IMG/VR virus record: IMGVR_UViG_3300030390_001081
Location: 1 to 64,000 of that record
Origin: an uncultured virus (IMG/VR IMGVR_UViG_3300030390_001081)
Taxonomy: Duplodnaviria > Heunggongvirae > Uroviricota > Caudoviricetes
Strand: one strand, 5' to 3'
DNA: 64,000 nucleotides
Below the pieces are notes generated by a model. That model was not told where the DNA came from. It searched no databases and saw only the letters and a program-made list of their open reading frames with translations. Shown one piece after another: positions 1-64,000 of this stretch; position 1 is the stretch's first letter, and each line of letters begins with the position of its first letter. Position numbers and translations under genes: made by a program.

Positions 1-2
1 AA

Positions 3-770
3 GATTTAGCGGCAGGTAGAGGCAATAAGCTAGAGAATATATCTAAAATAATATATTACGGTGCTGTACAGAATCTTATATTCGCGTCCTTGCAGTCTGC
101 ACTATTTGCTTTTGCCTTTGATGATGAAATAGATGAAAAAGAGCAACAAAAACTTGAACAGAAGCAAGTTAGAATAATTAATACTATGCTTGACTCTGTT
201 CTGAGAGGTACTGGCGTTACTGGTGCCGCAGTGGCAACTATTAAAAATACTGTTATGGAGTTTTTCAAGCAGGAAGAGAAAGGCTTCACTGGTGATCACG
301 CTCAAACTCTTATACAAGTAGCTAATTTATCACCTCCAGTTGGTATTAAGTTTAGAAAGATATACTCAGGTATACAAAGCTACACCTATAACAAAGATGT
401 TATACCGTATATGCTTGCAGAAAATCCTGTTGATATTAAAAANNNNNNNNNNTACAACGCTGTGACAAACGTAATATCAGGGTTTACAAACGTTCCTGTT
501 GACAGAGTACTAAACAAGGTTAACAATATGGTGGAAGTTTTAGATAGTCAAAACGAAAGCTGGCAAAGAGTTGGTTTAACTTTAGGTTGGAATACTTGGG
601 ATTTAAATATAGAAAAAACTGAAGTTGAAGAAGCTAAAGAAGCTGTTGCAAAAATAAAGGCCGATGCAAAAAAGGCTAAGCAACAACAGTGTACCAAAAT
701 AAAGTCTGACAACGAACGATGCAAGATGATGGTTGACAAGCCAAAAAAGAGATGTCACTATCACGATTAA
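3..770 (+). CDS. C-terminal fragment of a large phage (virion/ejection-type) protein ending in a small Cys/His Zn-finger-like motif; 5' truncated
   Basis: Frame is open from base 3 (DLAAGRGNKLENISKIIYYGAVQNLIFASLQ...) and stays in frame across the N gap at 443-452; ends C-x8-RC-x9-CHYH. Confidence 0.6.
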   Translation, partial: DLAAGRGNKLENISKIIYYGAVQNLIFASLQSALFAFAFDDEIDEKEQQKLEQKQVRIINTMLDSVLRGTGVTGAAVATIKNTVMEFFKQEEKGFTGDHAQTLIQVANLSPPVGIKFRKIYSGIQSYTYNKDVIPYMLAENPVDIKXXXXYNAVTNVISGFTNVPVDRVLNKVNNMVEVLDSQNESWQRVGLTLGWNTWDLNIEKTEVEEAKEAVAKIKADAKKAKQQQCTKIKSDNERCKMMVDKPKKRCHYHD

Positions 771-788
771 CGTGTAATAATTATTACT

Positions 789-1814
789 ATGAAGTATATA
801 TTTTTACTACTATTGTTTTGCAACGTTGCAGAAGCTCAGATCAAAAAAGCATTTAAATTTTCTACGTTTTACGTAGCTACTAATGGTGGTACATCTTTGT
901 CTGACAGAGATGTATACTCTGTAGATAATAGTACTTTAGTGTACGACACTGTATTCACTCCTTTTGACTACTCATTAACAATGGGTATAAGAAAGATAAA
1001 GAGATTTCCATACGAAGCTAGAACTCAATTCAAAGACGGTTTAGAAACTTCGTTTTCAGATGCTGCTAGCGTTGGACTATCTCCGTTTGAGTATCTGTTT
1101 GAGCTAGACTATAGAAGACAAGAAGGTGTAGAGTACTTTGATCAAAACCATTTTTTAAGATATGTTAAGCCGCTATGGTTAGCTAAGGTGGAATACTTGA
1201 AAGAAGGATTTGCAGATATAGAATATTTTGAGTCTACTGCTAGACTAAGAATAAACTCTAAAAAGAAACTATCTTTTAATATTGGTGCTGTCAACAGGCT
1301 AGCAGAGCCATACGGTTACGATCCTTTAGAAGAGTGGACTATGTCTACTGGTAATGTTCACTACACGCAGTTGGCTATTCAGGAGGGATATAGCATTGAC
1401 GTGTTTCAATCAGAGTATAAAGATCCGAACGGCAACATTGTTGCGAATAACTCTGCTGTTTGGGAGGAGGTAGTAATACCTACTGTATTAAAAAACTACG
1501 TAGATAAAAAAAGAAATGAATTGCCACAACAACTACAAAACTCGCTAGTTATTGGCTTTGACTTTTATCATTATAAGAAAAACTTCTGGTTACATTCATG
1601 GGGTAATTTAATGCCATATCATTATGACAATGGCGATCAGTTCTCATATCACAACTTTAACGATGGAGAGCAGTGGAATGATTACTCTGGTGGTTTAATA
1701 TTTGGCTACAAGCTAAACAAAAACCTAGGATGTTTCATAGAGGGTAAATACAACAAGTACTGGAATAAAGAGTGGTACAATTTTAAAGCAGGAATAAATT
1801 ACATAATATTTTAA
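789..1814 (+). CDS. Putative outer-membrane beta-barrel protein with Sec signal peptide
   Basis: Signal peptide MKYIFLLLLFCNVAEA|Q; aromatic-rich alternating strands; C-terminal KAGINYIIF ending in Phe (BAM-type beta signal). Confidence 0.6.
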   Translation: MKYIFLLLLFCNVAEAQIKKAFKFSTFYVATNGGTSLSDRDVYSVDNSTLVYDTVFTPFDYSLTMGIRKIKRFPYEARTQFKDGLETSFSDAASVGLSPFEYLFELDYRRQEGVEYFDQNHFLRYVKPLWLAKVEYLKEGFADIEYFESTARLRINSKKKLSFNIGAVNRLAEPYGYDPLEEWTMSTGNVHYTQLAIQEGYSIDVFQSEYKDPNGNIVANNSAVWEEVVIPTVLKNYVDKKRNELPQQLQNSLVIGFDFYHYKKNFWLHSWGNLMPYHYDNGDQFSYHNFNDGEQWNDYSGGLIFGYKLNKNLGCFIEGKYNKYWNKEWYNFKAGINYIIF

Positions 1815-1815
1815 C

Positions 1816-2097
1816 ATGGCAAAAGAGTTAAATGAAAACACTAGTTTCAAGGTTAGTGTACAAACGTTAATAGCAATGGGGTTTGGTATGGCAACGGTTA
1901 TAAGCATGTGGTTTGTTCTGCAAGCCGATATAGCTGAGGCAAAAGAATTACCAGTTCCACCACCACAAGACGTTAGTCGTATGGAATTTGACATGAAAGA
2001 CAAGAATATTAGGTTATCTATTGAGAACACTGAAAAGGCTGTTGATGATTTAAAGGACAGGTTAATAAGAATAGAAGATAAACTAGACAGAAGATAA
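1816..2097 (+). CDS. Small single-pass membrane protein with C-terminal coiled coil
   Basis: Hydrophobic LIAMGFGMATVISMWFVL, Pro linker, heptad-like C-terminus. Confidence 0.6.
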   Translation: MAKELNENTSFKVSVQTLIAMGFGMATVISMWFVLQADIAEAKELPVPPPQDVSRMEFDMKDKNIRLSIENTEKAVDDLKDRLIRIEDKLDRR

Positions 2098-2417
2098 TGA
2101 AAACTATAGCTTTATTATTGTTACTATCTTCATCGGCTTGGGGACAAATAGTTGTAACCCACTTTAACGCTGACTGGAACAGTCCTAATAAAGTAAGCTA
2201 CATTGGAGATTTAACAGACTGTGACATAGTATACGTTGATATAGCTGTAGCTCCAATATTACAGGCTAAGCACGAGATAGTTGTAGTACCTACTGTTGTT
2301 ATATTTAAAGATGGAGAAGAAGTAAAAAGATTTCAAGCTGATATATCCTTTAGCATGAAAGCAACAAGAGAGGATATGCAGGAAATAATTGACGAACTAA
2401 TAATGAGCGACTTTTAA
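2097..2417 (+). CDS. Exported thioredoxin-fold protein lacking CxxC
   Basis: Signal peptide; VVTHFNADWN in place of F-x-A-x-WCxxC; IVVVPTVVIFKDGEEVKRF is a typical Trx C-terminal motif. Confidence 0.7.
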   Translation: MKTIALLLLLSSSAWGQIVVTHFNADWNSPNKVSYIGDLTDCDIVYVDIAVAPILQAKHEIVVVPTVVIFKDGEEVKRFQADISFSMKATREDMQEIIDELIMSDF

Positions 2418-4225
2418 TGAAATATTTATTCACACTATTACTAATAGTAAACATAGCGTTTGCACAGTGTCCTAACGGAACTTATGTAAACATAGTTATT
2501 AATCCGGACCAATACCCAATTGAAACATCTTGGGCTATAATTGATTACTTTGAGGATACTATTGTTGCAGGTGGTCCTTACGACAATATAGTAGGATACG
2601 AACCGCAGCTAATGCAAGTATGTATACCTAATGGTGATTACTTGTTTAATATATCCGATCAATATGGTGATGGTGTTGCTGGTAGTTTATGGGGTGGACA
2701 AGATGGATCTTATTATGTAGTACACTGTGGTGATACTATCGTGCAACCAGACTCTGCTAACTTTGGCTTTGCTGCTTTTCATGGTTTTACACTAGAAGAT
2801 TGTGCTCCGCCTCCACCTGTATTTGGTTGCATGAATGAAATTTATGTAGAGTTTTTACCAGAGGCTACTGTAGATACTGGTATGTGCTTTACAGAAAAAA
2901 TATTTGGTTGCACTGATGTAGAAGCTTTTAACTATGACAACATAGCTAATACAGATATACTAACAGACAGCTGTACCCACACGCTAGAGCTAACAGACTT
3001 AGCTGGTAATGGTTGGGCTGGTTCATATCTACAAGTTTATCAAGGTTATAATTTTATAGGTGAGTTTACTTTAGAAGATGGTTTTGATACCACGTTTACT
3101 TTTAGTTTAAGCATATCAGAACCCGTAAGAGTACAATTTAACATAACTCAACAATCAGACTTTACCGCTGTTCAATGTGGCTATAGCCTTTACTCTGAAG
3201 AGTATGTTGCTATAGATATAGAAGGTGGTTTTATAGATCCAATACCACCATTTGTGTTTATATATAGTGAGCTTGAATGTGGCAATAGTTGCATAGAAAA
3301 AACATACGGTTGTACTGATGATACGGCTTTAAATTATAACGAGAGTGTTAATACAGATGACGAGAGTTGCTACTACGTTGCTGGGTGTACTAATCCAATA
3401 TACCTGGAATATAACGCAGATGCTGACTTTGATAACGGAACCTGTGAGACTCTTGTGATTCTAGGTTGCATGGATGAAGCGGCCTTGAATTATAACCCTG
3501 AAGCAAACACAGAAATAGAAGGCTCTTGTGTTGATGTAGTTTTAGGATGTATGAGTGAGTTAGCATTTAATTTTAACTCTAACGCTAACGTAGATGACGG
3601 ATCATGTATAGCGTATACTTATGGTTGTACTGATCCGTTTGCATTAAACTATGATACAATTGCCAACACAGATGATGGTAGTTGCATAGAAGTAATTAAT
3701 GGCTGTACTGATACTACGGCAATAAACTATAATATAATTGCAAACACTAATAATGGTTCTTGTATTTATCCATTGTCTGGTTGTACTGACCAGACCGCTG
3801 AGAATTATAATATATCAGCTAACGTGTCAGACTCTAGTTGCTATTATTCTGCTGGTTGTTACTCTGGTAATATATATTATATTCCTAATGAGTGTTTTGA
3901 GTGGGTAATAGATGTTGATCAGTTTTGTTGTAATAATGAATGGGATAATAGTTGTGATTATTTATATAACTACTGTTTAGATGGTTGGTCTGGTCCTGTA
4001 GATGTACAAAATTTTGAAAGATTAAATATACAAGTATATCCAAATCCTGCAAAAGAAAGAATATATTTTACTAAATTTGTAAACGTACAAGTGTACAATT
4101 CAAGGGGAGCATTAGTTGGTGAGTATAATAATATTAATTCACTTAATTTAAATTCTGGTATTTATCATTTATTAATAAAATATGATAATATTAGATTGCA
4201 AAAAACTATTATTAAGTTAGACTAA
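2417..4225 (+). CDS. Secreted Cys-rich GCxD-repeat surface protein with T9SS (Por) type A C-terminal sorting-like domain
   Basis: Signal peptide MKYLFTLLLIVNIAFA|Q; nine GC(T/M)x...NYN..AN.DDGSC-type repeats; C-terminal VYPNPA...VYNSRG...SGIYHL...KTIIK. Confidence 0.75.
   Translation: MKYLFTLLLIVNIAFAQCPNGTYVNIVINPDQYPIETSWAIIDYFEDTIVAGGPYDNIVGYEPQLMQVCIPNGDYLFNISDQYGDGVAGSLWGGQDGSYYVVHCGDTIVQPDSANFGFAAFHGFTLEDCAPPPPVFGCMNEIYVEFLPEATVDTGMCFTEKIFGCTDVEAFNYDNIANTDILTDSCTHTLELTDLAGNGWAGSYLQVYQGYNFIGEFTLEDGFDTTFTFSLSISEPVRVQFNITQQSDFTAVQCGYSLYSEEYVAIDIEGGFIDPIPPFVFIYSELECGNSCIEKTYGCTDDTALNYNESVNTDDESCYYVAGCTNPIYLEYNADADFDNGTCETLVILGCMDEAALNYNPEANTEIEGSCVDVVLGCMSELAFNFNSNANVDDGSCIAYTYGCTDPFALNYDTIANTDDGSCIEVINGCTDTTAINYNIIANTNNGSCIYPLSGCTDQTAENYNISANVSDSSCYYSAGCYSGNIYYIPNECFEWVIDVDQFCCNNEWDNSCDYLYNYCLDGWSGPVDVQNFERLNIQVYPNPAKERIYFTKFVNVQVYNSRGALVGEYNNINSLNLNSGIYHLLIKYDNIRLQKTIIKLD
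3302..3841 (+). repeat. Seven tandem ~25-aa GCxD...SC coding repeats (two more near 2819-2975)
   Basis: Directly visible in the translation. Confidence 0.85.
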
Positions 4226-4512
4226 TGCCAAGAGCTGCAAAAAAAATGCCAAAACGCAATAAGAAGAACTTTAGATCTACAAAGTCTGGAGCTGGAATGA
4301 CGCGTGCTGGTGTTAAAGCTTACAGAAAAGCTAACCCAGGTAGTAAATTAAAGACTGCTGTTACAGGTAAAGTTAAAAAAGGTAGTAAAGCTGCTAAAAG
4401 AAGAAAATCTTATTGCTCTCGTAGTTTAGGACAAATGAAAATGCATAGCATTAGTTGTAGCAAAACTCCTAAAAAAAGAATTTGTGCAGCTAGGCGCAGA
4501 TGGAAGTGTTAA
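4225..4512 (+). CDS. Small highly basic protein
   Basis: Lys/Arg-rich; GMTRAGVKAYRKANPGSKLK and RRKSYCSR motifs resemble a common marine phage family. Confidence 0.7.
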   Translation: MPRAAKKMPKRNKKNFRSTKSGAGMTRAGVKAYRKANPGSKLKTAVTGKVKKGSKAAKRRKSYCSRSLGQMKMHSISCSKTPKKRICAARRRWKC

Positions 4513-4513
4513 T

Positions 4514-4783
4514 ATGGCTATAAGAAAAACAGCAAAAGGTGCGTCTCTTAAACGTTGGTTTAAAGAAGATTGGAAAGATGAAAAGGGTAACGTTTGTGGT
4601 TCTTCTAAAAATAAAAAAACAAAAAAGTGTAGACCTAGCAAACGTGTTTCATCAAAAACACCAAGAACCTGGGGATCATTGTCTAAATCGCAAAAGTCAA
4701 AAGCTGTTGCAGAAAAGAAAAAAGTTGGGATGGGTAAAAGAACAAGTGCAATAAGAAAAAAATCTAAAAAGAAAAAAAAGTAA
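4514..4783 (+). CDS. Small highly basic protein (LKRWFKEDWKD family)
   Basis: ATG at 4514 preferred over the upstream GTG; Lys-rich with CG...KCRP motif. Confidence 0.7.
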   Translation: MAIRKTAKGASLKRWFKEDWKDEKGNVCGSSKNKKTKKCRPSKRVSSKTPRTWGSLSKSQKSKAVAEKKKVGMGKRTSAIRKKSKKKKK

Positions 4784-4929
4784 TGGCATTAAAGAAAACT
4801 AAAAAGTTTAAAGTACATATGATGTATAGCAAAGCTGGTAAACAAGTAAAAGCTAATACGTTTAAAAAACATTTGGAGTTAAAGAAAAAAGGTTATAACC
4901 ACGATAAACGTAGACTTAAAAAGAAATGA
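4783..4929 (+). CDS. 48-aa basic protein (not in ORF track)
   Basis: MALKKTKKFKVHMMYSKAGKQVKANTFKKHLELKKKGYNHDKRRLKKK; TAATG coupling to the upstream gene. Confidence 0.65.
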   Translation: MALKKTKKFKVHMMYSKAGKQVKANTFKKHLELKKKGYNHDKRRLKKK

Positions 4930-5054
4930 AAAAAGTAAAAGGCAAACAAAGTAAAATCGCTGGAGCAGCTAAACCATTTAATAAAATTACTGGAGCTGAT
5001 TTTAAAGCATTAAAGAAAAAGAAAAATGCCAGCAAGAAAAAAAAGAAAAAGTAG
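4926..5054 (+). CDS. 42-aa basic protein (not in ORF track)
   Basis: MKKVKGKQSKIAGAAKPFNKITGADFKALKKKKNASKKKKKK; ATGA overlap. Confidence 0.6.
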   Translation: MKKVKGKQSKIAGAAKPFNKITGADFKALKKKKNASKKKKKK

Positions 5055-5187
5055 TACAAAGAAAAAAGGATCAACTAAAGATGCTTGTTACTATAAGGTT
5101 AAAAGCAGCTATAAGGTATTTCCTAGTGCATATGCATCAGGTGCTATAGCTAAATGCAGAAAGAAAAAAGCTCGTGGAAAAAAGTAA
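5026..5187 (+). CDS. 53-aa basic protein with DACY..VK...PSAYASG motif (not in ORF track)
   Basis: MPARKKRKSSTKKKGSTKDACYYKVKSSYKVFPSAYASGAIAKCRKKKARGKK. Confidence 0.65.
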   Translation: MPARKKRKSSTKKKGSTKDACYYKVKSSYKVFPSAYASGAIAKCRKKKARGKK

Positions 5188-5377
5188 GTATTATTACGAA
5201 TACAAAAGGAATTTGGATTGTCCAAATCCTGAAGAATGTTGCAGATGTTGTAAAGCATGCTGCTGTTATTGTCAAGAAAAATGCATAGAACAAAAACAAA
5301 AACAAAAACAAAAACTAAAGCCATTAGTCGCCCAACTAAAAAAATGTGTTGTTGCGATAAAAGAATGGCTAGGATGA
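5174..5377 (+). CDS. Small Cys-rich protein
   Basis: CPNPEECCRCCKACCCYCQEKC cluster; GTG start overlapping the upstream ORF. Confidence 0.45.
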   Translation: MEKSKYYYEYKRNLDCPNPEECCRCCKACCCYCQEKCIEQKQKQKQKLKPLVAQLKKCVVAIKEWLG

Positions 5378-5418
5378 GTACTCAACATAAATAATTAATA
5401 ATTTTAATAATAAATATC

Positions 5419-5523
5419 ATGGCATACGGAATGAAAAAAACATCAGGTAAAATGGCTAAAATGACTAAGAAAAAAGTTAAACCAGCTAAGAAGAAACTAA
5501 TGATGAAGAAAAAGAAAAAATAA
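5419..5523 (+). CDS. 34-aa Lys/Met-rich peptide (not in ORF track)
   Basis: MAYGMKKTSGKMAKMTKKKVKPAKKKLMMKKKKK; A-rich leader; stop abuts the holin ATG. Confidence 0.6.
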   Translation: MAYGMKKTSGKMAKMTKKKVKPAKKKLMMKKKKK

Positions 5524-5958
5524 ATGTTAAACAATCTATTAGGAGGTATTCTCGGTAAGGTTGTAGACAATGCTGAAGGCATATTAGATAAAGTTATAAC
5601 TACGGACAAAGAGCGTGACGCTGCTAAGTTTGAAATTAAAAAACTTTTATTAGATGCAGAGAAAGAAGCTTTTGCTCAAGAAGTAGAAGACAGAAAATCT
5701 GCACGTGCGATGTATAAAGATGACGCTATTATACAAAAAATATTAGCAACATTATTTACTGTAGCATATTTTGGTATTAGTTTTGTAATGTTTCAACACT
5801 TTGTTAATGGTAGTATTGACATGGGTGAGTTTGAAATAAGTTTCATATCTACAATATTTGGTGCTATGAGTGCTAAAGTTAATACTATTATTGACTTCTT
5901 TTTTGGAGGAAGTAGCAATAAAAATAACGAAAGCAATGGCAGTAATAACAACAATTGA
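5524..5958 (+). CDS. Putative holin (3TM holin-like)
   Basis: LDKVITTDKER, EVEDRKSAR, two TM helices, IIDFFFGGS ending. Confidence 0.7.
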   Translation: MLNNLLGGILGKVVDNAEGILDKVITTDKERDAAKFEIKKLLLDAEKEAFAQEVEDRKSARAMYKDDAIIQKILATLFTVAYFGISFVMFQHFVNGSIDMGEFEISFISTIFGAMSAKVNTIIDFFFGGSSNKNNESNGSNNNN

Positions 5959-6169
5959 CGGTATACCATTGTATACAACAATACAAGAGGCATTGCAATA
6001 CGCTGCAACTAATGGTTTAAGTGGTTATCATACTCATACATATCAAGGTCAAACTGGATATATGGGTGGAGCAACACATGATCAAGCTGTCGATGACTTA
6101 AATAGTTTACCACAAAATGTTACTACAATTACCTCTTCTATAGTTAATAATAGTGGTGGAGGATACTAG
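5936..6169 (+). CDS. Hypothetical protein with GYHTH...YM motif
   Basis: In-frame ATG at 5936; His motif is possibly metal-binding. Confidence 0.55.
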   Translation: MAVITTIDGIPLYTTIQEALQYAATNGLSGYHTHTYQGQTGYMGGATHDQAVDDLNSLPQNVTTITSSIVNNSGGGY

Positions 6170-6181
6170 AAATATTTTTAG

Positions 6182-6189
6182 TACTTTTG
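6182..6189 (+). promoter_or_regulatory. Bacteroidota sigma70 -7 element TAnnTTTG
   Basis: TACTTTTG in the intergenic gap upstream of 6214. Confidence 0.6.
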
Positions 6190-6213
6190 TAAATAGATTA
6201 AAATCATAAAAAA

Positions 6214-6603
6214 ATGGCACAAAATTATACGTTTACTGGAAGTCTTACAATGACTGCAAGTTCTACAACAGGCTATTCTGCAAGCATGAGTGGTTCTACA
6301 ACTTTAAATATTACAGGTGTAGATCAAATTGCTTCAGGAAGAATAGATTGCGCTACAGGTTCTGACGCTACAATTATGGCGGCTCCTGGAGTTGGTAGAA
6401 TATTGTATGTTAAAAACATGGACGATACTAGTACTTTAGAGATATATGAAGGAGCTTCTAGTGATAACGACTTGATAGGTGTATTAAAACCAAATGAGTT
6501 TTTATTTACTATTATAAGAGGTACTGGAACTACTACAGCTAGAGGAACTAGTAATGCAGTAACAGCAGAATATTTTGCGGTAGAAATTGACTCCGCAGCA
6601 TAA
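6214..6603 (+). CDS. Small beta-rich putative virion protein
   Basis: Thr/Ser/Gly-rich; LYVKNMD and LKPNEF motifs shared with the next gene. Confidence 0.55.
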   Translation: MAQNYTFTGSLTMTASSTTGYSASMSGSTTLNITGVDQIASGRIDCATGSDATIMAAPGVGRILYVKNMDDTSTLEIYEGASSDNDLIGVLKPNEFLFTIIRGTGTTTARGTSNAVTAEYFAVEIDSAA

Positions 6604-6620
6604 TTAATAAATTTTAAAAA

Positions 6621-7046
6621 ATGGCAACACAAACAACAAACGTAACTGTTTCGGCTAGTTTTACTTTAACTGATTCTACAGGTAATATTGTTTTTAGTTT
6701 TTCTCCAAGTTTTTCTTCAGCAACAGATACAACTGGCGCTGCTATTACAACTGGTGAGATATTAACAAATGGTACAAGCGACACTACAATTAATTTAGCA
6801 AGACATCACAAGGATGCTATATTTGCTTTTATTAAAAACGTAGATGGTGACTATCCTGTAGCTGTTAAACCAGACGGTGATATAATTGCAGATCTTAAAC
6901 CTACAGAGTTTATGTTTGCACCTGTACATATTGATGGAGCTGGTGATGCATCTACAAATTTAGATATAGACGCTACTACGGCTGCACAGAAAGTACAGTT
7001 TTTACTTTGCGATGGACCAAATACTGGAATTAATACTGACGACTAA
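6621..7046 (+). CDS. Small beta-rich putative virion protein, paralog of 6214-6603
   Basis: FIKNVD and LKPTEF motifs. Confidence 0.55.
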   Translation: MATQTTNVTVSASFTLTDSTGNIVFSFSPSFSSATDTTGAAITTGEILTNGTSDTTINLARHHKDAIFAFIKNVDGDYPVAVKPDGDIIADLKPTEFMFAPVHIDGAGDASTNLDIDATTAAQKVQFLLCDGPNTGINTDD

Positions 7047-7525
7047 TGCGTCTTCAGGTATTAAGATTTAGCTCACAAGCAGATTGTACACACGGTCTGC
7101 TTTTCGAGCTTACAGACATTGGTAAAAGATTTTTATGTTATACTTTAGAAGACGAACATAGAGCTTTTAAAGTTAAAGGAGAAACTAGAATACCTTGTGG
7201 TACATATAATATACAATTAAGAAAGGAGGGTGGATTTCATAGTAGATATAGTAAGAAATATCCTAGTATACATCGCGGTATGTTGCATGTTGTTGATGTG
7301 CCTAACTTTGAATATATTCTTATACATACTGGAAATACTGACGAACATACTGCTGGTTGTCTTATCGTTGGAGACAGTCAAGAAAACAATATTATTCTCC
7401 GCGATGGGTTTGTTGGTAAAAGTGTTAATGCGTATAAAAGGATTTATCCTGGTATTGTTAAAGCATTAGAAAAAGAAGAAGAGGTTACTATAGAATACAT
7501 AGATTTCGATGGCATTAAAAACTAA
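7046..7525 (+). CDS. DUF5675-like protein, candidate endolysin
   Basis: CYTLED, GETRIPCGTY and ILIHTGN...TAGCLIVG motifs; close to the holin. Confidence 0.7.
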   Translation: MRLQVLRFSSQADCTHGLLFELTDIGKRFLCYTLEDEHRAFKVKGETRIPCGTYNIQLRKEGGFHSRYSKKYPSIHRGMLHVVDVPNFEYILIHTGNTDEHTAGCLIVGDSQENNIILRDGFVGKSVNAYKRIYPGIVKALEKEEEVTIEYIDFDGIKN

Positions 7526-8108
7526 AAATGAAGGAGAATTAAAAAGATTAAGTTATGATAGAGATAGAGATAAAAAATCTACTTCTTCATTAACAGGTGA
7601 TACAACACAAAGATTTACAACACCTGAATCTTCTTATGCTGCCGTTCAACAAAAAAGTATTGAAGAGGAAGCTAAATATGCATTAACAGATGTAAGTGTA
7701 ATTAAAAATTTAGGTTTTGCAGAAACTACAGGCACTGTACTATATGAAAAAATATTTGATAGTATAATAGATTTAAGACTGCAAGATATTATATTTGTTA
7801 ATAGTCATAGTTCTGAAACTACATCTTTTAGTGTGTTGTTATCTGAGTTTGATATATCTGAAGATCCAATAACAAAATTTCCTAATCAAGAATTAGAATT
7901 ACACACTAGCACTGTATTTTTATTACATGATTATGATTTAAGAGCTAGTACATCTTTGGTTTCAGACCAGGCTACATCAAATCAAGCTTCATTAAGACAG
8001 GCTGCATTTTTAGGGGATACAAATATATCTTCTAAAAAGAAACAAATATTTATTTATGTATCTAAGGCAGAGGCAAACGGAACTATTGATGTTACTATAT
8101 TTAAATAA
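7509..8108 (+). CDS. Hypothetical protein
   Basis: 199-aa ORF, last gene of the plus-strand block. Confidence 0.6.
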   Translation: MALKTKNEGELKRLSYDRDRDKKSTSSLTGDTTQRFTTPESSYAAVQQKSIEEEAKYALTDVSVIKNLGFAETTGTVLYEKIFDSIIDLRLQDIIFVNSHSSETTSFSVLLSEFDISEDPITKFPNQELELHTSTVFLLHDYDLRASTSLVSDQATSNQASLRQAAFLGDTNISSKKKQIFIYVSKAEANGTIDVTIFK

Positions 8109-9398
8109 TTAACTAGTGTGTACATTATAATTTAGTTTAGCTTGTACACCATTGTAATATGACCATATAAAAGCAGAAGCCTTTTTAATATTACCAACAA
8201 AGCCTTTCATATCATGCCATTCATCAGTTGCAGACATTGATGATAAATTTCTAACCGTTAGTCCATTTAATTCTTCAACTGCTTGCATCTTATAAGCTTT
8301 GTTAGTGTGATAATGTCCTCTATGTACCTCAACATGCTTTACTTCACTCCACAGCTCTCTATATCGTTGAGAAACTATTCCTGGTAAATCATTTAACTTA
8401 GCTCCATCGCCATGATCGTTTACAATTAAACACTTACCATAACGAAAAGCTTTCATCATAGACATAGAATTATCTACAGTTACGTTTTTATTATTTTCAT
8501 AATATATTTCTAACGCATCACCTATATGCATCATTGATTCTCTATCGTGGTTACCAGGTATTACTGCTATATGCACTGAACTTATATCTATAAGCATATT
8601 AACACACTCTATAAGTAGTTTTCTACCTGCACGATACATTTCCATATGTTTATTAGTATTAAACTGTGGTGTTCCCTTTGTTGTACTTGGTATAGGCCAG
8701 TCACCATCTGAGTTTAAAAAATCATTACCTACTACAAAAAGTATTTTATCTATATAAAAACCACTAGATCTTTTAATTAAATGTTCTAAAGCATTTAACA
8801 TTCTGTGTCTTGCTATTTCTAAACTATAATCATCACCAGATATTCCTATCTTACCTATATGTAAGTCACAAGCATTTATTTCTAATAAATGTGAGTCATC
8901 TTCTATAAAGCTTGAAGGTCTTATTGCTATGCTAGGTACAGAATCAAAAAGAGGAACCAAGTCTTTAACCAGTTCCTCTCTAATTTTTTTTATATTCATT
9001 GTTGGATCAACACGTTTTAGCCAAGCCTTTGTTCTATACATTGGTATAGTTATTGGTCTTTTAGCTTTATCAAAACCTGTTACTTCATATGTACCTATAT
9101 CGTATTTATCTACTTCCCAAGTATTTAAATCTACATTACAAGACTTTAATAAATCTTTTAACGATTTAACCCTTTTACTATCTTCACAAGTAGCTGTAGC
9201 AATATTTTTATCTTCATGAAATGTTGTTTTTTCTTTGTCGTGTTGTGGATTGATTTTATTTCTTAATCTTCTTGCTATTCCTCTTACAGCCTCGTAGTTA
9301 CTATTGAAAAGCTCTGCTGTTTGATGGTAATCTTTATTTAATTTTTCAGGATTTGCAATTAAATAATCTTTCAGTTTATGTAATTCGATCTTTTTCAT
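8109..9398 (-). CDS. Calcineurin-like metallophosphoesterase with N-terminal extension
   Basis: DLHIG, GNDFL, PGNHD, DHGD and GHYH motifs; ATG at 9398 likely start. Confidence 0.8.
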   Translation of the reverse strand: MKKIELHKLKDYLIANPEKLNKDYHQTAELFNSNYEAVRGIARRLRNKINPQHDKEKTTFHEDKNIATATCEDSKRVKSLKDLLKSCNVDLNTWEVDKYDIGTYEVTGFDKAKRPITIPMYRTKAWLKRVDPTMNIKKIREELVKDLVPLFDSVPSIAIRPSSFIEDDSHLLEINACDLHIGKIGISGDDYSLEIARHRMLNALEHLIKRSSGFYIDKILFVVGNDFLNSDGDWPIPSTTKGTPQFNTNKHMEMYRAGRKLLIECVNMLIDISSVHIAVIPGNHDRESMMHIGDALEIYYENNKNVTVDNSMSMMKAFRYGKCLIVNDHGDGAKLNDLPGIVSQRYRELWSEVKHVEVHRGHYHTNKAYKMQAVEELNGLTVRNLSSMSATDEWHDMKGFVGNIKKASAFIWSYYNGVQAKLNYNVHTS

Positions 9399-9603
9399 AT
9401 GGTGGTCCAAAGTCGTGTTGTGATTTTACAACGACCTTAACAGGCTTGAAAGTATGATTTTTTCTCCAAGTTTTTCGTTTGCTCATAGCAATATTTACTA
9501 ACAATGGATTGTTTATAACGTCAGCACCTCTATAAAATTTGATTAATACATCCCTAATAACAATTTTAGATTTGTTTTTATCTTGTAAATGCCAGTCAGT
9601 CAT
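9376..9603 (-). CDS. Hypothetical protein
   Basis: ORF in the minus-strand gene run. Confidence 0.5.
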   Translation of the reverse strand: MTDWHLQDKNKSKIVIRDVLIKFYRGADVINNPLLVNIAMSKRKTWRKNHTFKPVKVVVKSQHDFGPPYEKDRIT

Positions 9604-9767
9604 TCAGATTGGAACCTTTTCTTTATTTAACTTGGCCATATTACTATTAATTTAAAGTTATTCATTATTTTTTTGGTAGTTTGTAAGGTGGCTTATTGTA
9701 TTCTGCAATTAATGCTGAATCTATTTGTTTTATAAGAGCCACATAATATCTTCTTAATTTTTGCAAT

Positions 9768-9956
9768 CTATCTTTTCTTCTCATTGTTATTAATTTGTTT
9801 TAATAATTTTTTAGCCTTTGTTCCATACCTATCTCTAACTCTATTTTTTTCATAAGTATTTAAAGAGTCAGATTTAAAACCAAAATACAACTGAAACAAA
9901 TCATAAGGTTTAAAGTTTGTATTGTCTTTAATTATTTTATCTTTTGGATGATTCAT
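9768..9956 (-). CDS. Hypothetical protein
   Basis: ORF in the minus-strand gene run. Confidence 0.5.
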   Translation of the reverse strand: MNHPKDKIIKDNTNFKPYDLFQLYFGFKSDSLNTYEKNRVRDRYGTKAKKLLKQINNNEKKR

Positions 9957-10141
9957 ATTGTTTTAAAAGTATGCATAGTTATTACCCAGGGATTGCTCCC
10001 CAGGCTTTAACTCCCAAATTGAACTAATTTTAAAAACGATAACTGAAAAAAAGTTTCTCATAATAAAATTATGTTCATGCTATCAAACCGATGATAACAT
10101 TAAGAACTTCTGAAGTTGAAGTGATTCAGTCACTTTTTTTA

Positions 10142-10333
10142 TTATTTTAATTCTTGAGGAGTTTTATATTCTTTCATAATTGTTTTTCCTTTAAACACAT
10201 CTTTAGGTGGGTTCATACCAAATTGTATTTGAAAACCTATGTCTGTATTTATAATTTTTGGCAGTACAATTTTTTTGCTATCCAAATCTCCTGACTTGTT
10301 ATAAGAAATTACTTTTTGTATTTCTACACCCAT
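10142..10333 (-). CDS. Hypothetical protein
   Basis: Coupled to the upstream ORF. Confidence 0.5.
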   Translation of the reverse strand: MGVEIQKVISYNKSGDLDSKKIVLPKIINTDIGFQIQFGMNPPKDVFKGKTIMKEYKTPQELK

Positions 10334-10545
10334 TAGTTTAAATTGTTTTTCTTGTTATATAAATTATATAATTCTGATTCTAAATCATCGTATTCATCAT
10401 CATCGTATACAAAAATTAACCTTGGTATTTCATCACCATTTAGCCAATCATTACAAGTGTTATACATTTTTTGAACTAATATTGATTCTGGATCAGAAGA
10501 TTTTTTCTCCTTTGACGTTAGCTCTACCTCTAAAATTAACTTCAT
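10333..10545 (-). CDS. Hypothetical protein
   Basis: ORF in the minus-strand gene run. Confidence 0.5.
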   Translation of the reverse strand: MKLILEVELTSKEKKSSDPESILVQKMYNTCNDWLNGDEIPRLIFVYDDDEYDDLESELYNLYNKKNNLN

Positions 10546-10843
10546 AATTTTCTTTTTTAATCGCTACTTTCAAAAGTACTAAATATCCAATTAAGTCATC
10601 AACAGTATCATAAGTATTTATGTTCAAACCTTTGTTAGCAACTCGCATAAGCTTGTCATCTATTCTAGCGCAAAGGTTTTCTGTAGCTGTTCCTTTAGCA
10701 AAGATATTTGCAGGATTTAATGCACTATCTCCATAATCTAAGTTTTTATTGATTAGTAATTCTTTAATAGAATCACATGTTTTTCTTATTTCCAGCCTCA
10801 TGTCGGCATTTTCTTTATTTACTTCTTGTCCCATATTATTCAT
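10493..10843 (-). CDS. DUF1599-like nucleotide-modification-associated domain protein
   Basis: KNLDYGDS...RIDDKLMR...DDLIGYL motif. Confidence 0.65.
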   Translation of the reverse strand: MNNMGQEVNKENADMRLEIRKTCDSIKELLINKNLDYGDSALNPANIFAKGTATENLCARIDDKLMRVANKGLNINTYDTVDDLIGYLVLLKVAIKKENYEVNFRGRANVKGEKIF

Positions 10844-11232
10844 TAGTCTAATTTAGATTTTAAATGATTTATTATTTCATTCATTTTTCTTTTGTAAAAC
10901 AATTCAAACTCTACGTATTCTAAGTTACCATTTTCATTTGTTTGTTTAGGAGATTGTTGCTCCCACAATCTATACATTACTGCACGCATTCTTTGTGCTG
11001 GTGTTTTAGTTTCAAACTCCATGTCAATACTTGCAGATTCCACTGCTTCTATTTGTTGCTCTGTAATTGGTGCAGAGGACAGCACAACAAAACCAGGCTG
11101 TTTTAATACGCTGTATAAATTACCTACTGTTTCTGGTGCTAATTCTGGAGTTCCTAATGAAACTCTTAAACTGTTGTCTGCTAATGTGCGAATGTTATCA
11201 ACTCCGCCTTCAAATACTATTGTCTTTCTCAT
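10843..11232 (-). CDS. Conserved phage hypothetical protein
   Basis: KTPAQRMRAVMYRLWEQ...FY...M..II.HLK pattern. Confidence 0.6.
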   Translation of the reverse strand: MRKTIVFEGGVDNIRTLADNSLRVSLGTPELAPETVGNLYSVLKQPGFVVLSSAPITEQQIEAVESASIDMEFETKTPAQRMRAVMYRLWEQQSPKQTNENGNLEYVEFELFYKRKMNEIINHLKSKLD

Positions 11233-11482
11233 ACTCTTCTATAATTAATTGTTTTAATTCTATTATTATATCCATTATTTTGTCATAGATAACATCTACG
11301 TCATCATCATGGTTACCATTATTTATAATTTCATCATCATAAATTTTAGCTATTTTAATAAGTCTATTAAATTTTTGTTTTGCTCGTTTAGAATTTTTCC
11401 CTTTTAAATTATATAATTGTTCATTAAAACACCTAAACATAGCTATACACAAAACTAAATCTATGTTATCTTCATTTTTCAT
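11210..11482 (-). CDS. Hypothetical protein
   Basis: Overlapping start/stop with neighbours. Confidence 0.55.
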   Translation of the reverse strand: MKNEDNIDLVLCIAMFRCFNEQLYNLKGKNSKRAKQKFNRLIKIAKIYDDEIINNGNHDDDVDVIYDKIMDIIIELKQLIIEEYEKDNSI

Positions 11483-11730
11483 AATGTTTGTAATTTAATT
11501 CTTTTCATAAATTGATCTCTAGGGTCACGAGGGACATGATCGAACCATAACTTGCTTATAAGCTCTTGTGCTTCTTGCTTAGTTTCTGGTAAGTTTCTGA
11601 ATATCCATTCACTAACGTGTGGATCATAAGGGCATAATTCTAATAATGATTCTATTTTATCTTCTTGCCACCATTGTATTGAGTCTACAATTGGTTCTTT
11701 TTGATTATTAAATATTTCGTCTAATTCCAT
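11479..11730 (-). CDS. Hypothetical protein
   Basis: ORF downstream of a structured leader. Confidence 0.55.
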   Translation of the reverse strand: MELDEIFNNQKEPIVDSIQWWQEDKIESLLELCPYDPHVSEWIFRNLPETKQEAQELISKLWFDHVPRDPRDQFMKRIKLQTL

Positions 11731-11837
11731 TTTATTAGTATATGTTATACCCAGAGTTAGGATTAACTAACCCTGGGAACAACCAATCAAATAAAACAAT
11801 GAAAACCTGGACAGGAAGTCCAGTAAGAAAGATATTG

Positions 11838-11845
11838 CAAAGTTA
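11838..11845 (-). promoter_or_regulatory. Bacteroidota -7 element TAACTTTG
   Basis: caaagtta on the plus strand, intergenic. Confidence 0.55.
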
Positions 11846-12154
11846 CTAATTAACTTCGCTATTCTCCAAGTTTTCTTTGTCGTGTTTTTTAAAGTCTTCC
11901 ATTCTTTCGTCAAACTTCTGTATGTTTTCTTTTGTCCATCTACCTAACTCTTTTGAAAAGTCTGTAGCTGTGTCTTCATCGTATTCTTTAAAATACCATA
12001 ATGACAGTAAATGTTCGAAGTATTGTATAGATGATCGTTGGTCGTCTAAAAGTCTTTTAACCAGTACAGGTATATTTACTTTTGCTCCATCAACTTGTAT
12101 TTCAACATTACCTGATTCAAGTTTTTCTACTTTTGGTGTTTTTCTTTTTGCCAT
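11846..12154 (-). CDS. Hypothetical protein
   Basis: ORF in the minus-strand gene run. Confidence 0.55.
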   Translation of the reverse strand: MAKRKTPKVEKLESGNVEIQVDGAKVNIPVLVKRLLDDQRSSIQYFEHLLSLWYFKEYDEDTATDFSKELGRWTKENIQKFDERMEDFKKHDKENLENSEVN

Positions 12155-12155
12155 G

Positions 12156-12662
12156 TTATTCGTTAATTAAGTGTTCTAGTTTGTTAATTTTGTTTTTAAG
12201 TTCGTTGTTTTCCGCCCTTAACTTATCGATTATTATTATGCTAGTTTTTCTATCCATGTATTCTTGTACATGTTCTTCTTGCATTTCTTCAATTACTTCT
12301 AAATCTATTACAGCAGTAAAACTTACTTCTAATAAATCATACATGTTTTTATAGTCTTGATAATATGCATAATCTCCATCATGATGTTTCATATAATAAA
12401 GACAAGATGTTCTGTCTCTATTTATAAATTTAGCTATGGTTTCAGGATGCATACCATACTTACCCCAAAATATATTACATATTGATTTTCTTAAAAGTAC
12501 AAGATCTGCTGTTTTCTTTTTAGATAAAATTACTTTTTTATTTATACCAAGCAAAGCATTACATACATCAAATATTTTATCTGAATATATGTCTATTACC
12601 CTTTGGCTCCATGTTTTATTATTCCTTATAAAAGGAAAGGTATGGACAGGTGGCTGTATCAT
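12156..12662 (-). CDS. DnaA domain IV-like (C-terminal HTH) protein with coiled coil
   Basis: ILSKKKTADLVLLR...IAKFINRDRTSCLY resembles the DnaA_C pattern SKKR...R...IG..F.RDHTTV. Confidence 0.6.
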   Translation of the reverse strand: MIQPPVHTFPFIRNNKTWSQRVIDIYSDKIFDVCNALLGINKKVILSKKKTADLVLLRKSICNIFWGKYGMHPETIAKFINRDRTSCLYYMKHHDGDYAYYQDYKNMYDLLEVSFTAVIDLEVIEEMQEEHVQEYMDRKTSIIIIDKLRAENNELKNKINKLEHLINE

Positions 12663-13021
12663 ATAATTGTAATATATACTCCTGGCTTTTCTTTATCATA
12701 TTCATATTGTTCAAACACTGGTATTATAAACTCAGCATTATCATCTTCTATCCATCCATTTTTTACCATAAGGTCTTGCACTGTTTGTGCTGGATTTATA
12801 TAGTCGAACTTGTGTTTTGACTTTCTTATAAATTTGAATGATATTTTCACAGGATATTCGTGTTGTTTTAATTCTTTTTTGAATTGATTTTTATACTCAA
12901 GGTAATACCCCTTAGACTCTTTAATATAATTCATTACTGTCTTACTATTAATAAGCATTTTTCCAGTCCATCTTTTAGAATTTTTGGAACTTGGGACATT
13001 ACCTGGTATAAAAATTTTCAT
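12659..13021 (-). CDS. RusA-like Holliday junction resolvase
   Basis: IPGNVPSSKN, DYIN...VQDLM, WIEDDN, KPGVYI motifs. Confidence 0.7.
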   Translation of the reverse strand: MKIFIPGNVPSSKNSKRWTGKMLINSKTVMNYIKESKGYYLEYKNQFKKELKQHEYPVKISFKFIRKSKHKFDYINPAQTVQDLMVKNGWIEDDNAEFIIPVFEQYEYDKEKPGVYITII

Positions 13022-13025
13022 GCAT

Positions 13026-13033
13026 CAAATATA
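13026..13033 (-). promoter_or_regulatory. Bacteroidota -7 element TATATTTG, 4 nt before the ATG
   Basis: caaatata on the plus strand. Confidence 0.55.
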
Positions 13034-13040
13034 CAATTTT

Positions 13041-13661
13041 TTAGAATGGTAAATCTTCTCCATTATTCGTTTCATAAACCACACCATTATCATTAGTAGA
13101 TTTATTAGACGCTTCAGACCAAACTTTATGCAACTCTTGAAAGTCTTTATGTTGATCAGGCGTAAGTTGTTTATTGTATTTAGCATCGTAATTTATAGTC
13201 TGTCCCATCTTTTTACTAAACTTATATTTTAGTGATGTTCTAACCGTAGGCTCATTAGTCTCTCTATCTGTTCCTATGTACTCTTCTGTACAAAATACAC
13301 ATTGCACTCTTTTACCTGTTGATTCTTTCATAGAATCTTCTATGTTGGAAAAATCAGTTACACCAGCATTAACTAAAAATTCTTTTAATAATTTACGTTT
13401 GAAATCAGCAGATTCAGGTTTATCACTATCTTTTGGTTGATAAAATCTAGGTGTAATTTTTCTACCATCTTCTGTAAATACAGAAAACTCTATGTATGGT
13501 GTACCACCTTTCCAATTAGGATTATCATCTTGTGTTTGTATACCATTAATTGTACAAATGTAAGAACCAGGTGTTTTTAACCACTCTACTTTTTTGTATT
13601 CTTTTTTGTTATTGTTGTTTTTACCGTTTGAAGTTTCTACTTCGTTTAAATTCCAATTCAT
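13041..13661 (-). CDS. Putative ssDNA-binding protein
   Basis: PGSYICTI OB-like start; acidic tail ending EDLPF; close to the Sak gene. Confidence 0.6.
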   Translation of the reverse strand: MNWNLNEVETSNGKNNNNKKEYKKVEWLKTPGSYICTINGIQTQDDNPNWKGGTPYIEFSVFTEDGRKITPRFYQPKDSDKPESADFKRKLLKEFLVNAGVTDFSNIEDSMKESTGKRVQCVFCTEEYIGTDRETNEPTVRTSLKYKFSKKMGQTINYDAKYNKQLTPDQHKDFQELHKVWSEASNKSTNDNGVVYETNNGEDLPF

Positions 13662-13664
13662 AAT

Positions 13665-13886
13665 TTATTTATTTAAGTTTGATTTGATTCTGTGATTGTG
13701 TTCTGATATTGTAAACCATATTTGACTATATATAATATCGTCTATATCTGATTGTGAGTTTATAGATAGTCTATCTCTTAGATAGTCCATTATCTTGTTT
13801 GTAAGCTCATCAGTATACTCAGTGTTAGTGAAGTTATAGGTAGCTTCTAAAGCTGCTAATTCTTCTTGAATTCCTCTATTTGTCAT
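13665..13886 (-). CDS. Hypothetical protein
   Basis: ORF between Sak and SSB-like genes. Confidence 0.5.
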   Translation of the reverse strand: MTNRGIQEELAALEATYNFTNTEYTDELTNKIMDYLRDRLSINSQSDIDDIIYSQIWFTISEHNHRIKSNLNK

Positions 13887-14352
13887 TTTTTACTTTCCAA
13901 TTTATGTAGTTAGTTAAAACTGTCCCATCAAAGATTATTTTATCTTTTTCTTTAGCATAAGGATATTCTTTACCCTTGTATTCTTTAGTAGGTATCTGTT
14001 GTATATCTAATCTATATAAGAATCTACCTATACCCCAAGATACACATGCACGTTTAAATGCGTCAGATGCATGTCCTTTGTTTTTTTCTACATTAGATTC
14101 AGATCCTGTGTCTGATTTCCATACCCAATGTCCATCTACAAATATTCCTACTTTACACATAAGCAATCCACAAGCTTCATAATACTCAGTTGCCCAGTTA
14201 CCTGGTCCTATTACATCATCTAACAAATCTTGTGCATCACGTGCATCTATATATGCTACGCAACTTGCTTTACCATAACGTGCAGATTGTACACGCCATT
14301 TATATGGTAATTCTTTTTGTAAATCTTTTAAATTAACCTTCTCTTGTTTCAT
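13876..14352 (-). CDS. Sak/Rad52-family single-strand annealing protein
   Basis: WRVQS, AYIDAR, KSDTG, KGHASDAFKRACVSWGIGRFLY. Confidence 0.85.
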   Translation of the reverse strand: MKQEKVNLKDLQKELPYKWRVQSARYGKASCVAYIDARDAQDLLDDVIGPGNWATEYYEACGLLMCKVGIFVDGHWVWKSDTGSESNVEKNKGHASDAFKRACVSWGIGRFLYRLDIQQIPTKEYKGKEYPYAKEKDKIIFDGTVLTNYINWKVKNDK

Positions 14353-14566
14353 AATCTTTATAATCTTTTTTGATTGATTTTGCTGCTCTTGTGGCTACTA
14401 CTATTTTTATAAAGCCACGTATCATTACAGGAGCATTTTTTGTAATAAGATGTACACCTATTTGAATAAATAGTTCTTTAATAGCATCTTTAACGACAGA
14501 TGGTTTCTCACCTGTGTCATACGCTACCTCTTCGTAAATTTGTTGTAGTTTAGTTTTAGTTTTCAT
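14333..14566 (-). CDS. HU/IHF-like DNA-binding protein
   Basis: EVAYDTG...VVKDAIKELF...VMIRGFIKI. Confidence 0.6.
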   Translation of the reverse strand: MKTKTKLQQIYEEVAYDTGEKPSVVKDAIKELFIQIGVHLITKNAPVMIRGFIKIVVATRAAKSIKKDYKDYETREG

Positions 14567-14584
14567 TGTTTTCTAAACGATGTA

Positions 14585-14592
14585 CAAATATA
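14585..14592 (-). promoter_or_regulatory. Bacteroidota -7 element TATATTTG
   Basis: caaatata on the plus strand, upstream of the HU-like gene. Confidence 0.55.
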
Positions 14593-14603
14593 GTTAATAA
14601 TTG

Positions 14604-14753
14604 TTAATTATCAAAAGTATTTAACAATTTAATTGTTAAGTAACCAATAACGCCTATAATTGTAATAGGTAATATTATTAACTTTATAAACAGTGCAATA
14701 AAGAGTGCGAGCACTGTGAATATACCGTATTTAAAACCCTTCGCTTGACTCAT
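14604..14753 (-). CDS. 49-aa hydrophobic membrane peptide (not in ORF track)
   Basis: MSQAKGFKYGIFTVLALFIALFIKLIILPITIIGVIGYLTIKLLNTFDN; overlaps the helicase 3' end. Confidence 0.5.
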   Translation of the reverse strand: MSQAKGFKYGIFTVLALFIALFIKLIILPITIIGVIGYLTIKLLNTFDN

Positions 14754-16023
14754 AGTCTTCGAATTTAGTAAGATTAGCTATGAACTTTAGGTTGATTTCA
14801 CCAACACCAATGTTCCTACCTTTTGCAAATATAATTTTAGCTAGTCCACTTGTAGGATTACCGCTTTCATCTTCATGCAGACCATAATATTCGGGCCTGT
14901 ATATAAGAGCAACTATATCTGCTGCTTGTTCTATTTCGCCTGACTCACGCAGATCGGCCATAGTAGGCTTTGAGTTATGTCGCATACCAACACCACGATT
15001 AAGCTGTGATAAAGCTATTACTGCAACATTAAGTTCTTTTGCTATGTTCTTTAAAGCTCTAGCAACTTTACTTACTTCTTGTTCTCTAGAACCACCAGAA
15101 GCAGACACTAATTGTAAGTAGTCAACAAGTATAAGCTCTACTTTATTTGTTATAGCGTATTGTTTAATTTTAGATAATAGATATGATAGGCTTGTTTGAT
15201 TACAGTCGTCAATGATGATAGGGAGATTTTCTATTTTAGTTACTGATTTATTAATTTTCTCCATTTCTTTTTCATCAAGAGCTCCTTTGCGTATCCAATG
15301 GCTATGTACACCAGAGTCTAAACTTACCATTCTTTGTATAAGTTGTAGACTTGACATCTCGTAACTAAATATTGCAATACCTTTATTTGCAAGTGCAGAA
15401 TTAAACGCTGTTGTTACTGCAAAACTTGTTTTACCCATTGATGATGCGCCACCGATTATAACTAAATCTGTTTTTTGCCATCCATTAGTAAAATCATCTA
15501 ACGATTTAAATCCTGTTGTAATACCAGATATACCATCTGCACTACGTCTTTTTGCTAAATCATCTGTAAAGTCTACTAACTGCGTAAGTAATGATTGTTG
15601 TTTGTCATCGTTAGGATTATTAATTTTATTTTGAAGAGCATCAACCTTGTCTTTAATCTTATCAATCGAATCACTATTTTGTAAACTATTATTAATTTCT
15701 ATTATACTACTTGCTAAAAGTTTTCTTTGAGATGTTTCGTATAATTGCGTTATCCCTGTTTGGAACTCATTGTGCATTAACAGTGGTTGATTAACAAGAT
15801 TAACAAGACTTTGGTTGATTTGTTTCTTATTACCTATTTCTTTATTAAGAGATAAAATATCTGGATTAATACCTTTATCTACCAGCTTAACAAAAGCTTT
15901 GTATATAAATACATTATTAATGTCTTCAAACATTAATGAATTGAACGTTTGTGCATGTTCAAAATACTTTTTTGAATCTTGGACAATATTTCCAAGTATC
16001 ATATTTTCTACTTCATAAAACAT
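14731..16023 (-). CDS. dnaB: Replicative DNA helicase, DnaB family
   Basis: GASSMGKT Walker A, FSYEMS, VDYLQL, LSQLNR, DLRESGEIEQAAD, AKGRN. Confidence 0.95.
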   Translation of the reverse strand: MFYEVENMILGNIVQDSKKYFEHAQTFNSLMFEDINNVFIYKAFVKLVDKGINPDILSLNKEIGNKKQINQSLVNLVNQPLLMHNEFQTGITQLYETSQRKLLASSIIEINNSLQNSDSIDKIKDKVDALQNKINNPNDDKQQSLLTQLVDFTDDLAKRRSADGISGITTGFKSLDDFTNGWQKTDLVIIGGASSMGKTSFAVTTAFNSALANKGIAIFSYEMSSLQLIQRMVSLDSGVHSHWIRKGALDEKEMEKINKSVTKIENLPIIIDDCNQTSLSYLLSKIKQYAITNKVELILVDYLQLVSASGGSREQEVSKVARALKNIAKELNVAVIALSQLNRGVGMRHNSKPTMADLRESGEIEQAADIVALIYRPEYYGLHEDESGNPTSGLAKIIFAKGRNIGVGEINLKFIANLTKFEDYESSEGF

Positions 16024-16046
16024 ATTTATTTAATTGGTTTGCTAAT

Positions 16047-17495
16047 TTATGAATTTATTCTTTTTGATCTTATTAATTCTTGTAAATCATAAGATCTTGA
16101 TTCATTATTTCTATCACGCTGTAAGTGTCCACTAGTGCTTTGACATTTAAAATGTCCACCCATTGTTTTGTGCGTAACAAAACTTCCTGCTATATGGTCA
16201 TAAAATTTAAATGTGTCAAGCCATGGTAGATATTGATACTCTTCATCAGGTATTTCTATCCTATCTTGATGATTAAGAGTAAAATTGTTTGCTATTATAT
16301 TAAGTCTTTCTTTTATATCTTTAGGAGTTTCAATATAACACGCACCAATACCACCTTTACCATTAGGCTGTATAAGTGTATTGTTAGTGTATGAATTAAG
16401 TTTTTTCCTAATTACATGATTTTCTACGGCCCACCTGTGAAACAATACCTCATAGCTATTTCTAACAGAATAAACTCTGTCCATTACTTTGAAAGAATCT
16501 TTACGTCTACGATTGTAGCATTTTTGCCATAGTATTGCCCTACCTAAAATAAGATTGTCAGAATTAAGTAAAACTAATATTTTTACAGATTCTCCCATTT
16601 GTGCATAAAATTTTACTTTCTTTTTGTCAGAGTCACTACGCATACATGAATGTCCAAGTGTACCACAGTCTTCAGCATAGCTTGACCAATGATATGCTTC
16701 AGGTATGCTTTCTGCATCCCATACTTCAAACCTATTAGCATTAGGCCCATTAAACAATAGGCTATCTTCGAACATATTACGCTCACTAGTACTCCAGGGA
16801 TGAGAATATCTTGATCTAATTAACTTTTCTAATGCCCTACCAAAAGTAGCAATTACACCTTTTGATTCACGTAAAGCTTCAGACTTCATATTTTCTGCAA
16901 TAGAAATACTTTTGTCAAAATGATCAGAATAACCATTAGCTTGTTGTTTTAACATTTCATACAATTTATTAACTGTAAAAAATCCAACTCTAGTAGCATC
17001 GCTAATACCTGCTGATAATGATACTGGCCATTCTAAGACATCTTCACTAAAAGCTTGGTCATCAAGGACACCATTATGATAGTTACGTAAAAATGTATGT
17101 AAATTACATTGTGGTAATGTATCAAACAATTTACTTAGTTTTGGATCAATCCTAAATAAACTTTTTACATTGTGTAATTCTAAAAAACCGTATGGTATTT
17201 CATAATCTTTCATTGTTCTTAAGTCGAACATATCAAAAGGTAAATACTCATTTTCTTTTGTATACCATCGATGCCAATCTGAGTTGATTCTTTGTCTCAT
17301 GTCAGTTAAATCCCAACATGGAGAAACTCTATATCCATCAAACATATGTTCTTGAATAATTGCAAATTCTTGATTAAGAGCTGCATACGACCAGATTAAA
17401 TCTGATAAATGTTTACTTTTGTTTTTTCCATTTGCTTCGAGATATTCAAATATCTCTTCTTCAGTATTAAACTTTTTTAACTTTATCTTTTTCAT
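16047..17495 (-). CDS. Phage protein with SCMR / GRAILW / MDRVY motifs
   Basis: Motif set recalled from phage proteins of unknown function. Confidence 0.55.
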   Translation of the reverse strand: MKKIKLKKFNTEEEIFEYLEANGKNKSKHLSDLIWSYAALNQEFAIIQEHMFDGYRVSPCWDLTDMRQRINSDWHRWYTKENEYLPFDMFDLRTMKDYEIPYGFLELHNVKSLFRIDPKLSKLFDTLPQCNLHTFLRNYHNGVLDDQAFSEDVLEWPVSLSAGISDATRVGFFTVNKLYEMLKQQANGYSDHFDKSISIAENMKSEALRESKGVIATFGRALEKLIRSRYSHPWSTSERNMFEDSLLFNGPNANRFEVWDAESIPEAYHWSSYAEDCGTLGHSCMRSDSDKKKVKFYAQMGESVKILVLLNSDNLILGRAILWQKCYNRRRKDSFKVMDRVYSVRNSYEVLFHRWAVENHVIRKKLNSYTNNTLIQPNGKGGIGACYIETPKDIKERLNIIANNFTLNHQDRIEIPDEEYQYLPWLDTFKFYDHIAGSFVTHKTMGGHFKCQSTSGHLQRDRNNESRSYDLQELIRSKRINS

Positions 17496-17497
17496 AA

Positions 17498-18802
17498 TTA
17501 AAATGGTATATTAACTTGTTTCGGATTTTGATATGGAATTTCTAAAGGCTTGTAATACATCTTGTCTTGTCCAGGACTATAATATGCTATTAGTTCTGCA
17601 AACTCTGTGTCATACACGGGATATAAGGCGTCAGGATCTACGTAACCCATACCTGCATAAGCATAGTTATCTAAAAAATCAAGTCCATACTCTACATTGC
17701 ATCGATCGCAATTTGGATTAACACAGACCTTATGTGAATTTATTATTTTTAAGTCATCTCCACATTCTTTGCATTCGTTAGTTTCTGCCTGGTTGTGAAT
17801 TTTATCACCATAATAATCTACTCCATAGCTTCTATTCCAGCTTATTTCTTCTTCCTGTTCCCATTCAGAGTAAATATTATCGTCTGTATATGGTTTAGTT
17901 TTGACATCAACAAATTTTCCCTTATGTGTTTGATTTATACCTTTGTAAACTTGATATTTTTCTTCAGGTTTATGATATTGTTTTTCTAAACCAAGTCGAA
18001 TGTATATATCAAACATAAGTCCAAGAGTATTCTCTGCTTCTTTGACTATTACATATTCTTCATCTTGATGTGCATTGTAATAACCTGAACTAATATTTGA
18101 CATACAAACATTGATACCGTCTTTTTTAAGTTGTCCAACATCTGTAGTAAATGTTTTTGAAAACTTGTATCCTCTGTTTTTTACTAAATCTTTAATTTTT
18201 GTACGAAACTTTTTATCATTCATTTCTGTACCATTAATATCTATAGAAAAGTCTTCGTTACCTTTTCTGTCTGTTTGTAATGCATAGCCTACGTCTGCAA
18301 AGAATTTTTTGTCAGCTTTGCTTGAACCAACGCATCCAACTTCTTCTGCAGCAAAGAATGCCAATTTACATACATCTAAGTTTGCGATAAGATTAAGACA
18401 AGCCCATATACCAACTTTATCATCTGCACCACAACCCGCTGGCATTATAAACTTACCACCGTATTCTTTTTGTGTAGCGTTTGTATAACCATATAAAGTG
18501 TCAAGACCTTCTTTAGTTTTGCCTTCTGCAATATATAGATGATCTATTATACTATGTACTGTATCTGTGTGTGATACAAAACATGGATAGTGTTCATCAC
18601 CACTAACGCTACCTTTAGTAACATATATGTTTTTTATTTCTTGCGATGCAAGCTTAATTGTTTCTACATGATAGTAAATATCATGATTTTGTTTTTTTAA
18701 CAATTCTAATTGTTGTATTATGTACTCTATCATTGACGATTCTTGATAAGAAGCGCTTTGTACTTTTAATATTTCTGCTAATTCGAACTGTATTTTCATC
18801 AT
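17498..18802 (-). CDS. M28/M20/M42-clan zinc peptidase-like protein with C-terminal Zn ribbon
   Basis: SHTDTVH, GADDKVG, AEEVGCVGS, DRKG, YYNAH; CKEC...CVNPNC. Confidence 0.8.
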   Translation of the reverse strand: MMKIQFELAEILKVQSASYQESSMIEYIIQQLELLKKQNHDIYYHVETIKLASQEIKNIYVTKGSVSGDEHYPCFVSHTDTVHSIIDHLYIAEGKTKEGLDTLYGYTNATQKEYGGKFIMPAGCGADDKVGIWACLNLIANLDVCKLAFFAAEEVGCVGSSKADKKFFADVGYALQTDRKGNEDFSIDINGTEMNDKKFRTKIKDLVKNRGYKFSKTFTTDVGQLKKDGINVCMSNISSGYYNAHQDEEYVIVKEAENTLGLMFDIYIRLGLEKQYHKPEEKYQVYKGINQTHKGKFVDVKTKPYTDDNIYSEWEQEEEISWNRSYGVDYYGDKIHNQAETNECKECGDDLKIINSHKVCVNPNCDRCNVEYGLDFLDNYAYAGMGYVDPDALYPVYDTEFAELIAYYSPGQDKMYYKPLEIPYQNPKQVNIPF

Positions 18803-19107
18803 ATTAATCTTTCGTTTATATTTTGTTTTGCTTGTTGTGATTTTTTTTGTCTTTGTACCCAGTTCTTTCCTCGAAGTCCTGGATATTTTTCTTGCAATAA
18901 TCTGCTACATCTTTCTATTGATTTTGGTTTAGGATATTTTTTATGTATAAACATATTTTGTAGTAATTCTTTTGCGCTTATATCATGATTATTCATAGAG
19001 TCCCATATTATTCGAGCTACTAATCTTTGGTCGTCATCTGCATAAGCAATATCTTCTTGTAAGATATTTGATACTTTTGTTTTAAGAGTGTTTACTTTAT
19101 CTTTCAT
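18799..19107 (-). CDS. Hypothetical protein
   Basis: SIERCSRLLQEKYPGLRG motif. Confidence 0.55.
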   Translation of the reverse strand: MKDKVNTLKTKVSNILQEDIAYADDDQRLVARIIWDSMNNHDISAKELLQNMFIHKKYPKPKSIERCSRLLQEKYPGLRGKNWVQRQKKSQQAKQNINERLI

Positions 19108-19477
19108 CTTTAATAATTATTTCAGATACATATATAGAATCATGTATATATGGAGTAAAGTTTAATATATATATGTCCTTATTTGTTTGTGACATATTTT
19201 TATCTACAACACCATCTTTACGAAAAGTTTCTATAATTCTATATGTTCTTATTGTATCTCCGTAAAATTTATGGTCTCCAATAATTAACACAGTAAGTGC
19301 TGTATCGGGAATTGTATATTCAAGATACATATTATCAAACCAGTGTTTAATATTTTCTCCTTCAATTATTGCAGGTTGTTTTTTACCACCTATTACAATA
19401 TAGTTTTTTGGCATTTGTCCATACGAAACTATTGCTAACAATAGTATGCATGCAGTACTACTTAATTTTTTCAGCAT
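19097..19477 (-). CDS. Hypothetical exported protein
   Basis: Signal peptide MLKKLSSTACILLLAIVSYG|Q. Confidence 0.5.
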   Translation of the reverse strand: MLKKLSSTACILLLAIVSYGQMPKNYIVIGGKKQPAIIEGENIKHWFDNMYLEYTIPDTALTVLIIGDHKFYGDTIRTYRIIETFRKDGVVDKNMSQTNKDIYILNFTPYIHDSIYVSEIIIKDER

Positions 19478-19766
19478 GTTTTCTATTTTCTAATTCGTAA
19501 TCTTCTTGTAACAAGTCAACTTTTTTGACTATATTCTTTTTACTTGGTAATGAACTAAAGATTTTATTCTTAGTCTTTGTTATAGTTTTAAGTTTTTGCG
19601 CATATGCATGCACATCTTTAGCTAAGTGACTTCGTATATCTTTATAGTTCTCACCTTTTTGTATTTCAGCCACTTGTGTGACATTCCATTTTTCTGACTC
19701 AAAGTTACCAGTGTTGATTGACACCGAGTAACTAATACTAATTTCTTTAATCTTCATATTAGGCAT
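19458..19766 (-). CDS. Hypothetical protein
   Basis: SINTGNFESEK motif. Confidence 0.55.
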   Translation of the reverse strand: MPNMKIKEISISYSVSINTGNFESEKWNVTQVAEIQKGENYKDIRSHLAKDVHAYAQKLKTITKTKNKIFSSLPSKKNIVKKVDLLQEDYELENRKHAEKIK

Positions 19767-20031
19767 TAGTTTTTTTTAAATATCTGTCTAAATCAAAAAA
19801 TATCTTATTCTCTGTTTGATATGTTTCATCAACAATAATTATTCTTTCTCTTACATCGCATTGTTCCATTTCTTTATCAAATATGTAATCCCACAAATTT
19901 GTTCGTAATTCCCACTTCATTTCTCGTGTGGGAGATGAATTTAATACATCTTTTACTGTTTCTTTGTCTTCACATTTTACATATACTTCAGTAGTATATG
20001 TTCTTTCGATTTCTATTTTATAGTATTTCAT
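19759..20031 (-). CDS. Hypothetical protein
   Basis: Tightly packed ORF. Confidence 0.55.
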   Translation of the reverse strand: MKYYKIEIERTYTTEVYVKCEDKETVKDVLNSSPTREMKWELRTNLWDYIFDKEMEQCDVRERIIIVDETYQTENKIFFDLDRYLKKTNA

Positions 20032-20033
20032 AA

Positions 20034-20294
20034 TTATAAATTTACAGTTACTTCAACCCAACCTTTTTCGCTGTAATCAGTGTATGCATTATAACCATCT
20101 TTGGTTAAAATTGTTTCTAGATCTATTGCTGCCGTCCAAAGCTCTGGCTCTGGCACTTGATCGTGTTCGTCATCGTACATTGTTGCACCACGACATTGAT
20201 AAAATACATCGTCAACGTCTTGCTTAACTAATTCAAACTCCCAACCATCAATAGTTATATATTCTGATAAATCATTTATTTTATTATTCTTCAT
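20034..20294 (-). CDS. Hypothetical acidic protein
   Basis: Tightly packed ORF. Confidence 0.55.
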   Translation of the reverse strand: MKNNKINDLSEYITIDGWEFELVKQDVDDVFYQCRGATMYDDEHDQVPEPELWTAAIDLETILTKDGYNAYTDYSEKGWVEVTVNL

Positions 20295-20514
20295 CTCTGT
20301 TGTGTTCTAATGCATCCTCTCGTCTGCGTTCATTATATTCTGTTTCACATATTATTTCATACGTGTAATTATCGTCTCCACATTCAGAGCAATAATATAT
20401 CTTGCTGTCATCAGCTAAGTTTTCTTTTACATACTCTTCAGCGCCACAACACGATGTAACATCATCATTGTATTCAGGTGCTTGGAGTTTCCAGTTATCA
20501 TAATTTACCACCAT
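20284..20514 (-). CDS. Small Zn-ribbon-like protein
   Basis: SCCGA...CSECG. Confidence 0.55.
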   Translation of the reverse strand: MVVNYDNWKLQAPEYNDDVTSCCGAEEYVKENLADDSKIYYCSECGDDNYTYEIICETEYNERRREDALEHNRDEE

Positions 20515-20894
20515 GCCCAGTATTTAATTTTGTAACCTTTTTTAATGTAGTCCATAGCTTTATCTATACAATCTAAGTCTCGTTCTTTGTAGTGCTGACA
20601 AGCATTGTTACCCCAAAAGAATCCTTCTCTTTGTTTTAGTGTGCCTGTTATTACTTTAGTTTGTAGTTCAAGAAAATCTTGATCTGTAACTTGTAATTCA
20701 TGTCCATTAAATCCACCCAATGCATTAGTATAAGCGTCACCACCTTTTTCTGCATACAAATCATCAAACCAACCGTGTAGGTATGGATGTTTACGCCAAG
20801 TTATTATATTTATTTCTTCAGACGGGTTGTATTTAAAATCTATCTGTTTTCTGTTTCTGCCTTTATAGGCAATTAATCCATGATCTAATCCCAT
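20505..20894 (-). CDS. Conserved phage hypothetical protein
   Basis: MGLD...WRKHPYLHGWF...GFFWG...YWAWW pattern. Confidence 0.65.
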   Translation of the reverse strand: MGLDHGLIAYKGRNRKQIDFKYNPSEEINIITWRKHPYLHGWFDDLYAEKGGDAYTNALGGFNGHELQVTDQDFLELQTKVITGTLKQREGFFWGNNACQHYKERDLDCIDKAMDYIKKGYKIKYWAWW

Positions 20895-20896
20895 AA

Positions 20897-21064
20897 TTAT
20901 TTTTTTAAATATTGATACACTCTAGCTTGTGTCAAGTCTAGTTTTTTTGCTATGTCACTTACTTTGTAACCAAAGAATCGTAACATTTTTGCGTAATACG
21001 CTTTTTTTTTAGTGCTAAACTTTTTAAGTTTTTTCCACTCTTTTAATTTGCTGTTGTAATTCAT
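20897..21064 (-). CDS. 55-aa helix-turn-helix protein (not in ORF track)
   Basis: GYKVSDIAKKLDLTQARVYQYLKK. Confidence 0.65.
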   Translation of the reverse strand: MNYNSKLKEWKKLKKFSTKKKAYYAKMLRFFGYKVSDIAKKLDLTQARVYQYLKK

Positions 21065-21080
21065 AATTATATTGCTTTTG

Positions 21081-21254
21081 TTAAATTAATCCTTCGTTTG
21101 TTACTGTTACTTGTGTTTCTAAAAATTCTAATAAATACTTTGCATAACTAGTTGCAAATACTTCACCCTGAAAGGTGAACTCTTCTTTTTTAGATGCAAC
21201 GGCTATGTCATAAGCCTTTTTTAATAACGCTATATTTTTTGATGTTATTATCAT
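21081..21254 (-). CDS. 57-aa hypothetical protein (not in ORF track)
   Basis: MIITSKNIALLKKAYDIAVASKKEEFTFQGEVFATSYAKYLLEFL... Confidence 0.55.
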   Translation of the reverse strand: MIITSKNIALLKKAYDIAVASKKEEFTFQGEVFATSYAKYLLEFLETQVTVTNEGLI

Positions 21255-21255
21255 A

Positions 21256-21579
21256 TTATTTACCGTAATAATCGTTTAGTGCACGTTGTCTACGTGTCTT
21301 TGCTTTTTTGTTTATAGGTTTACTTTTTTGTTTTTTAGTTAAACCTCTTTTGTTAAGTACCTTGCGTCTGTATACAGAGAATATAAATCCACCAACAAAA
21401 CTCGAACCTGTTAACACAGTCGAACCTGTTAGTATCATTGGCAATACTAATGTTAGGCATATGTCCCAGTAAGGACCATACCTTTTAATTTTATTGTAAT
21501 TATTCTTGTAAACATCTAGCAGTGTAAAGGTATATACACCAGCTGCACAGCTACCTAACAGTAACCATGTAAGAAACAT
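21256..21579 (-). CDS. Small membrane protein with basic tail
   Basis: Hydrophobic segments and Lys/Arg-rich C-terminus. Confidence 0.5.
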   Translation of the reverse strand: MFLTWLLLGSCAAGVYTFTLLDVYKNNYNKIKRYGPYWDICLTLVLPMILTGSTVLTGSSFVGGFIFSVYRRKVLNKRGLTKKQKSKPINKKAKTRRQRALNDYYGK

Positions 21580-21930
21580 TATTGTTTTTTGTCCAGGTCT
21601 TTTTGTTTTTCGAGCTTTTGTTCACAAGCTGCAACTTCTTCTGATATTTTTAAATCTTGTTGTCTTAACATATCGACATTAGACAACAGTTCTTTTAAAG
21701 TTCTTCTTTTTATTTCTTTTCTTAATTCTCTTTGCAATTCTTTTGATTTACCCATTGTTTATTAAATTATAAATTATTAATGTAGTTATTGTAAGAAGCA
21801 CAACATATATGATGAGTGCTTCAACGATTGGCTGATGTTCTTCTTTCATAGTTTATCTCCTAGTATTTTAAATATAATAAGTAGATTAGTAACTAATGTG
21901 ATGGTGTTCATCCATTTTTCTTTAGTTATT

Positions 21931-22191
21931 TTAGACATCTTGCTTCTCTTTTGAGAAAATGTCTGCAAAATTAGCAAATACTTCATCCATTTGTTTATTA
22001 GGTTCATCTTTAGTTTCGGACTCTTTGTTATCATTAATGTTTGATACTTTGATAGCCGTTTTAATAACATCTTTAAGAGTATCGTGCATCTGTACCATTT
22101 CTTCAAGAGTGTATTGCACCTCTATCTTACCTAGTTCAAACTGTACTTCTTCGCTGATGTTTATTTTGATATTCTCTAATTTAAATTTCAT
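21931..22191 (-). CDS. Hypothetical protein
   Basis: Follows the 22194-22601 gene after a 2-nt gap. Confidence 0.55.
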   Translation of the reverse strand: MKFKLENIKINISEEVQFELGKIEVQYTLEEMVQMHDTLKDVIKTAIKVSNINDNKESETKDEPNKQMDEVFANFADIFSKEKQDV

Positions 22192-22193
22192 AA

Positions 22194-22601
22194 TTATTTG
22201 AGTTTTGTAATTCTAAAATTATTGTTTATTGGTCTTTTGGAAGCTGATAAGTATTTACCTATCTCGCCTTTAACGCTAGCAAACGCATCGCGATATTTTT
22301 TTATACTTCCAAATGTATATTCTGTGTGAGTATCCCACAATTGTAATTCCTGTTCTAGTTGTAGCTCAGAGCTGTAATACTTCTCGAGTATAATGCATGA
22401 GCGATGTTCTTTAAGATACTTGTACTTAACCTTCTTGACTTGATAGCCATCAGGATAACTTTGTACACGCATATTATTAGGAACGACAATAACAATACTA
22501 GTGTCCTTATCAGCTCTGTAATAAGGGATACACTTGTTTGTTTGCTCTGCAAGGATTGCATTTGCTACGAAATCTTTGTTTGAAATTTGAATAGTTGCCA
22601 T
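22194..22601 (-). CDS. Hypothetical early protein
   Basis: 135-aa ORF with A-rich leader. Confidence 0.55.
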   Translation of the reverse strand: MATIQISNKDFVANAILAEQTNKCIPYYRADKDTSIVIVVPNNMRVQSYPDGYQVKKVKYKYLKEHRSCIILEKYYSSELQLEQELQLWDTHTEYTFGSIKKYRDAFASVKGEIGKYLSASKRPINNNFRITKLK

Positions 22602-22685
22602 AGTATATATTTAATTGGCAGTTCGGTAAATGAATACCTAACGAAATCAGTCGCTAGCTGTTGCTTTATAATGTGTGCTCACTAT

Positions 22686-23024
22686 TTAATACATATTATC
22701 AAAATCTTCTTGTTTTGGTAGTGGTGGTCTTACGTGTACTTCCCACCATTCACTACCATCGTATTCACCTCTTGTCATCCATAATCCATGCTTTAGCCAT
22801 ATAGTACCGAAGAGTACTTGATTGCCATACCCTGCATAATAATTAATCTTATTCATAATTGATAACCATTTATCAAATTCTGAGTCAGAATGTCCAGGGA
22901 ACAAACAAATAGGAACTGAATTGTCATACTCTATTTTAGCAGCTTGAATATCTTTTAATGGAATATCCCAATTTGTAAGTTTCTTTACTATTTCTGCTCT
23001 TGCATTTGTTATATCTAAATTCAT
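22686..23024 (-). CDS. Conserved phage hypothetical protein
   Basis: GYGNQVLFGTIW...RGEYDGSEWWE motif. Confidence 0.65.
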   Translation of the reverse strand: MNLDITNARAEIVKKLTNWDIPLKDIQAAKIEYDNSVPICLFPGHSDSEFDKWLSIMNKINYYAGYGNQVLFGTIWLKHGLWMTRGEYDGSEWWEVHVRPPLPKQEDFDNMY

Positions 23025-23025
23025 A

Positions 23026-23373
23026 TTAATATTTTATTATAGCATGGTTAGACATTAGTGACATGTTAGAATCTACATCAAAGTATTCAGACCTAACATT
23101 TGGTTTAAAGCTTTTAACAGCTTCAATTGCAGATGGAAAGTTATCCATACCTGCACGTATCACACGCTTAATTAACCAAGTAGTTCTTTCTACTTTATTA
23201 CCACGTGTTTCAATAACAACCAACTTGTAATTGCTATCTTTTACTTTACTTATCAACCTATCATATTTACTAATCTCAGGAGTACATGCTTTTTGCACAG
23301 ATCCTGTGTAGTAATTACTGCTTGATAAATCTTTTGATGATGCATAGTTTGCACCGAAATTGTAATCTCTCAT
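23026..23373 (-). CDS. Hypothetical early protein
   Basis: 115-aa ORF. Confidence 0.55.
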   Translation of the reverse strand: MRDYNFGANYASSKDLSSSNYYTGSVQKACTPEISKYDRLISKVKDSNYKLVVIETRGNKVERTTWLIKRVIRAGMDNFPSAIEAVKSFKPNVRSEYFDVDSNMSLMSNHAIIKY

Positions 23374-23832
23374 CTTAATATATATTGAGAGTTATGCGAC
23401 AATATTGTCTACGTTTTAAATGCGCTACCATTATTACTTATTCTTAATTATTAACTTAACTTGAAAATGTCTTTTTTTTTGTATAACTTTGAAGTCATTA
23501 TCAAACACTTAAATAAATCAACTCTTATAAAACAATACTTAAACTATATAATTATACATAACATACTGATAAACAGTTACTTAAGTATTTATAGTACTTA
23601 AAATAGTATTAAAACTAGTGTTATTGTATGGTAGTATATTATATAACTCTTGTATTATTACATATAAAATCAATACGCCATAGTTATTTTTTGTATCTAT
23701 CTTACTACTTATTAGTGTTAAAACAACTAACCTTATAGTAAAACCCACCCACCCACCTATAAATTATACATAACTGTACCATTTATCTAACAAAAATTAT
23801 ATAACGCAATGATTATTGCAACATGTTTTATA

Positions 23833-24390
23833 TTATAAGTTACTTAAGTTTTTCATATCATTATCTCTTGCTTGTATAGCATCTAAGGCAGCAGTGTATG
23901 AGATCCATACATTACTCTTTACCCACTTGCCATCAGTAAAATTACTTTTGGACACAGCAATATTAGAGTCAGCAAACGCAGCACCATCTACAATCTTGTA
24001 GTATGTACCATTGTCTGTTGTCTTCTCAATCTTGTGAAGTCCTAACTTCTTGAGCTTGTTAAACACAGTAGACATCTTAGCCTCAGCATGTTCAAGAATC
24101 TCTTTTAGTTCAGCACCAGAGTATACTTCCATAAACAAGTTGGACTGAATGTAGTAGTCTGTAGTAAACCACTCACCATCCTTCTCAGTTGGTACACCAA
24201 GTATGATAGTACTGATGTCGTTAATCTTAGTATAGCCAGCTGAATAGCTTGACTTAAACTTAGTACGAGCAGATACAGAAATCTTACCTTCTTCGTGTAA
24301 CTTAGTAACTGGAGTTGCAACTACTTGATTAGTGTTACGAACTCTGTTGTTAAAGTTCTCTCTGATTTGTTTAGCTGTCATATTTGACAT
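23833..24390 (-). CDS. Hypothetical early protein
   Basis: Likely start MSNMTAK at 24390, preceded by GAGGA; frequent C-ending codons. Confidence 0.6.
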   Translation of the reverse strand: MSNMTAKQIRENFNNRVRNTNQVVATPVTKLHEEGKISVSARTKFKSSYSAGYTKINDISTIILGVPTEKDGEWFTTDYYIQSNLFMEVYSGAELKEILEHAEAKMSTVFNKLKKLGLHKIEKTTDNGTYYKIVDGAAFADSNIAVSKSNFTDGKWVKSNVWISYTAALDAIQARDNDMKNLSNL

Positions 24391-24460
24391 ATTGTTCCTC
24401 GCCTCATGACATTGTAATAACATGCGGACATCTAACGAGTACGGTCCAGGTTAATTTTAA

Positions 24461-24507
24461 GTGAACCCTGAAGAGGAGTCGAACCTCTCCATGTTCCAAA
24501 CAGGGTT
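24461..24507 (-). ncRNA. tRNA-like mini-element (acceptor stem plus T-arm, no anticodon arm)
   Basis: AACCCUG-UUUGGAACAUGG-AGAGG-UUCGACU-CCUCU-U-CAGGGUU-CAC. Confidence 0.5.
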
Positions 24508-24513
24508 AGCAGA

Positions 24514-24738
24514 CTATATTAAATCTAATACGTCTGTTGCTTCAAGAGCTAAGAGTGCCATACCAGCTACTCTTGTATCCTTACGTAGGTTAGTTACACC
24601 TTTGTTACCAGCGTATCTCTTTGCTAGTGTAGAGTGTGCTACTGCTACGGGATCTTGGATAAGATTTACCTTTTTAGCTGCAGCCTTTGCTACTTTAGAT
24701 ACTCTTTTTGAAACTGTTGATTTAGGCGACTTTGCCAT
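24514..24738 (-). CDS. Small basic early protein, first gene of the minus-strand block
   Basis: MAKSPKSTVSKRVSKVAKAAAKK... Confidence 0.55.
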   Translation of the reverse strand: MAKSPKSTVSKRVSKVAKAAAKKVNLIQDPVAVAHSTLAKRYAGNKGVTNLRKDTRVAGMALLALEATDVLDLI

Positions 24739-24892
24739 AATAATAACGTGCCAATAAACATACTTAGATGACAGCTACACACGTTCAGCTGTAGTTAGTA
24801 ATTAAAATATACCACGGGTGTATAAAAAAATCTGCATACACAGGGCGTGGTATGTAATATGTATGAGTGCCTCACAAATGAAAATTTTTTTT

Positions 24893-24900
24893 TATTTTTG
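24893..24900 (+). promoter_or_regulatory. Bacteroidota -7 element TATTTTTG, 4 nt before ATG 24905
   Basis: Direct motif match. Confidence 0.55.
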
Positions 24901-24904
24901 TAAC

Positions 24905-25891
24905 ATGGATGAAAAACAAATCGCACAAATGGCAAAAGAGACTGGAATAGATGTCGAAGTGCTAAAACAATACATAGATAAACTTATTAAAGAAGAGGGA
25001 TATGATGCTCGTAGTATTAAGAAAAAAACACAAAGAGTAAGTAAAGGTGACAATACTAGTCAGGATGAGATTTATTATAATCAAAAATTAAATAACGAGC
25101 CAGTATCTAAATATGTAGGTGATGATATATTTTATCCTTTTTCAACAAATGATAAAGACGATAAGGTAGGTGTAGACTTTGGTTTTGGTTTAAAGTTAAA
25201 AGATAAGAATGGTAATTTTTTATATCCAGAGATTGCAAATAGCGATAAAGATATAGCTAGACTTACAAAAGATGGGATGGACGAAAAAGAATACATGGGA
25301 CATTTTTACAATGTGGTTAAAGGTAAAATAAAAGGAGCTGAAACAAAATATAACGATCATATATTAAAAGGTGATTTTGATGCTAATAGAACATTTGATA
25401 AACTTAATGATTACGAAAAACTTTTAATGACCGATACAAATTACAATGTTGGATTAAATATTTTTCCTAAAATGATGACAGCTATAAACGCAAACGACTT
25501 ACAAGGAATTGGACAACAATATAAGCATTTTGAAAAGGGCAAAGCATTAGGAAGTAGAAACGAAATGAGAAAATCTTTTTTAATTAAGAATTTAGTTATG
25601 GAAAAAGGTTACGCTGGTGATAAGCTAGAAAGTTATATGAATAATGTTGCTGATACAGGTAAAGGTGTTTTAAGTCAAATAGGAGATTACTTTGATCAAA
25701 AAGTAAAGCAACCATTGAATAAAAGTAATTTACCACAAGTAACTTTAAATATTCCATTTAAAGATAAATCTGTTACATTAGGTGGGCAGCCACCCATGGA
25801 GACTCCTACTCCTCTTGAAGAAGTTAATCAATATAAAATGGATGTTAACCAATTGTCTGAGGAGGATATGAATCCTTACGGTATTAATTAA
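24905..25891 (+). CDS. Phage lysozyme-like (GH24-like) protein
   Basis: DFGFGLKL and DTNYNVG...FPKMMTAINANDL...LGSRN resemble phage muramidase motifs; start reassigned to 24905. Confidence 0.5.
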   Translation: MDEKQIAQMAKETGIDVEVLKQYIDKLIKEEGYDARSIKKKTQRVSKGDNTSQDEIYYNQKLNNEPVSKYVGDDIFYPFSTNDKDDKVGVDFGFGLKLKDKNGNFLYPEIANSDKDIARLTKDGMDEKEYMGHFYNVVKGKIKGAETKYNDHILKGDFDANRTFDKLNDYEKLLMTDTNYNVGLNIFPKMMTAINANDLQGIGQQYKHFEKGKALGSRNEMRKSFLIKNLVMEKGYAGDKLESYMNNVADTGKGVLSQIGDYFDQKVKQPLNKSNLPQVTLNIPFKDKSVTLGGQPPMETPTPLEEVNQYKMDVNQLSEEDMNPYGIN

Positions 25892-25904
25892 AAATAAATA
25901 ACAT

Positions 25905-26132
25905 ATGAATTTTTTTGAAAGTGCAGATGAAGGTACAGTTATTAAGCATTATGATAATGATACTTATGATGTTATATTGTCTTACGAAAGGTTAGACTCT
26001 TTAATTAACCACGAAAGACGTGTTATATATCAATTATGTAAAAGTCGGTTTGCTATTAAAGATATAAAAACTACTGTAGACGATAACAATGTATGGAGAA
26101 ATACATTTAATGTAGTTCCTAACAATTTTTAG
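25905..26132 (+). CDS. Hypothetical protein
   Basis: 75-aa ORF. Confidence 0.5.
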   Translation: MNFFESADEGTVIKHYDNDTYDVILSYERLDSLINHERRVIYQLCKSRFAIKDIKTTVDDNNVWRNTFNVVPNNF

Positions 26133-26140
26133 TACTTTTG
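26133..26140 (+). promoter_or_regulatory. Bacteroidota -7 element TACTTTTG, 5 nt before ATG 26146
   Basis: Direct motif match. Confidence 0.55.
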
Positions 26141-26145
26141 CATAA

Positions 26146-26691
26146 ATGTATTTAGTTAATATAAATAGAGCAGGGGATATTTATAAGGACGATAACGGAG
26201 TGATGTTAGTTCTTGAGTTCCAAGAAGTGCTAAAAGCAGAAGGTTTAGGCCAGACAGCCATGAAGTGGGTCGCATTAGTATGTGACTATGAAAGTCCATA
26301 TAGACACTTTATTGAAGTTGAGAGAAAAAAAGCAGTTAGTAAAGACCTTTATGGTATTTACAAGTGGGAAGGTGAAACTAAACCAAAGGTATTAGCAGCT
26401 GTTGATAAATACAAAGAGTTGCAGTTTGATCCTTTAGACGAACAGTTAATAGCTTTTAATAAAAAGATAACGCAGTTTACTACCTATATGAACAATATGC
26501 ATATAGATGAAGATACTGCTGAAGGTTTGCAAAAGATAATGATTGGTATCGAAAAGATATACAAGACTCGTCAGACGCTAGTAGACTCTATAGAGCGTAG
26601 GGGTGAAAGACAAAAGATTGCTGGTAATAAGCAATTATCTTTCTTAGAAAGAAGAAAAGAAATACAAGAGCAAAGTAAGGATAGTGCGTAA
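26146..26691 (+). CDS. Putative terminase small subunit
   Basis: Helical/coiled-coil protein with DYESPY motif upstream of TerL. Confidence 0.45.
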   Translation: MYLVNINRAGDIYKDDNGVMLVLEFQEVLKAEGLGQTAMKWVALVCDYESPYRHFIEVERKKAVSKDLYGIYKWEGETKPKVLAAVDKYKELQFDPLDEQLIAFNKKITQFTTYMNNMHIDEDTAEGLQKIMIGIEKIYKTRQTLVDSIERRGERQKIAGNKQLSFLERRKEIQEQSKDSA

Positions 26692-26920
26692 TAGAAAAAA
26701 AGGATATACAAAAAAGAAAGAGGACATAACTGTAGACTATTTACGTTATCGATTCAACTATTTTTACAAGCGAGGGGAGTGGGAGGATGCAAAAAAAGTG
26801 AGCGACAGGGCTAACGCCCTGTTTGGTAGGAATCTAGACCAGGAGTTTCATGCGAAGATACAAGATGATCCGCGTGATCCATTTGGAATAGGTAAGGCAA
26901 AAAAAATTAAATATGGGTAA
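26684..26920 (+). CDS. Hypothetical protein
   Basis: Overlaps both neighbours. Confidence 0.5.
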   Translation: MRNRKKGYTKKKEDITVDYLRYRFNYFYKRGEWEDAKKVSDRANALFGRNLDQEFHAKIQDDPRDPFGIGKAKKIKYG

Positions 26921-28766
26921 AATTAAGGTAGATCCACAAAGGTACAGACCTGTAGCTAATAATGGACATCCTGACACTAATCCTGATTCTGTTGAACATC
27001 AAGAGTATTGGGACCAAGAAATGGATAGGTGTATTAATGGTTACAAGCCAAAAGGTATGAAGAAAATATCTGGCAAGTACTACTTCTATCTTAACTACTA
27101 TAAAATATTAGGTAATGATGGCGAAAAAAATTCTCGTAAGACTTTAATTAGTCCTTGGTACAGAGAAATGGATCATGAGTATTTTGATTTGTTTGAAACC
27201 TGTAAAAAAGAAGAGAAGGGAATGATTGTCATCAAAGCTAGGGATAAAGGGTTTAGTTATATGAACTCTGGACTGATTGCACACGAGTATACGTTCTTTC
27301 CTTATAATGATGTAGGTATAGCAGCTGGTCTACAAGCTACTGCTGATGCGTTCTTTGACAAAACTAAAAAAGGGTTAAATGCAATCCATGGAAACTTTAA
27401 ACATTCTGTTTTAAAAGATACTGATGGTATGTTACGTTCTGGTTATAAGCAAAAGAACAAGAATGGTAAATGGGAAGTTGGAGGTTTTCAGTCTACAGTA
27501 ATATGTAGAACAATGGATAATCCAGAGGTTTTTAAGGGTGAGCGTGTTTCGTTAATGGTATTTGAGGAAGCAGGAGAGTTCAAACATCTTAAAAATGCTT
27601 ATATGTCTTCTAAGGCTTGCTTTATGGATGGTAATGTTCAATTTGGCGTACCAGTCGTAGGAGGTACTGGTGGTGACATTAGCAAAGCCTCGAAAGATTT
27701 TATGGATATGTATTATGAGCATGAAGCTTATAATCTTATTCCTATGTTTATACCAGCGTCAAGAGCTTACTATGGATACTTTAATGTTGAAACTGGTAAG
27801 GAAGACGAGCCTGGTGCAAGAAAAGTTTTACTTGAGGAAAGAGAAAACATAGCTCAGTCTGGAGATAGAGAAGCATTTAACCTACATATACAAAACTACC
27901 CACTAGAAGTACAAGAAGCTTTCTTAAACACTAAGACAGCAAGGTTTGACAACTCTAGACTTAACGCACAGCGTTCAAGAATATTGTCTAGCAAGGATTA
28001 TAGAAGTCAAATACAAAGTGGTTATTTAGATTGGGACTTTGATGGAGAAGATGAGTTTATAGTTAAGTGGCGACCAAATCCTGATGGGCCATATAAAATT
28101 TTACACCATCCTAATCCTGATTATAAAGATTTAGATATAGGTGGTATTGACTCATACGATCAAGATAAGGCTGGATCAACTACATCTTTAGGTTCTGCTA
28201 TTATATATAGAAGATTCTTAGATACAGAAACGCCTGGAGATATGGTAATAGCAGACTATACAGAAAGACCAGATAAAAAAGAAGACTTTTGGGATGGTTG
28301 TTTAAAGTTAGCTGTATACTATAATGCAAAGATGTTAGTTGAATACACTAAGATTGGTATATTAGATTACTTTAAAAGAATGAATGCATTAAAGTATCTA
28401 AAAGAAAAACCACAATCAGCACACTCACCTAATACTAAAACTAGAAATAGATATGGTGTGCATATGAATAAACAAGTTAAGTCTTTAATGGAAGATTTAA
28501 TGGATGACTATATAAGAGAAAGTGTAGATGATATATGGTTTTTAGATTTGATAGAAGAACTTACATCATATGGTACAAAAAATACTGACCGTGCTATGGC
28601 GTTTGGATGTTGTTTAATTCATAATATTGACAACTACAAAAGACAGGCAAAAGCAAAAGAAGAAATAATAGAAGATATTGGTTTTAGCAAATATACAAGA
28701 GGCGCTAATGGAATGCCAATAAAAGTTGATATTAATAAAAGAACAGAAGAAACATATAAATTTTAA
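26913..28766 (+). CDS. terL: Terminase large subunit (crAss-like)
   Basis: YYFYLNY, KARDKGFSY Walker A, VFEEAG Walker B, GTGG, GGIDSYD nuclease Asp, DRAMAF. Confidence 0.9.
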   Translation: MGKIKVDPQRYRPVANNGHPDTNPDSVEHQEYWDQEMDRCINGYKPKGMKKISGKYYFYLNYYKILGNDGEKNSRKTLISPWYREMDHEYFDLFETCKKEEKGMIVIKARDKGFSYMNSGLIAHEYTFFPYNDVGIAAGLQATADAFFDKTKKGLNAIHGNFKHSVLKDTDGMLRSGYKQKNKNGKWEVGGFQSTVICRTMDNPEVFKGERVSLMVFEEAGEFKHLKNAYMSSKACFMDGNVQFGVPVVGGTGGDISKASKDFMDMYYEHEAYNLIPMFIPASRAYYGYFNVETGKEDEPGARKVLLEERENIAQSGDREAFNLHIQNYPLEVQEAFLNTKTARFDNSRLNAQRSRILSSKDYRSQIQSGYLDWDFDGEDEFIVKWRPNPDGPYKILHHPNPDYKDLDIGGIDSYDQDKAGSTTSLGSAIIYRRFLDTETPGDMVIADYTERPDKKEDFWDGCLKLAVYYNAKMLVEYTKIGILDYFKRMNALKYLKEKPQSAHSPNTKTRNRYGVHMNKQVKSLMEDLMDDYIRESVDDIWFLDLIEELTSYGTKNTDRAMAFGCCLIHNIDNYKRQAKAKEEIIEDIGFSKYTRGANGMPIKVDINKRTEETYKF

Positions 28767-28768
28767 TT

Positions 28769-31018
28769 ATGGACACAAGCTCATACCAATTCCCACCTCA
28801 ACTCCTACCTGACTCAGAAAAAGATCAGGATTGGTGCGAACAAATGATAGACGCAGTAGCTGGACACATCTACGAAGACAATAGTGTATTTGAAAATAGT
28901 GTGTATGAAGACATACAAAATTACTCTATATACAACGGAGATTTTGAACTTACTGACTATCAATATCTTACAGAGCAATATGGTTTTTCACAGCCAGCTA
29001 GATTGGTAAACTACCCAATTATACAACCTAAAATAGATTTATTGTTAGGTGAAGAGCTTCGTAGACCTATGGATATGAAGGTGGTAAGTACTAATAAAGA
29101 TGCTACTATTCGTAAAGAAGATATGAAGATAAAGTTACAGCTTAAGAAGTTTACAGAAACTATGAAGCAAGAACTTGTTCAGAAAATAGGTATGGAAGCT
29201 AAAACTATGTTAGACGAATTACCTATACCAGATGATATTCAAAAGTATATGGAGTATACTTACAAAGAAGCAGTAGAAGAAGTTGCACAAGATGGATTAG
29301 AATATCTAAATCAAAAGTATGGATTTAGAGAAATATTTAAAGCAGGTTTTAGAGATTTGTTAGTTACTGGTAGTGAGTTCTATAAAATATACAACAAAGG
29401 TGGAGATCCATTTATTAGAAGAGTAGATCCAAGAAGTATAGCATATGATACAAATACTGATAGTGACTTTATAGATGATTGTCAATGGATAGGTGAAGAA
29501 AGATTTTTAACTGCAAACGAAGTACTTGATGAGTTTAGAGATCAGCTTACAGAAGAAGATGTAACATTCTTAAGTGAGATGGGACAAATATCTAGTCATA
29601 GTGACTATGCATCTTACAACACATCTATTGATTGGATTTCTTGGCAAAAAGGACAGCAAGCTAGAATTAAAGTAGTACACTGTGAATGGAAATCTGTAAG
29701 AGCTTTGAAGTTTAAAATATCTCCAAACAGATATGATTCAGAAAAACCATTTTATAAATTAGTTCCAGACAATTATAAGGAAAAGAAAAAAGATACTATA
29801 CGTACAAGATATATAGATGATATATGGATTGGTACTAAAATTGGAGGTAAGATATTAGTTGATTGTCGTAGAAGACCTAATCAAGTACGTTCTGTAGATG
29901 ATCCAGGAAGTGCACATTTATCGTATGTAGGTTTAATTAAAAACAATACTACAGGTAAGAAGTCTTCTATGGTAGGACTACTTAAAAATATACAGATGCT
30001 ATATAATATTGTTATGTATCATATAGAATTAGCATTAGCTCGTTCTGGTGGTAAGGCAGTAATATACGATGTATCGCAACTACCTACTAACTTAGGTATG
30101 GATATGCAGACTGTACTTTATCATTTAAAAACAGATGGTATTATACCAATTAACTCAAAAGATGAGGGTGGTCAGGTAGCTAACTTTAATCAGTTTAGTC
30201 AGGTAGATTTTACTCTTAGTCAATCTGTACAGCAAATGATTAATCTTAAAATGATGCTTGAAGATACTGCTGGACAAATATCTGGTGTTACAAAACAAAG
30301 AGAAGGTGCAGTTGGTCAATATGAATATGTAGGTAATGTACAGCGTAGTGTTGTGCAGTCAGCTACTATTACTGAAAGTTGGTTTCATGCACACAAAGAA
30401 GTTAAGAAAAAAGTTTATAGTAGAGCTGTAGAGCTTATGAAAATGTGTTGGAGTGAAGGTAAAAAATCTTCTTTAATACTTGGTGATGGTGCTAGTAAAA
30501 TATTAAGTGTAATGCCTGAAATAGCACTTAATGACTATGCTATATTTGTAGGTGACTCTGGTAAAGATGATGCTATAAGACAATCTGTAACGCAATTATC
30601 ACAGTCTGCATTACAATCAGGACAAGTTAGTTTGTTAGATGTTATTAGAGTTCTTAAGGCTGATACTGCTACAGAAGCAGAACGTGTACTTGAAATGGGT
30701 ATGGAGGCTGTTAAAAAAGAACAGGCACAAGCTCAACAACAACAGCAACAAATGATGCAAGTTCAACAACAAGCTGAAGCAGCTAAATTTGAAAAAGAAG
30801 CACAGCTTAAGAAAATGGATAACGATACTAAAATTCAAGTTGCTAATATTCAATCACAATCAGACATTAAAGTTGCTGAAATAGCTGATATGTCTAAGCG
30901 TGATATAGCAGACATGAAAGAAAAGGTAACTTTAGGAAAAGAAGGTAACACAGTAGAGAACTCTGAGAGTGATGCTGCTAATTCTTTTGAAAAAGTAAAA
31001 GATAAGGTTACTGAATAA
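28769..31018 (+). CDS. Portal protein
   Basis: NYPIIQPKIDLLLGEE..RP and SGVTKQREG motifs; Gln-rich C-terminal barrel; follows TerL. Confidence 0.85.
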   Translation: MDTSSYQFPPQLLPDSEKDQDWCEQMIDAVAGHIYEDNSVFENSVYEDIQNYSIYNGDFELTDYQYLTEQYGFSQPARLVNYPIIQPKIDLLLGEELRRPMDMKVVSTNKDATIRKEDMKIKLQLKKFTETMKQELVQKIGMEAKTMLDELPIPDDIQKYMEYTYKEAVEEVAQDGLEYLNQKYGFREIFKAGFRDLLVTGSEFYKIYNKGGDPFIRRVDPRSIAYDTNTDSDFIDDCQWIGEERFLTANEVLDEFRDQLTEEDVTFLSEMGQISSHSDYASYNTSIDWISWQKGQQARIKVVHCEWKSVRALKFKISPNRYDSEKPFYKLVPDNYKEKKKDTIRTRYIDDIWIGTKIGGKILVDCRRRPNQVRSVDDPGSAHLSYVGLIKNNTTGKKSSMVGLLKNIQMLYNIVMYHIELALARSGGKAVIYDVSQLPTNLGMDMQTVLYHLKTDGIIPINSKDEGGQVANFNQFSQVDFTLSQSVQQMINLKMMLEDTAGQISGVTKQREGAVGQYEYVGNVQRSVVQSATITESWFHAHKEVKKKVYSRAVELMKMCWSEGKKSSLILGDGASKILSVMPEIALNDYAIFVGDSGKDDAIRQSVTQLSQSALQSGQVSLLDVIRVLKADTATEAERVLEMGMEAVKKEQAQAQQQQQQMMQVQQQAEAAKFEKEAQLKKMDNDTKIQVANIQSQSDIKVAEIADMSKRDIADMKEKVTLGKEGNTVENSESDAANSFEKVKDKVTE

Positions 31019-31023
31019 TTTAT

Positions 31024-31031
31024 TATATTTG
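31024..31031 (+). promoter_or_regulatory. Bacteroidota -7 element TATATTTG
   Basis: Intergenic, upstream of scaffold and capsid genes. Confidence 0.6.
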
Positions 31032-31060
31032 CAAATAGTTAGGGACTTAAATATTAACAT

Positions 31061-32125
31061 ATGTCAGAAAAAGAAACAAGCTTAGTAAATTCTGTTGATG
31101 AACAGACTACTCAGCAAGAAGAAAGTAAAACATTTGATGTCAATGCTTTTTTAGGAAAAGAAGAAGGTGAACAAGTAGACACCAATACAGATGATCAACC
31201 ATATACAGAAGCTAAAAAAGACGAAGAGTCTGATGATGACTTTGATGGTTTTTCTTGGAATGAAATTGAAACAGAATCAGAAGAACAAGAAGAAACAAAA
31301 GAAGAAGTTGAGCCAGAAGAAGATTGGGATGATGTTGTATTTAATAGAAAAAAAGAAGATACAACTAAAACCGATGTTGATGAAAAAACTGACGATACTG
31401 AAAAATCTAGAGAAATAGATTGGGCTAATGTAACTAAAGCTTTAGGTTTAAATATAGACACTAACTATAAAGAAGAGTTAGAAGCAATAGTTAGAAAAAT
31501 GGATGCACAAGGAATTGATCCTATTGAAAGTGCAAATCAAAATGAAATCATTGGTAAAATGGAATCATTTTTAAAATTGACAGATAGAGATTTACTATCT
31601 GAAGAAATGAGAAATGACGGCATGGAGGACGATGATATAGTATCTATATTAGATTCTATGGAAGATGCAGGAACTATTAAAAGAGATGCATTTAGAATTA
31701 GAAAACAAATTGGTCAGTACTTAGAACAAGCAAAGCTTGAAGATAAACAGACCGCTGAAAAAACTGCTAGTGAAAAGAAAGAAGCAATAGCAAATAATAA
31801 AAAACAATTACAAGATCAATTAAAAGAAATGAAAAGCTTCATGGGAGGCAGAGTAGGAAAAGAGGATATGCAAGAGGCGTATAAGTATATCGTATCTGGT
31901 GATATGCAAAAGGACATTTGGAACAACCATGGCAATGCCGCGGAGGTTGCAATGTTTATGCTATACAAAGATAAGTTTGCTCAAATCTTGCGTAGCCAAG
32001 GTAGAGAAGAGGGTAAAGCTGGAATCTTAAATATGATTTCATCTCCTTCTCGTGGTGGGAAAAACAAATCTAATTATAGACCAAAGTCTAAAGGATTTGA
32101 CCCCAACGCTTTTATGAAGGATTAA
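31061..32125 (+). CDS. Putative capsid scaffolding protein
   Basis: Very acidic N-terminus, helical C-terminus, located between portal and capsid. Confidence 0.6.
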   Translation: MSEKETSLVNSVDEQTTQQEESKTFDVNAFLGKEEGEQVDTNTDDQPYTEAKKDEESDDDFDGFSWNEIETESEEQEETKEEVEPEEDWDDVVFNRKKEDTTKTDVDEKTDDTEKSREIDWANVTKALGLNIDTNYKEELEAIVRKMDAQGIDPIESANQNEIIGKMESFLKLTDRDLLSEEMRNDGMEDDDIVSILDSMEDAGTIKRDAFRIRKQIGQYLEQAKLEDKQTAEKTASEKKEAIANNKKQLQDQLKEMKSFMGGRVGKEDMQEAYKYIVSGDMQKDIWNNHGNAAEVAMFMLYKDKFAQILRSQGREEGKAGILNMISSPSRGGKNKSNYRPKSKGFDPNAFMKD

Positions 32126-32207
32126 TTTAACAAGGGCAATGCCAAATGTAAGATTATGACTAAGTAAATAATTTAATTTAGTTTTTAATTTTTAATATTT
32201 AGAAAAA

Positions 32208-33650
32208 ATGGCAAAATTGACATTTTCAAATGAACGGTTCGGTAATGGTACTACTCCAGAAAACGCATTAAACAACGCGTTACTGCAGTATCCTGAGATT
32301 GCTAGTACCTTAATTCAACAGTTTCCTAGATACACACTAACATTATTATTAGAAAAAGTTGGTTTGTTCGCTTCCGAAAAAGTTTTAGGCGATAACTCTT
32401 TTGAGTGGAAGGTTATGGGACGTTATAACAAAAAACAATTTATCGCATCAACTGCAGATTCTTCACATGCGGCAGGTCAGAAAGTAGCATTTACTTTCGC
32501 TGATACTTCTGGTGGAGCTGCAGTTAATTATTACAACTTATATGACTTACTTCGTTTCCAAGATGGATCGACTGGTTTGATTGTTGGTATTTCTGGATCT
32601 ACTTATCAAGTAGAGTGCATTGATGCTGGTGCAAACGCAGCTAACGAAGTTGTAGGTCGTATTGGTTCTGCATTCCCTTACGGATCTAGTGGAGCAGATG
32701 TTGGTGAGAACTGGGCATACCCAGAAACTCATAAGAACTTCTTGACTATTATGCGTAAGAAATGTACAGTAACTGGTAAAGACGCTACTGATGTAACTTG
32801 GATTGAGAATAATGGTTCTCGTTTATGGTACTTCACACGTGAGCAGCAGTTAATGGATCAGTTTATGTATGAGCAAGAATTACAGAGATGGTACGGAAAG
32901 CGTTCTGTTGCATCACCTACTTCTAACTATACTTCTACTAACGCAGACATTTTCTCTGAAGATGTATCTGATCAGTCTTTAGCTGATGGTTCTGAAGGTA
33001 GAGTAATTATAGGAGATGGTCTTTTAGCACAAATCGACTCTTCAAACCAAGCTACTTATACTGCTGGTGCACTTACTGAAGACATCATTACTGAGTTCTT
33101 AGCTAAGTTATCACTTAACGCTACTAACTCTGAAGGTAATGAGTACTTAGTGTACACAGGTACTGAAGGTCGTTTAGCATTCCATAAAGCTATGAAAGAT
33201 TTACTTATTGCTCCTACTGGTAGCTTTACAGGTGGATCATTTGCAGGTGTAAATGGAGATGTTGAATTAGGTGCTAACTTTACATCTTACATGGCTTTAG
33301 GTAACAAAATTACTGTTGCTTACTGTCCAGTATTTGATGATAATCACATGCACGGATCTACATCTGGAACTAACGCATTTGGTGACTCAAGATTAAAAGA
33401 GTCTGCTAAAATGGTTTTCTTAGATATGGGAAGCACAAGTGGTGTAAACAACATTGAGTTGATCACTAAAGGTGCTGAAGGTATGAATAGAAGCTTCGTT
33501 AAGAAATACGTAACAGGTATGGTAAATCCTTATGACGCTAATTCTATGATGGCTGCTAACGCTGATGACAAGTTCGAGTGTCACGTATTAGCTGAGTCTG
33601 GAATCGTTGTAAGAAATCCATTATCTTGCGGAATCTTATCTGTAGCATAA
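32208..33650 (+). CDS. Major capsid protein (crAss-like)
   Basis: 480 aa; FEWKVMG, NFLTIMRK...VTG, IGDGLLAQI, YTGTEG; strong codon bias; position. Confidence 0.85.
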   Translation: MAKLTFSNERFGNGTTPENALNNALLQYPEIASTLIQQFPRYTLTLLLEKVGLFASEKVLGDNSFEWKVMGRYNKKQFIASTADSSHAAGQKVAFTFADTSGGAAVNYYNLYDLLRFQDGSTGLIVGISGSTYQVECIDAGANAANEVVGRIGSAFPYGSSGADVGENWAYPETHKNFLTIMRKKCTVTGKDATDVTWIENNGSRLWYFTREQQLMDQFMYEQELQRWYGKRSVASPTSNYTSTNADIFSEDVSDQSLADGSEGRVIIGDGLLAQIDSSNQATYTAGALTEDIITEFLAKLSLNATNSEGNEYLVYTGTEGRLAFHKAMKDLLIAPTGSFTGGSFAGVNGDVELGANFTSYMALGNKITVAYCPVFDDNHMHGSTSGTNAFGDSRLKESAKMVFLDMGSTSGVNNIELITKGAEGMNRSFVKKYVTGMVNPYDANSMMAANADDKFECHVLAESGIVVRNPLSCGILSVA

Positions 33651-33662
33651 TTAACTTAATCG

Positions 33663-33703
33663 GCTTACACAGGGAGGTTTAGACGCCTCCCTCTCTAAGC
33701 TTT
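33663..33703 (+). terminator. Hairpin after the major capsid gene
   Basis: gctta..agggaggt-ttagac-gcctccct..taagc followed by ttt. Confidence 0.5.
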
Positions 33704-33747
33704 AACTTAATAAAAGTCCTCTGAGTAAAGTAGGAGGCAATACAAAA

Positions 33748-34077
33748 ATGTCTAAAGAAAAGTACTTAATTTTTGCAAATAGCACTACGGATACTATGAT
33801 GTTTCCTGTTAGCAATATAGCAATGTTAGAAAATACAGATGCAGATACTATGCAAATACACTTTCAACCAGGAACAGATAATACCGCTGGTAGCGTTATA
33901 TTTGAAATTACTGCTGATAAAGGTGTAGAGTTTATGAAGTTGCTTACAGAAGCAATTAGAAGTTCACGTAGTCCTTATATTGTAGTAGCTGATGATATAA
34001 ATTCTGAATATTTTTCAGGATCATTTGGAGGCACTACTGTTGCTGCTACTGCTTGTACAACAATTGCATTATTGTAA
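33748..34077 (+). CDS. Putative virion protein
   Basis: Directly downstream of the capsid gene. Confidence 0.55.
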   Translation: MSKEKYLIFANSTTDTMMFPVSNIAMLENTDADTMQIHFQPGTDNTAGSVIFEITADKGVEFMKLLTEAIRSSRSPYIVVADDINSEYFSGSFGGTTVAATACTTIALL

Positions 34078-34112
34078 TTTAACTGAATATTTAATTTTAT
34101 AATTGTAAAAAA

Positions 34113-34586
34113 ATGGCAAATTATATTAATCCCGATAGAAATATCGTAGTACCAGGACTAGATCCTGTTGTTAACTTTGAAAGCATGAGACTTCGTTATG
34201 AAAGTATCACTGCTGCTAAAGAGCTAACTGTAAAAGACTCAGGTAAATTATTTGGGTTGAATTTAGCTGCAGGATTCACTGTAACTTTACCCGCTATAGC
34301 TGATGCTGAAGCTGGTTGGTTTTGTGAGTTTTTTGTAGGACTTGTAACTACTAGTAATAATTACATCATTACAGAGAAAACATCTGCTGATACTAATGTT
34401 ATCGTATCACATATGTCAATTCTAGAAATTGATAGTGGTGATGATGGTCTGCATAATGCAGCACACACTATTATTACTTTTGAAGGTACACCTGCATTAG
34501 GCGATAAAGTTAGAATTTTTTGTGATGGATCAAAGTATTACGCTACAGGTGTAGGCGTATCTGATGATTTTGTTGCATTAACATAA
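34113..34586 (+). CDS. Putative capsid decoration/fibre-like protein
   Basis: DSGKLF...FTVTLPA...GW...GDKVRIFCDG..YY pattern. Confidence 0.55.
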   Translation: MANYINPDRNIVVPGLDPVVNFESMRLRYESITAAKELTVKDSGKLFGLNLAAGFTVTLPAIADAEAGWFCEFFVGLVTTSNNYIITEKTSADTNVIVSHMSILEIDSGDDGLHNAAHTIITFEGTPALGDKVRIFCDGSKYYATGVGVSDDFVALT

Positions 34587-34595
34587 TAATGTTTT

Positions 34596-34639
34596 AATTA
34601 GAGAGGGGTGAAATTTTGAGTAACCCCTCACTAATTTTT
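34596..34639 (+). terminator. Probable intrinsic terminator
   Basis: aattagagaggggt...acccctcactaatt followed by a T run. Confidence 0.5.
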
Positions 34640-34645
34640 ATAAAT

Positions 34646-34852
34646 ATGGCAGTATACAAATTAATAAATGGAAAGCTTGTGGATGTTAGAGAGATACCAC
34701 AAGAAGATAAAAAGACACCGCACTTTAATGCGGGAATAAACCTTACTCCAGGGTTAAATTGGGGAAAACGTGGTTACCAAAAAAAATACATTTCTACTGA
34801 CGAAAGTGGAAAGAAAAAAGTATTTTCGGAGAAGCGTAATACAGGAGAGTAA
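34646..34852 (+). CDS. Hypothetical protein
   Basis: In-frame ATG at 34646. Confidence 0.5.
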   Translation: MAVYKLINGKLVDVREIPQEDKKTPHFNAGINLTPGLNWGKRGYQKKYISTDESGKKKVFSEKRNTGE

Positions 34853-34873
34853 TTAATTTTTAAAACCAAAAAA

Positions 34874-35566
34874 ATGGCACATTTAGTTTACATTAAAGCA
34901 AAGAATTTAAAGAAGTTTAACTATGCATCTTTTGCTGCATATAAAAACAGACAAGGTAAAACAGTAAAGCTTATTGATCCAGATGGACAACCATTAGATA
35001 AATGGGAGCTTACACAATCAATGAGAGCGTTTGATTTAGATAATGAACACGACAACACAGTGTATCAATTTTTAAAAGATCATCCATTAATTAAAAGAGG
35101 TGGATTTACTTTTGTTGATACTAGAAAGAACGAAGAAGAAAATGCAGCAGCAGCTATTGCATCAGCAGAAGCAGTTACGCTTGCTACAAGTATGACACCA
35201 TCAGAGTATGATGATATGGCAAGACTTATTGGTATATCTATACACTTTGATGATATTGTTACTAAAGCAAAAGTATTGCAATATGCAAACAAGAGTCCTG
35301 AAAAATTCGTACAAACCTATAATAATAAAGATAAAGACTTTTATGTTTTCTTAAAAAAAGCAGAAGAAAAGAAACTTATATCTTATATTAATGGAGTTTG
35401 GAAGTATGGTTCTAACAGTATAGGACTAACTGATGAAGCTGCAATTGAGTGGTTAAAAGACAACAAAGATGTATATGCTCTTATGAAAAATGAACTAAGA
35501 GGTAGCTCAACAAATGAAATGGTAGATATAGCTAAAAAAAGTAAAAAATCTAAAGTAACTAAATAA
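34874..35566 (+). CDS. Conserved crAss-like structural-module protein
   Basis: Position after the capsid genes; YQFLKDHP and IG.T...AIEWLKD motifs. Confidence 0.55.
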   Translation: MAHLVYIKAKNLKKFNYASFAAYKNRQGKTVKLIDPDGQPLDKWELTQSMRAFDLDNEHDNTVYQFLKDHPLIKRGGFTFVDTRKNEEENAAAAIASAEAVTLATSMTPSEYDDMARLIGISIHFDDIVTKAKVLQYANKSPEKFVQTYNNKDKDFYVFLKKAEEKKLISYINGVWKYGSNSIGLTDEAAIEWLKDNKDVYALMKNELRGSSTNEMVDIAKKSKKSKVTK

Positions 35567-36520
35567 TGACATTTGCTGAAGCTCACGAACATATGGACTT
35601 GCTTTTAGATAAAGCAGACCAACCCTATTTTGTATCTGAAGAAAAAGATAAATTTTTAAACATAGCTCTTTTTGACTGGTTTGAAAAATCAATGGATCAG
35701 TATGATACTAATCCTGAAATATCTGCAGTAATAGGAAAGCTAGTGAGAGAAGCAACTACAAAGTTTGAGTATACAAATTTAATGTATTTTCATAATGCTA
35801 ACTATGGAGCACAAACCGTTCCTTATAGAGAGCCTGCGAATCTTGCTGGATCAACAACTTATGGTGTACCAGTTAATACATTAAGAAGTTTATCTCGTTA
35901 TCCTATAGCACGATTAATACATTTACAAGTTAGATATGCAGATTTAGATGGAAACTATGGAAATTTTGTAGAAGCATCTAAAGCTAAATCGAATGAAGTG
36001 GGAACATTATCTTCTGATATTAATAGCGATCCATTTAATAAAGCTGACGACAATAATGTAAAATATTATTTACAAGGTCCTTTTTTTAAAGTATTACCTG
36101 TTGAATTTGCAGATGGAAAAACATTATTAGGATGGAGGTCTAGTGATGCTAATTATTCTACTATTTATGGAGATGGAAATGTTGGAGAATGTAAATTTAG
36201 AGCTATAACGTTTCCTTTAGCTTGTAATGTTACTAATGGCNNNNNNNNNNGATATGGATTTTTCAGCTATTCCAAATGATCCTGCTACGTGGGGAACTGC
36301 TAATTGTCAAATAGGTTCTTTAACTTTTCAACAAAGTAGAGATACTATTACAGATGAAGTAACTTATAGTAATAGTCCAGTAGGAGCACAAGCTTGGGGT
36401 TGGCCTATACATATATGTCACGAAATAGTACAAAATGCAGTTAGATTGATGACTAGTAATATTGAAAGTGATAATTATCAAAATCAATTTATTGAGGCAC
36501 AGCAGAGCAAATCAACATAA
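35566..36520 (+). CDS. Tail ring/adaptor protein; probably one gene split by the N gap at 36241-36250
   Basis: N-terminal EEKDKFLNIA and C-terminal HEIVQNAV motifs typical of ring proteins; frame changes exactly at the gap. Confidence 0.6.
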
Positions 36521-36544
36521 CGAGCTTTTTGCTCCCTGCGCATT

Positions 36545-36585
36545 GATAGGTCTGATTGTTTATACATGACGGCCTATCTTTGTTT
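36545..36585 (+). terminator. Probable intrinsic terminator
   Basis: gataggtc...ggcctatc followed by tttgttt. Confidence 0.45.
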
Positions 36586-36601
36586 ATAGAATAATTTATC
36601 T

Positions 36602-36609
36602 TAATTTTG
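36602..36609 (+). promoter_or_regulatory. Bacteroidota -7 element TAATTTTG, 4 nt before ATG 36614
   Basis: Direct motif match. Confidence 0.55.
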
Positions 36610-36613
36610 CAGT

Positions 36614-37510
36614 ATGGCTACATTAAATGAAATAGCATATAATATTAAAAACCTTGCTTATGGAGGTAGTGCTACTACTTCAGAAGAATCTGTAGGTATA
36701 AGACAAATAAAATTTTGGATACACTATTACAGAGCTATGCTTATAAAAGAAGAAAGCATGAGCGGTAGAGGTGTAAATACACATTTTTTACAAGAAGTAT
36801 TATTAGGATCTTTAAAAGATTTTAATTTTAAAAATAAAACTTGGGCAGATTATGTAACGGAACAAGTTGAAGATCCTTTAGAATTTATTATATTTTCAGA
36901 AAGAACAATAAATTTATCTGGAACAGATTCTGAGGTAGTATACAATGAAGATTATTATGGTAGAGATTTTAAAAATCAACACACTTTTGAAGAAGGTGGT
37001 GATTATGGTTTAGCAATTATAAATCTTCCAAATCTTTTGCATGTAGACGGATACGGTATTAAAAATTTAAGAGTTAGAAGAAATCATAATAGTATTGATT
37101 TACCAATTGTTAGTATTAATGAATGGAGAAATAAAAAGTATAATAGATTTACATCAAAAAGTCCTGCAGCTTCAATATTAATATCTGGAAATGAAGATAA
37201 ATTAATAGTTGGCAATTTAAAATCTGTATATAGAGAAGCCGCTGGAAATTACGATACTCCAATAAGATATAGATTTTATGCTGACGCTTTATATTCAAAT
37301 CCAACAGACAATGATAGTTGGATTAATGATGATACAAAATATCCAATACCAGATGTTTTAATAAGTGAGTTAAATAGAAGAATACTTACACAAGAAATGG
37401 GCGTTGTAATGCAATCAAAAGAAGATACAATTGATGACGAAAGAGATAGTACAAATGTACAGCAGGCGGTACAAGGACAAGTACCTAACCGTCAAAGACG
37501 TACACGATAG
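36614..37510 (+). CDS. Tail ring protein (crAss-like)
   Basis: MATLNEIAYNI...RQIKFWIHYYRAMLI; C-terminal YPIP. Confidence 0.6.
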   Translation: MATLNEIAYNIKNLAYGGSATTSEESVGIRQIKFWIHYYRAMLIKEESMSGRGVNTHFLQEVLLGSLKDFNFKNKTWADYVTEQVEDPLEFIIFSERTINLSGTDSEVVYNEDYYGRDFKNQHTFEEGGDYGLAIINLPNLLHVDGYGIKNLRVRRNHNSIDLPIVSINEWRNKKYNRFTSKSPAASILISGNEDKLIVGNLKSVYREAAGNYDTPIRYRFYADALYSNPTDNDSWINDDTKYPIPDVLISELNRRILTQEMGVVMQSKEDTIDDERDSTNVQQAVQGQVPNRQRRTR

Positions 37511-37838
37511 TAGTAGTAAGAAATTACCTTATACTAGGTTTTACAAAATAGTAAAAAGGTTTTTTGAAATATTGTTTAGAGATGTAGTGCAGAGATTAGA
37601 CCTGGTACATTTACCAAATAAAATGGGTTATATATATTTGGATAAAAAAGAGCATAAAAGAGCTTTTCATTATAGAATAGATATAAACAAGTCTAATAAA
37701 AAAGGAGAAAAAGTAATTTATAAGGTTCCAATACTTGATGATTATTATTATAAGATAGTTTGGGTAAGACCACATAAATATAGAAATTGTAAAATAATGC
37801 CTTTAACAAAAGTTAAAGAAATAATTAAAAACATTTAA
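37455..37838 (+). CDS. IHF/HU-like protein within the tail module
   Basis: Basic; VHLPNKMGYIYLDK and YYYKIVW; same position as the IHF-like gene of crAss-like phages. Confidence 0.55.
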   Translation: MYSRRYKDKYLTVKDVHDSSSKKLPYTRFYKIVKRFFEILFRDVVQRLDLVHLPNKMGYIYLDKKEHKRAFHYRIDINKSNKKGEKVIYKVPILDDYYYKIVWVRPHKYRNCKIMPLTKVKEIIKNI

Positions 37839-37839
37839 A

Positions 37840-38301
37840 ATGGCAGATACAGACGTAAACGCAGCCGCACTCACGGTAACTATAACAGAATCTTTAGCAG
37901 TTGGACATGATGTTACAGCAGATGCAAGAAATTTTGCACAAACAATGACTCATACATTTGCAACAATAGCTAATGTATCAAAACGTGTTTTAAAATTAGA
38001 AAACACAAATTTAACTGAAGTAGCTACATTTGGATCGGGAGAGTCTGTAGGAACTTTTAAAAGAGCTTCTGTTAAATATATAAGGGTAACCAATTTAGAT
38101 GGAACAGCAGCTCTGCAAGTAGGTTTAGATGACGAAGACTCTGACGCTGGTTATACATCAGTAGCTGCTGCTACAAGTATTATGTATACTGGAACTACTG
38201 TAGAAGGTGGAACCGATGGATCTACATTAGATAATGCAACTGCTTTAAAAGTAAAAGGAATTGCTGGACATCAATTAGAAGTGTTTATAGCTTCTACATA
38301 A
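37840..38301 (+). CDS. Small putative virion protein
   Basis: LTVTITES, VKYIRVTNLD, LEVFIAS motifs. Confidence 0.55.
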   Translation: MADTDVNAAALTVTITESLAVGHDVTADARNFAQTMTHTFATIANVSKRVLKLENTNLTEVATFGSGESVGTFKRASVKYIRVTNLDGTAALQVGLDDEDSDAGYTSVAAATSIMYTGTTVEGGTDGSTLDNATALKVKGIAGHQLEVFIAST

Positions 38302-38312
38302 AATAATAAATT

Positions 38313-39308
38313 ATGCACACACCTGTTAATAGAGTATTTAATAATGTTTCTAGAAATCTAGGATTGAATGAATATACAGAACATATAGATACGTGGGCTG
38401 AATGGGCTTTCGAAGCAGAGCAATATATTGGTAGTTTAGATACATTTTTAGAAACAGAAATTACTTATCAATTAGATATTCCTGTAGCTGCAACTGCAGA
38501 AATAAAATTTGCAAACAATCCTGTTGATAAAGATTTTATTGAAATAGGTAGTACAAGATTTTATTTTAGAGATTTATCGTCTGCAGAAAGTTTAGGAGAT
38601 CAAGACTATATAATATCAATAGCTGCAACTTTAGATTTAACTATGGCTAATGTTGTAACTAAAGTATCGACATCATTTTTTGAAAATATAAAAGGTGTTA
38701 TTCCTGTATGGGATAGTACTACTACAATACTTACATTAACATACGGAAGAACTGGAGATGAAGGCAATAATGTAAGTTTAAATACTTCTGGAAACGCAGA
38801 AATAACAAAGTTTTTTACAGGAGGTAAAGAAAGAATACATAATAAGCAGGTAAGACTACCAGACAATATGGTAAAACTTATATCTGTAAGACAAGGTGGA
38901 AGCATTATATTTCCTACAAGTGCGCAGTTTAAATCTAAAGTTTCTGAGGGTTCAAATAGATATTATGTTAATGGTAATAGATTAAACTTTACTAACATAA
39001 GTAATACTGCAGATTTAGTTATAACTTATCTTTCTGTACCAATGTCAGAAGAAGGTTATCCAATGATAAAACAAGGACATGAAGAAGCTATAGCTACATA
39101 CATTATGTGGAAGTTTAAATTGATAGATTACTATTCTGCAAAAGCACCACAATACATTGTTAAAGATTTAGAAAAAAGATGGTATTGGCTATGTGGTCAA
39201 GCTAGAGGTAATGATAATATGCCTAACTCATCAGAGTTGTTAAAAATAGGTAAAGTATTTAATTCTAAAACTAGACCAAGATTATATGATGGTCTTACAC
39301 AATACTAA
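38313..39308 (+). CDS. Tail tubular/ring protein with an inserted domain
   Basis: EWAFEAEQYIG, EEGYPMI...EAIATYI, WYWLCGQARG. Confidence 0.65.
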   Translation: MHTPVNRVFNNVSRNLGLNEYTEHIDTWAEWAFEAEQYIGSLDTFLETEITYQLDIPVAATAEIKFANNPVDKDFIEIGSTRFYFRDLSSAESLGDQDYIISIAATLDLTMANVVTKVSTSFFENIKGVIPVWDSTTTILTLTYGRTGDEGNNVSLNTSGNAEITKFFTGGKERIHNKQVRLPDNMVKLISVRQGGSIIFPTSAQFKSKVSEGSNRYYVNGNRLNFTNISNTADLVITYLSVPMSEEGYPMIKQGHEEAIATYIMWKFKLIDYYSAKAPQYIVKDLEKRWYWLCGQARGNDNMPNSSELLKIGKVFNSKTRPRLYDGLTQY

Positions 39309-42300
39309 TGGCAAAAAAACAACCTAAAGCAAAAATAAAACAAAGCCAACCTTCTGGTTTTTTTAAAGGTATGGTGTCTGATGTTGATCCTAGATTACAA
39401 CCTAAGTCAACATATAGAGATGCGAGAAATATAAAACTTATAAATACAAGTGGTAATTCGCTTACTATAGAAAATGAGGATGGTAATAAATTAGCTGTCG
39501 ATTTAGCTGCATTATATCCTAATTATGAATATGACCCAACGGTTATAGAATATTTTAGTGAATCGAAAGATGGTACTACTGATAGTCCTTTAGATTTTGC
39601 TGGTAATATAGTAGGTCATTATTCATTTAAAAATCAATTACTACTTATTATATGTGGTATATTTAGTGATTCTGTTGACGATAAAGATTTTAGAACACAA
39701 TTTTTATTATTAGAATTTACTCCCAAAGGTAATTTTCGTACATCTACTGATTTACGAGTTTGTTATGATAATGTTGGTGAGGTTCCAAATTTAAAAATGG
39801 ATCCATTAGTAAGTTGTTCTGTAGCTGGTATAGTAGAAAATGAATGCATAACAAGAGTATATTGGACAGACAATATGAACTCTTTAAGGTCTTTTTCTTT
39901 AAAGGCAGATTTACCTAATTTGTTTATTAATGAATTAGATGTAAAACCACAATCAAGATTTTCTCAACCTATTTTAGACGCACAAATATCAGGTGGTTTA
40001 CTATCTGGATGTTATTCATATTTTTATAAATATGTTACAGATGAAGGTTCTGTTTCTGGTGTATCTCCATTAAGTAACGTGTATTATGTTTCTGAACATG
40101 CAGGTAGTTATATAGGAACATATGGTTCTGCTTCAGGTGTAATTACTGGAACTGGTTTACAAATAAAAATAAATGATGTAGATCAAAGATATGATTTTGC
40201 AGAAGTTTATGCTGTTTATTGGCAAGATTTAGAAATAGCTCCTACAGTTCATGAAGTAGGAACTATACCTATAAGTGGTACAGGAGCAGGAGAAGATATA
40301 ACATGTTTTCATTCAGTAACAGGACCTCCAGTATCTAATGGTTTAGCAGAAGTTTTAATACCTTCTAATACTTGGGATGTATGTAAAGATATTGCAATAA
40401 AAGATAATATATTATTTGCTGCTAATTTAAAAAGTATAACAAATATAGTATCAGCTAAAGAATGGAATGTAAAAGTCCGTAGGTCTTCTTTGTTAAATTT
40501 TAGTAATGCAGATCCAGATTATGGTGTATTAACTACTGCTGATCCTTTAATAAAAGATTATTATCATGCTTCAGGAAGTTATAATCCTGATAATGTTATA
40601 GAACTATTCACTGATGGTTCTTATGAAAAAATGACTTTTAATCATACTTATAGGGCGCATAGAGGTGCACATAGGTATATGCCTTTAATGACTGACGGTC
40701 CTGTATTGGGAGCGATGTCATATGGATTTCAAGCTACAGGTACAAGTGGTAACGAGTTAGGTGGATGTAGAGTTTCTTTTAATTTATCAAAAAAATCATC
40801 AGACACTACAGGTCCACAAGGTAGAACAACAATTATGTCTTATGGTAGTGGTAGTGGTGGTTATGGAGATTATTTCACAGAAGCATATACAGATGTAAAT
40901 CAAGCCAATGGTGATGGATTATATAAAGCAGTATTAAGTAATGTAGGTGGCGAAAAAGATCCTGGCATTGTAGGTAATAATAGAGGGTATCAAAGAGGAG
41001 AAACATATAGATTTGGTGTATTAGTATATGATAAAGCTGGTAATCCAGGTAATGTATTATATATAGGAGATATACAAATGCCATATCATCACGATACATA
41101 TTGGCAAAGAGATTTTGGTAATTATGGTGTAGGTTCTTGGGACACGAACGAAAGAGATGCTTTATATAAAATAGATAGTTACGCAAAAGACTTTAGAGTA
41201 TCTATAGATGCATCTATGCCAGTTCCAGGTGTTTCAAATAAATATTGTAAGCCAGATGAAGATATAAATACTGGAAGTTCAAGTCATGGGCCTAAAACTA
41301 ATTTTTGGTCAACGCCTGGACAATCTCATATTTGGAATTTTGATTTAGGTTTAATCTTTGAATTTAAAATACCAGATCATGTTAGAGAAAAAATATCTGG
41401 GTTTCAAGTAGTAAGAGCACAAAGGAGAGATTCAGATAGAAGTATATTACAGCAAGGAGTATTAAAACAAACTGTTTATTATGGAAAAACATTAGCTCAA
41501 GATGGATCTAGTACTTCATCTACTGATGAATCAAGTCATGACAGTCCTTTTTATAGTATGGTACAATTACCATATTCTATTGCTTCAAATCAATCTACAG
41601 CATTAGGAGGTCCTACAGCAGTAACAGGTACTGCAACAGGAACAACAAACGGAGGTAATATGTTTTGGCCTGAATATGATTTATTTGTGGGAGGTCATTT
41701 AGGATTAAATTATTACACTAATGCTTTGTCTCCTGGAGGTAATGCTCAAAATTATGCTAGTATTGATGATAATGCACCATTGCAATTACTTGTAATGAAA
41801 GATGCAGATGGTTATTTTACTCAAGGCGGTAGTGACAGATTAACTAATTCAAGATTTTTTGGACAAGATCAATTTGGAATATATACTAACGGAGCTTCAA
41901 CTTATTCTACAAGACACATGTCTTTAACTTGTTGGGTAATGTATTCTCCTGATTCAGCATTTGGATTACGTCCTTATAGATTTACTTCACAAGACCATAT
42001 AAGCATAGTTTCTACAATGAAATTAAGAGATAAAGTAAGAACACAAATTAGTTCTGAAATATTAGGTAACAATAATTATGGTGGTGTAAGTGGTGCAGTT
42101 CGTACATATTTTATGAGTAGTTATAATACTCCAGAAGCTAATGTAGATCAAGCTAATGAAATTTATCAATATGGTGGTTGGATGGCAACAAATGATAGAG
42201 GGGACTATTATAGTAGCATTAAAAGACAAGATAATGCAGAAAGAGCTTCTGTAGTCTCAGGACAATGGTCTGTATATGATACATATTTTCATCATTATAT

Positions 42301-45100
42301 ATCAGATTGGATTACTGGTGGTGATGGTAATAATAGTTATCTTAATAGTGATAGACTTTATGTAACTAGGTCTGATCATAAAACTTTAAATAATTTTAAT
42401 ATACCTACAAATTATGGTGTATTTGGTGGTGTCACTCCTTCCGATCAAACTAGTCCTTGGTCGCAAGCGGTAAATGTAGGTAGTGCAAGTATTAGAAAAA
42501 TGACAGCTCAATACTATAATGGTAACTATTTTAGATTAGCTAGTGGTAAACAATTGTATGATGGTGAAATAGTTGATTCATCTTTTTTTGATACATGGAA
42601 TGATGCGGGTTGGCCTACAGGAGCTAATTCAGGTGGTTTTACTAATCATTCACTAACATTTGCTCATTTATCAGATGGTGGTGCAGCATGGAGTGAAGGA
42701 CCTGTTGCACCATATTTAGATGGATCAAACTTTTCTGTAAGTCAAAGTGCAAAATCTAATAATTCTAATACTAATGGTTTAGTGGGAGGATCTGCTTATC
42801 GTTTTATGGGAGAAAGCAATAGATACTCACAAACATATAGTCAAATAAGTAGAGGCACAAGAGGAATACTTTTAAATATAAGTAAAGCATCAGTCAATCC
42901 TTTGTTTCAAGGTAATTTTAATTATTTAAATAGAGAAACAGATAATGATCATTTTCAAGGTGCACCTGATTTAGCTAGAGTATTAGTTGATCAAAATTAT
43001 CATACAAGCAATGGTTCAAAACAAGGTATGGCTAGAAAACATAAAAAAATACCTTATTGTGTTTTAGCTAATATAGTAAGAGATAATCCTGCACAATATG
43101 GAGGTAATAGAAAGGATGCTATTGAAAATACAAGATATATAGCTGCTGGTAATTTTCATCCTATTATAGAAGATAGAGTAGGACATTCATCAATAGTTTT
43201 TGGAGGTGATACTTTTGTTACATTGTATTCACATCAAGCTACTACAAGTCCTTATCCAAGATTTTCTAGATCATCATTTGAAATATTTCCTGTAGAGTCA
43301 TATGTAAATACTGCACTAAGAAGTGGATTTCATTTAGCTAACAATGATACAGAAGTTGGATTTGACCAACAGTCAGAATACGTAAGTAATGATTGGTTGT
43401 ATAATCCTGTGTATTCACAAGAAAAAAGTTTAAAAAGATTTGTGTCTGTAAGAGAAACAGATTGTGCTTCTTTAGAATTACCATATCAAATATCATACTC
43501 TCAAACAAAATTAAGAGGTGAACCTTATGATGCTTTTAGAACTTTTCCATATTTAAATTTTCACGATGTTGAAGGTGCTTATGGTGAGATTACAGGTTTA
43601 ATAAATCATAATAATGAAATTTATTTTACACAGGAAAAAGCATTTGGTAAATTATTAATTAATCCTAGAACATTTATTAATGATGCCACTACAAGCACAC
43701 AATTATTTACAGGTCAAGGTCAAACTTTAGAAACGGAACAATATATATCTAATGTTTATGGCTCAAGACATACAAGAAGTTTAATAAACAGTAATTTAGC
43801 TTTATACTTTTTTGATGTAGATAATGAAAAAATTATACAGTTTATAGATAAAAAAGGATTAAGAGTTTTAAGTGATGAAAAAGGTATAAAGTCGAAATTA
43901 TCAAGTTATATAAATAAAGGTAGACTAAAAGCTTTTGACAATTATCACGCAGATACTAATGGTAGAGTTAAAAGAAATGATATGCCTTTAAATTTTATTG
44001 GTATACACGGAACTTTTGATTATAAAACAAGAAGAGTTTTTTATACAATATTAGATGGACTTAGGGTTGATCCCACAGATAGATCAGATTATCCTGATGG
44101 AGATGGAGTTAAGACAGAAGTTATTAATTCAACAACTGTGCCTACTTTAGGTATAAATCCTTGGATGCCAACGCATAGTGGTGGATATGCTGATAGATGG
44201 AGAATTAACAATACTGTTATATATAATGAAGAATTAGATGTCTTTACATCTTTTTCTGATTTTTGTCCTCCACATTATATAAATCATCAAGGATATATTT
44301 ATACTACAAAAAATAGATTTGCTTTTAATATTTGGAATGTTTCTTGTGTAGGCTATCCTGATAGAGTAAATGGCACAGACATTTATTATGTTGGACATCC
44401 AGATTATGCTGATGTAAATATGACAACAGCTCAAACAGCTGGAGTTTGGAAGTCTAACACAATTAAAATGGGTGCTTTACAATTATGGAAGTATGGATCA
44501 GGTAATATACCAAATTGGTTTTATGGAGATAGAATGTATACTACAAATAGTGGCATAAATAATCCTTCAGAAGAATTACAATATGATGCTAATGGTAATG
44601 ATTTAAGAGAAATAAATTTAAGTTCAAAAATAATACAAACTTCTATTTTAGATTTTGCAATTAATGATTTTTCTACTGTAAATAAAAAGTTTGATAATTT
44701 AAAAATTTACGTTACATCTAAGAAACTAGAAACAGTTGACTTAGGAAACGTATATCACTATCAAAATAGAGTAAGCGTTGATGGTATTGTTGAACAAGAT
44801 GATTCAAGTTTTTTTGGATCTTTATTTTATAAAGCTACTTTTACTACAGACAATTCCAAATTAGGTGTTTATGCTTTTGAAACAAGAATAGGTATTAATC
44901 ATAAATATAGAGAAGGAATATTAAGATTTCCATTAAGAACTAATATTTCAGATATAGTTGATAATGCTGGTAATAATTTGTATGAGTTTGAAAAGTCTAG
45001 AATGACAGGAACTTTCCTTACAACAAAACTATATTCGGCTATGGAAGAAAAATTTAATATCTTTGCAATAAGCTCAAAATTTAGAAAATCATATAATTAA
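39308..45100 (+). CDS. Tail stabilisation (muzzle/nozzle) protein
   Basis: F.KGM.SD.DP...YRDARNI, VYWTDN.N, GYQRGETYRFG, FGGDTFV, HKYREG; 1930 aa. Confidence 0.8.
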   Translation: MAKKQPKAKIKQSQPSGFFKGMVSDVDPRLQPKSTYRDARNIKLINTSGNSLTIENEDGNKLAVDLAALYPNYEYDPTVIEYFSESKDGTTDSPLDFAGNIVGHYSFKNQLLLIICGIFSDSVDDKDFRTQFLLLEFTPKGNFRTSTDLRVCYDNVGEVPNLKMDPLVSCSVAGIVENECITRVYWTDNMNSLRSFSLKADLPNLFINELDVKPQSRFSQPILDAQISGGLLSGCYSYFYKYVTDEGSVSGVSPLSNVYYVSEHAGSYIGTYGSASGVITGTGLQIKINDVDQRYDFAEVYAVYWQDLEIAPTVHEVGTIPISGTGAGEDITCFHSVTGPPVSNGLAEVLIPSNTWDVCKDIAIKDNILFAANLKSITNIVSAKEWNVKVRRSSLLNFSNADPDYGVLTTADPLIKDYYHASGSYNPDNVIELFTDGSYEKMTFNHTYRAHRGAHRYMPLMTDGPVLGAMSYGFQATGTSGNELGGCRVSFNLSKKSSDTTGPQGRTTIMSYGSGSGGYGDYFTEAYTDVNQANGDGLYKAVLSNVGGEKDPGIVGNNRGYQRGETYRFGVLVYDKAGNPGNVLYIGDIQMPYHHDTYWQRDFGNYGVGSWDTNERDALYKIDSYAKDFRVSIDASMPVPGVSNKYCKPDEDINTGSSSHGPKTNFWSTPGQSHIWNFDLGLIFEFKIPDHVREKISGFQVVRAQRRDSDRSILQQGVLKQTVYYGKTLAQDGSSTSSTDESSHDSPFYSMVQLPYSIASNQSTALGGPTAVTGTATGTTNGGNMFWPEYDLFVGGHLGLNYYTNALSPGGNAQNYASIDDNAPLQLLVMKDADGYFTQGGSDRLTNSRFFGQDQFGIYTNGASTYSTRHMSLTCWVMYSPDSAFGLRPYRFTSQDHISIVSTMKLRDKVRTQISSEILGNNNYGGVSGAVRTYFMSSYNTPEANVDQANEIYQYGGWMATNDRGDYYSSIKRQDNAERASVVSGQWSVYDTYFHHYISDWITGGDGNNSYLNSDRLYVTRSDHKTLNNFNIPTNYGVFGGVTPSDQTSPWSQAVNVGSASIRKMTAQYYNGNYFRLASGKQLYDGEIVDSSFFDTWNDAGWPTGANSGGFTNHSLTFAHLSDGGAAWSEGPVAPYLDGSNFSVSQSAKSNNSNTNGLVGGSAYRFMGESNRYSQTYSQISRGTRGILLNISKASVNPLFQGNFNYLNRETDNDHFQGAPDLARVLVDQNYHTSNGSKQGMARKHKKIPYCVLANIVRDNPAQYGGNRKDAIENTRYIAAGNFHPIIEDRVGHSSIVFGGDTFVTLYSHQATTSPYPRFSRSSFEIFPVESYVNTALRSGFHLANNDTEVGFDQQSEYVSNDWLYNPVYSQEKSLKRFVSVRETDCASLELPYQISYSQTKLRGEPYDAFRTFPYLNFHDVEGAYGEITGLINHNNEIYFTQEKAFGKLLINPRTFINDATTSTQLFTGQGQTLETEQYISNVYGSRHTRSLINSNLALYFFDVDNEKIIQFIDKKGLRVLSDEKGIKSKLSSYINKGRLKAFDNYHADTNGRVKRNDMPLNFIGIHGTFDYKTRRVFYTILDGLRVDPTDRSDYPDGDGVKTEVINSTTVPTLGINPWMPTHSGGYADRWRINNTVIYNEELDVFTSFSDFCPPHYINHQGYIYTTKNRFAFNIWNVSCVGYPDRVNGTDIYYVGHPDYADVNMTTAQTAGVWKSNTIKMGALQLWKYGSGNIPNWFYGDRMYTTNSGINNPSEELQYDANGNDLREINLSSKIIQTSILDFAINDFSTVNKKFDNLKIYVTSKKLETVDLGNVYHYQNRVSVDGIVEQDDSSFFGSLFYKATFTTDNSKLGVYAFETRIGINHKYREGILRFPLRTNISDIVDNAGNNLYEFEKSRMTGTFLTTKLYSAMEEKFNIFAISSKFRKSYN
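45058..45065 (+). promoter_or_regulatory. Bacteroidota -7 element TATCTTTG upstream of the cargo genes
   Basis: Motif 36 nt before ATG 45102, inside the muzzle 3' end. Confidence 0.45.
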
Positions 45101-45101
45101 G

Positions 45102-46085
45102 ATGGCTATAGATTATAGAAACGTATATTCGGACTTTATAGATAGTGGTGATGTGAGCATGGATAAAGAGAACCCTAATGTTAGTTCTCCATATACAGGC
45201 ACATTAAATGAACCTACTAGTGATATGATAATGGAGAATATAGATCCTTTGCAAACAGGAATGGATCCATCGTCTGCAATACAAACAGGAATATCTATAC
45301 AGTCGCAAGGTAAAAAAATACTAGAAAATTTAGGAATAGAGAACCCTTTTGCTAATCCATATGCAACTGAAGGTACACCTGGATTTGCACAAACAGAATT
45401 AGGAGGTAATGTTATGTTTAAAGAAGTACCTGCCTCTGAAGCAACTGCATTTCAGAATCAAACAACAAATCAAATATTTCAGTCTGATCAGTTATATACT
45501 GAAAGCGGTCAAGCATTTGATTCTCTTAATGCAGGAGCAGAAGCTGGAGTAGATCCTGCAACACTTACACAAGGATCAGAAATGGCTAATACTGTTCCTG
45601 TAGCATCAACAAGCACAGGTACTTTTTTAACTGATTTATCAGGACAAGGAGGTAGTGCTGCGGCAACACAAGCTGGTAGCGTTACAGCATTAGTGGGTAC
45701 AGGTATAAAAATGTTAGCAGACGATAAAGATCCTACCACAATGAATGTTGGTGAAACTGTAGGTACTGGATTGCAAGGTGGTGGTACAGGTGTGGCGCTT
45801 GCTGGTTATGCTGCAAAAGCAGGTATATTTGGAGCAGCAGGATCAACCGCATTATTATCGGCTATTCCTGTTATAGGAATCGCAGCAGCAGCTTTTACTT
45901 TACTTAGAGGTAAAAAGAAAAGAGATGAAGCTAGAAAATTAGCTAAAGAGCAAGAGATACAAGGTGAAACAATGAATCAATACAGAGATTCTTTTGATAA
46001 CTATGCTGCTCGTAGACAGAGATTTTTAGCAGAACAAAATAAACAACAACAAGACGCAGGTCTTAAAAATATATACTCAGCATAA
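45102..46085 (+). CDS. Putative ejection (cargo) protein with Gly/Ala-rich membrane segments
   Basis: GTGLQGGGTGVALAGYAAKAGIFGAAG...PVIGIAAAAF followed by a basic coiled coil. Confidence 0.6.
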   Translation: MAIDYRNVYSDFIDSGDVSMDKENPNVSSPYTGTLNEPTSDMIMENIDPLQTGMDPSSAIQTGISIQSQGKKILENLGIENPFANPYATEGTPGFAQTELGGNVMFKEVPASEATAFQNQTTNQIFQSDQLYTESGQAFDSLNAGAEAGVDPATLTQGSEMANTVPVASTSTGTFLTDLSGQGGSAAATQAGSVTALVGTGIKMLADDKDPTTMNVGETVGTGLQGGGTGVALAGYAAKAGIFGAAGSTALLSAIPVIGIAAAAFTLLRGKKKRDEARKLAKEQEIQGETMNQYRDSFDNYAARRQRFLAEQNKQQQDAGLKNIYSA

Positions 46086-48718
46086 TGGCGGCAATTGACA
46101 GAAAAAGATTAGAAGAAAAAATTAAAGAAATATATCCAGGTATATCTGATAAGGCAGTTAGATCTTTAATGATAAACATGCATGTAGAAACTGGGTTAAA
46201 CGATAGCTTCCTTAGAGAAAACGCTTTTAAACATGATCAATTAAGAGAAAATAAACTTGATAAAAATGGAAAGCCTTATTTAGTTAGTGCAAATAAAAAT
46301 TTAGATAAATGGTTAAAAGGTCCACCATTAAAAACAAAAGAAGATTATGATGCATTAACAAACGAGCAAAGATTAGGAGTGCAATATGCGGCAGATGAAA
46401 ATGAAAAGTTTGCTGGAGGATTTGGTTTATTGCAGTTAACACCAGGTGTAAGAACAGATGGTAAAACTTTAGGAGCATTAAGTCCAAGAAGAGCTAAAAA
46501 AAGATTTAAAGTTCTAGCTAAAGAAATGGGTTATAATAATGCAGAAGAATTGTTACAGGCAGTAACAACAGACGCTGATGTAGCTGCTGAGTTTAATTTG
46601 CAGTATTATAAAAAATATGAAAATTGGGATGCGAAAGAATTAAATCAATATGAAGATCCAAAAAAAATGCGAAAAAAGTATTTTAATCCTGGTGAAGGTG
46701 ATGTTGTAATGGATCCAAAAATTGAACAATCTTCAGCTGATTATGATGCCAAACTTGCAACGTATAAAGCGGCACCATTAACACAAGAAGATTATGAAAA
46801 GTACTATGAAGGTGCAGAAAGTGTTACTATAGAAGGTAATAATATCGTTGTAGATTTTGGAAATGGAAATGTAATTACAGAACCTAAATCAACAGTAGAT
46901 ACAAATATAAAACAAGAACAACAAATAGATTCTGAGGGGGGTACAGTAGGTGTTACAGAAACTGTACAAAAAGAAAGTGGACAAATAAATGTTACACCAC
47001 AACCAAATGTATTAAATCCAGAAGGTGATGAAGTTGTAAGTCCTATTACGGAAAAAGTTGAAAGTAATGAAGGTGATGAAAGTGGAGGAATGTCTAATGA
47101 TATTGTAGATGAAAATGATGTAGAAGGTTCAGAATATATAGTTACTCAAGAAGAAGCAGAACGTGTATATGGACCAACTGCTAAATTGACTGAAGGAAAT
47201 GGACAAGAAAGAATATCATATACAGATGAAAATGGCGTCTTTAAAGAAGTTGATAGAAACATTGTTACGAAAGAAACTCCTAATTATGTTGTAGATGATC
47301 AGCAATCTGAACAAGACACTACTACTGAAGTTACTGAAGACACTACTACTGAAGTTATTGAAGAAACTTCTACAGAAGTAATAGATGAACAAACAGAAAC
47401 TGGACAGACAAATATTACGCCACAGCCAAGAGTAATTGATTCAGAAGGTAATGAAGTTGATAGTCCAGTTACGCCTAATACACCGTTACAACGAATTGAG
47501 CCAAAATCAACAGGGCCTATACCTATAGAGGGGGGTGAACCTGATTTAACTCGTAGAACTGTAGCTGCAGAAGTTAGTACTGATGACAGTGAACAAACTA
47601 CAGAACAACAAGTAGAAGATTCAGATGCAACTGTAAATCAAACAGTAGAATCATCATCTCTTACTCAAGATCAAATAGTAGAAATATATGGACCAGACGC
47701 TAGAACATCAACTAATAATGCAGGACAAACACAAATAATTGTTCCAGGTGTAGATGGAGCTGAAGACGAAATTATAAATATGCCTGATGCTGTAGCTAAA
47801 AGAGATAATAGAATTGCATTAGAGGAAGAGAAACAACAAGAAGTTAATGCAAATGTCATAGGATTAAGAAGAAATGATTTAGATGGATTATCAGAAGAAG
47901 ATTTAAACACTAGACTTAATCAAACAACTATACCTGATGAAGATAAAGAAAATATAAGAAGCAAATGGACTAATGCTAATAAAGAAAGTTTATTAGAACA
48001 AATATTTAAAAAATACAAAAAAGGTGATGGTAATGCTCTTAAGGACGCAGCATCTTTAATTAAGTCAGCTGGTGGTGTATCTTCATTGGTTGCAGGTTTT
48101 ATGGGCGCTAAAGCTGCTAAAAAAGGAATGGAAGAGGTTCCTGTTCCAGAGCTTAATGGCATGACAAGTGCTTTTAAAATGTATTCACAGCAACAAAAAG
48201 CATTATCTGAAAGTGGATTGTCTTATGCTGAAAGAAGAACTATAGAACAAGGTATAGATGAAACTTATGAAAAAGGTATACAAAACCTTAGAGTAGGTAC
48301 AGGTGGAGATAGAGCTAAATTTTTAGCAGGTACTGGTGCTTTAGACTATAATAGACAAACATCTTTATTAAAAACTGCAGCTTTAGAAGATGAAGCTAGA
48401 AGACAAAATAGAGATGCTTACGGTAAGCTTTTAACGTTTGAAGCACAACAAAATAGAGATAAAGATTTGTTTACAAAATCAAGAGAATATAATCAAGATT
48501 TAGCAGATAAAGCTATGTTCCAGAATACAGCATCTTCAGCATTTAAACATGTATTTGATAATATTAGATTTGGACAAGATTATAAGCCTTTGATGGATCA
48601 AATGAGTATTTTAGCAACTCAAATATCTGGGGTTAGTGGTCTTGTAAATGATATTAAAACAGATGAAACATTAAGTAATAACATTGAAGCAACTGATCCA
48701 AATGAAACAAGAAATTAA
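46085..48718 (+). CDS. Putative ejection protein with N-terminal lysozyme-like domain and acidic repeats
   Basis: LMINMHVETG (candidate catalytic Glu), GFGLLQLT; internal repeats. Confidence 0.55.
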   Translation: MAAIDRKRLEEKIKEIYPGISDKAVRSLMINMHVETGLNDSFLRENAFKHDQLRENKLDKNGKPYLVSANKNLDKWLKGPPLKTKEDYDALTNEQRLGVQYAADENEKFAGGFGLLQLTPGVRTDGKTLGALSPRRAKKRFKVLAKEMGYNNAEELLQAVTTDADVAAEFNLQYYKKYENWDAKELNQYEDPKKMRKKYFNPGEGDVVMDPKIEQSSADYDAKLATYKAAPLTQEDYEKYYEGAESVTIEGNNIVVDFGNGNVITEPKSTVDTNIKQEQQIDSEGGTVGVTETVQKESGQINVTPQPNVLNPEGDEVVSPITEKVESNEGDESGGMSNDIVDENDVEGSEYIVTQEEAERVYGPTAKLTEGNGQERISYTDENGVFKEVDRNIVTKETPNYVVDDQQSEQDTTTEVTEDTTTEVIEETSTEVIDEQTETGQTNITPQPRVIDSEGNEVDSPVTPNTPLQRIEPKSTGPIPIEGGEPDLTRRTVAAEVSTDDSEQTTEQQVEDSDATVNQTVESSSLTQDQIVEIYGPDARTSTNNAGQTQIIVPGVDGAEDEIINMPDAVAKRDNRIALEEEKQQEVNANVIGLRRNDLDGLSEEDLNTRLNQTTIPDEDKENIRSKWTNANKESLLEQIFKKYKKGDGNALKDAASLIKSAGGVSSLVAGFMGAKAAKKGMEEVPVPELNGMTSAFKMYSQQQKALSESGLSYAERRTIEQGIDETYEKGIQNLRVGTGGDRAKFLAGTGALDYNRQTSLLKTAALEDEARRQNRDAYGKLLTFEAQQNRDKDLFTKSREYNQDLADKAMFQNTASSAFKHVFDNIRFGQDYKPLMDQMSILATQISGVSGLVNDIKTDETLSNNIEATDPNETRN
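47315..47386 (+). repeat. Three tandem 24-bp coding repeats (DTTTEVTE / DTTTEVIE / ETSTEVID)
   Basis: gacactactactgaagtta occurs twice, third copy degenerate. Confidence 0.8.
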
Positions 48719-48736
48719 GTTTAATATAATAGTAGT

Positions 48737-50959
48737 ATGGCCGAACAAAAAGACGCAGCAATAAATATGATGGGACAGTCACTGTTTTCAGGTGACGCCT
48801 ACAATCAAAGACAGCAAAACTTTAATATGGCTTCTCAAGCTTTGCAAATGCAAGCTCAAAGACAGCAAGCTAATAATGAGCTCAGTGGTGCTGTAAGAGA
48901 TAATTATGAGCAAACTGTAACAACTGCTAATGCAGCAGCTGTTAGACCTTACGATAAAAAAAGATTAGATACTATATTAGGTGGTGGTTATGAAAGAGTT
49001 ATAGAAGACATAAAAAATAACTATAATGGCGATTTCATGACTTATTCTAATAGTATAGATGCAAGTGGAGTTAGTGGAGCAGATAAAATTAGAAATATAT
49101 TTTTTAATGATGACTTACAAGGTTTATATCAAGAGTTAAATCATAATAAAAAACAGTTTACTAAAATTATAGATTTACAAAAAAATAATAAATCACATTT
49201 AATACCAAAAGCTTATTCTTTAGCTTTAGAAGAATGGCAACAAAATGGACCTACAGACTCTAAACCAACTTTATCTAGACTGCCAACATTTTATCAATTA
49301 CAAGATCCAAGTGCAGCTTTAGAAGAAAAATTTGAAAGTATAGGTGGTAATTATGGCGCTAATCCAGAAGATATTTTAGAAGTAGCTAGTAAAGAAATAA
49401 GTCATAATATGTCTTTAGAAGGTTATACTAAAGATGAAATGGAAGTAATTAATAGAGATTTAGCTTTAGGTAGAGGTCCAGGATATGATGCTGCTATAGA
49501 ATTTGTAAAAAACAATCATCTTACAAGTGGAATGGTAAATCCTCAAAGTACTGATTTTATTAGTGGAAAACTTGAATATGGTAAAGGTGATATAATAGTA
49601 CAAGTAGCAGATGAGCTAAATGAAGAATCATATAAAATATATGCTAATGAGGATTACAAATCTATAGTTAAAGGTGTTAACACAATTTCTGATGGATATG
49701 TAAAACAATTACAAACAATATCTAGTGCAAAACAGACACAGTTACCATTCGAAAATTTAGGTCCTTTAAGAGGTAAAGGTAAAAGGATAGTTACAGGTGG
49801 TGTTTTATATGACAATAGCGCTGATATGAAAAATATATTAGAATCTACTTTGCCTGGATACGAAACTGAAATGGGTTCTGAATTTGGATTAAATAATGGA
49901 CAATTAGTTTTAGATAATTATAATTTTTTAAAACACGGAAATGTTTACCATGCAGATAGTGGTACTTTATTAGGTGGCGATGAATTGTTTGACGCAGTTG
50001 ATGGTTTGACTGTTGCAGCTGGATTTGGATTAGCTGGTGCAGGAGCTGGTTCTGTTACAGGTCCAGGAGCAGTATTTACTGGAGCTGGAGGATTTGTTGC
50101 TGGTGCATTAACTTATGCTTCAACAACTGAATTAAATGCATTTAAAGATTTCACTATAGACAAAATAGTTTTAGGATATAAGGTTAATATGGGTAATGGT
50201 GAGTATGAATTAATGTTAGATTTTGAAGACAAAGGTGATGGTGACTTTAAAGAATATATGAAAAAATTTGATTTTGATGGGTCTGATAGTTTAGCTGGTA
50301 CTGTAGAACCTGTACATTTAGCTTATGGTAGAGATCAAGATCTAACATTTTCAGATGGTTATTTAATTGAATTAAATTTTAATGATAGTGCGGTTGAAAA
50401 AATAAAAACTGCATATTCAGGAGAACGAGGTGAATTTGATAGAGTTATTAAAGAAGGTATACAAGGATCAAAAGGATATAACTCTAGTATAGAAGCTCAA
50501 AAATTAAAAGCAAATAGAACTGTTGCTAATGTGCAAAAAGCACAAACATTTGTAAACAATATGTTTGGAGATAATCCTGAAACAGTAAATAACATACAAA
50601 ATACTTTTGGTCAACCATTACAATTATATGCTAAATCAGCGAATATACCTGAAATAAAAGGTAAAGAAAATCAAAGTTTATTATTAGCAGAAATTCTTGT
50701 ATCTTCGCAATACTTTAAGGATGATAATGGTAAGTATAGCAAAATAAGTGACGATAAAGGAACAAAAATAGCTCAAGATGCTTTTAATAAAATACAAGGT
50801 ATAGGAGGTATGATGTCACAAAATAAAGCAAAACTTTCTATGTATCAATCAATGAAAACGCAAGACATTCTTAAAGGTTTTACTTCTTTTTATTCAGATG
50901 ATATGATAAAAGATATGAAACAATTAACTATTGCATTAAGAGATTTAAAAGGATTATAA
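48737..50959 (+). CDS. Putative ejection (cargo) protein
   Basis: Gln-rich N-terminus, glycine-zipper AAGFGLAGAGAGSVTGPGAVFTGAGGFVAGA; located before the RNAP gene. Confidence 0.6.
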   Translation: MAEQKDAAINMMGQSLFSGDAYNQRQQNFNMASQALQMQAQRQQANNELSGAVRDNYEQTVTTANAAAVRPYDKKRLDTILGGGYERVIEDIKNNYNGDFMTYSNSIDASGVSGADKIRNIFFNDDLQGLYQELNHNKKQFTKIIDLQKNNKSHLIPKAYSLALEEWQQNGPTDSKPTLSRLPTFYQLQDPSAALEEKFESIGGNYGANPEDILEVASKEISHNMSLEGYTKDEMEVINRDLALGRGPGYDAAIEFVKNNHLTSGMVNPQSTDFISGKLEYGKGDIIVQVADELNEESYKIYANEDYKSIVKGVNTISDGYVKQLQTISSAKQTQLPFENLGPLRGKGKRIVTGGVLYDNSADMKNILESTLPGYETEMGSEFGLNNGQLVLDNYNFLKHGNVYHADSGTLLGGDELFDAVDGLTVAAGFGLAGAGAGSVTGPGAVFTGAGGFVAGALTYASTTELNAFKDFTIDKIVLGYKVNMGNGEYELMLDFEDKGDGDFKEYMKKFDFDGSDSLAGTVEPVHLAYGRDQDLTFSDGYLIELNFNDSAVEKIKTAYSGERGEFDRVIKEGIQGSKGYNSSIEAQKLKANRTVANVQKAQTFVNNMFGDNPETVNNIQNTFGQPLQLYAKSANIPEIKGKENQSLLLAEILVSSQYFKDDNGKYSKISDDKGTKIAQDAFNKIQGIGGMMSQNKAKLSMYQSMKTQDILKGFTSFYSDDMIKDMKQLTIALRDLKGL

Positions 50960-50960
50960 T

Positions 50961-53900
50961 ATGGGATTTGATTTAAATGAGTTCTTTCAATCACAGGTTA
51001 AAGGAGCTAGAGGTGGTTATCAACAAGCACAAGATGATTTAAAACAAGATGTAGATAATTATGATGTAGGTGGGCCTATGGATGCTAATCCTGGAGAAGA
51101 TTTTTCTATATCGCAAGGAGATATATCTGCATCTGCATTACAGCAAAGAACATCATTTAGAACTACGGGTAGAGGTTCTGGATTTCAAACTCCAGAAATG
51201 ATTATACCTGAAGATCCTAATGTGCAAGGAGCAATAGATCAAGATAGATTTTTAAAACAATCTATGACAAGAACTGAAGACATTGCAAGATCTGAAGTTT
51301 CTAGATTACAAAGATCACTTATAGCAGGTAGTGGACAAGTAGTAAGTATGGTAGGGGATATATTTAATTTTCTACATGCAATAACTCCTGATACAGGAGA
51401 AACATTTGAACCATTTGAAACAGTAGGAACATTCTTAACAAAGCATGGTGATAAAACTATGAATGAGTATAAGAATACTTATATACCAGAAGAATTAGAA
51501 ACGATAGGTGTAAATGATATGTTCAATCCTACTTTTTGGACAGGTGATGTAGCTCAACAAGTACCAAATTTTTTATCTATGCTTACTCCTGGTGTACTAG
51601 GTACTAAGCTTGCAAGCAAAGGATTATTAAAATATTTACCAAAATATACAAAAGCATCGAGAGGATTTTTAGATGATACTGTCGGTGTTGTAACAAGAAC
51701 AAAAGGTGGTCTTGGTAGTTTAACTCCTATTATTAATGTAGGAATAGAGGGTGCAGATGATTTTATATTATCTAGATCAGGTAAGGCTTTATCTGCTTTT
51801 CTTGGTGGTGGTATTGGTACAACTATGGTAGATGGAGCTACAATAGCAGGACAAACATATAGACAGGGATTACAAGTAGGTTTAACAGAAGAGGAGTCTT
51901 CTGTAGCTGCCGCTAATGTATTTGGAAATAATTTTGCATGGGCAGGTATAAATGGTATATCATGGGGATTAACTTTTGGTGGAGTTAGATTAGCTCCTGT
52001 CAGAGGATTAGTCAATAAAATGCCTAAGAATACTTTTGGTAAAACAGTATCTGGTATATTGCAAAGTAGAATTACCTCTGGAATAAGTAAAGCAGGATTA
52101 GAAGCTGTAGAGGAATCATTCCAAGAAACTTATCAAGATTGGGTGCAAAAAAGACAATTAGCAAAAGCTCAGGGAATACCATTTGAATATGATGGAGATT
52201 ATTTATACCTTAGTTCAGGTTATGCTGAATATTATAATAGTCCTGAAAACAATAGAACAAAATATGTAGCTGGTGCTACAGGTATATTAGGTGGAGGATT
52301 TTCATCTATTATAAATGACACTGCAAAGCAACAGCTTGCTATGGACAGACAACGTGAGATTTTAGAACAAAATCTTGATTTGTTAAATGATAATAGTAGA
52401 ACATCTAGATTAGCAGTTGTAGACAACGTAGTAAAACATTCTGTAGAATCTAGAGAAACAGGAGAGTTAACAGCTTATTTACAGCAACAATTAGACAAGG
52501 GTATTATAGATCAAAAATTATTTGATTTTTATACTAACGTAATAAACTCATATGAAGAGTTATATAATAGAATACCAGAATATATAGAAGAAACAGAAGG
52601 GTTTGGTAAAGAACAGTATTTTTCTAATTTAACTTTAGTAGAAAGAAATAAGAATGCATTAAAATATAGTGAGGAAGAATTACAATCTTGGAAAGATGCT
52701 AATAAAGATTCAGAAGGAACTAAAGGTTACAATGAAGTATTAGCACAAAAAGAAGGTGAGCTTGCAGAACTTGCAAATGAACTTGAACAAGCTAGCGCAA
52801 AAGCTCGTGAAATAAACTTAGGTATAGAGCAAGAAATACTTACTGAAAATAGAAAGTTTAAAAAAGGTGTTTCTGTTACACCTGAAGGTAAGTTAACAAG
52901 AGGTGAAGGTAAAAAAGTTGGAGGAAAATTTGCACCTGAAAGTAAGTTAGATCAAGAACAAAAAGAAGATATACTTACAAAAGAAGCAGAAAAAAAACAA
53001 GCAAAAGAAGAGTCGAAAGAAAGCGAAAAAACAGAAGAACAAACAGAGGGTGAACCATCTGTAGTTAAAAGAGTAGTAGACAAAGCAGGAGATATAGCTC
53101 GTAAAACAGGTGAAAGATTAGGAATAGTAAGTGCAAAAGAAGAAACACCTGAAACAACTCCTACAGAAGAAACAACACCAGAAGTAGCTGCAGAATCAAA
53201 AACAGAAACAAAACAACAAGCTTCAGAAGATGTGTCTGTATCTAAAGTTGCATCTAAAATTAAAACAGGAACTTTATCTCCAGAGAATGTTAGAACACAA
53301 GATAAAACTGATGTTGACGCTGCAGTTAAAAGTGTTGCGCAAAAATTAGATAGTGGTGTTACTGCAGATAAACTTACTGAAAATGAAAAAACTATTGCAA
53401 TTGAATTTGCACAAGAGGTAAGACAAGCGCGTAAAAAAAAAGTAGAAACTAAGACTAAGAGTAAGACAAAAACTGAAACTAGTCAAAAGTCTAAACCTAA
53501 ACCAAGAGATAAAAAAGGTAAAAAGTCTAATTATAAATCAGCTAATCAAGCTGTAACTAAAAACCTCAACTTTAGATTAAGAAATGCTAGAATAGCAAAC
53601 ACAATGTTTATACAAGATAAACTTGGAATTGCTGTTGGTGTAATAGACTCTTCATACAATCACTTTGGTACTACTCCCGCATACGAAGTAGCTGGAGCAA
53701 TATTTGTAGATCCAAATAAACTATATCAAGAATTATTTGTACACGAATATACAGGACACATTTATTTTAGAGCAAATCAAGATAGTCCACTTATAAAAAA
53801 GTTTATACAGGAATATGCTAATTCTAACGAATATGCTGCTATGAAAGGTAGGTATCCAGAATTAGAAATGTTTACCTATAATGGACAAGAACTTACATTG

Positions 53901-56900
53901 TCAGAAATATCACAAGACTTACACGAAAGGTCTTTTAATAAAGATGATAATTTTTATTATGCAGAGTTAGAAGCAGACTTACAAGCTCTTATAGATATAG
54001 TTGATGAAATAGCAGCTAATGAAACTGCAGGTGCTTATGAAGGTACAGGAGTTACAAAACAAATAGAAGACTATGCTGAGTTAAAAAGAATGTTACAAGA
54101 AAATAAACTTGTAAAAGAACTTAAGCCACAGCAACAGATGGCACTAATGGAAGAAGGTTGGGCTACATATATTTCTGATCCTGACAATCCTAATACAAGA
54201 GAAGACGCTAGAAAAATATTTGATGGATTAATGGAGAATCCAGAAGAAAACAAAAAACGTAAATCAAGAATAAAACGTTTTTGGAATATTGTAAGTAAAC
54301 AAGGTAAGTCTATAGAAAAAGAAGCTACTACAACACTACAAAGTAAAGAAGGATTAGCTGGACTATCTTTAGATGAAATTAAAAGCAGACTTACTTCTGA
54401 TATGCTAAGAATGACTCCAGAAGAGGTAAGACAAGGTAGAGCTACTAGTTCTAGAAGAATGAACTACAAGCCTAATAGAAGTCTTACAGATACATCTGTA
54501 TTTGAAAATGAGTTAGCAACTAATGTATATAACGAGCTTGTTAACAATCCTAAACTAATAAAAGAATTTGCAGAAAGATATAAAGACAACCCATCTGATT
54601 TATTACAAGACGAAGAGTTTATAAATGTAATAGTAGAAAGTATGACTCAGTTGTCATATCAATATGGTGTGCATAACAGGTTTGCTGAAGCTATAATATA
54701 CAATACTAAAAAATTATCTAAACTTAATAGAGAGGTAATTGATTTACAAAAGAAAATAGATTCTGCTACTAATTTAGATAGTAGAAGAGAGTTTGTAAAA
54801 CAAGCTAAATTTAAAAGAGCACAATTAGTAAAAGCAGCAGCTAAAATACAACCTAAAGATATAGATACAACAACTATACAAATGGGTGACAATAGTATGA
54901 GTGTAAGAAACTTTGCACAAGCTATTGCATTTAAAGTAATGAATCGTAGAGGTATTAACTCTGCATTTAATAAATTTAATGCTCAAGTATCTAAACTTTC
55001 TAAAGATGCTACTTTATCAAAAATAGAAGAAACTTTTAATAATGCATTAAAAAAAGAAGGTTTATCTGATTTACAAATAGAAGGACTTGCTAGCGAACAA
55101 TTGCGTGTAGTTATAGACGAATATGAAAAAGTATTTGGTTTAAACTATCATGGATTAGATGCTATTACTGATATAAATGAATTAGTAGACTATAGTGATA
55201 ATATACTTAATATCTACAATAAAGATAAAGATGAGTTGTTATCTGGTTTATCATCATTGATGATGGACTTTACTAGAGTTTATATGCAAACTGAAGAGGC
55301 GCAGTCTAAAAAGAAAACATCTAGACAACCTTATGTAAAACAAAAAGCTTTGGGTGCTATGGCAATCATATTGCAAACAGCACAACAACACAGGGGTGAC
55401 TTGCAAGGATTTATAGGATCTATAAGGTCTAATAAGAATAGCTCTGTAAGAGCATTTTTAAAGTATTTAGAAGATAGATTACAAGTAGAAGGTGTAAAGT
55501 ATAAGAAACCACTACAGTTACTTAGAACTAAAGAGAGATCTGGAGTTATGAAAAGTTTAGCAGATCACTTGTTAACATCTGTGTGGATTAACTTTAGCAA
55601 CAAAACTAACGAACAAATATTTAATACAGTACAAAGAGGTAATGATTCTACACAAACAAATGATTTAGATTTATTTAATGAAGAAACAACTGCAAGTGAA
55701 GAAAGAGCTTTAGTTGCAAGAGTAATAAAAGAAGGTGGCTTTATATTTAACCAGGGTAAAGATGGAGCAAGAAGACGTAGAGATGTAGCGTTTACACAAA
55801 AAATGATAGACGCTATACGTGGACTTAATGAAGATAAGTCAACTACATTTCAAGATGCCGAGTCTATACTTATGGAAATGTTTGATGTATATGGAGGTAA
55901 TTATTTCTTTTGGAATACATTAGAGCAAACTGGTGTAGTAGATGGTAAAAACAGAATATCATTAAATGATTGGTTTAAAAAGAATGAAAAGAAAATAATT
56001 AAAGCTTCTAAAGATCCTAAGATAGCTGTAGATGTCTTTGCTCCTGTATTGCAACAAGCAGCATTAAACAGTAGAGTATTCTATTACTTTACTATGATAA
56101 AGAATGCAGAGGGTAATCCATCAAATACTATGAATAGTCGTAGTTTTATTATTAATCAAAATGAAAGACTAAATGAGTTTTTTACAAGAAAGGATAATGA
56201 AACAGATCAAGAATATAATGATAGAGTTTTTGATAGAGCGAAAGCATTAAGAGATATTTATGGCGATAATGCATATCTACCTTTTGAATTAAAAACAATA
56301 GATGGTGTATTTACCGTACAGCCAAAACAAAATGTATTAAAATTTAGAGGCGGTCTTATATCTCAGTTAAACAATAAAGGTTTGAATTATGTTAGACTTA
56401 CACCACAAGAACTTATGGTTAGTGAGATGACTGACTTTATAAGCGCTTTAGGTAGACGTAGACAAACAGACTCTGATGGTAATATAGTTGATACTACATA
56501 TATGCAGCAAGTAGGTGTATTTGCTGAAAAAACAAGAATGTACTATGTAGAAACAAAGTTGTTAAAAGACACACAAATTAAAGAAGAAATAGATTTAAGA
56601 CTGTCTGAATACGTAGGACAAACATATCAAGATGGTAAATTAATATTACCATTTATAAAATCTAAAGGTAAAAAAGCTGTTATAGATGAAGTATATGTAA
56701 ATAAACAAGTAAGGTTATTAGGTAATCATATTAATAATAATTTACATTTATATAAAGACAATGTAGATTTTCAAAATTTATTTGATGGCAATAAATTAAA
56801 TGCACAAGGTAAAAAAGCTTTGCGTACATACATTCTTAATTATGGAATAAATAGATTCCAGGCACAAAGAATGTTTATTGGGGATCATAAACAATTTAAA

Positions 56901-59900
56901 AACGAAACTGATTATGTTAAGCGTAGTGCAGGTGCTATAGCTAGACAAATGCCCACTGATATAAATCAAAAGGTAGATCTACTAATATTGAAGGATCAAG
57001 AATTAGATGGAGATAGCGAAATGGATGCGCAAGGATATATGTTGCAAGAAGATGCAGACATAGTAGGAAACCAGTATGGTTTAAACTTTATGCGTAATGA
57101 TTTTGAAACTGCTAGACATTTTAAATATGTTTATTACGGACAAGATTTAAGAGAGGATGCATTAGTTAATAATGTATTTGGTCCACATTCTGCAATGTAC
57201 GCTAAAGCAAATGTAATGTCTATTACTAAAGATATGGAAAATAAAAATCCATACTTAGCTAGCGTAGCAGAATTATTACGTGCTCGTAAAAAAGATTTAA
57301 CTAATAGAAAAGAAAACTATCAAGTAGTAGCTTATCAAGAATCAGCTATTAAAACAGCTCCTTTTAAGTTAGAAGACTACACTATTAACTTAGACAATAC
57401 AACTAGTTCTGGTGTTAATGCATTATATGAAATGCAGATAAAAGAACAATACGATAACTTGTACTCTAACGAAGAAGGCTATGTTGGATTAGATGGACAA
57501 AACTTTGGTGTACAACTTATATTAGATAAAGAAAAGTTTACATCACCAATGGCCGCACAGTCATACTCACAACACCTTACTAATACTACGCCTGAAACTG
57601 AATTACTTGCACAAGGTGCACACCGTGCAATTGCAAGAGCTATGCAGTATCAGTTGGAGGAATCAGGAGTAAAGAAGTATTATAATGTAGATGAATATAC
57701 AGAGTCAAAACAAATATCTCTTAACAAGTCTTTGTTAGACAAGATAAGTTCTAACTGGGCTGGTAATCCTACTGCAAACTTAAGTGAATATGCAAGTCCA
57801 TTTTTTCCTAAGTTAAATGTATCACGTAACTCTATATTAAATAAATTAATTGTTGAGGTAGGTACAAAGGTAACAACACCTGGTACAATTGCATTTCAAG
57901 TAACTCCATATGGATATAACCTAAAATCATTTACAACTCTTGGAGCATTAAAAGAATCTGCTGCAGATCAAAATGAAAGAAATACAATAGACAAGTTAAT
58001 TAATAAGTATGATAGTAACCTTACAGTTTCTGAAGTTATACTACCATATAACATGCAAAAAGATTATAATGTAGGTGATATTATATTGGGTAGTAGAATA
58101 CCTTCACACGCAAAATCTACGCAACCTGTATTAGTTGTAAAAGACTTTTTTGATAGAGATGCTGGTAGTATAATTGCTGTAGGTACTAAAGTATCTAAAG
58201 CTATGGGATCTGACCTTGATGGTGATGCTATTTTTGTAAATGGTAGGTATGTTAAAAAGAATTTAAAATTATCTGAAACTGCATACAATAGAGCTTTTGA
58301 TAATATAGTAAGTTTAAACGGACATCCTGCACATCAAGCAGAAGCATCTGAATCTATTGAATTTGAGGATACGGCAAAAGATGCTTTAAAGTTTTCTGAA
58401 GAAACATTAGGAAGAAAGCAAGATAGTTTTGCAGAAGAGTCTAGTCAAATGATGCCTATAGGTATGTTAAATGCATTTAATGAAAATGTACCTGCTGGTG
58501 GTATGATTGGTATAGCAGCTACTATGCAAAGAGATTTAAATTATTTTGCACATCACAATGCTGAGTTAGACTTTAGCGTAAGAATAAATGGTGTTGAAAG
58601 AAATAAAATAACAGATGATGGAGGTTTAACTTATTTACAAACAGCAAAAGTTTTAAACATTATACTTGATAATCCTAAGTATCAATATGCAAGAAAGTTA
58701 GGGTTTACATATGAAACAATTAAAACTGCAATGCTGTTGTTAAGAATGGGTTATAGTTTTAATGAGGTAGCTACAATACTTAATAGTCAGGGTGCATTAA
58801 AGTATGGTAAGTACGCATCAGAGAGAACTGTTATTAATGTAAATGATATGTCATACTATACGCCTGGACAAAAGGCTATGGTAGAATACTATGAAAGCGA
58901 AAACAATAATAAAGAAATAAATAGCTCTATAGAGTTCTTATCAAGAAAACAATCGCCATCATTATATGTTAGACAAAACATTGATCCTCAGTTAAAAGTA
59001 GATAAAGGTGGTGTAATTAATCTTGACTTTAGTGATGTACAAAGCAACGAGTTTAATATGCAAGTAGTTAAGCTGCTTGATAATTTAAATAAAGTTGGTA
59101 CAGAAGTGTTTAATGCTGGTAGAATTATTGGTGCATATGGTTTAACTATGCAGAATGGATTTCAAGTAGATAAACTTATATCAGACTTTAATAATGTAGG
59201 TTCTAAAGATTCTAGATTTATAGAAGGCCCTATAAATAAATTAAAAGCTGATCCTATTATACAGCATAATATTAAAGTTCTTAATAAAATAAAAGAATTA
59301 GATCAAGAAATTAATACACAATATAGTACAGAAGCTGTAGCCGTACAAAAAGAAATAAATAAAATTGTTAGCTCTGACCAGCAAAACATATTTGAAAGTC
59401 ATCCTATAGCTGTAAGACAATATCAATTATTTAGAATGCAACAAGACCTATCTGTCTTACAAGATATGCCATCTATTGATGCATTGTTTGCTCAGATTGA
59501 ACAAGTTAAACTAGAAAACGATAAACTGCCATATGAATTACAAAACAGATTTATTGCTGATGGTATAATTTTAAACCCTGAAACAAAGTCTGTGTCTTTA
59601 AATAGTAGATTTGTTGATTCTAATATACCAGAGTCTGATTTATTTGTATTACAAAGACACTTTGATTTATTAGATCAAAATAGAGGCATAGGAGCATTTG
59701 ATGTTGCACCAGGTACACCAAGAATAGAAGTAGAAAGAGTAGAAAATGAAGATGGTTATATTCCTAAATATGCTGACTTTACTACTGATTTAAGAAAGAC
59801 ATTTATACAAATGGATTTTTTACAAAATGGCTGGATAGGTTCATCTTCTACCTCTGTATTGTGGAGTCCTAATACACATGGAGTTGATTTTAAAATAAAC

Positions 59901-62870
59901 CAAGAACTAAATAACCTTATACTTGATAACAAGCGTACAGTTACTAATGAAGAAGCTAAAAGTATTGCACTAAACTTTTTAAAAGATTATTCTTTTAATG
60001 CTCCTTCTGTTACTATGAGAGAAAGCGATATATCAGAAGATGGAACAGTATATGTTATAGCTGGTTTCCCACCGCCTGTTGTAGATAAATTACAAAAAGA
60101 AAATACACAACACGTTGTAAAGTCTTGGGATAACACAGATAAAAAATACAGAACTTTTGAATATGTAGATGGTAAGTATTATTTAATTGGTGAGTCTAAG
60201 TTTAATCCTAAAACACAAGAACAGCATAATAGAAATAATAAAACTAAAACATTTAAACAAGTTACTAGAAAAGCAGTTGATAGAACTTTCTTTGCTAAAA
60301 GATCTAATAAAGGTAAATACAAAGGTGCTAACGATGTATCTGACACTATAACTAATAGAGCTGAACAATCTGGTATACCTACTAAAGCATTATCTAAAGA
60401 TGCTTACTTTCAAATTAAAGGTTTGTCTTCTCGTAACAGAACTATTTCTGCTGGTACTGAACAGTATTATAATAAAATGTATGAGAACTATGTAGATCAA
60501 CATCAAGATTTATATGATACATTGTATTTACCAAATATTAAAACTAACAAATACAAAGAAATGTCTGAAGGTGAATTAGTTAGCATTTCTGTTGACCTAA
60601 TTAATTTTGATAAAGTATTATATAATCAATATATAGAATACATTGGCGTAGAGCTTACTGAAAGAATGGAGAAAGAGCAGATAGCAAACATTGCTAAAGT
60701 AGCTAACAAAAATAATATATCTCTTGTAGGTAAAGATTTGGGCGCTTGGGAATCTTGGCTTATATCTAATAATTTAAAACAAACTAATCCTGAAGTACAG
60801 AACATTATAAGAAAACTTCAAAATGATTACATGAAGTTTGTAAAAGATTATAGACGTGAAGCTATGATAATATCTAAATTAGAAAAACAGATTAAAGATA
60901 ATAGACTATCTAATCTTACTAACTCACAAATGGTTGGACTGTTTCTAAAAGGAAAGCTTAATGATTATATATATAAAAATTTATATAAAACAAAAGTAAA
61001 CGCAGATGGTAGAGAGTTTATTGTACTTAGATCTGAAGAAGAAATAAAAGGTTTACCTCAATATGAAATTGAGTTTTATTTTAAGTTTAAAGATATGGTG
61101 CAAAAATATAGTCCTGGTATTGATGAATCATCTATACCTTACAAGTCTATGTCTGGTATACCTTCATTGGCTAGACACGGTTTATTAGGATTATACAAAT
61201 CACAAATAGGTAGTACTTCTGATTTAAATAATATAAAAGTATTAGGAGAGTTGCCAGATGGAACTACAGAGATAAGAACATTTGCTGAGTTTAAAACATT
61301 GTATGAAGCTAAAACAAAAGATTCTTTATTGAATAAAGCTAAAAATATTGTAAGATTAGAAAAAGTTCGTAAGCGTGCTGTAGCAGCATCTAAAAGAGGA
61401 ATGAATGATGATAAGACTCCTATAATTTTAAATAAAGCAGAGAGAGCTACAATGACTGATAGCGATATATTCTACAATATGATTGACAATAAAAATGTTA
61501 GTGTGTCTGAACTTGGTTCTAAAGACCTGGGCGATATACTTAAATCATATGTTCATAGTAATATGTTTAAACATGGATCACAAAGATTTAGACAAGATTA
61601 TTTAAATACAGTTAATGTTATTACAGATAAAAATGGTAAAAAGTATTTTGAAGAAACTTATCAACAATGGGCAGTTAGAAACGAGAAAGATGATTTCTTA
61701 GGGATGCAGTCTTACTTACCATTAATTGATGGAGCTATAGCACTAAACAAGCTTAAGGGTAATGACAACATGGTTGATTACTTACAGGAAGTTTGGAAAG
61801 ATAATATTATAGGTGGTAAAAAACAAAAAGCATTTAAAGGTCCATTTGATTGGGCTGTAAATAAATTAGTAGATTTAACTACACTATCATATATTGGTTT
61901 AGATTCTTCTGTTGTTATTGGTAATGCTGCCATGGGTAAGTATACATCTTTACGTGCTAAAGGTGGTAAAGAATTTATAAGTGGTGAGAAAAGATTTTGG
62001 CAAGGTTTTCTTGGTGGACAAGAATCTGTAAAAGATAAACTTACTCGTGCTAAAAAGTTAGAGTTTGGTTCTACAAATAAAACCTCAGCTATGTTGAATG
62101 AATTATTTAAGTTTGAATACTATCAGTATGAGGATATATCTGCAGTACACAAACAAAATCCTTTGTTTAGACTTGCTTTATGGCCAATGGAACAATCTGA
62201 AAAATGGATACAAGGTGTAATGTTCTTTGGACAAATGTCACAAAAACAATGGAACTCGTATGATGCTGATGCTGATGGTAATTTATTAGTAAAAGCTGTA
62301 GATGGTAAGTTTTATAAATACAGTGATTTAGAATTAAGTGATGTTAGTGAAGATGCATTAAGTATAGATCGTATTAATCAGATAGTATTTGATGTAAAAA
62401 AACAACAAGGATTTGGTTACTCGCCATTAGATCAACGTAGATTATCTATGTACTCCTGGGGTAGAGCTTTAGGACAATTTAAAAAATATTTCTTTTCATT
62501 AAGTAGAGAAAGATTTGGATCTGAAAATATAGACATGTATGGTAATGCGGACGTAGGTACTTATCGTGCAGCATTTGAATATACTAAAGATATGTATCAA
62601 GGTAAAAAAGATTTTAATGATTTTAAAAAGTTACCTAAATACAAAAAAGATGCAATAATAAGATATGTAAGAGGTGTGGCTGTTACGTTTGCAGCAATGT
62701 TAGCATATGGATTATCATCTGAAGATGATGATAGTATTATATCAAATCAGATTAATAAAACTGCACACGCAAGAATACAAGAACAAAATATTTTCTTTAA
62801 TCCAGAAAGATTAAAATTTATGGCTACACCGCCAGCAGTGAATTTTGTTTCGGATAGATTAGGATATTAA
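50961..62870 (+). CDS. Giant virion polyprotein containing a zincin-like motif and a two-barrel RNA polymerase
   Basis: HEYTGH at 53742-53759; DYVKRSAG, DAQGY, SRIP, and GSDLDGD with DLDGD at 58212-58226; 3969 aa. Confidence 0.8.
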   Translation: MGFDLNEFFQSQVKGARGGYQQAQDDLKQDVDNYDVGGPMDANPGEDFSISQGDISASALQQRTSFRTTGRGSGFQTPEMIIPEDPNVQGAIDQDRFLKQSMTRTEDIARSEVSRLQRSLIAGSGQVVSMVGDIFNFLHAITPDTGETFEPFETVGTFLTKHGDKTMNEYKNTYIPEELETIGVNDMFNPTFWTGDVAQQVPNFLSMLTPGVLGTKLASKGLLKYLPKYTKASRGFLDDTVGVVTRTKGGLGSLTPIINVGIEGADDFILSRSGKALSAFLGGGIGTTMVDGATIAGQTYRQGLQVGLTEEESSVAAANVFGNNFAWAGINGISWGLTFGGVRLAPVRGLVNKMPKNTFGKTVSGILQSRITSGISKAGLEAVEESFQETYQDWVQKRQLAKAQGIPFEYDGDYLYLSSGYAEYYNSPENNRTKYVAGATGILGGGFSSIINDTAKQQLAMDRQREILEQNLDLLNDNSRTSRLAVVDNVVKHSVESRETGELTAYLQQQLDKGIIDQKLFDFYTNVINSYEELYNRIPEYIEETEGFGKEQYFSNLTLVERNKNALKYSEEELQSWKDANKDSEGTKGYNEVLAQKEGELAELANELEQASAKAREINLGIEQEILTENRKFKKGVSVTPEGKLTRGEGKKVGGKFAPESKLDQEQKEDILTKEAEKKQAKEESKESEKTEEQTEGEPSVVKRVVDKAGDIARKTGERLGIVSAKEETPETTPTEETTPEVAAESKTETKQQASEDVSVSKVASKIKTGTLSPENVRTQDKTDVDAAVKSVAQKLDSGVTADKLTENEKTIAIEFAQEVRQARKKKVETKTKSKTKTETSQKSKPKPRDKKGKKSNYKSANQAVTKNLNFRLRNARIANTMFIQDKLGIAVGVIDSSYNHFGTTPAYEVAGAIFVDPNKLYQELFVHEYTGHIYFRANQDSPLIKKFIQEYANSNEYAAMKGRYPELEMFTYNGQELTLSEISQDLHERSFNKDDNFYYAELEADLQALIDIVDEIAANETAGAYEGTGVTKQIEDYAELKRMLQENKLVKELKPQQQMALMEEGWATYISDPDNPNTREDARKIFDGLMENPEENKKRKSRIKRFWNIVSKQGKSIEKEATTTLQSKEGLAGLSLDEIKSRLTSDMLRMTPEEVRQGRATSSRRMNYKPNRSLTDTSVFENELATNVYNELVNNPKLIKEFAERYKDNPSDLLQDEEFINVIVESMTQLSYQYGVHNRFAEAIIYNTKKLSKLNREVIDLQKKIDSATNLDSRREFVKQAKFKRAQLVKAAAKIQPKDIDTTTIQMGDNSMSVRNFAQAIAFKVMNRRGINSAFNKFNAQVSKLSKDATLSKIEETFNNALKKEGLSDLQIEGLASEQLRVVIDEYEKVFGLNYHGLDAITDINELVDYSDNILNIYNKDKDELLSGLSSLMMDFTRVYMQTEEAQSKKKTSRQPYVKQKALGAMAIILQTAQQHRGDLQGFIGSIRSNKNSSVRAFLKYLEDRLQVEGVKYKKPLQLLRTKERSGVMKSLADHLLTSVWINFSNKTNEQIFNTVQRGNDSTQTNDLDLFNEETTASEERALVARVIKEGGFIFNQGKDGARRRRDVAFTQKMIDAIRGLNEDKSTTFQDAESILMEMFDVYGGNYFFWNTLEQTGVVDGKNRISLNDWFKKNEKKIIKASKDPKIAVDVFAPVLQQAALNSRVFYYFTMIKNAEGNPSNTMNSRSFIINQNERLNEFFTRKDNETDQEYNDRVFDRAKALRDIYGDNAYLPFELKTIDGVFTVQPKQNVLKFRGGLISQLNNKGLNYVRLTPQELMVSEMTDFISALGRRRQTDSDGNIVDTTYMQQVGVFAEKTRMYYVETKLLKDTQIKEEIDLRLSEYVGQTYQDGKLILPFIKSKGKKAVIDEVYVNKQVRLLGNHINNNLHLYKDNVDFQNLFDGNKLNAQGKKALRTYILNYGINRFQAQRMFIGDHKQFKNETDYVKRSAGAIARQMPTDINQKVDLLILKDQELDGDSEMDAQGYMLQEDADIVGNQYGLNFMRNDFETARHFKYVYYGQDLREDALVNNVFGPHSAMYAKANVMSITKDMENKNPYLASVAELLRARKKDLTNRKENYQVVAYQESAIKTAPFKLEDYTINLDNTTSSGVNALYEMQIKEQYDNLYSNEEGYVGLDGQNFGVQLILDKEKFTSPMAAQSYSQHLTNTTPETELLAQGAHRAIARAMQYQLEESGVKKYYNVDEYTESKQISLNKSLLDKISSNWAGNPTANLSEYASPFFPKLNVSRNSILNKLIVEVGTKVTTPGTIAFQVTPYGYNLKSFTTLGALKESAADQNERNTIDKLINKYDSNLTVSEVILPYNMQKDYNVGDIILGSRIPSHAKSTQPVLVVKDFFDRDAGSIIAVGTKVSKAMGSDLDGDAIFVNGRYVKKNLKLSETAYNRAFDNIVSLNGHPAHQAEASESIEFEDTAKDALKFSEETLGRKQDSFAEESSQMMPIGMLNAFNENVPAGGMIGIAATMQRDLNYFAHHNAELDFSVRINGVERNKITDDGGLTYLQTAKVLNIILDNPKYQYARKLGFTYETIKTAMLLLRMGYSFNEVATILNSQGALKYGKYASERTVINVNDMSYYTPGQKAMVEYYESENNNKEINSSIEFLSRKQSPSLYVRQNIDPQLKVDKGGVINLDFSDVQSNEFNMQVVKLLDNLNKVGTEVFNAGRIIGAYGLTMQNGFQVDKLISDFNNVGSKDSRFIEGPINKLKADPIIQHNIKVLNKIKELDQEINTQYSTEAVAVQKEINKIVSSDQQNIFESHPIAVRQYQLFRMQQDLSVLQDMPSIDALFAQIEQVKLENDKLPYELQNRFIADGIILNPETKSVSLNSRFVDSNIPESDLFVLQRHFDLLDQNRGIGAFDVAPGTPRIEVERVENEDGYIPKYADFTTDLRKTFIQMDFLQNGWIGSSSTSVLWSPNTHGVDFKINQELNNLILDNKRTVTNEEAKSIALNFLKDYSFNAPSVTMRESDISEDGTVYVIAGFPPPVVDKLQKENTQHVVKSWDNTDKKYRTFEYVDGKYYLIGESKFNPKTQEQHNRNNKTKTFKQVTRKAVDRTFFAKRSNKGKYKGANDVSDTITNRAEQSGIPTKALSKDAYFQIKGLSSRNRTISAGTEQYYNKMYENYVDQHQDLYDTLYLPNIKTNKYKEMSEGELVSISVDLINFDKVLYNQYIEYIGVELTERMEKEQIANIAKVANKNNISLVGKDLGAWESWLISNNLKQTNPEVQNIIRKLQNDYMKFVKDYRREAMIISKLEKQIKDNRLSNLTNSQMVGLFLKGKLNDYIYKNLYKTKVNADGREFIVLRSEEEIKGLPQYEIEFYFKFKDMVQKYSPGIDESSIPYKSMSGIPSLARHGLLGLYKSQIGSTSDLNNIKVLGELPDGTTEIRTFAEFKTLYEAKTKDSLLNKAKNIVRLEKVRKRAVAASKRGMNDDKTPIILNKAERATMTDSDIFYNMIDNKNVSVSELGSKDLGDILKSYVHSNMFKHGSQRFRQDYLNTVNVITDKNGKKYFEETYQQWAVRNEKDDFLGMQSYLPLIDGAIALNKLKGNDNMVDYLQEVWKDNIIGGKKQKAFKGPFDWAVNKLVDLTTLSYIGLDSSVVIGNAAMGKYTSLRAKGGKEFISGEKRFWQGFLGGQESVKDKLTRAKKLEFGSTNKTSAMLNELFKFEYYQYEDISAVHKQNPLFRLALWPMEQSEKWIQGVMFFGQMSQKQWNSYDADADGNLLVKAVDGKFYKYSDLELSDVSEDALSIDRINQIVFDVKKQQGFGYSPLDQRRLSMYSWGRALGQFKKYFFSLSRERFGSENIDMYGNADVGTYRAAFEYTKDMYQGKKDFNDFKKLPKYKKDAIIRYVRGVAVTFAAMLAYGLSSEDDDSIISNQINKTAHARIQEQNIFFNPERLKFMATPPAVNFVSDRLGY

Positions 62871-62874
62871 TTAT

Positions 62875-62882
62875 TATATTTG
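62875..62882 (+). promoter_or_regulatory. Bacteroidota -7 element TATATTTG
   Basis: Intergenic, upstream of 62897. Confidence 0.6.
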
Positions 62883-62896
62883 TAAAAAATAATAAC

Positions 62897-63262
62897 ATGG
62901 CAAATACAAATGACGTAAATGGTGCAGCACTAGGTAAATATGGTGTAGCTTATATGGATACAACCGATTTATTTACACCACCAAATGGTATGGTGATTGT
63001 AGCTATACAGTTTCTTGCACAAAATACTTTAAATACTTTAACGTCTTTTGATACTGATTCTGGTACTAGAAGGTATGCGAATACTGCTAATGCAGCACAT
63101 GCAGCAGAGGATAATTTAGAAGGAAAAAATGGTGCGCAGTTAGACAATACTGCTATATTTCCAGTAGGAACAATTATTTATGGTAGATGGAGTACTGTAA
63201 AATTACAAACTGCAGATTCTAATGGAGGTATATTAATTTATTTATCACCAAAAGGTAGTTAG
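62897..63262 (+). CDS. Small putative virion protein
   Basis: VAIQFL and FPVGTIIYGRW motifs. Confidence 0.6.
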   Translation: MANTNDVNGAALGKYGVAYMDTTDLFTPPNGMVIVAIQFLAQNTLNTLTSFDTDSGTRRYANTANAAHAAEDNLEGKNGAQLDNTAIFPVGTIIYGRWSTVKLQTADSNGGILIYLSPKGS

Positions 63263-63263
63263 A

Positions 63264-63686
63264 ATGTCAATTAAAAAAGATTATACAAATAGTACTATAA
63301 GAAACGATTACAAAAGTAGAGTTAAAAGTCAAACTCTTACTAAAATTGTTGTAGAAAATGAAGAAAAAAGAAGTAGAGCGGAACTATTAGATATGGTTGA
63401 AGAATTATTTGAAGGACAAAAAAAACAATTAGACTTTAGAGATCTACGAGCTATGATTCATATGCTTGTAAAATCTGTAGAAAATAATACAGATGATGAT
63501 ACAGGAGCTACAGCTGGACAAGTAACAGCTATCAACGCTAATACAGCTAAAATAACTCAAGGTTTAAATACAGCAAACTCAAGTATGACATTTGATATAA
63601 TTGAGAGTAGAGGTGCATATAGTATAAGAATTAATGTCGTTTGCGATGACGGCCAAACAAGAACATTTACAACAAGTTTAAGATAA
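63264..63686 (+). CDS. Hypothetical (fibre-like) protein
   Basis: Coiled segment with AINANTAKIT motif. Confidence 0.5.
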   Translation: MSIKKDYTNSTIRNDYKSRVKSQTLTKIVVENEEKRSRAELLDMVEELFEGQKKQLDFRDLRAMIHMLVKSVENNTDDDTGATAGQVTAINANTAKITQGLNTANSSMTFDIIESRGAYSIRINVVCDDGQTRTFTTSLR

Positions 63687-63693
63687 AAAAATT

Positions 63694-64000
63694 ATGGCAA
63701 ATAATACAGATATATATAATGCAACGCTTGGTCAATATGGATCATCGTTTATTACAGGTGACGGTGGAACTGTCGATTTAAATGGTACTTCATCAACAAT
63801 GTTTGTAATAGCAATTACAATGTTAGCTGATACAACATTTCAGAACTTACAAACTTATAAAGGTGAGATAAAATCTATAAGTACAGTTACAGCTGAAAAT
63901 GATCATGATGCAGAATTTGGTGCAGCATCAAATGCTACTGATATTACTACATCACACACTTTTCCAAAAGGTGTAACAATATTTGGAAGATGGGATTTTG
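63694..64000 (+). CDS. Paralog of 62897-63262, 3' truncated
   Basis: MANNTDIYNATLGQYG...IAITML...FPKGVTIFGRW. Confidence 0.65.
   Translation, partial: MANNTDIYNATLGQYGSSFITGDGGTVDLNGTSSTMFVIAITMLADTTFQNLQTYKGEIKSISTVTAENDHDAEFGAASNATDITTSHTFPKGVTIFGRWDF

What the first reader, a model, noticed from the sequence alone, without database searches (positions are those of the whole stretch)
789..4225. Phage-encoded cell-surface module ending in a cargo for the host type IX secretion system
Seen: four tightly coupled genes (1-nt gap or TAATG overlaps), all envelope-targeted. They encode a signal-peptide beta-barrel ending in Phe, a TM/coiled-coil protein, an exported Trx fold, and a signal-peptide protein with nine disulfide-type GCxD repeats plus a C-terminal YPNP...G.Y...K.IK domain (4028-4225). 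Known: that domain pattern is the type A sorting signal of the Bacteroidota T9SS, and virion proteins assembled in the cytoplasm do not need Sec signals. Inference: the phage remodels the infected cell surface through host Sec/BAM/T9SS, for example for superinfection exclusion, adhesion or grazer avoidance, with the barrel possibly serving as anchor or shuttle. I know of no characterised phage system like this.
Basis: partly seen in the sequence, partly recalled or inferred. Interest (0 to 1): 0.85.

Follow-up and report, generated by a model that had tools for sequence, protein, structure and literature searches.

The report
Phage envelope trio beside lysis genes
Uncultured ocean phages of Bacteroidota carry an undescribed set of inner-membrane, periplasmic and outer-membrane proteins next to their cell-wall-cutting gene, probably to control how or when the host bursts; the secreted surface protein is an optional add-on of a known kind, and this copy is stitched together from two phages.

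Summary
The four ORFs are real and the type A T9SS signal passes TIGR04183 and PF18962 cut-offs. The block as read is an assembly chimera: bases 1-2998 come from a second phage, joined inside the cargo gene to a 64-kb circle that has its own copy at the contig end. The module is real in both phages.

The core is not the cargo. It is nested: membrane coiled coil (T) + CxxC-less thioredoxin fold (X), then a 12-strand barrel (B), then cargo (C): TXBC 103, TXB 31, TX 16, TX-C 2 of 152 loci. It lies within 2.5 kb upstream of a confirmed or presumed endolysin in 55 of 65 loci. T+X never occurs with a small holin-like gene that fills the same slot (0 of 41). X's C-terminal Phe tail tracks the barrel.

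Best reading: a trans-envelope lysis-control chain (0.35); rivals are spanin analogue (0.25) and superinfection block (0.22). Phage T9SS cargo is published (PMC7468147). This scan noted the trio before on other DNA; the chimera, swap, Phe link and host-chromosome copies were not in the notes seen.

The parts
1..2998 (.). DNA of a second phage (different giant-protein lineage), misjoined to the circular genome
   Evidence: 1-1200 is 97-100% identical to L050; depth 78-94 against 111-139 for 2941-4579 in run X1; ORF 3-770 has no similarity to the circle's giant protein
789..1814 (+). B: outer-membrane 12-strand beta-barrel with signal peptide, C-terminal Phe, an alpha/beta insert in one long loop and a conserved 30-residue segment on the short-turn side
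   Evidence: AlphaFold2 pLDDT 87, pTM 0.79; only generic barrel matches; 3553 clusters at 90% identity, the 120 listed carry no Pfam family or functional name; sidedness inferred from loop lengths
1816..2097 (+). T: single-pass inner-membrane protein with about 58 residues of helix and coiled coil, probably periplasmic; invariant E-x3-KD-x3-R motif
   Evidence: hydropathy; alignment A3; more K/R before the helix in 122 of 187 homologues, after it in 5, equal in 60
2097..2417 (+). X: exported thioredoxin fold without CxxC, with invariant cis-Pro-type Pro and a C-terminal Phe tail
2417..4225 (+). C: T9SS type A cargo: signal peptide, two beta-sandwich domains, nine Cys repeats, a small Cys-rich domain and the sorting domain. 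Chimeric here (junction at codon 195)
2999..3073 (.). 75-nt stretch identical to the contig end: the point where the circle closes and the foreign tail joins
4034..4222 (+). T9SS type A C-terminal sorting domain (residues 540-602)
   Evidence: TIGR04183 27.4 bits, PF18962 29.1 bits, both above cut-off
5524..5958 (+). Holin-like membrane protein (GTA_holin_3TM / phrog_3427 type)
   Evidence: PF11351 15 bits, below cut-off; homologue in L053 reaches cut-off; 76-82% homologues match phrog_3427 'holin'
7046..7525 (+). DUF5675 protein, presumed endolysin
   Evidence: PF18925 E 4e-27, weak Tlde1_dom; the endolysin label is inferred, because M15 peptidases and amidases fill the same slot in other lineages

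Best explanation
T, X and B form a chain across the envelope of the infected Bacteroidota cell that belongs to the phage's lysis programme and most likely sets lysis timing. T is a holin-like single-pass inner-membrane protein with a periplasmic coiled coil. X is an exported, redox-dead thioredoxin fold that binds T and restrains it, as the T4 antiholin RI does with holin T. Where present, the barrel B holds X by its C-terminal Phe tail and couples this switch to events at the cell surface, such as a second phage landing. The cargo C is a later, variable add-on that the host T9SS exports to the surface as a decoy, adhesin or sensor.

Shown: genes, folds, signals, nesting, linkage to endolysins, slot swap and the Phe-barrel correlation. 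Inferred: topology, all binding, holin or antiholin activity, sensing, and the cargo's role.
For: (1) Nesting: TXBC 103, TXB 31, TX 16, TX-C 2 of 152 loci with at least 4 kb on both sides of T; T never lacks X (loci overlap, so these are not independent genomes). (2) An endolysin-type gene starts within 2.5 kb downstream in 55 of 65 loci and abuts the module in 27. Three unrelated families are involved: DUF5675 32, M15 14, amidase 9. Two of the 10 misses have an endolysin my profiles or direction missed (L084, L087). (3) Among 46 loci found by a shared holin-like gene, the slot before the endolysin holds TXB (10), TX (7), a 48-residue two-helix holin-like gene (24) or none (5), with near-identical flanks (L133 against L146). 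That gene co-occurs with T+X in 0 of 41 loci, and a 72-residue TM/coiled-coil gene in 0 of 12. The TX state needs 8 changes on the tree. (4) The 48-residue family hits phrog_920 'holin' weakly in 3 of 7 members tested (E 0.003-0.07); 6 of 64 T proteins hit phrog_1296 'holin' (best 6.9e-5). (5) After correcting two rows: 152 unique X proteins with a barrel end in Phe, 2 have it next to last, 35 without a barrel lack the tail, and 1 without a barrel keeps it. Five TX-only records have no barrel anywhere, 4 of them at least 90% complete. (6) dN/dS is 0.03-0.09 for T, X and B in two phage pairs. (7) Precedent for the topology: T4 holin T with a periplasmic domain plus antiholin RI with a cleavable signal peptide (PMC8385771 abstract; PMC11413866 passages).
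Against: No sequence or family match to T4 T, RI or any holin Pfam family among 64 T proteins; the PHROG hit inspected covers mostly the hydrophobic helix. A separate holin-like gene is present in this genome and in 5 of 5 near-complete module phages, so T is not needed as the only holin. The swap may reflect a recombination slot rather than equal function: only 4 independent pairs on well-supported branches (sign test p 0.125-0.25) and 2 in the window's own clade (p 0.5-1). Three other small membrane families do co-occur with T+X (14 of 41, 11 of 23, 2 of 10). The 35 Phe-less X proteins come from one related group and may be one event. Intact copies sit in the chromosomes of two Flavobacteriaceae MAGs with no endolysin in view, which a lysis role does not predict. 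No expression data.
Confidence: 0.35

Rival explanations
1. T-X-B is a spanin analogue: a three-part bridge between inner and outer membrane that breaks or fuses the outer membrane once the endolysin has removed the wall, with a beta-barrel in place of the lipoprotein anchor.
For: T has i-spanin topology. The complete circle has no lipoprotein and no other late single-pass coiled-coil protein. Holin-like and endolysin-like genes are already present, leaving the outer-membrane step open. 18 of 95 barrel ORFs carry a lipobox-like leader, as does X in L082 by eye. The Phe tail links X to B. Known spanin pairs span 62-300 periplasmic residues, and 91 of 677 phages had no spanin found (PMC6139136 passages).
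Against: TX-only phages have no outer-membrane anchor: no barrel and no Cys in the X leader. Relatives without the module also show no lipoprotein spanin near the endolysin or holin (L102-L261 scan), so the module does not replace a spanin. It swaps with a 48-residue membrane protein too short to span the periplasm.
Confidence: 0.25
2. The module blocks further phage adsorption or DNA entry (superinfection exclusion, or masking of receptors so that progeny are not lost on debris). It sits between tail and lysis genes because that is a late-expressed cassette slot.
For: Two Flavobacteriaceae MAGs keep B-T-X at one chromosomal site after host genes (fabH, htpG and others, named from their translations), 89% identical, dN/dS 0.28-0.36; a host would gain from phage resistance. 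B has a large exposed insert. In distant phages the trio follows tail-fibre genes. The cargo is variable in length (about 600-1250 residues) and mosaic. The idea is proposed for T9SS cargo in PMC7468147.
Against: It does not explain overlap with the endolysin start codon across three endolysin families or the exclusion of the holin-like gene. Host copies are rare (0 of 80 relatives of G001; no convincing match in 300 family genomes besides G002), lie at contig ends and may be prophage edges.
Confidence: 0.22
3. One reading: a surface-display unit built around the T9SS cargo, with the barrel as its dedicated shuttle or anchor and T and X as helpers.
For: Cargo and barrel co-occur in 103 of 152 loci; the sorting signal is real; type B cargo is clustered with cognate PorP/SprF barrels (PMC10202324).
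Against: The signal is type A, which uses host PorV. The barrel occurs without cargo in 23 of 75 wide-view loci and throughout the distant clade. Cargo occurs without a barrel in L372. T+X persists without either.
Confidence: 0.07

Closest known systems
Phage-encoded T9SS type A cargo ('Cryophage', PMC7468147; T9SS sorting-domain ORFs in crAss-like contigs, PMC6949934)
   Same: A Bacteroidota phage gene with a type A sorting domain, variable between strains, proposed to use the host T9SS.
   Different: Those cargoes are an endoglucanase, a GH39 and a PA14 protein, or BACON-linked; this one is a Cys-repeat rod with two beta-sandwich heads. The passages read describe no barrel, coiled-coil or thioredoxin partner.
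T4 lysis-inhibition system: holin T and periplasmic antiholin RI (PMC8385771, PMC11413866)
   Same: Single-pass inner-membrane protein with a periplasmic domain, plus a small exported partner with a cleavable signal peptide.
   Different: No sequence or family match; the periplasmic part here is a short coiled coil and the partner a thioredoxin fold. T4 has no barrel or T9SS cargo in this system, and a second holin-like gene is present here.
Two-component spanins (lambda Rz/Rz1; PMC6139136)
   Same: Type II inner-membrane coiled-coil protein encoded beside the endolysin, with a route to the outer membrane.
   Different: No outer-membrane lipoprotein partner in the window's copy or the circle's copy; a soluble thioredoxin fold and a 12-strand barrel instead; some phages have T+X with no outer-membrane part.
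PorV and PorP/SprF T9SS shuttle barrels (PMC10202324)
   Same: Outer-membrane barrel encoded next to a T9SS cargo.
   Different: Cognate barrels serve type B cargo; this cargo is type A. The model has 12 strands (PorV recalled as 14). The barrel is kept without cargo.
NanC/KdgM-type and autotransporter 12-strand barrels
   Same: Strand number and general fold (Foldseek E 1e-3, TM 0.34-0.50; VIA Z 9-10 at rmsd 4-7).
   Different: Under 12% identity; scores tie with unrelated barrels, so no function transfers.

Membership tests
T9SS type A cargo | C-terminal domain above TIGR04183 / PF18962 cut-off | tested here: met
   27.4 bits (cut-off 23) and 29.1 bits (cut-off 27); 3 of 4 homologues tested also pass, L086 has no match
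T9SS type A cargo | N-terminal Sec signal peptide | tested here: inconclusive
   Hydrophobic leader ending AFA|Q seen by eye, and similar leaders in the homologues with intact starts; no signal-peptide predictor available
T9SS type A cargo | Secretion depends on host T9SS and PorV | not testable with these tools
   Needs expression in wild-type and T9SS-mutant cells
PorP/SprF-type dedicated shuttle | Partner cargo bears a type B sorting domain | tested here: not met
   Only the type A model matched in NCBIfam and Pfam
PorP/SprF-type dedicated shuttle | Barrel is kept only with its cargo | tested here: not met
   Barrel without cargo in 23 of 75 wide-view loci; cargo without barrel in L372
PorV / PorP barrel fold | Structural match to PorV-like barrels | tested here: inconclusive
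   Fold searches returned only generic, tied barrel matches
Two-component spanin | Type II inner-membrane protein with periplasmic coiled coil | tested here: met
   One hydrophobic helix, heptad tail, charge bias favouring N-in in 122 of 187; topology is predicted, not measured
Two-component spanin | Outer-membrane lipoprotein partner | tested here: not met
   No lipobox ORF in the genome scan; X and B of this copy have no lipobox. 18 of 95 barrel homologues have a lipobox-like leader
Two-component spanin | Complements an Rz/Rz1-type lysis defect | not testable with these tools
   Bench test
T4 T/RI holin-antiholin | Sequence family match to holin T or antiholin RI | tested here: not met
   No such Pfam or PHROG family among 64 T proteins at E 0.01; X is a thioredoxin fold
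T4 T/RI holin-antiholin | Single-pass membrane protein plus exported small partner, always together | tested here: met
   T with X in 152 of 152 wide-view loci
T4 T/RI holin-antiholin | Hole formation by T, inhibited by the partner; delay on superinfection | not testable with these tools
   Bench test
Redox-active thioredoxin / Dsb | CxxC active site | tested here: not met
   0 of 60 rows have CxxC past residue 25

The most novel reading that the evidence does not exclude
A new class of phage lysis machine built in steps: an inner-membrane coiled-coil protein and a redox-dead periplasmic thioredoxin that replace a small holin-like gene, extended by a phage-made outer-membrane beta-barrel docked through a C-terminal Phe tail, and topped by a T9SS-exported surface protein. 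Together they would let abundant marine Bacteroidota phages sense the cell surface and time or carry out lysis, and some hosts would have captured the trio.
Probability: 0.3. Interest if true: 0.88.

Novelty: new variant of a known kind. Interest (0 to 1): 0.68.

Why it matters
Many phages of Gram-negative hosts have no recognisable spanin (91 of 677 in PMC6139136), and lysis inhibition is described for only a few phages (T-even, N4 and a Vibrio phage in the listings). This barrel family is large (3553 clusters at 90% identity; 435 representatives at 50%) and occurs in several phage lineages, yet neither B nor T matched any record in the INPHARED phage collection by tblastn. If the trio times lysis or opens the outer membrane, it names the missing step for common ocean phages of polysaccharide-degrading bacteria. 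The natural series TX, TXB, TXBC and the holin-like alternative gives a ready set of constructs to test. The chimera matters in practice: the 602-residue cargo of this window is not a natural protein, and P0288 should be used instead.

Tried and rejected
Complex prediction (barrel + three copies of T's outer part + X as partner): no answer, score 0.30 against a mark of 0.32, controls not run; not used for or against binding.

Host DNA misassembled onto the phage: rejected. No close barrel relative in GTDB genomes. The alignment search gave 15 loci, all in MAGs; of the 12 inspected, 10 look like phage contigs and two are the host-chromosome copies. The cargo's N-terminal part found none.

A true tandem duplication or recombinant in one genome: disfavoured by bridging contigs and P0288; raw reads were not available, so a rare natural recombinant is not excluded.

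Expression: the one RNA run held 0.05 of the words and gave two short pieces, one with 19 differences in 278 letters; no evidence either way. Most of 4600-6000 had little or no cover in the laid runs; the tool warns that holes prove nothing, and close relatives L182 and L183 show the same gene order from cargo to DUF5675.

Fold identity of the barrel: PorV-type chains were not among listed rows; best rows tie among TamA, EstA, OmpG and NanC. One unnamed viral model matches well (A0A516LKJ4, E 4e-23, 21% identity). The PDB sequence search gave nothing. Atlas features gave generic barrels for B and unnamed viral clusters for T.

Cargo head domains: model pLDDT 68; Foldseek no hit at E 0.001, weak C2/PLAT rows; best Z 7.3 to a calcium-dependent carbohydrate-binding module, under the level that the tool calls meaningful.

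T as the genome's only holin: rejected. A general exclusion between the module and all small membrane genes: rejected; it holds for two of five families, which also weakens the lumped tree test. My ATG-only ORF caller missed the barrel in L412; counts were redone stop-to-stop.

Literature: searches returned no paper that, from its listing or the passages read, describes the trio; subscription papers and all supplements were not seen.
Full report
1. Observation. The four ORFs exist as described. ORF4 passes the curated cut-offs for the T9SS type A sorting domain. It has nine GC[TM][DNS] repeats, six strictly GCxD, and 31 cysteines. ORF3 is a thioredoxin fold without CxxC in 60 of 60 aligned rows past residue 25. 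ORF1 folds with high confidence as a 12-strand barrel. Its long loops and the helical insert fall on one side and short basic turns on the other, which I read as outside and periplasm (inference). The contig is a tailed phage: terminase, portal and major head protein match PHROG families, and the head protein is 25-28% identical to those of crAss-like gut phages, with Flavobacterium phages also among the 61 matching records.

2. The block is a chimera of two phages. G000 is one 67,150-nt contig whose last 75 nt equal 2999-3073. Its end carries a second copy of the module: barrel 64062-65105, T 65107-65382, X 65382-65735, an extra 243-residue ORF, and the start of the cargo. The copies are 67, 69, 53 and 85% identical to the window's. 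Window 1-1200 is 97-100% identical to L050, a phage with a different giant protein. In runs X1 and X3 the contigs bridging 2999 differ from the window at 2977, 2989, 2990 and 2998 at full depth, and these are exactly the contig-end letters. P0288, on a separate 63.8-kb contig, equals the contig-end cargo start and the window's cargo from residue 195 on. These runs belong to one study and may include the source sample. So 2999-67150 is a circle and 1-2998 a foreign tail. Both phages have the module, so the biology stands.

3. Distribution. The barrel has 3553 relatives at 90% clustering and 435 at 50%. It has no match in INPHARED. Of 52 barrel loci with wide flanks, 52 have T and X and 38 the cargo; in the enlarged set, 75 of 75 and 52 of 75. 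Seen from T, the series is TXBC 103, TXB 31, TX 16, TX-C 2 of 152. Loci overlap and many phages are close kin, so these are tallies, not independent events. The distant clade (32-37% barrel identity) has no cargo in the flanks seen and places the trio between tail-fibre genes and the endolysin. T, X and B are under strong purifying selection in two phage pairs (dN/dS 0.03-0.09; cargo 0.09 and 0.20).

4. Link to lysis. An endolysin-type gene begins within 2.5 kb after the module in 55 of 65 loci with room to see it, and abuts it in 27. M15 peptidase and Amidase_2 are Pfam-confirmed on examples; DUF5675 as endolysin is my inference. In this genome the DUF5675 gene lies 2.8 kb after the cargo, with the holin-like gene between. 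In five near-complete phages of the other lineage the holin-like gene is present elsewhere in the genome, and in four of them the module stays by the DUF5675 gene (L007 is the exception). The circle has no lipoprotein candidate (a simple pattern scan).

5. Slot swap. I searched from the lysis genes outward to see what relatives without the module carry (best 80 of 348, 429 and 282 hits). Of 46 holin-anchored loci with at least 3.2 kb upstream, 10 have TXB, 7 TX only, 24 a 48-residue two-helix membrane gene and 5 none; 34 loci with shorter flanks were left out. One of the 24 (L174) also has a weak T-like hit without X. Across 478 loci that gene never occurs with T+X (0 of 41), nor does a 72-residue TM/coiled-coil gene from the window's clade (0 of 12), whose N-terminus resembles T's weakly (hhalign probability 34.5%). 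Three other small membrane families do co-occur. On a tree of the anchor protein the TX state changes 8 times; 4 independent pairs on well-supported branches go the expected way or tie, never against, but cannot reach significance. No lipoprotein spanin was seen near the anchors in either class. That weakens the idea that the trio replaces a spanin.

6. The Phe tail. X ends in Phe in 150 of 152 unique sequences with a barrel, and the other two end one residue later. Of 38 with no barrel in view, 35 lack the tail; two of the remaining three have a barrel after all, and L372 is a real exception. Barrel absence was checked by tblastn in the 35 loci and in five whole records. The 35 belong to one group, so this may be a single coupled loss. 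It suggests that X's tail engages B (inference).

7. Host copies. Two Flavobacteriaceae MAGs carry B-T-X at the same chromosomal site after housekeeping genes, 89% identical, with dN/dS 0.28-0.36 against 0.41 for the flanking nuclease gene. Both contigs end at or just after X. No copy was found in 80 relatives of G001, and none convincing in 300 family genomes besides G002 (two marginal hits in long unrelated frames). They point to a flavobacterial host range and fit either capture for phage resistance or a prophage edge.

8. The cargo. It has two beta-sandwich heads of no clear family, an acidic Cys-repeat stalk (Lys+Arg under 1% of residues 17-530) and the sorting domain. By the known pathway, type A cargo is shuttled by PorV, cut by PorU and anchored to A-LPS or released (PMC10202324 passages). 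That would put the heads at the end of a stalk on the infected cell (inference). Phage T9SS cargo is already reported (PMC7468147 passages; PMC6949934 passages).

9. Mechanism. The minimal unit T+X has the layout of T4 holin T and antiholin RI (PMC8385771 abstract; PMC11413866 passages), occupies the place of a holin-like gene and sits by the endolysin. I therefore favour lysis timing, with B as a surface-coupled extension (0.35). The spanin analogue (0.25; PMC6139136 passages) fits the TXB form but not TX. Superinfection block (0.22) fits the host copies and the cargo but not the tie to endolysins. The two lysis readings together come to about 0.6. In isolated flavobacterial phages lysis genes are only partly identified; unimolecular spanins were annotated in two (PMC8776804 passages).

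10. Novelty. The cargo is a new member of a known kind. The trio fails membership of spanins, T/RI and PorP/SprF shuttles and was not found in the literature searches (supplements and subscription papers not seen). Seven earlier notes of this scan describe the same set on other DNA; they are not independent support. A word search for the swap found no note. Nothing about function is tested, so I score 0.68.

Noticed in passing
G000:C1:64062-67150 (beyond the window's end): The circular phage's own module: barrel, T, X, an extra 243-residue ORF with no obvious signal peptide (not annotated here), and the cargo start.
   Followed up: partly
L092:7902-9796 and L093:1957-3724: B-T-X in host chromosome context in two Flavobacteriaceae MAGs; synonymous divergence rises from 0.12 (nuclease) to 0.31 (B), 0.67 (T) and 1.4 (X), as if the downstream genes were replaced.
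   Followed up: partly
L067:5895-6038, L063:8061-8207 and relatives: A conserved 47-residue ORF rich in aromatic and beta-forming residues lies between endolysin and holin-like gene in one siphovirus-like clade, whichever gene fills the upstream slot (45 ORFs); no Pfam match. A candidate outer-membrane-active peptide.
   Followed up: partly
L006, L007, L013, L048 barrels; L082 X: An interchangeable leader with a lipobox-like Cys followed by a short basic stretch and two more Cys appears on 18 of 95 barrel ORFs and on one X protein; some barrels may also be lipoproteins.
   Followed up: partly
window 4225-5521: A run of short, very basic ORFs (DUF6321, DUF5872 and others) between the cargo and the holin-like gene; homologues recur near the module in many loci.
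   Followed up: no
L009:1049-5815, L015:1352-5326, L021:827-5293: Proteins of 1150-1590 residues with the same Cys repeats but no evident leader or sorting motif lie upstream of the module, probably virion or tail proteins sharing the repeat.
   Followed up: no
window 6214-7046, 37840-38301, 62897-63999: Several 120-155-residue Thr/Ala-rich proteins of similar style flank the module and tail region; larger arrays occur in L081, L086 and L372.
   Followed up: no
L084:10580-11779, L085:3664-4833, L049:12536-13186: Membrane-anchored coiled-coil proteins of 216-399 residues near the lysis genes in three module-bearing phages; possible separate spanin-like proteins, no Pfam family at cut-off.
   Followed up: partly
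window 443-452 and 36241-36250: Two 10-N scaffold gaps; contigs show the first is 3 bases too long. The second interrupts the ORF at 35566-36279.
   Followed up: partly
L086:5341-7578: A cargo homologue whose C-terminus lacks the YPNP motif and has no Pfam sorting-domain match; possibly another sorting-signal type.
   Followed up: no
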